From: Eledone cirrhosa
Taxonomy: Eukaryota
Direction: 5' to 3'
Length of the DNA stretch: 64,000 nucleotides
Assembly (NCBI GenBank): GCA_964016885.1
Contig: OZ024757.1
Coordinates: 34,224,001-34,288,000, forward strand
In this document: piece by piece, positions 1-64,000 of the stretch
Layout of the letters: every line of letters starts with the position of its first letter
Numbering within the stretch: position 1 is the stretch's first letter
Position numbers and translations under genes: made by a program
Notes under the pieces: model-generated
What the model was told of the DNA's origin: nothing
Databases searched by the model: none
What the model saw: the letters and a program-made list of their open reading frames with translations, nothing else

Positions 1-769
1 TCCCGCTTATGTATGGTTATATCAAGAGCAGAGGAAAAGTTGTCAAGTCTTTTAATACACTGATGGGTCCTTCTAACCCCTAGTTTGACAAGCTTTCTAT
101 GGTTGGATGTCCTTTCTAACACCAACCATTTTACAGCATGTACTAGGTGCTTTCATTGACATAACTAAAAATGTCATTGCCTCAAAAAACCCTGTTTAAC
201 TTATGCCAGTATGGAAAAGTCAATATAAAACTAGGATGATGATATACATACATATATACATACATACATCCTTCCATCCATCTATCTATCCCTCTTATAT
301 ACCAGATATACCATATCTCTATCTAAGGACCGCTGTCCACTCTACCATACACTATGAGGTGTCAGGTGACAATCTGCTGGACATGTACTCGCTGTCTCTC
401 CCACTGTTTTTATCTCCCCCCCTCTTTCTCCCCACTCTCTATGGTCCTGTATGCTTTTGGTGGTGGTGGGGAGATTAATCGACAAAATCCGGGACCAAGG
501 AAACAATGTTTCCATTTGTCTTTCCATTGTTGATACTATCTACCAGAAGGAAGATAGTATCACAACTCCTAGCAGAAGGAGCAATGTGAAATAAAGTGTC
601 TTTCTTACCCAAGGGTGAATTGAACTCACAACTTCATGATTGCTAATCCACTTCTCTAACCACTAAGCTACATGCTTTATATCTACTGTTCTATTATTGT
701 TATTCCTACTGTTGTCCTTTGCTGATGTCTCCTTTCCTTTACTTGATGTAAACCTCACTCTATTATTAA

Positions 770-990
770 GGGCGGTGGGTTGGCAGTATTGGTAGAGGGT
801 CAGACGCTATGCTTTGTAGTGTAGAGTTATGGCCCTTTATCTTCTGAGTTCAAATCCTGCCGAGTTAAATTTGCTTTTTATCCTTATGGGGTTGATAAAA
901 TAAAGTACCAGTCACACACTGGGGTCGATTTAATCGACTTTCCCTTCCCCAAATATTGCTGGCCTTGTGCCTATAATAGAAATCATTATT
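770..990 (+). mobile_element. tRNA-derived SINE with Meta-like central domain (representative of >20 copies)
   Basis: tggcagtatcggtagag...gagttcaaatcc head, gcctttcatccttacggggtcgataaaataaagtacc core, (TAT)n tail. Copies near 14645, 17290(-), 27370-27675, 29620, 30210-31000, 33680-34600, 35720, 36100, 40100, 43575(-), 44500, 47760, 52960-53500, 54738, 55552, 61845(-). Confidence 0.85.
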
Positions 991-1009
991 ATTCTTATTA
1001 TTTCCTCAG

Positions 1010-36722
<35,713 letters not shown>

Positions 36723-37552
36723 GATTATTCAACAATGGAATTAAGTTTTCATAAACATTGGCTGTGAATTATTTCTATCATTACTATGTTTATTTGTTTT
36801 TGTTTTTTATCATATTATTTTGTTGTTTTTGTGGGGGCAGGTTCAGTTCTGGTTTAATGCATGATATTGTATCAATGAGGTGATGAATTGACAGAGTCGG
36901 TAGAATGTCGGAGAGAGTTTTTGCAATTTCACAGATAGAGCTCTCTGCTGTCTGAGGTGAACTTTGCCTTTCATCCATTCAAGCTTGATAAAAAAAAGTA
37001 GAAGTGTAATACTGGAGTTGGTTCTTTCTCTAAATCTCTTTCTCACTTTTTATCCTTCTCTAGAAGAAATCTGCTGTGCTCAGGCCTGGAGAGGAGGTGG
37101 GTTCTGCCAGGCTAAAATAAACAAGGAATACCATCCCTACAACTCCATCAACAGTTATGGGGCCATATCATATCATCATTGTAACAATATTGGTTAAAAG
37201 AATTTTTTTCTCGTTTTCGGGTTTATTCCATTTTTTCATTGAATTCTTTTTTTCTCTGTTGTAAACAGTTATCAAGAAATGCAAATTCTTTTATAAAAAA
37301 AATGAAAAATGAAAAAGCAAATAAGGGAGAAAGTTTTAGTTACGTTTTTTTTAAATATTAAAATACTACAATCTTTTCAATTTATGTGTGTATATATAAT
37401 ATATAGATGTATATAAATATGCATATAAATATGTATATATAGATAGATGAGTGTGTGTTACAATAATGATGATACCATTATATATATATATATATATAGT
37501 TACCCCATTATTGTAACACATATACACAAATACTTTTCAGTATATATATATA

Positions 37553-38094
37553 TGAGGGAAGCCTTCAAAAAGTTTGAGGAAAAAGTACACAGCTAAAAGT
37601 CATATACAGGGAATTTGATCTCAATGCATGTGTATGTTCTCGTACTAACATATCATAACATGTTTTAACATGAACCCTTAAATGCATGTTGCAGCACGGC
37701 GCTGCCAGTCAGAAGTCAGCACCTGCTCGAGCAACATCAAAACATGAAATTCATGGTGAAGCTAGGGTGGCAGAGCAGCCAAATCATTGACACTCTGGAG
37801 AAAGTTTATGGGGACAATGCCCCAAAGAAATCAACAACCTTCAAATGGATAAGTTGTTTTAGAAGTGAAGAGATGAGATTGAAGATGATCCCCAGTTCAC
37901 AATGTAAAAAAAAGCTGCTTTGACAAGGTTTAACTTGCCTGGCCCTCCGTTTTACACAGATGGACTTAAAGGCTGGTATCAACGCTTGCAGAAGTATATA
38001 AACCTAGATGGAGCATATGTTGAAAAATAAACATCATAACTTAAACAGTTTCTTCCAACTGTTCTTTTTCCTCAAACTTTTTGAATCCCCCTCG
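37553..38094 (+). mobile_element. Internally deleted mariner (Hsmar2/irritans-like)
   Basis: TIRs (t/c)gaggg..ttcaaaaagtttgaggaaaaag with TA flanks; MKFMVKLGW...KVYGDNAPKKS...KW and GLKGWYQRLQK...LDGAYVEK*. Confidence 0.88.
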
Positions 38095-38457
38095 TATATA
38101 TATATATATACATCGAAGCTTGTAGTTTGACTATGACAGTGCAAAAGGGAAAGTAGATTTTGGAATAAATTGAAAGCAACAAAGATGTTGGTGCTTCACC
38201 TATTATTTTATATATCACTTTGATAGGTTTTAGCCAGTGATGGCTCAGGTAATGTCTAATTATATATATTTATAGAATTATATATGTTTATAGAATTCTT
38301 TCTGCCTTTGTCACTCTAAATATAAATTATAGCCTTAAAGAATTAGCTTTTAATGAATTCCCTTTTCTTTCAACCAATGACCTCCACCCATCCCACTCCC
38401 CACCCTCTCCTACCACATGAAAAGATATAAATACCACAACATTTATCTTGGACAACC

Positions 38458-38508
38458 AGATTCCTGATGATTTCTAAAGAATGAAACAGTTCTAGTCCTG
38501 TAGAATCT
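38458..38508 (+). ncRNA. Type I hammerhead ribozyme-like motif
   Basis: agattc-CTGATGA-tttc taaa gaat-GAAA-cag ttctagtc ctg-TA-gaatct; GUA site; T.T at the base of stem II. Confidence 0.6.
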
Positions 38509-40984
38509 CATCTATATTAAAACTATATATATATATATAAATTTAAATAAGTTTAAATATTTGGAACCCCTACAATATATATATATATATATATATATAT
38601 GTATTGGTATCATTATTATTGTAGAAACAATTATTATTGTAACACACACACACCCACACATACACACATATATACACATTATATTATAAAGGTATATTTT
38701 TGTATTCAGTCATTGCATTATTCAGCTTCTTCTATGTTATGAAAGTTAGTTGTAACTCACTTACTGGACAAATTGAAAGCAATATATGGATTATAAAACA
38801 TTCCAGCAGAACATAATAGTGTGTTAGCATGTAGAATCGAATATAAGCTTAGGAATATGTGACCAACAAATCGATGGTAAAATGGGAACTTTGGCTTATG
38901 TACGCCATTTAAACTGGCCATATCCCGCTAGAATTCTCTCACTTCTTTCTGTTCAAACCGGCTGTAACTGGCCACTCATAATTATGTATATTAAGTATTG
39001 TTCTCAAAATGAATAATATCAAAATCTCAAATTCGATATTATGTGAAATAAAGTGTTTACCATGAAAATACAATAGTATATATAGAGTAATGTAAATGCT
39101 AAAGAATCAATGTGTTGATTAGCTGCCTCAGTGTTTGGAATTTCATCTATTTCAGACATAAAATGGTGGGGGAGGTCGGCTTACAATCGTGTTTACTTGT
39201 TATTTTATTTCATTAAGCCATCACAATCAACATCATCATCGCTATCAACATTATCATCATCATCATCACCATCATCAGCACCATCATCATCACCACCATT
39301 GTCATCATCACTATCAAAATCATCACCATCATCATCATCATCAACACCATTTAATGTTTGTTTTCCATGCATGCATGAGTTAGACAGGTTGTCATGTACT
39401 GAAGCTAGACTGGTTAGGCATTCTGTTTGAGGGGATTGGTTTCTATAGTTGGATGTCCTTCCTAATGCCAACCACTTTATAATGTGTATTGGGAGCATTT
39501 TAACACTGATTCTGGCACTGCTATCTTACAGGGTGAACATAAAGCTTTTTGTCCTTGAACCAGCACTACCACCTTACAGGATAGTCTGGGAACATTTTAT
39601 TGTAACTCCAGCAATATCAACATTCAGGGTGGGCTAAGAACTTTTTATTATGACTCTAGCAGTACCACCTTACAAGGTGAACTGGGAATATTTTATCATG
39701 ACTTTACAGTACATTTCATTCATTTCATTTTAACATATTTTAGCATTACTGAAGATTCCAATACCTGTGAAGGCATATGGCCTAGTGGTTAGGTAGTCTG
39801 ACTTACAATCATAATGTTGTAGTTCCAATTTCTGAACCAGGTGGTGCATTGTGTTCTGGAGCAAACTATTTCATTTCACATTGCTCCAGTATACTCAACT
39901 GAGAATGAGTACCAACAGTAGCTGGGCGTATAACCTTGCGATGGACTGATATCCCATCTAGAAGGGAATTCTTGTACCGTTAGTCACTTAATGCTACAGA
40001 AATTGGGATAAGCACTGACCTGATGAGTATCAGCAGTAAATAGCAGGTGATTAACCCTGTGATGGACTGGCATCCTGCCCAGGGGGTATTATTGTACACG
40101 GTGGATTGGCAGTATCGGTAGAGGGTCAGACGCCATGCTTTCCAGCACAGTTACGTCCCTTTACGATATGAGTTCAAATCCCGCCGAGGTTGACTTTGCC
40201 TTTCATCCTTACGGGGTCGATAAAATAAAGTACCAGTAATGCACTGGGTATTTGCTGGCCTTGTGCCTAAAGTAGAAACAATTATTGTACACTTAACTGC
40301 TTAACACCAATAACTCTGTGTGTGTATGTATATATATATATATATATATAATATATACCATATATACACCATATAAAAGGTACATATATTGTCGTAAAAG
40401 GTGTATATATTTACATTTTAAAATGTACATATATATATATATGTATTTACACACCTTGTAAGAGGTATATATATATGTTTTTAAAATATACATATATACA
40501 CCTTGTAGAATATATATATATAATATGTATATAATGTGAATATACATCTTGTAAAGTGGGTAAAATTTGTTATTTTATGGTGAAATTTATAGATATTTTT
40601 GTGTTTGAAGTTGTTAGGATTGGAAAATATTTCTCTTTATAAACGTGCCTTACTTGTTAATGTCTTCTCTTTACGTTCTGAGTTTAAACCCCACCAAGGG
40701 TCAACTTTACTTTTCATCCTTCCAGCGAGGAGAAAATAAAGTACCAGTCATGTACTGGGGTCGATATGACCAACATTGCCCCTACGCCACTAAAAACAAT
40801 TGCAAGTTTTGTGCCAAAATTAGAAATTATTATCATTAGCAATGAAATTCATCTTGGGGTAGATAGTGGTGTCATTGTTGTGCCAAAATTTAGGAACCAG
40901 GGCTCTCACACACATATTTGGGTTTCACTTTTTTCTTTTCTAATTTGCCTTTTCAAATAGAATCATTTCAAAACAATGCTGGAT

Positions 40985-41972
40985 TGAAAAGTTTGAATTG
41001 GGGTGGGTGTATAGAAATAGTGGACAGCTTCCGTTACCTGGGTGACAAAATCAGCAGTGGGGGAGGGTGCTCTGAAAGTACAGTAGCTAGAGTCAGAACT
41101 GGGTGGAAAAAGTTCAGAGAGCTTATACCACTATTAGCCGCTAAAGGGTTCTCCCTAAAAATGAAAGGCAGGCTGTACGATGCCTGCATACGAACAGCAA
41201 TGTTGCACGGCAGTGAGACCTGGGCATTGTGTGCAGAGGATATACGCAGACTAGAGAGAAACGAAGCTTGCATGCTCCGCTGGATGTGTAATAGTAATAT
41301 ACGTGAACGACAAAGCATAAACGAACTAAGGAAAAAATTAGAAATAAGAGGGATCAGATGTTGTTTACTAGAGAGAAGGCTACGTTGGTATGGTCACGTG
41401 ATGCGCATGAAGGACGATAGCTGTATAACAAAGTGCAGGGCAATAAAGATAGACGGTAGCCACGGAATAGGCAGACCCAGAAAAACCTGGGACGAGCTGA
41501 TAAACTCTGACCTCACACACTTACACCTCACCAAGACAATGTCACTGGACCGAGACCTTTGGCGGTACTCAGTAATAGAGAAGACCCGCCTTACCTAAAT
41601 ACAAAGTAAAACCTACTACAGTCAGTAGGCATCTCTAACAAAATACACCCCCACCCCATCCACACCGCCCCCTTCTATGTAAAGTTATGTTGGTGCCACA
41701 CCATCCAGGCCGAAACAAATGAGATCGTGTAGGTGTCACGACAAAAAAACACACAGTCCACGCTGTAATGTGGCCGTGTAGGCAACACGGTAAAAACCTC
41801 CCAGACCCACACTGTAAATGTGGTTGGTGTTAGGAAGGGCATCCAACTGTAGAAAACCTGCCAGACAGTCCTATGCGAGCAAGACAATCACTCTTGCCTC
41901 AAGTGGGAATACCCCCGTCCAAACCCATGCAAGCGTGGAACACGGACGTTAAACGTTGATGATGATGATGAT
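40985..41972 (+). mobile_element. RTE-clade LINE 3' fragment with (GAT)n tail
   Basis: EIVDSFRYLG..., LHGSETW, RRLRWYGHVMRM, GRPRKTW; the 3' UTR is nearly identical to 8660-9097. Confidence 0.88.
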
Positions 41973-41982
41973 ATTGCTTATA

Positions 41983-43129
41983 TCGAGTATGGCTTGCTAA
42001 TTTGCTCTCTATATATAATATATATAGAGAGCAAATTAGCAAGCCATACTCGAGGACGAGCATTTCAGCTAACGGATTTCCAACCCGAGTGTGGTTGCGC
42101 TGAGAATGGAAGTGAATATGAGCTGGCTGGATTCTGCATGATGGACGGCAATAAGGGAGATAACTGAAGTTAGACTGATGCAGGGGGAGACGCTTTTCGT
42201 TTGAGTTAGTTCATTCTGGGTAAGATTTATCCCAGGTTTTTCTAGTTACATAACATGTACTTCACAGCAGGGGGGCAGCAATTACAAATATTGGCTCTTG
42301 TATTAAGGCAAATACTATTACGTAATCTCTGCAAGATGTTCACTCTGTCGTCGATACACAGCCTACAGGACAAATCCCCATTTCCATATGGCCTGGATTT
42401 GACCAGAACTTTCTATTGAATGGAATAATTCATGTCTGCATCTTTGTGCGACCATATGGCTTGCGAGCTTTGTGGACGACTGCTTATCAGAATGTCTAAA
42501 GGTCCTCTGATGGTTGAGGAAGTGTTCTTTAAACTGGCCCTTCACTATGCCTACATATGTTTTGATCTCCTGCTGTTGGTTTGGTCGAGTGGATGTAACT
42601 TCAGCTTCATAGATTACTGCGGGTATGTCACACTGTTGTTGAAGGGGTCATGCTTCTGGCTCTCTTGCAAGAGCATCCGGGTGGGGTTGACCTCTTGGAG
42701 TTGGTGGTGATGTGGGCTTTCATATTTTTAGTACAGAAATATCTGAGTTTCACCCTGTGTCGATTGAAGATAGATCTGTATTTATGTCCTATGGGAAAGC
42801 ATTTGTCTAAGAGTGCCAAGAATTTCCTACCTACATTGGTTCTAACACTGAACGAGAAGGGTGGGCAGAACCAAATTATTTTTTTATTTTTATTCCTCTT
42901 TCTACATGTAGTGTAATTAGGAGGGGAGTAAGAAATTTTATCAGGGAAGACACTGTTGGCTAATGCAGTGTAAGGTGCCGCTCTGCCAATGACCTTGTTA
43001 AAAGAAAGATTAGAAATACTAGTACTGATATTTTTAACAAAGTTTTTAAAAACCATAGGTGGGTGACATGAGTCCTTGTGTATATAAGTTAACTTTTCAT
43101 TAAATTTGTGGAAAGGTCTGAATTCCCAC
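41983..43129 (-). mobile_element. Penelope-like (Naiad-type) retroelement 3' relic: RT thumb, CxCx5C linker, GIY-YIG endonuclease
   Basis: YIHKDSCHPP, IIWFCPPFSFSVRTNVGRKFLALLDKCFP, CSC..., VIYEAEV...YVG...FK...NH...STKLASH, CRLC; frameshifts and stops present. Confidence 0.85.
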
Positions 43130-43809
43130 CTGTGTTTTCCTTGCTAAAATTAAATTAATTCATGTAGAAATATTTTATTCTTTAATCTACATTTGGATTT
43201 TGTACTCTTTTACCTTTACCTGCCCATGGGCTGTGGCCATGCTGCAACATGCACATTTGGTCCTAACATCTGGTATTTTCATATTTTAAGACTAAATTTA
43301 CTACAATTTCTCTGGTTTCATTTATTTTATTTTTTTAATAATATTTTGTTGTTGTTGATATATTTTACACAATTTGTTCATTATACATGTTCAAGGTCCT
43401 TCGATTGTCTATATTCCATATAATCCATTTTATTTACAAATTATATCAGTGTGATTTACAAATTATATCAGTTTTATTGACAAATTATATCAGTTTTTGT
43501 ATATTTTCTGAAGCTTTCCTGTTTTTCTTGTTTTTTTTATTATACTGTTAACAAAAACATCAACAATAATAATTGTGTCAACTTTTGGCACAAGGCCAGC
43601 AATTTGAAGGGAGGGAGAAAGTCTATTAAATTGACCCCAGTGCATTAGGGGTACTTTGTCTTTCATCCTTATGGGGTTGATAAAATAAAGTTAACCTCAG
43701 TGGGATTTGAACTCAGAACGTTAAGGAATGTAACTATATCCTGCAAAACGTTGTCTAATGCTCAACAAATACTGCTAATCCACTGCCCTCATTAATGATA
43801 ATAATAATA

Positions 43810-44240
43810 ATGGTTTAATTTATTGGCCACAAGGGCCGACATATAGGGGACAATACAATATATGGGGACAGTGGTGGTTTTACACAAAAATTGAGTAAAG
43901 AATAGGAAAACACTAACAATAAACAAGAAAAATACAACAATGAAAGTTCCCCAATAGGAGGATAACCACCCAGGGTTGATTCAGGTACCCCACCAATCCA
44001 GAACCACCTGACGCTTTGCGGGCACCCGGCAAGGGTACCCCTCTCCTCCGAGGGTCACTCATGGAGAAAGCACACAAAAAAAGCCACGGTTACCATAACC
44101 GCTAGCACAAGCGCCCTCTTCCAGTTTTCCTCCTACGATACTACAGGCACATGCTCAGGGCAAGCCCATTCACACAGGCCATTCTTGTCTCTCTCACCCA
44201 CCTTTTAACAAACTGGTTGGGAGGCAGTACTTCCCTCTCC
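43810..44240 (-). mobile_element. L1/Tx1-like 3' end fragment (related pieces at 30680-30882 and 34090-34300)
   Basis: FVKRWVRE... terminal motif and shared 3' UTR sequence among the copies. Confidence 0.45.
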
Positions 44241-46758
44241 ACCCTGATTTTCCACAATGCCAGCAATTTGTGGGGAAAAGGGAAAATCGATTATATAAAC
44301 CCAGTATCTACTTAAAATAAAGTATCAGTTAAGTACTGAGGTCGATATAATTTATTTTCCTCTTTTCCCCCAAATTGCTGGCTTTGTGCCAATGTTAGAA
44401 AAAATATAATCTTTTGTTTTATTTTTAAAATGTGTTTTTTAGTGAGAATGTTTATTCCCAGATATATGTTGTTTTGGTTTTCTAATGTACTTGGGACAGG
44501 TGATGAATTGGCAGAGTTGTAAGAATACTGGATAGAATGCTTTGCAGTATTTGTTTCAACTCTCTGAATTCTTAGTTCAAATCCTGCCGAGGTTAGCATT
44601 GCCTTTCATCCTTTTGAGGTCGATTAAAAAAAAAAAAAAAAAATGTACCAGTCTAGTACTGGGATCGATTCTTCATCTATATCTCCTTCTCACTTCCTCT
44701 CTATCACCTGCTTTCTCTCTCCTTCTCTGGAAGAAATAGGCTGTGTTCAGACCTGGAGAGGAGATGAGCTCTGCCAGGCTGGTTGAAAAATGACCAAGAA
44801 ATGTTGTATGTCACTACAGCACCCTTATAACTCCACGAGGAGTTATGAGTCTATGCATACATATATATTTAGCTGAGAAAGATATCATTTTTTTTTCATT
44901 TTGTCTGTTGCTGTTTGTTTTATTTTATTAGCAACGCGTATTCAACATTATCATATTTTATGTTATGACAACAATAATGACGGCAATAATAAAAAATAAG
45001 GTGGGGGGGGGGGGAGAAAGAATATGGAAATATAGAGGAGAAAGAAAGAAGAAAAAGAATAGGAAGGGGAATGATGGCAAGAGCTCTGGTGTCGCAGAGA
45101 GAGGGGAGGGGTGATTGACTTTGGGCCTAGGGCAAGAGGGCAGAAGTGCTGTGCCCCGCAGACAAGATGACAAAAGCTTTCCTGCAGATGATGGCCAGTG
45201 ACAACCACTGCAACAGCTACCCAACCTAGTGTGGCACCCTCCTCAGACGGGCTGCTGACGCTCTGATTTTGCGGAGGAGCTCGGCAGTACGGGGGTCCAA
45301 GTACATACTTGTTCCTATTTTTTCTTGTATTTCTAAGGAATCGTTGCCTTGCCTATGTAAGGAATGGTTGTTGTTGTTGTTGTTATCGTAAGACGGTTCA
45401 ATCTCTCATTTTACAGAGTCTGTCATTCTCTTTTGATTCCTACTTCACACCAATTCCTTTCCATCAATGATAATCATTTTGATAAAGGCATTAACATCAC
45501 AACTTCACATATAAAATGTTCTTGTAAATATTTCATCTTTATTGGGAATTTTTTTGCTAATTTATATCTCAAAATCATTAGGTCCTAGCTTTAATTCCAC
45601 TGCATGGTATCTTAACCTAGTGTCATTTACCCATGACTTGTGAATAAAACTGGATAGACAAAAACTGTTTGGTAGCTGGTCAGATGGACTTTACTTATAA
45701 TTTAAAGGGCCAGCCTTGTCACTCAGTGTTTCATAAGGAATTTCATTCAGAAATACATTAAGGGTACACAGTTTTTGTAGAATGCTCAGCCACTTACACT
45801 ATAATGTAAGATGGGCTGTACCTATAAGTCAAAGGGCTAGCCCTGTCACTCAGTGTTTCATACTCAATTTCTATGATAATCTTGTTAAGGGTTCTCAGTA
45901 TCTGTTGTATGCTCAACCCAGCCACTTATAGTTAATTTCACAAGCAGATACTACAATTGATTGAACAACTGGAACACTCATCGTCAAAACAGACGGAGAT
46001 CCATTTTATTTCTCTCAAAATTATATATCTTTCAAAATTTTATATCTTTCTCTACATAGCTTGTTTTTGTAGCTCTAGAAATAATCAAGTGAGCCTCATT
46101 TGATTGTTTTTCCCAAGAGTAACATGAAAGCTATAATTTCTAATATAAGGGAGGTGGATAACATAAGATTGTGTGATGTTCATGCTTTTCTCATCAGCAA
46201 TTAAATATATGTTACAACTCAAGAACTCAACTTGTCAGATGTTTCCAGTTGGAGGATGTGCTTTAAAATCCTTCCTGTTTCCAATATACTGTATTGAATA
46301 TATGCTGTATTAATATATGAAGGATTCAGGACCCCGATGGGTGAGCTCCAGCCATTTCAACAGCTAGATCTGAATGCTTGATCAGATCTAGCTGTTGAAA
46401 TGGCCAGAGCTCAGCCGTCGGTGTCCCAAATCCTTCATATTACCCACTCTACTACCCCAAGTATTGAGTACTCTGGTGAGTAATGGTTTAACAGGTTTTT
46501 ACTACATCTATTATTATTTATATATATATATATATATATGCTCATTTTATTAAGGCTAAATAGTGAGTCTTGTTACTCTGTAGTTTTGCCTGTTTACCAC
46601 AGGGCCATCAGACAAGAACTGTTCTTGTTTGATGACCCTGTGATAAATAGGTAAAACTACAGAGTAACAAGACTCACTATTTAGCCTTAATAAAATGAAT
46701 ATTTAAACTCTACTTCAGTATTGAGTACTCTTTTCTCTCAACCATCAACCACACACAC

Positions 46759-46793
<35 letters not shown>

Positions 46794-49060
46794 CATATAT
46801 ATATTGTATTAATTGTATTCAGTGCAAATTGTTAATTTTTGAAAACTTATCTTGAATTAAATCGAATTTGTTTTTTATATTCTTTTGTTTCTTTTCTTTT
46901 GTATGTTGTTAAATATTGTTGTAAAAACTTGTTTTATTCATCTGAAATGAAAGTAAAACCAGAAGAGCCAAAGTTCCAGATATTTTCATTTAACGATCAT
47001 GGCTGGTTGTAAAATGTTACTACTATAGTGTGTGTCTAAAGTCTGTCTTAAGCCAGAACGCTCGTTAGGTTGGTGCTTATCCCAGTTTCATGGTGTGAAG
47101 CGACTGAGAGTACAAGACTTCCCCCTGGATAGAACGCCAGTCCATTGCAGGATTGAACCCCCAGCTATTGCTGGTACTCATTTTCAGCTGAGTATACTGG
47201 AGCAATGTGACATAAAGTGTTTTGCTAAAGAACACAACACACAACCTAAGTCAAGCAATCGAACCCACAACATTATGATTGTAAGTCTAACACACTTACC
47301 ATTAGGCTATATGCCTATATTGTGTACTTTAAAGAAATAGAGAAAGAGAAAGTGACGTCCAAACGAGTACCCTCCACATCTAGGTCTCGGTTGACAAGAT
47401 GGAGAATACGTTGCCCTGGAGAACAGCGAGATAGGAGACGCATGTTACAGCCACTCCACCTTGTGGGGCTCACACCTGTAAACGGTCAACTCCACTCTGA
47501 TAGCAATGAGTAGCAATGTGGTTCAGGGACCAAGAACGCTGGAAGTCTCCACTGCCATAGGCTCTAACACATAGTTTTAAGGCAACAATCATATTCACTG
47601 TTTGTCTCAAGTTATTACTGTGTTGCTACAAAACCATCTTACAACAATGTAATTCAGAAAATGTTTATATTTAGCTTCTATTTCTTCCCTAAAGTTTCAA
47701 AACTGGTGATGACTGAGTGCCTGCAATTGAATAAAATTCATATTGATACAACTAGTTCTGAGGCAACGAATTGACAGTCGTTAGAACATCTGATAGAATG
47801 CTTTGCAGTGTTCATTCCAGCACTCTGTACTCAGAATTCAAGATTTACCTAGGTCAACTTTACCTTTCATCAATACGAAGTCAACAAAAATGTACCAGAC
47901 CAGTACTGGGGTTGATTCTTCCTCTATATCTCTTTCTCATTTCCAAACTCTCTCTCTCACTCTTTTTCTCTTTCTCTACAAGAAATGGGCTGAGTTCCAA
48001 CCTGGAGACAGATGTGCTCAGCCAGGTTTAAAGTGGCCAAGACACTGTATATTACTACAGTTCTCCCTACTACACCACAAAGAGTTACACGTCAATACAT
48101 ACATCATCATCACTGATATACATGTGTATGTGTATTTGTGTGCAATGGAACTCTGTTGGTTTCGTTGATGAGTGTTCCAGTTGTTTGACCAACGAAACAG
48201 TCTGCTCATAAGACTAACGTGTAAGTGACTGAGCATTCCACAAACACGTGTACGCATAACAAAATTCTCAGGGAGATTCAGCGTTACGAGGCTGGCCTTT
48301 GAATTACAGGTACAGTCCATCCATTGCTCTTCTAGTTTCCGATTATCCAGTTTCACTCACAAGACATTGATCAACCCAAGGCTATGATAAATGACACTTG
48401 TCCAATTTGCCAAACAGTGGGATTGAACCTGGGACCTCATGATTGCGAAGAGAACTACTTAACCATTCGACCACGCTGTTTCCAAGAAGTTAAAAAAAAA
48501 TCTCTCGCAAAGAAATCTCAGAGATAAAAAACAAAGGGGGATAAGTCTAAATAACTTTTTAGATGTTCATTTCATAACAACCGAATCTACAGTAAACAAA
48601 TATGAATAGAAGCCTTATCTGAGACGCCAGTCAGCAATTCTTTTGCTCTTTTCCCTATCCTTGATGCTGCGGTAAAGGCGAGGGCCACGACATCCGTTGC
48701 TAAAAAATTTAAATGCTAGGAATGATTGGCAAAATATTTTTCCAGCCGGTGTGATTCGAGACGTTTGGGGGAGCTGTGCCGCTCACAACGAAGTTGGTCG
48801 CACGCCTTCCCGATGTATCAGGTGAAGGTGCTTGATTATTCTAGCGTCTTAGCTTCGCTTGCCCTACTATTAGAGGAAGGCTCCTGCGCCCCTTGTGGCG
48901 TGTGATATTTGTCTATTTTATTTATGTAAGAAAAATATGCTAAGTTATTATCTTAGCAACTAAATAATTAATTATACAGAAACTTACATTTTAAAGAACA
49001 AAATACATAAAAATAATTATAGAAAATAGTTAATTTATTTCATAACATCACAAAGTTTTA

Positions 49061-51235
49061 TTATAATAACTTTTTTAGTGTGGTAGAGAGTTCCTCGTAA
49101 ACCAATTTCTCTCTGGTAGAAAGTTCATCACAATCGTCATTTTCTGTGGCAGAAAGTTTCTCGCAAACATTTCTTTCCGGGGTAGATAATACCTTGCTGT
49201 CCGATACTTCAGCATGTTCTCCAGTGGTAGAAACTTTCTCACAAACATTTCTTTCCGGGGTAGATAATACCTTGCTGTCCGATACTTCAGCATGTTCTCC
49301 AGTGGTAGAAACTTTCTCACAAGCGTTTCTTTCCGGGGTAGATAATACCTTGCAGTCTGATACTTCAGCATGTTCTCCAGTGATAGAAACTTTCTCACAA
49401 ACGTTTCTTTCCGGGGTAGATAATACCTTGCTGTCCGATACTTCAGCATGTTCTCCAGTGGTAGAAACTTTCTCACAAGCGTTTCTTTCCGGGGTAGATA
49501 ATACCTTGCTGTCCGATACTTCAGCATGTTCTCCAGTGGTAGAAACTTTCTCATAAACGTTTCTTTCCGGGGTAGATAATACCTTGCTATCCGATACTTC
49601 AGCATGTTCTCCAGTGGTAGAAACTTTCTCACAAGCGTTTCTTTCCGGGTTAGATAATACCTTGCTGTCCGATACTTCAGCATGTTCTCCAGTGGTAGAA
49701 ACTTTCTCATAAACGTTTCTTTCCGGGGTAGATAATACCTTGCTGTCCGATACTTCAGCATGTTCTCCAGTGGTAGAAACTTTCTCACAAGCGTTTCTTT
49801 CCGGGGTAGATAATACCTTGCTGTCCGATACTTCAGCATGTTCTCCAGTGGTAGAAACTTTCTCACAAGCGTTTCTTTCCGGGGTAGATAATACCTTGCC
49901 GTCCGATACTTCAGCATGTTCTCCAGTGGTAGAAACTTTCTCACAAACGTTTCTTTCCGGGGTAGATAATACCTTGCAGTCTGATACTTCAGCATGTTCT
50001 CCAGTGGTAGAAACTTTCTCACAAGCGTTTCTTTCCGGGGTAGATAATACCTTGCAGTCCGATACTTCAGCATGTTCTCCAGTGGTAGAAACTTTCTCAC
50101 AAGCGTTTCTTTCCGGGGTAGATAATACCTTGCAGTCTGATACTTCAGCATGTTCTCCAGTGGTAGAAACTTTCTCACAAGCGTTTCTTTCCGGGGTAGA
50201 TAATACCTTGCTGTCCGATACTTCAGCATGTTCTCCAGTGATAGAAACTTTCTCACAAGCGTTTCTTTCCAGGGTAGATAATACCTTGCTGTCCGATACT
50301 TCAGCATGTTCTCCAGTGGTAGAAACTTTCTCACAAGCGTTTCTTTCCGGGGTAGATAATACCTTGCTGTCCGATACTTCAGCATGTTCTCCAGTGGTAG
50401 AAACTTTCTCACAAGCGTTTCTTTCCGGGGTAGATAATACCTTGCTGTCCGATACTTCAGCATGTTCTCCAGTGGTAGAAACTTTCTCACAAGCGTTTCT
50501 TTCCGGGGTAGATAATACCTTGCTGTCCGATACTTCAGCATGTTCTCCAGTGGTAGAAACTTTCTCACAAGCGTTTCTTTCCGGGGTAGATAATACCTTG
50601 CTGTCAACGGATTTTTCCGGTATAGGGAATTCTTTGGAACCTTTTCTTCCGGCGGTGCTAAGTTCCTCGCCAGAATTTTCTTCAATTGTAGAAAGTTTAT
50701 CGCACGGGGTTTTATCCATGCTAAAAAAATCCTCTTCGCAAAAGTTTTTTTTTGTGGGAGAAAGTTCATTTCCAATGCTTTGTTCACGTGTAGAAAATTT
50801 CTCGCCAGAATTATTTTCACTAGTAGAACATTTTTCATCGCAAGAGTTTTGTTCACTGGTACAACATTCTTCCTCGCAAACGGTATCTTTCGTAGAAAGT
50901 TCCTTACAAATTTTGTAAATCCTAATTGCAGAATTTAAATTCAATTTTCTTTCTTTTTCACATTTTTGTAAAGTATGTTTTTGACGAATTTTGTGTATTT
51001 TACACTCCATATCGTAAATGTCGTTAAGAGAATTATAGATTTTACGTGCTGAAGGCGAATTATTTAATAATTCAATGTCCGTTCGCAATGGTGCTGTTTT
51101 TTCGAGTAAGAGCTTATTTTTATCCACAAGTTCTTGTTTCTGTTGGCGCAATCGCCCGTGAACATGAAGTAATATATTTAATTTACGCCGATAAGTTTGT
51201 ATTTCTGAAGAAATTTTCGAATTCTTCAGTTCCAT
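49061..51235 (-). CDS. Intronless orphan ORF (724 aa): basic coiled-coil-like N-terminus plus 26-aa tandem repeats
   Basis: ATG at 51235 in good context (ACAATGG); ~210 codons upstream of the homogeneous array stay open; AATAAA overlaps the stop and recurs at 49034-49039 on the - strand. No recognisable homolog. Confidence 0.6.
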   Translation of the reverse strand: MELKNSKISSEIQTYRRKLNILLHVHGRLRQQKQELVDKNKLLLEKTAPLRTDIELLNNSPSARKIYNSLNDIYDMECKIHKIRQKHTLQKCEKERKLNLNSAIRIYKICKELSTKDTVCEEECCTSEQNSCDEKCSTSENNSGEKFSTREQSIGNELSPTKKNFCEEDFFSMDKTPCDKLSTIEENSGEELSTAGRKGSKEFPIPEKSVDSKVLSTPERNACEKVSTTGEHAEVSDSKVLSTPERNACEKVSTTGEHAEVSDSKVLSTPERNACEKVSTTGEHAEVSDSKVLSTPERNACEKVSTTGEHAEVSDSKVLSTLERNACEKVSITGEHAEVSDSKVLSTPERNACEKVSTTGEHAEVSDCKVLSTPERNACEKVSTTGEHAEVSDCKVLSTPERNACEKVSTTGEHAEVSDCKVLSTPERNVCEKVSTTGEHAEVSDGKVLSTPERNACEKVSTTGEHAEVSDSKVLSTPERNACEKVSTTGEHAEVSDSKVLSTPERNVYEKVSTTGEHAEVSDSKVLSNPERNACEKVSTTGEHAEVSDSKVLSTPERNVYEKVSTTGEHAEVSDSKVLSTPERNACEKVSTTGEHAEVSDSKVLSTPERNVCEKVSITGEHAEVSDCKVLSTPERNACEKVSTTGEHAEVSDSKVLSTPERNVCEKVSTTGEHAEVSDSKVLSTPERNVCEKLSATENDDCDELSTREKLVYEELSTTLKKLL
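49160..50605 (-). repeat. 78-bp coding minisatellite, ~18.5 units (DSKVLSTPERNACEKVSTTGEHAEVS)
   Basis: ggtagataataccttg recurs every 78 nt (49181, 49259, ...). Confidence 0.97.
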
Positions 51236-52079
51236 TGTTCCAAAATGATACAAGTCTAGGAAAAATCAATTACAGATGTTCGTGTGGATTAGTAATGGCA
51301 CTTGTCGTGTTAGATCAATCCACGAACTATAAATTAAAGTAGGTTATATGTGAGTGGTGACTCGCGATCGTAAGGTTGTGAGTTCGATTGACGGCGGCGT
51401 GTGATGTGCTTGAGCAAAGCACTTTATTTCACGTTGCTCCAGTTCCACTCAAGAAGAAAAAACGAGCTGGGCTTGTAATTCAAAGGATCAGACTTTGTAA
51501 CCCACTGTGTCACACTGAATCTCCCTGAGAATTACGTTAAGGGTGCAAGTGTTCGTGGAACACTCACCCACTTTTGCACGTTAATTTCACAAGGCTGTTC
51601 CGTTGCTCGAACAAATGGAACACTCGACGTCGAAACCGATGCAGGTCCAACAGTAAGAAAGAAACAAGATCGAATAAAGTAAAATAGTTTAGAGTTCAGA
51701 AGAGTAAGTCAGTCCATAACGTTTAGGGCCTTGTCCTTCGTTACATGGCAGAGGAAAGAAAAGCGTGAGGGAAAAATCGAAAGCAGGGAGAGATCTGACA
51801 ACAAAGTGTGTATGTACAACTGTGTTGTGGTGAGAGATAATCTGTGTTTCGGGGTAATGTTTAATTTTCGATAAAGGGGATAATTGTGAAATTTTATCTC
51901 ACCTTATAGGTATTTCATAAGACAGAATCAGAGAAGAAACCCCACTTAATCAAGTGCTTTGGCCCTTAGGAAATAAATATATATCTAATATATTTATATA
52001 AATAAATACATGAATTTTGTATTTATTTGAGGTATTTCAAATATTTTATATAAATCGTAGTGTGTTATGGAATAACCCG

Positions 52080-52240
52080 AAAAAAGATTTAAACATTTCT
52101 TCTCAATACAGAAAATTGTTTACGGAAGTGGGTCTTTTTCATGATCTCCTTTTCTAGAGAGCTCTTAATGGAGGTTTCAACAGTTTTCTGAAATTAACTC
52201 TCAGTATATTTTAAAGACTAAAGCATTATTTGTGCGGTAA
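52080..52240 (+). promoter_or_regulatory. Putative BORCS5 promoter / non-coding first exon
   Basis: ETS-type CGGAAGTG at 52123-52130 and G|GTAAGG donor at 52237, in a CpG-retaining zone; the coding exon at 54578 has an acceptor, so an upstream exon is required. Confidence 0.35.
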
Positions 52241-54584
52241 GGCTTGGCTTCTTACTTCTAATAATATTAATGAAACTGTTTTTATTCATTTAAATTCTTA
52301 TTTGAGATTTATTTACTGCAAATATTGTCTATCATTCATTCTATTCCTCGTTTATTTATGACGACGCAAATCTATCTTCGTCTCATTTAATTTACTTTCA
52401 TATTTTATGAAATGTTTAAATAATCAGCAAATGTAGTTGGTTATGAAGGATATTTTACTGTGAGAGATATTTTGGTTCCGTAATTTTTATGTAAAAAAAT
52501 AATAAGTTTGATCATAATCTGTGTCATTGCATATTTGAACACGTAAACACAGGAATAAAACAGACAAATGTAGGAAGAACGAACAAAAATTGGTGTTTCT
52601 AATTTTCTCCACTGAATGTTATTATTCTTCTTTAAATTATTTATCCGTCACCAATCATTCTTAAATTGTGAAAATCCCTGATATTGTCTGTATTATCGAA
52701 CTCAAGATGTCCGCACCCCCTTTTTTTTCCATATACATTTACCGATTTTCGGTAAAACTGTTCCCTAAATTTCAGTATTGATAGCTTGCCTTACGGATGT
52801 ATCGGGTGATGCCCGCGAAGATGCTTGGCTATTTCAATGCCTTAGACTCGCTATCACCCCTGACGATGCTGCGAGCGTGTTGGCTTGCCTCAAAAATTAT
52901 TAGAGGGGCAACTCCTTCGCTTCTTCATGAGGCCTATGATTGAATGCGTAGATCTCTTGGGTCGGACGCCATGCTTTGACGCATAGAGTTACGGCCCTTG
53001 CCATTCTGAGTTCAAATCCCGTCGAGTTTAACTTTGCCTTTCATCCTTACGGGGTCGATAAAATAAAGTACTAATAATACACTGGGATAATTGCTGGCCT
53101 TGTGCCAAAAGTAGAAACAGTTATTATATAAGGGAGGTGGTTTGGCAGTATCGGTAGAGGGTCGGATGCCATGCTTTGCAGCATAGTTACGGCCCTTTAC
53201 AATCTGAGTTCAAATCCCGCCGAGGTTAACTTTGCCTTTCATCCTTACAGGGTTGATAAAGTAAAGCACCAGTAATGCACTGGAGGTAATTGCTGGCCTT
53301 GTGCTCAAAGTAAAAACAATTATTAGAGTGTCGGACGCCATGCTTCGTGGCATGTAGTTACGTCCCTTTACGTTCCGAGTTCAAATCCCGCCGAGGGATC
53401 GATAAAATAAAGTACCATTAAAGCACTGGAGTCGATTTAATCGACTTGCCCATCCCCAAAAATTGTTCAGCTTATACCTAAATTAGAAACAACTATTATT
53501 ATTGTATAAATTGCGTTTGTATGTATAATTACGTATAATAAATTAATCAAGACTACGTTACAATTTCGAACAGTGACATCGCTCTAAGTTTTGTAAGCAG
53601 TGTTGTCGTATGATTTATGTTCTGTGACAATGAACCCTTTAGCATTTACATTACTCTATATTTACTATTGTATTTCCATGATAAACACTTTATTTCACAT
53701 AATTATCTCGTACAATACCAAAGCTATGAGAGTTTGATATTATTTATCTTTAGAAGAATACCGTATGAGAGGCCGATTACAACCAGTTTGAACAGAAAGA
53801 GGTGAGGGAATTCTCGCCGGATACAGCCGGTTTAAATGCTAAAGGGTTAAAATGGTATATATATATATCCCCACCCTCAAATCAGTTTCTCCTTTTACAG
53901 GCTTCAATACAATAACTGTTATTTAGCTTCATGGTTCAATAAGACAAATAACTAAATCTGTAGCCATACTAAGCCTCAGAAAGTGAATGGCCTAGTTGTT
54001 TGGTTGTTGCTTCAATTCTTGGACTGGGCAACATTTTGTGATCTTGAGCAAGAGACCACATTTCACATTGTACTGGAGGTTGATTCTTCCTCACTTCCTC
54101 TTTATCACTTTTTCTCTCTTTCTCTCTCCTGCTCTGGAAGAAATCAGCTGTGTCCAAATCTGGAGAGAGAGATGAGCTCTGCCAGGTTCTGCCCTGATTG
54201 TATGAAAGAAAACCACCTTTTCCAAACAATTTCTATATAAATTTATATCTTCCAACACAATATTATACAAGAACCCTATTTTAAGTTATATTAGGAATGA
54301 AATAATAATTTGAGTAAATACTTCAAAATTCTGCATTTTCATTATAAATACTGTCACGAAAAGGTTAAATGCCCAAAACACGCTGTATGTCACTGTGGCA
54401 CCCCCATAACTCCACCAAGAGTTACAGACACCATATATATAAAATGATGATGATGATGATGATGGAGAGAGAGAGAGCATGGCATATCCCATCTTGTGAA
54501 TCACTGATGATATGTAAATTGTATTTATTATGTAATTTCATTATTTTTAAAATTATTTTTATCTCTCTGATTTTTAGAAACTGG

Positions 54585-54699
54585 ATGGGCTCTGAACAAA
54601 GCAGTCTTCCTGCAGGGGCCCCAGGCAGCAGTCTGCGATCCCAGCGTGATGAAGACATACCATATACAACATACTCAATAAGCAAACCTATTGATGGAG
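54585..54699 (+). CDS. BORCS5: BORCS5/myrlysin first coding exon (MGSEQSSLPAG...KPIDG)
   Basis: tttttag acceptor at 54577; myristoylation-type MGSEQS start identical to vertebrate BORCS5; phase-1 donor gtaatg. Confidence 0.88.
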
Positions 54700-56534
54700 G
54701 TAATGCAATTTTTTTTTTATTATTGTTTAATTTTTAGGGCAGTGGATTGGCAGTATCGGTAGAGCGTCAGACACCATGCTTTGCAGCATAGAGTTACGGC
54801 CCGTCTGAGTTCAAATCCTGCCGAGGTTAGCTTTGCCTTTCATCCTTATGGGGTTGATAAAATAAAGCACCAGTAATGCACTGGGGTCGATTTAATCGAC
54901 TTTCCCCCTCCCCTTCAAAGTAGAAATCATTATTGTTGTAATTTTTCTTTTTTAATATTGTTTGATTTCCATTTTATTTTATCTTCTGACCATGTCTCAA
55001 GCAGAGACCTGAGGCATGTATACATTAGATGGAGTTAAACTTCCTGAGAAGGTGAGCGGTTGATGTCAGCACAATTTTTTTGATCTTCGTAGATTGTTGG
55101 TTTCCCTGGGATCTGGTCAAAGAATTTGTCACTACCTTTCTTGATCATTCCTGGGCACCCACAAGAACAGGGATGATTTTGGTTTTTAATTGCCACATCC
55201 TAGATATCTCAATCTTAAGGTCCTTGTATTTAGATAGTTTCTCAAATTATTTTGCTGACATGTTTCTATCACTAAGCACCATCATATCAATTATTATTAT
55301 TATTATCATTATGTAAGTGCGATGCAGATCCAATCCCCTCGGCTTGTCAGGGAGGTTAGTAGCCCCTTTTCAGTATGGACTTGTTGGCAAGGAAAGTAGA
55401 CATTAAGTGATGATGATGGTGTTATTAACATAGAAGGTATCCCATACCCTAAACTGCTGGCCTTATGCCTAAATTAGAAATTTTATGTTGGGAGAAGAAA
55501 GATTTGTTTTCAGGTGGGTTTTCTATGCTTTTTTAATTCATTATTATTTTTACGCCATGCTTTCCAGCATAGTTACGTCCCTTTACGATCTGAGTTCAAA
55601 TCCCGCCGAGGTTGACTTTGCCTTTCATCCTTACGGGGTTGATAAAATAAAGTACCAGCAATGCACTGGGTAATTGCTGGCCTTGTGCCTAAATATTGAA
55701 ATAAAGCACCAGTAATGCGCTGGGGTCAATTTAATCGACTTTCCTCTCCACCAACCAGCTTAAGAAATGTGATGCGTTTTATAAATAATTCAGTGTTTTT
55801 ATTATAAAACCTGTTGTAATGCTGCCTTTCTTAATAGAGAAAAGGTTTGGTAGGTAAAAATGGAATGAGAGTTGGTTTAGATGCTTCCAAGTTACTTTGT
55901 GAATCTCCTCTCTATTGGGGCAATAAAAGAAATACCATAATACCAGTGATATACTGTGTTGAATAAAGAATCATATGCCACCCCTCTTTACATGAGATAG
56001 CTGGGTGGGACTTTTGTGACTAGCCAAACTATCTTCTAGTATGATTATTATATTGCTTAGTGGTTAGAACATTCGCCTTGCAATCAGAAGGTTTTTGAAT
56101 TCAATTCTCAGACCGGGTGATGAGTTGTATCCTTGAGCAAGACACTAAATATTTCACATTGTTCCAGTTCACTCAACTGTAGAAATGAGTTGCAACATCA
56201 CTGGTGCCAAGCTATATTGGCCATTGCTTTTCCCTTGGACATCATCGGTGGCATGGAGAGGGGAGACAGGTATGCTTGGCCGACTGCTGGTCTTCCACAA
56301 ACAACCTTGTTTGAACTTGAGCCTCGGAGGGAAACTTTCTAGGTGCAACTCCTATGGTTATTCATGACCAAAGGGGGTTTTTACAGTACCTTACATCTTT
56401 CCCTAAGAATTTATGTGAGTCACTTGGTTTAGATTGAAACATATTTTTTTTTATTAAACCCAACAAACAATCAGTTATAGAATTAATTTCATTATATCTG
56501 TAAAATGTATGTGTATTGGTGAATATTTTTTCAG

Positions 56535-56567
56535 TTCAAAAATCTCCTAGTTCTAGTGAAGTTGAAG
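56535..56567 (+). CDS. BORCS5: Candidate BORCS5 33-nt microexon (VQKSPSSSEVE)
   Basis: ttttttcag / G|gtaagc, symmetric phase 1-1, stop-free in the BORCS5 frame. Confidence 0.5.
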
Positions 56568-58313
56568 GTAAGCAAATATATTCAGACATTGGTACCAAAA
56601 AAATGTTTTTTTCAAATCCCTTTTGGATTGAATTTTAATCTTTTAATCTCCCTCGGCTGTGAATGTCTTGGAGTAGATAATTGAAGTAGTTCTCTCTGCT
56701 TTGGAACTCTCTTACAATCTCTCTCTCTCTCTCTCTCTCTGTCATATATATATATATGAATTCAAAACAAAGGGGTGCACAGACTAAGACATTGGAAAAT
56801 TCAGATGGGACTGTCCGTTTTTCCATTGTTTTTCCATTGTCTTTGTCCAGTGCACCTCCTTGCTTTGAATATGTATATATATATATATAAATAAATAAAT
56901 AAATAAAATCTACCTATCTCTTTCTCCTATTCTCTATCTATCTCATCCTCATTAGCATTATCTCTTACTCTACTGTAGATTCAGAACTTCTCTCTATAGC
57001 CTCTCTCAGCCTTGTTAAACCCTAAATCCACCAATATACCATTTCTCTCTTTACTCTATGACTGATATAACTTCTCTCTAGAGCCTCTTGCAGTCTTGTC
57101 CAACCCTAGACCCTACCAATAAATTATATCTCTCTACTCCATGAAAACCCTATAAGTGATACTATATACAACTATAAACCTACTATATAATACTTTAGTC
57201 TTAGAGTTTTTTCAGCAAAACTTTCTTTAAACCTCTTAGCATGTTCCTCTATTGGTAATATGGTTCTTTACACTCTACTAAAGCATTACCTTCAAAAGAT
57301 TTCCTATTCCTGTTTTGAACTGGAAGTTACTAACTACTAACTCTACTAATTTTTATTTTGCTATTTGAATGACTATTTATAAAATAATTTTAAATGATTG
57401 AAATCCCAAACAATACATATAAAAAAATTAAACATGTTTTATTCATAAATTTATCAATTTTGGTAGACTCATCAGTAAATATAAAATCTGTTTTGTTTTT
57501 TCAAGCCAAAAACCTTTTAGTGTTGGTTAATAGTTGAAGATTTATGATATCTTTATTCATCTTCATCTTTGCCTTCTTATTCCTGAGAAGGTCTTGGGGC
57601 CTGCAGAGTCCTCAGACATGGCTTCCCAGGGGTCCTATCAGAAGCAACTATCTTCAAATAATCCAGCAGGATCTCATGGTTGGAATCTCTAATGGAAAGA
57701 ATTCACCGGACAGATTTTACAGACAAATCCAACCGACAAGAGACCCAGAGGTAGACCACGAAGAAGATGGTTGGATTTTTGTTGAGGTTGACCAAGGTGG
57801 TTGGATTTTTGTTCAGGTTTATGATAATTGAGCTTCTATATGAACTATTTAGTACTTTAACAAAGTTCATACCAACCTACTACCTGTATTAAAATGTTAC
57901 TATTTAAGATGAAACTTTCCACCAACCAGCTTAGGAGATACCATGTATTTTATAAATAACTCAGTGTTTTTACTATAAAACCTGTTGTAATGCTGTAATG
58001 CTGCCTTTCTTAATAGAGAAATGGTTTGTGGGTAAAAATGGAATGAGAGTTGGTTTAGATGCTTCCAAGTTACTTTGTGAATCTCCTCTCTATTGGGGCA
58101 AGAAAAGAAATACCATAATACCAGTGATATACTGTGTTGAATAAAGAATCATATGCCACCCCTCTTTACAAAAAAATATAGAGGGGTGGAGTGTGGGTAT
58201 GAGATAGCTGGGTGGGTCTTTTATGACTAGCCAAACTATCTTCTAGTATGATTATTGCAATTTATTACCTTACATCTTTCACTAAGAATTTAGGTGAGAC
58301 CCTTGGTTTAGAT

Positions 58314-58650
58314 CAGAGGTTCTCAAAGTTGGTGCTGCCGCCCACCAGGGGGTGTTGAAAAGGTCCAGGGAGTCACTGAGGCCTAAGGGGGCAGTAAAGA
58401 TCATATAATAGTATATTAGATATCAAATGATACATATTACATATAAATATAGTAAAATAAAAATATATAATATTTATTTATACATAGTATACATTATATT
58501 ATTCATTACATATAAATTAATGATTTTATTTATTATATATTATTTATAATTTGCGTGTAGGCAGGTCTCTCTGGAAATAGGGGTGGGTATGGCTGAGAGT
58601 ATTACGTGGCCTTGAGGGGGTCGGTGGCCCAAAAAGTTTGAGAACCTCTG
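58314..58650. mobile_element. hAT (Charlie-like) MITE with 8-bp TSD
   Basis: TIR CAGAGGTTCTCAAA; GTTTAGAT on both sides; empty site in the paralogous copy at ~56427. Confidence 0.9.
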
Positions 58651-58758
58651 GTTTAGATTGAAACATTATACTGTTTATTAAACCCAACAAACAATCAGTT
58701 ATAGAATTAATTTAATCATATCTGTAAAATGTATGTGTATTGGTAAATATTTTTTCAG

Positions 58759-58788
58759 TTCCAAAATCTAGTTCTAGTGAAGTTGAAG
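58759..58788 (+). CDS. BORCS5: Candidate duplicated BORCS5 30-nt microexon (VPKSSSSEVE)
   Basis: Paralog of 56535-56567 with a 3-nt indel; tttttcag / G|gtaaac. Confidence 0.4.
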
Positions 58789-59822
58789 GTAAACATTGGT
58801 ACCAAAAAAAAAATGTTTTTTACAGATCCCTTTTAGATTGAATTTTATCTTTTAATCTTCCTTGTCTGTGAATGTATTGGAGTAGTTCTCTCTGCTTTGG
58901 AACTATCTTACAATCTCTCTTCTATATGTATATATAGTTTTTAAAAAATGCCCACATGGGTATGTCTTTCGAATATGAATTCAAGACAAGAGTGGTACAT
59001 ATGACTAAGGCATTGGGAAAATCAGAGATGTGATTGTCTGTTTTTCCTTTGTACCTCCTTGCTTTGAATATATATATATATATATATATCTGCCTCTCTC
59101 ATTCTCCCATTCTTTATCTATCTCATCCTCATTAGTATTAACTCTTACTCTACTGTAGATTCAAAACTTCTCTCTATAGCCCCTCTAAGTCTTGTTAAAC
59201 CCTAAACCCTACCAATACACCATTTCTCTTTCTACTCGATGGTGATATAACTGCTCTATAGAGTCTCTGTTTTGTTAAACCCTAAATTCTACCAATATAC
59301 CATTTATCTTTACTCCATGACTGTTACAAACCCCTATAAGTGATGCTATATAGTACTATAGTCTTACTATATAATACTTTAGTCTTAGTTTTTCAGCAAA
59401 ACTTTCTTTAAGCCTCTTAGCATGTTCCTCTATTGGTAATATGGTTCTTTACACTCTACTACAGCATTACCTTCAAAAGATTTCCTATTCCTGTTTTGAA
59501 CTGGAAGTTACTAACTACTAACTCTACTAATTTTAATTTTGACACTTGAATGAGTATTTATAAAATAATTTTAAATGATTGAAAGCCCCAAAAATGCATA
59601 TAAAAAAAAATTAAACATGTTTTATTCATAAATTTCTCTGTCTTAGACTCATCAGTAAATTTAAAATCTATTTTTTTTTCAAGCCCAGAACCTTTTAGCA
59701 TTTGTTAATGATTGAAGTTTGAACAAGCAGAGGCTTTAGTAGAAGTCATCCTAAAAGCTGTTAGAAGTTGAAGGAATAGATTATAAATTTTAGGTTATAT
59801 TTTATTTGTCCTCTTCTTGTAG

Positions 59823-60022
59823 TTGAGCTGATAGCAATGGAAACTTATGGTATTCTTGGCCACCAGACCACACCACTACTCACTGCTGTCAGAGCGGAGT
59901 TAGCTGCCTGCATGTGTCAGTCCCACAAGGTGGAGTGGCTGTTCCCGTACATCTCCCACGCCGTTCTCCGGGGCAATATCTTCCCCTTCCAGAACCATGA
60001 GGTGGACAACATATTAGGGTAG
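59823..60022 (+). mobile_element. CRE-like non-LTR restriction-like endonuclease C-terminal fragment
   Basis: ELIAMETYGILG...EWLF..ISHAVLRGN; homologous copy at 47395-47570 (-). Confidence 0.55.
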
Positions 60023-62937
60023 TAGTAGTAGGGTGGCAGTTTTCAGACGAAAGGGTTAATAGTGCTGACACTCAATATACTGTCAACTGTTGAGAATTAT
60101 GTCTGGTGCTTTCTTATAAAAGTGTTTCCTTATGATTTTTTACCAGTTTAAATATAAGATTTGTTTTGATTTTTTCACACCAGAAACCTTTTAGCGCTGG
60201 TTAATGATAAGTCTGAAAAAACAATCTTTAGCTCTTTAGCATTTACAATACTCTATATATGTATTTTTGCGGTAAAGGCTTTACCTCACATAATATCAAG
60301 TCTATTAGATTTTGATATTTATTTTGAGAACAATACCTTAACCTTATGAGTGGCCAGTTATGGCTAGTTTAGACAAAAAGAAGTGAGAGAATTCTGGCCG
60401 GATACAGCCAGGTTAAATGCTAATGGTTTAATTGTAGTCATCCTAAAAGCTGTTAGAATTTGAAGGAACAGATTTTAGATGTTAGGGTTTTGACTGTTAA
60501 CCAAAGCTAAAAAGTTCCTGACATGAAAAAATAAAACAGATTTTATATTCACCGATGAGAGACTCTGAAGACTGAAAATTTCAATAATAAAATACTACGT
60601 TTTAATTCTTTATATGCATTGTTTGGGCCTGCAATCATTTAAAATTATTATATTGTCACAGTGCTTTCAAAAACTGCCTTCAAGCTCATTTTATATATTT
60701 ATAAAATGTTATTGAATAATTGTATTGAATGCAAATTCTGTCGATGCTAAAAATCATATTTGATTATTTTTTGTAATCCCTCCAAAAACCCTGTATAATA
60801 TAACATGTTACAGTAATCTTATTTTGGGAATTGTAATTTTGAATTAATTATTAAGATTCTATTAATTTAATAATTAAATATATATTTTTGTTGTTGCTGT
60901 TGCTTTTTGTTTAGAAATATGATAAAACCAAATAAAAACATTTGAAGTTTTTCCCTCCCCACTCCACTAACTACATGTTTAACCCTTTAACATTTAAACC
61001 AGATGTATCCAGCCAGAATTCTCTCACCCCTTTCTTTTCAAACCGGCTGTAACCGTCTAACCCATGCTAGCGTGGAAGATGGATGTTAAACGATGATGAT
61101 GATGATAATATATCATCATCATCGGCATATATAAATATATATACATACACACACACATATTGTAATCATCATTTCTGTTTATCGTCAATTCTTCGATGCT
61201 TGCATGGGTTAGATGGGTTGTCCATACCGGGAGGTAAGTCTGGCTATGGCTGGCCATGTCTCACCTTGCTCTGACGAGGACTATAAATTTGGCAGGGTAT
61301 TTTACAGCTGGATTTATATATATATGCAAAAAGTAAACAGAAATAACAAAGCAAACGACACAGTAAAACAAAGAAATATATTAGTTTAACACTTGAGGCA
61401 GTAAGAAAAGAGTCTTAATGTTTCGGACACTAGTCCTTCATCAGACAATAGAATGAGAAATAGAAAGATAGTCAGCTATTTTAGAGAAAAAAATATGTAT
61501 AGTGATGTATATAAAGTAAAGACTGTACTATATATAGTAGTATATATATAAGATAGATACTGTATTATATATAAAGTGATTGTACTATATATAATAATGT
61601 ACTTGTATGTAGTATAGAGCTTGTACTATATATAGTGATAATATATACAAGTTTAATACTTGTGATATATCTATAGGATATATATCAACTAGTGATATAT
61701 ATATATATAGGATTGCATGCATGGTCCCGTAACTCCTGATGGAGTCATAGGAGCACCATAATGGCGTTTCTAGAGCATTTTAAGTTTAGCGGAGCCCATT
61801 CCTCTGCAGAGAAGGAATGAAATTTAGAAAGATATACAGAGGAATAATTGACCCCAGTACTAAACTGTTACTTTTTTATTGACCTCAAAAAGATAAAAGG
61901 CAAAGTTGACCTTGGCTGGATTTGAGCTCAGAGAGCAGAAAACCGGATGAATATCACAAAGTATTATATATGGGATAGAATGTCAACTAAATATACTGTA
62001 TTGTCTTTCCCTAGAATAACATCACATATAGTGTGTATATGAGTTACAGTGATACAGGTGCCAAGCTTTCCCTTTCCCTTAGATGATATCGGTGGGGCGT
62101 AGAGAGAGCATGTGTAATTTGTGGAAATGGGGAGGGCTAAATTGGCCACGGAACTTAAATTGCAACCTCAACTTACTACTAATACCACTGGTATGACTAC
62201 AACTGCTTCTACTATTACTACTGCTAATAATAATAATAATACCACTGGTACTACTAATACTGCTGGTACGACTACTGCTGCTTGTACTACTAAATTTATC
62301 AAGTTTCATTGAAGGTATTTTTTATAACTTGTTATTAATTAGAAATTGCTAGTGTGTGTATATATATATATGTACAGTATTATTAATAATAATACTTAGC
62401 TATGTCCAATGTGTATTTTTTCTTATGTTTACTATATTGTCGTAGTGTAAGTATTAGTTTGATTATACATATGGACACATTTGTAAGGTATTAAATGATT
62501 TAAGAAATTTATTCTATCTTCACAATTTGTTATATATGTATTTATATATTTCTTTCTTCTGGTCGGTTTTGTAACAGGTTGAGGGTTCATCTGGGCAGGT
62601 TGCTGGCTCTCCACAGAACAGTCGGATGGTGGGGCTGCCATCTTGGTGGCTAGCCAGCACTCTGCGAATCACCATTGGTTTGGAACCTACCTGAGAGACC
62701 GGCTCACCTAGAATGGTCCTACAAGGAGCAAAGCTCCAGACGGCAATGCTCTCTTGGATTTACAGAACACACAAGGCCAGACCCAAGAGTGCTACACACA
62801 CACACACATAACAAAGAGGGTGTGGTAAGATACCAGGTGAACCATAATACACCAGAGTACTCAATACTTAGGGTAGTAGAGTGGGTAATAGGAAAAGAGT
62901 CAGGACTCTTTTCCTATATATATATACACTCACACAC

Positions 62938-63490
62938 ATTAGAAGCTGTAGACAGCTTCTGCTACCTAGGTGACTAAATAAGCAGCAGAGGTGGGTGTTC
63001 TGAAAGTACAGTAGCCAGAGTGAGAATGGGATGGACGAAGTTCAGAGAGCTACTACCACGGCTAGCTTCAAAAGGCTTTTCCCTCAAAATGAAAGGCAGA
63101 TTGTATGGTGCATGTATACGAGCAGCAATGTTGTCTGGTAGTGAGGCCTGGGTGCTGTGTGCAGAGAACTTACGAAGATTGGAAAGAAATGGAGCTTGCA
63201 TGCTTCATTGGATGTGTAATAGCAATATATGTGAACAGCAAAGCATAAACGAACTGAGAGAGAACCTAGGCATGAGAGGAATTAGATGCAGTGTGCAGGA
63301 GAGGAGATTGCATTGGTATGGACATGTGATACATATGAAGGATGGATGACTGCTGTATAAAAAGGTGCAGAATGGAAGCTATGAAGTAGGAAGACTTGGG
63401 ATGAGGTGATAAAAGCTTGCACTGAAAGGTGATGACACAGGACCAGGATTTCTGGCGTTATGCAGTAATAGAGAAGACCCGCTTTCCCAT
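62938..63490 (+). mobile_element. RTE LINE fragment (same family as 40985-41972)
   Basis: EAVDSFCYLG, GSEAW, RRLHWYGHV; stops present. Confidence 0.85.
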
Positions 63491-63707
63491 GAGCACAGAA
63501 CACTAGAAAGAATTATTTTGAAATTTTTAAAACCATTTCCCATTGGAATCACTTTAGAATGCATCTTTTTAATTTTATTTTTGATTTTTATTATTTTTTT
63601 CTGTTTCAATTTCTTTTCTATTTTTATTTTTTATTACATTTTTTTATATATATTTTTCTTTTTCATTTCATTTATATTTTCGTATTTTTATTTTATTTCA
63701 ATTTTAG

Positions 63708-64000
63708 AGTCGCCACGGTCTTCACCGCGATCTCTCAACCGACAACGACACATTCACAGAGGGGAACGTCAGAGCACACCAAAACATGACATTGTAATAG
63801 TGGCAGAGGGCGGGCCTTTGCAGAAGGATCCCGACCCTGAACAGACCAAACTGAATGCCATCCCTGTCTTTCAACCAGTGATCAAGAAATCCATTAATGG
63901 GGGCCGAGGAGAAATGGAATACATAGACAAATTAGACCACCGCCAGGTGCTGTTGCTCTGTTTACGGTACCAGCAGCACTTGAAGCAGTTGTCAGAAGCT
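63708..64000 (+). CDS. BORCS5: BORCS5 coding exon, runs off the window (..HDIVIVAEG..DPEQTKLNAIPVFQPVIK..KLDHRQVLLLCLRYQQHLKQLSEA)
   Basis: attttag acceptor, phase 1; close match to BORCS5 DIVVVAQG / IPTFQPLLK / KLDSQQVLQLCLRYQDHL. Confidence 0.92.

What the first reader, a model, noticed from the sequence alone, without database searches (positions are those of the whole stretch)
49061..51235. Orphan intronless gene with a coiled-coil-like head and 17 CDK-consensus sites in tandem repeats
About 105 aa of basic/Leu-rich heptad-like sequence is followed by acidic Ser/Thr/Cys repeats. T-P-E-R, the full S/T-P-x-K/R CDK motif, is present in 17 of 19 units. A good start context, a polyA signal next to the stop and a head-to-head position near the putative BORCS5 promoter all suggest a real lineage-specific gene. 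Inference: a multisite phospho-regulated disordered scaffold.
Basis: partly seen in the sequence, partly recalled or inferred. Interest (0 to 1): 0.75.

Follow-up and report, generated by a model that had tools for sequence, protein, structure and literature searches.

The report
Orphan octopod zipper with copied phosphosites
An octopus-group genome holds a single-copy 724-residue reading frame with no detected relatives, made of a leucine zipper and an acidic tail in which one 26-residue unit was recently copied 19 times; it is likely a real gene with a likely phosphorylated tail, but its 17 cell-cycle-kinase sites are copies of one site, not 17 separate signs of function.

Summary
In detail: a 724-aa ORF at 49061-51235 (-), 19 units of 26 aa, T-P-E-R in 17. 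New here: residues 22-57 form a six-leucine, GCN4-type zipper (8 of 50,000 shuffles). The tail is built from an older 11-12-aa repeat whose copies are mostly 58-71% alike in DNA yet all in frame and stop-free. That argues for a long-lived coding gene. But the array is young (2.6% mean divergence, 8 of 18 units identical, 7 replacement to 3 silent variants), so the 17 CDK sites are one site amplified. The older shared motif is S-T-x-E (CK2-like). Each TPER follows Ser, giving the polo-box core S-T-P, without the Phe of high-affinity motifs. No relative was found in 1.84 billion cluster representatives or in two searches of a set that holds Octopus and Argonauta proteins. CCDC113 and IKK leads were not supported. 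Expression is untested. Verdict: probably a real lineage-restricted gene of a familiar kind (coiled coil plus phospho-repeat tail); 'CDK-regulated scaffold' is plausible but unproven.

The parts
49061..51235 (-). Main ORF, 724 aa, 79 kDa, net charge -38; head (aa 1-111) pI 9.9, tail pI 4.8
51065..51214 (-). Leucine zipper aa 8-57: d positions I8 Y15 L22 L29 L36 L43 L50 L57, Asn40 at an a position; predicted single helix aa 7-65
   Evidence: run of 6 Leu in 8 of 50,000 shuffles; (best PDB match, E 0.15, is the NEMO construct 6mi4/6mi3, with the best stretch in segments I recall as GCN4-type adaptors)
50873..51037 (-). Two further predicted helices, aa 67-104 and 106-121, after an N-N-S-P hinge
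   Evidence: single-sequence AlphaFold2, mean pLDDT 75, pTM 0.38
50600..50902 (-). Nine old, degenerate 11-12-aa repeats ([E/K]-[L/F/C]-S-T-x-E core), aa 112-212
49163..50599 (-). Recent 78-bp minisatellite: 18 whole units plus a partial 19th, each made of two old units (11 + 15 aa); S-T-P-E-R in 17 of 19
49064..49162 (-). Three more old degenerate units, to the C-terminus
49034..49062 (-). Two AATAAA signals (one overlapping the stop), followed by T-rich DNA
49075..50838 (-). Overlapping +1-frame ORF, 587 aa, strongly basic (K+R 146, D+E 41); frame open for codons 101-719
51255..51290 (-). Weak candidate splice acceptor 20 nt upstream of the ATG (branch-like TACTAAT, short pyrimidine tract)
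   Evidence: 0.8 bits, below 27 of 27 real acceptors; short matrix 4.5 bits, above 3 of 27
51346..51620 (+). High-copy interspersed repeat (SINE-like, by recall) 110 bp upstream of the ATG
   Evidence: summed contig depth up to 4e5 against 6-18 beside it
48501..54000 (.). CpG-undepleted block (o/e 0.70-1.46 in 11 of 11 bins) between depleted flanks (mostly 0.1-0.6)
54578..64000 (+). BORCS5, divergent neighbour (ATG 54585; candidate non-coding exon 1 ending 53592)
13199..36719 (+). Phospholipase D exons, convergent neighbour
   Evidence: PF00614, PF13091

Best explanation
This is a single-copy 724-codon reading frame, likely a real octopod-restricted gene, whose product is predicted to dimerise through an N-terminal leucine zipper and to trail a disordered acidic repeat tail that likely serves as a multisite phosphate acceptor. 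Shown: the zipper pattern, the old in-frame repeats, the young 19-fold array, and the motifs (17 S-T-P-E-R, 49 S/T-x-x-D/E). Inferred, step by step: (1) the gene is transcribed in a restricted tissue, since its body is CpG-undepleted like unmethylated, variably expressed octopus genes; (2) the zipper forms a parallel dimer (Leu at d, Asn at a, by recall of GCN4) and the basic head anchors it; (3) CK2-type kinases load the ancestral S-T-x-E sites and a proline-directed kinase (CDK, MAPK or CDK5) the one S-T-P site; (4) recent unequal crossing-over multiplied that unit, so a phosphorylated dimer would show up to 34 low-affinity polo-box core sites. The number 17 is most likely a by-product of minisatellite turnover, not a selected threshold.
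For: Old repeats: 17 of 17 internal alignments have offsets divisible by 3 at 58-90% DNA identity; 14 aligned cores diverged 27% from their consensus carry no stop, against 3.8 expected, P 0.021. The main frame stays open in 0 of 5,000 resamplings that keep only the +1 protein, so it is not a shadow of the other frame. Zipper: 8 of 50,000 shuffles; long helices predicted. Head open in 0 of 20,000 base shuffles. Strong start context and two AATAAA. Single copy as protein and DNA. In the 168 non-duplicated tail residues: 2 full CDK sites against 0.16 (p 0.008) and S-T-x-E 5 against 0.36. PBD core S-pT-P primed by CDK1: PMC12183085 (sections 6 and 8 part 1, passages). Unmethylated bodies mark silent or variably expressed octopus genes: PMC9476566 (passages).
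Against: No orthologue, although Octopus sinensis, O. vulgaris, O. bimaculoides and Argonauta proteins are in the database and a control exon matched them at 92-94%. Repeats 27% diverged suggest an old gene, so the absence needs fast evolution or missing annotation. No amino-acid constraint was detected: pN/pS 0.75 against 0.85 +/- 0.19 neutral in old cores (p 0.32); 7 replacement to 3 silent variants in the array, two of which destroy TPER. Only 2 of 14 old cores have a full CDK site. The motif shuffles overstate significance because the 168 residues are related repeats; the 17 alignments are not independent, and one holds a compensated 1-nt shift. 30 of 6,442 stop-free stretches in the window reach 111 codons. 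The array has no Phe, so the high-affinity polo-box motif (PMC13161223, abstract and passages) is not met.
Confidence: 0.45

Rival explanations
1. A real gene whose tail is only an acidic, disordered spacer or CK2-loaded polyanion; the proline-directed site is an accident carried along by the minisatellite and has no regulatory role.
For: Ancestral motif is S-T-x-E, not S/T-P; a shuffled unit has a full CDK site in 3.5%; array variants look neutral and two units lost the site.
Against: Two different old units (SPTK, TPER) carry the full consensus, more than shuffles give (p 0.008); exposed S-T-P-x-R in a disordered chain is generally a good substrate (own knowledge).
Confidence: 0.27
2. A formerly coding or never-expressed frame: a silent relic kept open by chance, with the array a non-coding minisatellite.
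For: No orthologue; no amino-acid constraint; 3 of 6 frames of the unit are open anyway.
Against: 212 codons outside the array plus 33 tail codons are open and in frame; old repeats decayed without a net frameshift or stop; zipper pattern; start and polyA signals.
Confidence: 0.13
3. A diverged copy (retrocopy or last exon) of a known gene, most plausibly the IKK scaffold/dimerisation domain, acting as a kinase-less decoy.
For: Top PDB match of the head is IKK-beta aa 528-587, E 0.094, across the helix-SP-helix hinge. A first alignment to the genome's own IKK exons gave p 0.054 in a similar register. Earlier scan notes report several intron-free, likely retroposed genes in this genome (unchecked).
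Against: With the own IKK domain spliced correctly p rose to 0.25, equal in score to the reversed head; 5 of 5 intronless arthropod-type IKKs p 0.45-0.79; profile score 0.7 bits, rank 357 of 969; hhalign probability 0.1; DNA p 0.39. The test is weak: own IKK against those true homologues also gave p 0.12-0.31. No kinase motif upstream on the minus strand.
Confidence: 0.1
4. Dual-coding gene like MUC1/MUC1-ARF or XLalphas/ALEX: the +1 frame makes a basic 587-aa repeat protein that would pair with the acidic main product.
For: The +1 frame is open for codons 101-719, through the old repeats: P 0.013 by codon resampling, and open in 492 of 20,000 neutral runs; it has its own ATG at 50838.
Against: 8 of the 15 at-risk codon pairs are the same inherited Leu-Ser pair, which brings P to roughly 0.1 (my estimate); the upstream ATG has the stronger context; a basic +1 frame is expected from Glu/Lys-rich DNA.
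Confidence: 0.05

Closest known systems
Ki-67 repeat domain (PMC9106583; passages)
   Same: Disordered tandem repeats with CDK1 consensus sites; phosphorylation and repeat number tune behaviour
   Different: Ki-67 repeat 12 alone holds six CDK1 sites, and phosphorylation builds alternating charge blocks; here one site per 26-aa acidic unit, no homology, copies nearly identical and young
Neurofilament heavy chain KSP tail (recalled, no call)
   Same: Coiled-coil part followed by a long tail of proline-directed phospho-repeats of variable number
   Different: No intermediate-filament rod (no Pfam hit); zipper only about 50 aa; motif is S-T-P-E-R
CDK-primed PLK1 receptors BUB1, BUBR1, CENP-U, Pon (PMC12183085 sections 6 and 8 part 1; PMC13161223 abstract and passages)
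   Same: S-T-P core; neighbouring S-T-X dyad 11 residues away in each unit
   Different: Those carry one or two sites with a Phe for the cryptic pocket; this array has 17 cores and no Phe, so only micromolar pincer binding would be expected
GCN4-type leucine zipper / bZIP
   Same: Six Leu at d, Asn at a; best PDB match of aa 1-65 in a NEMO construct
   Different: No N-x7-R basic region in any register (recalled definition); no bZIP Pfam hit
MUC1 / MUC1-ARF (PMC5074479 abstract) and XLalphas/ALEX (PMC1186735 listing)
   Same: Tandem-repeat coding region open in two frames, with a downstream ATG
   Different: Translation of the second frame is shown there and untested here; no signal peptide or membrane helix seen here

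Membership tests
CCDC113/CCDC96 (PF13870) | Match to the family coiled-coil profile | tested here: not met
   67-sequence CCDC113 profile, best domain 1.1 bits, below many shuffles; hhalign probability 0.3; true members lie on C8 and C10. No CCDC96-specific profile was built.
IKK (IKK-alpha/beta) | Kinase domain upstream in the same gene | tested here: not met
   No kinase motif on the minus strand over about 32 kb upstream; the genome's IKK is on C1
IKK (IKK-alpha/beta) | Homology to the scaffold/dimerisation domain | tested here: inconclusive
   E 0.094 to human IKK-beta; not significant against own and arthropod-type IKKs, but true homologues also fail this test; PF18397 missed even the real octopod IKK
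bZIP transcription factor | Leucine heptad repeat | tested here: met
   L22-L57, six heptads
bZIP transcription factor | Invariant Asn and Arg 18 and 10 residues before a zipper Leu (recalled) | tested here: not met
   Registers on L22, L29, L36 give K4/I12, E11/L19, K18/H26 (sequence); no Pfam bZIP hit
CDK substrate | Full consensus S/T-P-x-K/R in a disordered region | tested here: met
   18 sites; tail about 12-22% large hydrophobic residues per 60-aa block
CDK substrate | Phosphorylation in vivo and conservation of the sites | not testable with these tools
   No orthologue and no proteomic data
PLK1 polo-box ligand | S-T-P core | tested here: met
   17 sites
PLK1 master docking motif | Phe about 7 residues before pT for the cryptic pocket | tested here: not met
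   Position -7 is Ser and the array has no Phe; definition from PMC13161223 passages
Transposon or viral ORF | Multiple genomic copies or a TE/viral domain | tested here: not met
   1 match each for head protein, head DNA and the array locus (searches give lower bounds); no such Pfam domain above cut-off in the head

The most novel reading that the evidence does not exclude
A young minisatellite has turned a lineage-specific zipper protein into a copy-number-tunable phospho-brush: after CDK priming, a dimer would offer 34 polo-box docking sites and act as a Polo-kinase sink or mitotic/meiotic timer whose strength is set by a variable repeat number, possibly with a basic partner read from the overlapping frame.
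Probability: 0.1. Interest if true: 0.7.

Novelty: new member of a known kind. Interest (0 to 1): 0.3.

Why it matters
If expressed, it is a clean natural case of how a repeat expansion multiplies one kinase site into a multisite array, and it allows a test of whether site number is selected or drifts (compare individuals and species). As it stands it is one of many orphan repeat genes, with no known partner, tissue or phenotype.

Tried and rejected
Homologue searches: 0 of 307 candidates (398-1267 aa); 0 of 100 (187-2000 aa); proteins under 187 aa were covered only. That search (1.84 billion representatives) gave 1 hit, P0002, a 1959-aa repeat protein from a JGI contig, matched over 32 residues and judged chance. 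Pfam: only sub-cut-off WhiA_N and Sec8_N in the head, and repeat-inflated scores with 0 passing stretches elsewhere. Foldseek on PDB: 16 rows, all E above 5; VIA-align best Z 7.8, generic helical hairpins. The ESM Atlas gave no search. Resemblances by eye to CCDC96, CCDC113, BORCS5, C/EBP, shugoshin and CtIP zippers: CCDC113 was tested and failed; the others are recalled, untested and generic. Last-exon idea: acceptor at 51255 is weak; a phase-compatible 64-nt candidate exon at 52187-52124 exists but has no support. Sequencing runs: no RNA holder listed, which says nothing on expression. Contigs of X1 and X2 match 50610-51438 without a difference (these may be the assembly's own sample), and a contig of X4 bridges the candidate acceptor with no joint. 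X4's kind is not on record; its small size suggests RNA, but that is my inference. Homodimer fold of aa 1-115: no answer, score 0.00, no verdict. IKK hunt: patterns gave chance hits or nothing, loci L023, L024 and L027-L036 were irrelevant, and one script timed out. One search used misplaced anchors for some units; its divergence and stop figures were replaced. Papers: 0 hold both 'BORCS5' and 'octopus'; the listings showed no description of this gene. No supplements were read; octopus expression or proteome tables there could bear on expression. Scan notes: none near, by sequence or in relatives.

Full report
Setting. The window lies at C18:34,224,001-34,288,000 of a 3.0-Gb genome. A CCDC113 exon from this genome is 92-94% identical to Octopus and Argonauta proteins, so the animal is an octopod. 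The ORF sits between a phospholipase D gene (+ strand, ending near 36,719) and BORCS5 (+ strand, ATG 54,585; PF10158): tail-to-tail with the first, head-to-head with the second.

Observation. The ORF is 724 aa. It has 19 units of 26 aa, with TPER in 17 of 19, and one more full CDK consensus (SPTK, aa 159) outside the array. The ATG has A at -3 and G at +4, and AATAAA occurs at the stop and 23 nt later (background 1.7 per kb). The BORCS5 ATG is 3.35 kb away and its best candidate first-exon donor 2.36 kb away, with a high-copy repeat at 51,346-51,620 in between. All of this lies in one CpG-undepleted block, 48.5-54.0 kb. In O. bimaculoides, unmethylated gene bodies mark silent or variably expressed genes (PMC9476566, passages), so a restricted or low expression is inferred.

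Head. Leu occurs at 22, 29, 36, 43, 50 and 57, with Ile8 and Tyr15 in register and Asn40 at an a position; a run of six appeared in 8 of 50,000 shuffles. A Fourier test of hydrophobic periodicity was not significant (p 0.13). Single-sequence AlphaFold2 gives helices 7-65, 67-104 and 106-121. The best PDB match of aa 1-65 is a NEMO construct (6mi4, E 0.15), with the best stretch in segments I recall as GCN4-type adaptors. The bZIP Asn/Arg pair (recalled) is absent in every register. A parallel dimer is inferred from the pattern only.

Tail history. Residues 112-724 derive from an 11-12-aa repeat. In a self-comparison with the young copies removed, 17 of 17 alignments have offsets divisible by 3 at 58-90% identity, mostly 58-71%; they overlap each other and one holds a compensated 1-nt shift. 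Fourteen 9-codon cores differ 27% from their consensus without a stop, where neutral decay gives 3.8 stops (P 0.021). Amino acids are not detectably conserved (pN/pS 0.75 against 0.85 +/- 0.19, p 0.32). So the frame was kept while residues drifted, as expected for a disordered tail. One pair of old units was then amplified: mean difference 2.6%, 8 of 18 whole units identical, 10 variant types of which 7 change the residue, 3 are silent and none is a stop. The array and the head are found only here (lower bounds).

What the 17 sites mean. They are one site copied. A shuffled unit contains a full CDK site in 3.5% of trials. Among the non-duplicated 168 residues there are 2 such sites against 0.16 expected (p 0.008), and S-T-x-E occurs 5 times against 0.36; both figures overstate, since the residues are related repeats. 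The ancestral motif is thus S-T-x-E, a CK2-like context (recalled); the whole protein has 49 S/T-x-x-D/E. Every TPER follows Ser, giving 17 S-T-P cores, the CDK1-primed polo-box motif (PMC12183085, sections 6 and 8 part 1). High-affinity motifs add a Phe for the cryptic pocket, and pincer-only binding is micromolar (PMC13161223, abstract and passages); the array has no Phe. Ki-67 shows that repeat number and CDK1 phosphorylation can tune a disordered repeat protein (PMC9106583, passages); that is an analogy, not homology.

Intronless or last exon. A branch-like element and AG lie 20 nt before the ATG. Against 27 acceptors from PLD, BORCS5 and IKK exons of this genome it scores 0.8 bits, below all 27 in leave-one-out; a shorter matrix puts it above 3 of 27. 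A single coding exon is the better reading; a 5' intron is not excluded.

Relatives. None passed: 0 of 307 and 0 of 100 candidates and one chance hit among 1.84 billion, though four octopod proteomes are in the collection. CCDC113 failed by profile. The one lead is IKK-beta's scaffold domain (E 0.094). I located the genome's IKK on C1 and five intronless IKKs in metagenome contigs (5 of 73 loci used, chosen as full-length and distinct). A first alignment gave p 0.054; with correct splicing p was 0.25, and the profile rank was 357 of 969, hhalign 0.1. True IKK homologues also fail this test (p 0.12-0.31), so the lead is unsupported rather than excluded.

Second frame. The +1 frame is open for codons 101-719 and has an ATG giving a basic 587-aa product. 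The naive P is 0.013, and neutral runs leave it open about as rarely as the main frame (492 and 380 of 20,000). But 8 of 15 at-risk pairs are one inherited dyad. The reverse test leaves the main frame open in 0 of 5,000. MUC1-ARF is the known parallel (PMC5074479, abstract). I give dual coding 5%.

Mechanism and verdict. Shown: zipper pattern, frame-preserving old repeats, young array, motifs, single copy. Inferred: expression, dimerisation, phosphorylation, polo-box docking. Most likely a real octopod-restricted gene of a familiar design, a coiled coil with a phospho-repeat tail (about 0.8 that it is a gene; 0.45 for the full reading). No description was found, nor in scan notes. Interest 0.3.

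Noticed in passing
G000:C1:290,905,000-290,990,000 (-), loci L037-L057: The only canonical IKK found has a strongly diverged, shortened scaffold domain that PF18397 does not detect and that does not align significantly with five other IKKs; a TBK1-like exon lies at C4:21,445,354.
   Followed up: partly
window 48605-48860 and about 52777-52900 (+): Two old fragments of the same repeat (65% alike over 75 nt; 41 matches listed in the genome) flank the locus in direct orientation; they look like 3' ends of a LINE (recalled motif). Probably coincidence.
   Followed up: partly
window 55744-57500 and 57915-59700: A local tandem duplication inside a BORCS5 intron (75-85% identity).
   Followed up: no
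window 57560-57790 (+): An exon-like acidic, Pro/Ser-rich stretch within BORCS5 that may be a lineage-specific or alternative exon.
   Followed up: no
window 19981-22306 (+): Two long open stretches within the PLD gene (213 and 193 codons) may encode a large insert in the catalytic loop region.
   Followed up: no
window 51802: Run X4 shows C>T against the assembly in one contig at depth 6; allele or error.
   Followed up: no
window 49163-50599: 3 of the 10 variant types in the array are C>T or G>A at CpG sites although the block is CpG-undepleted.
   Followed up: no
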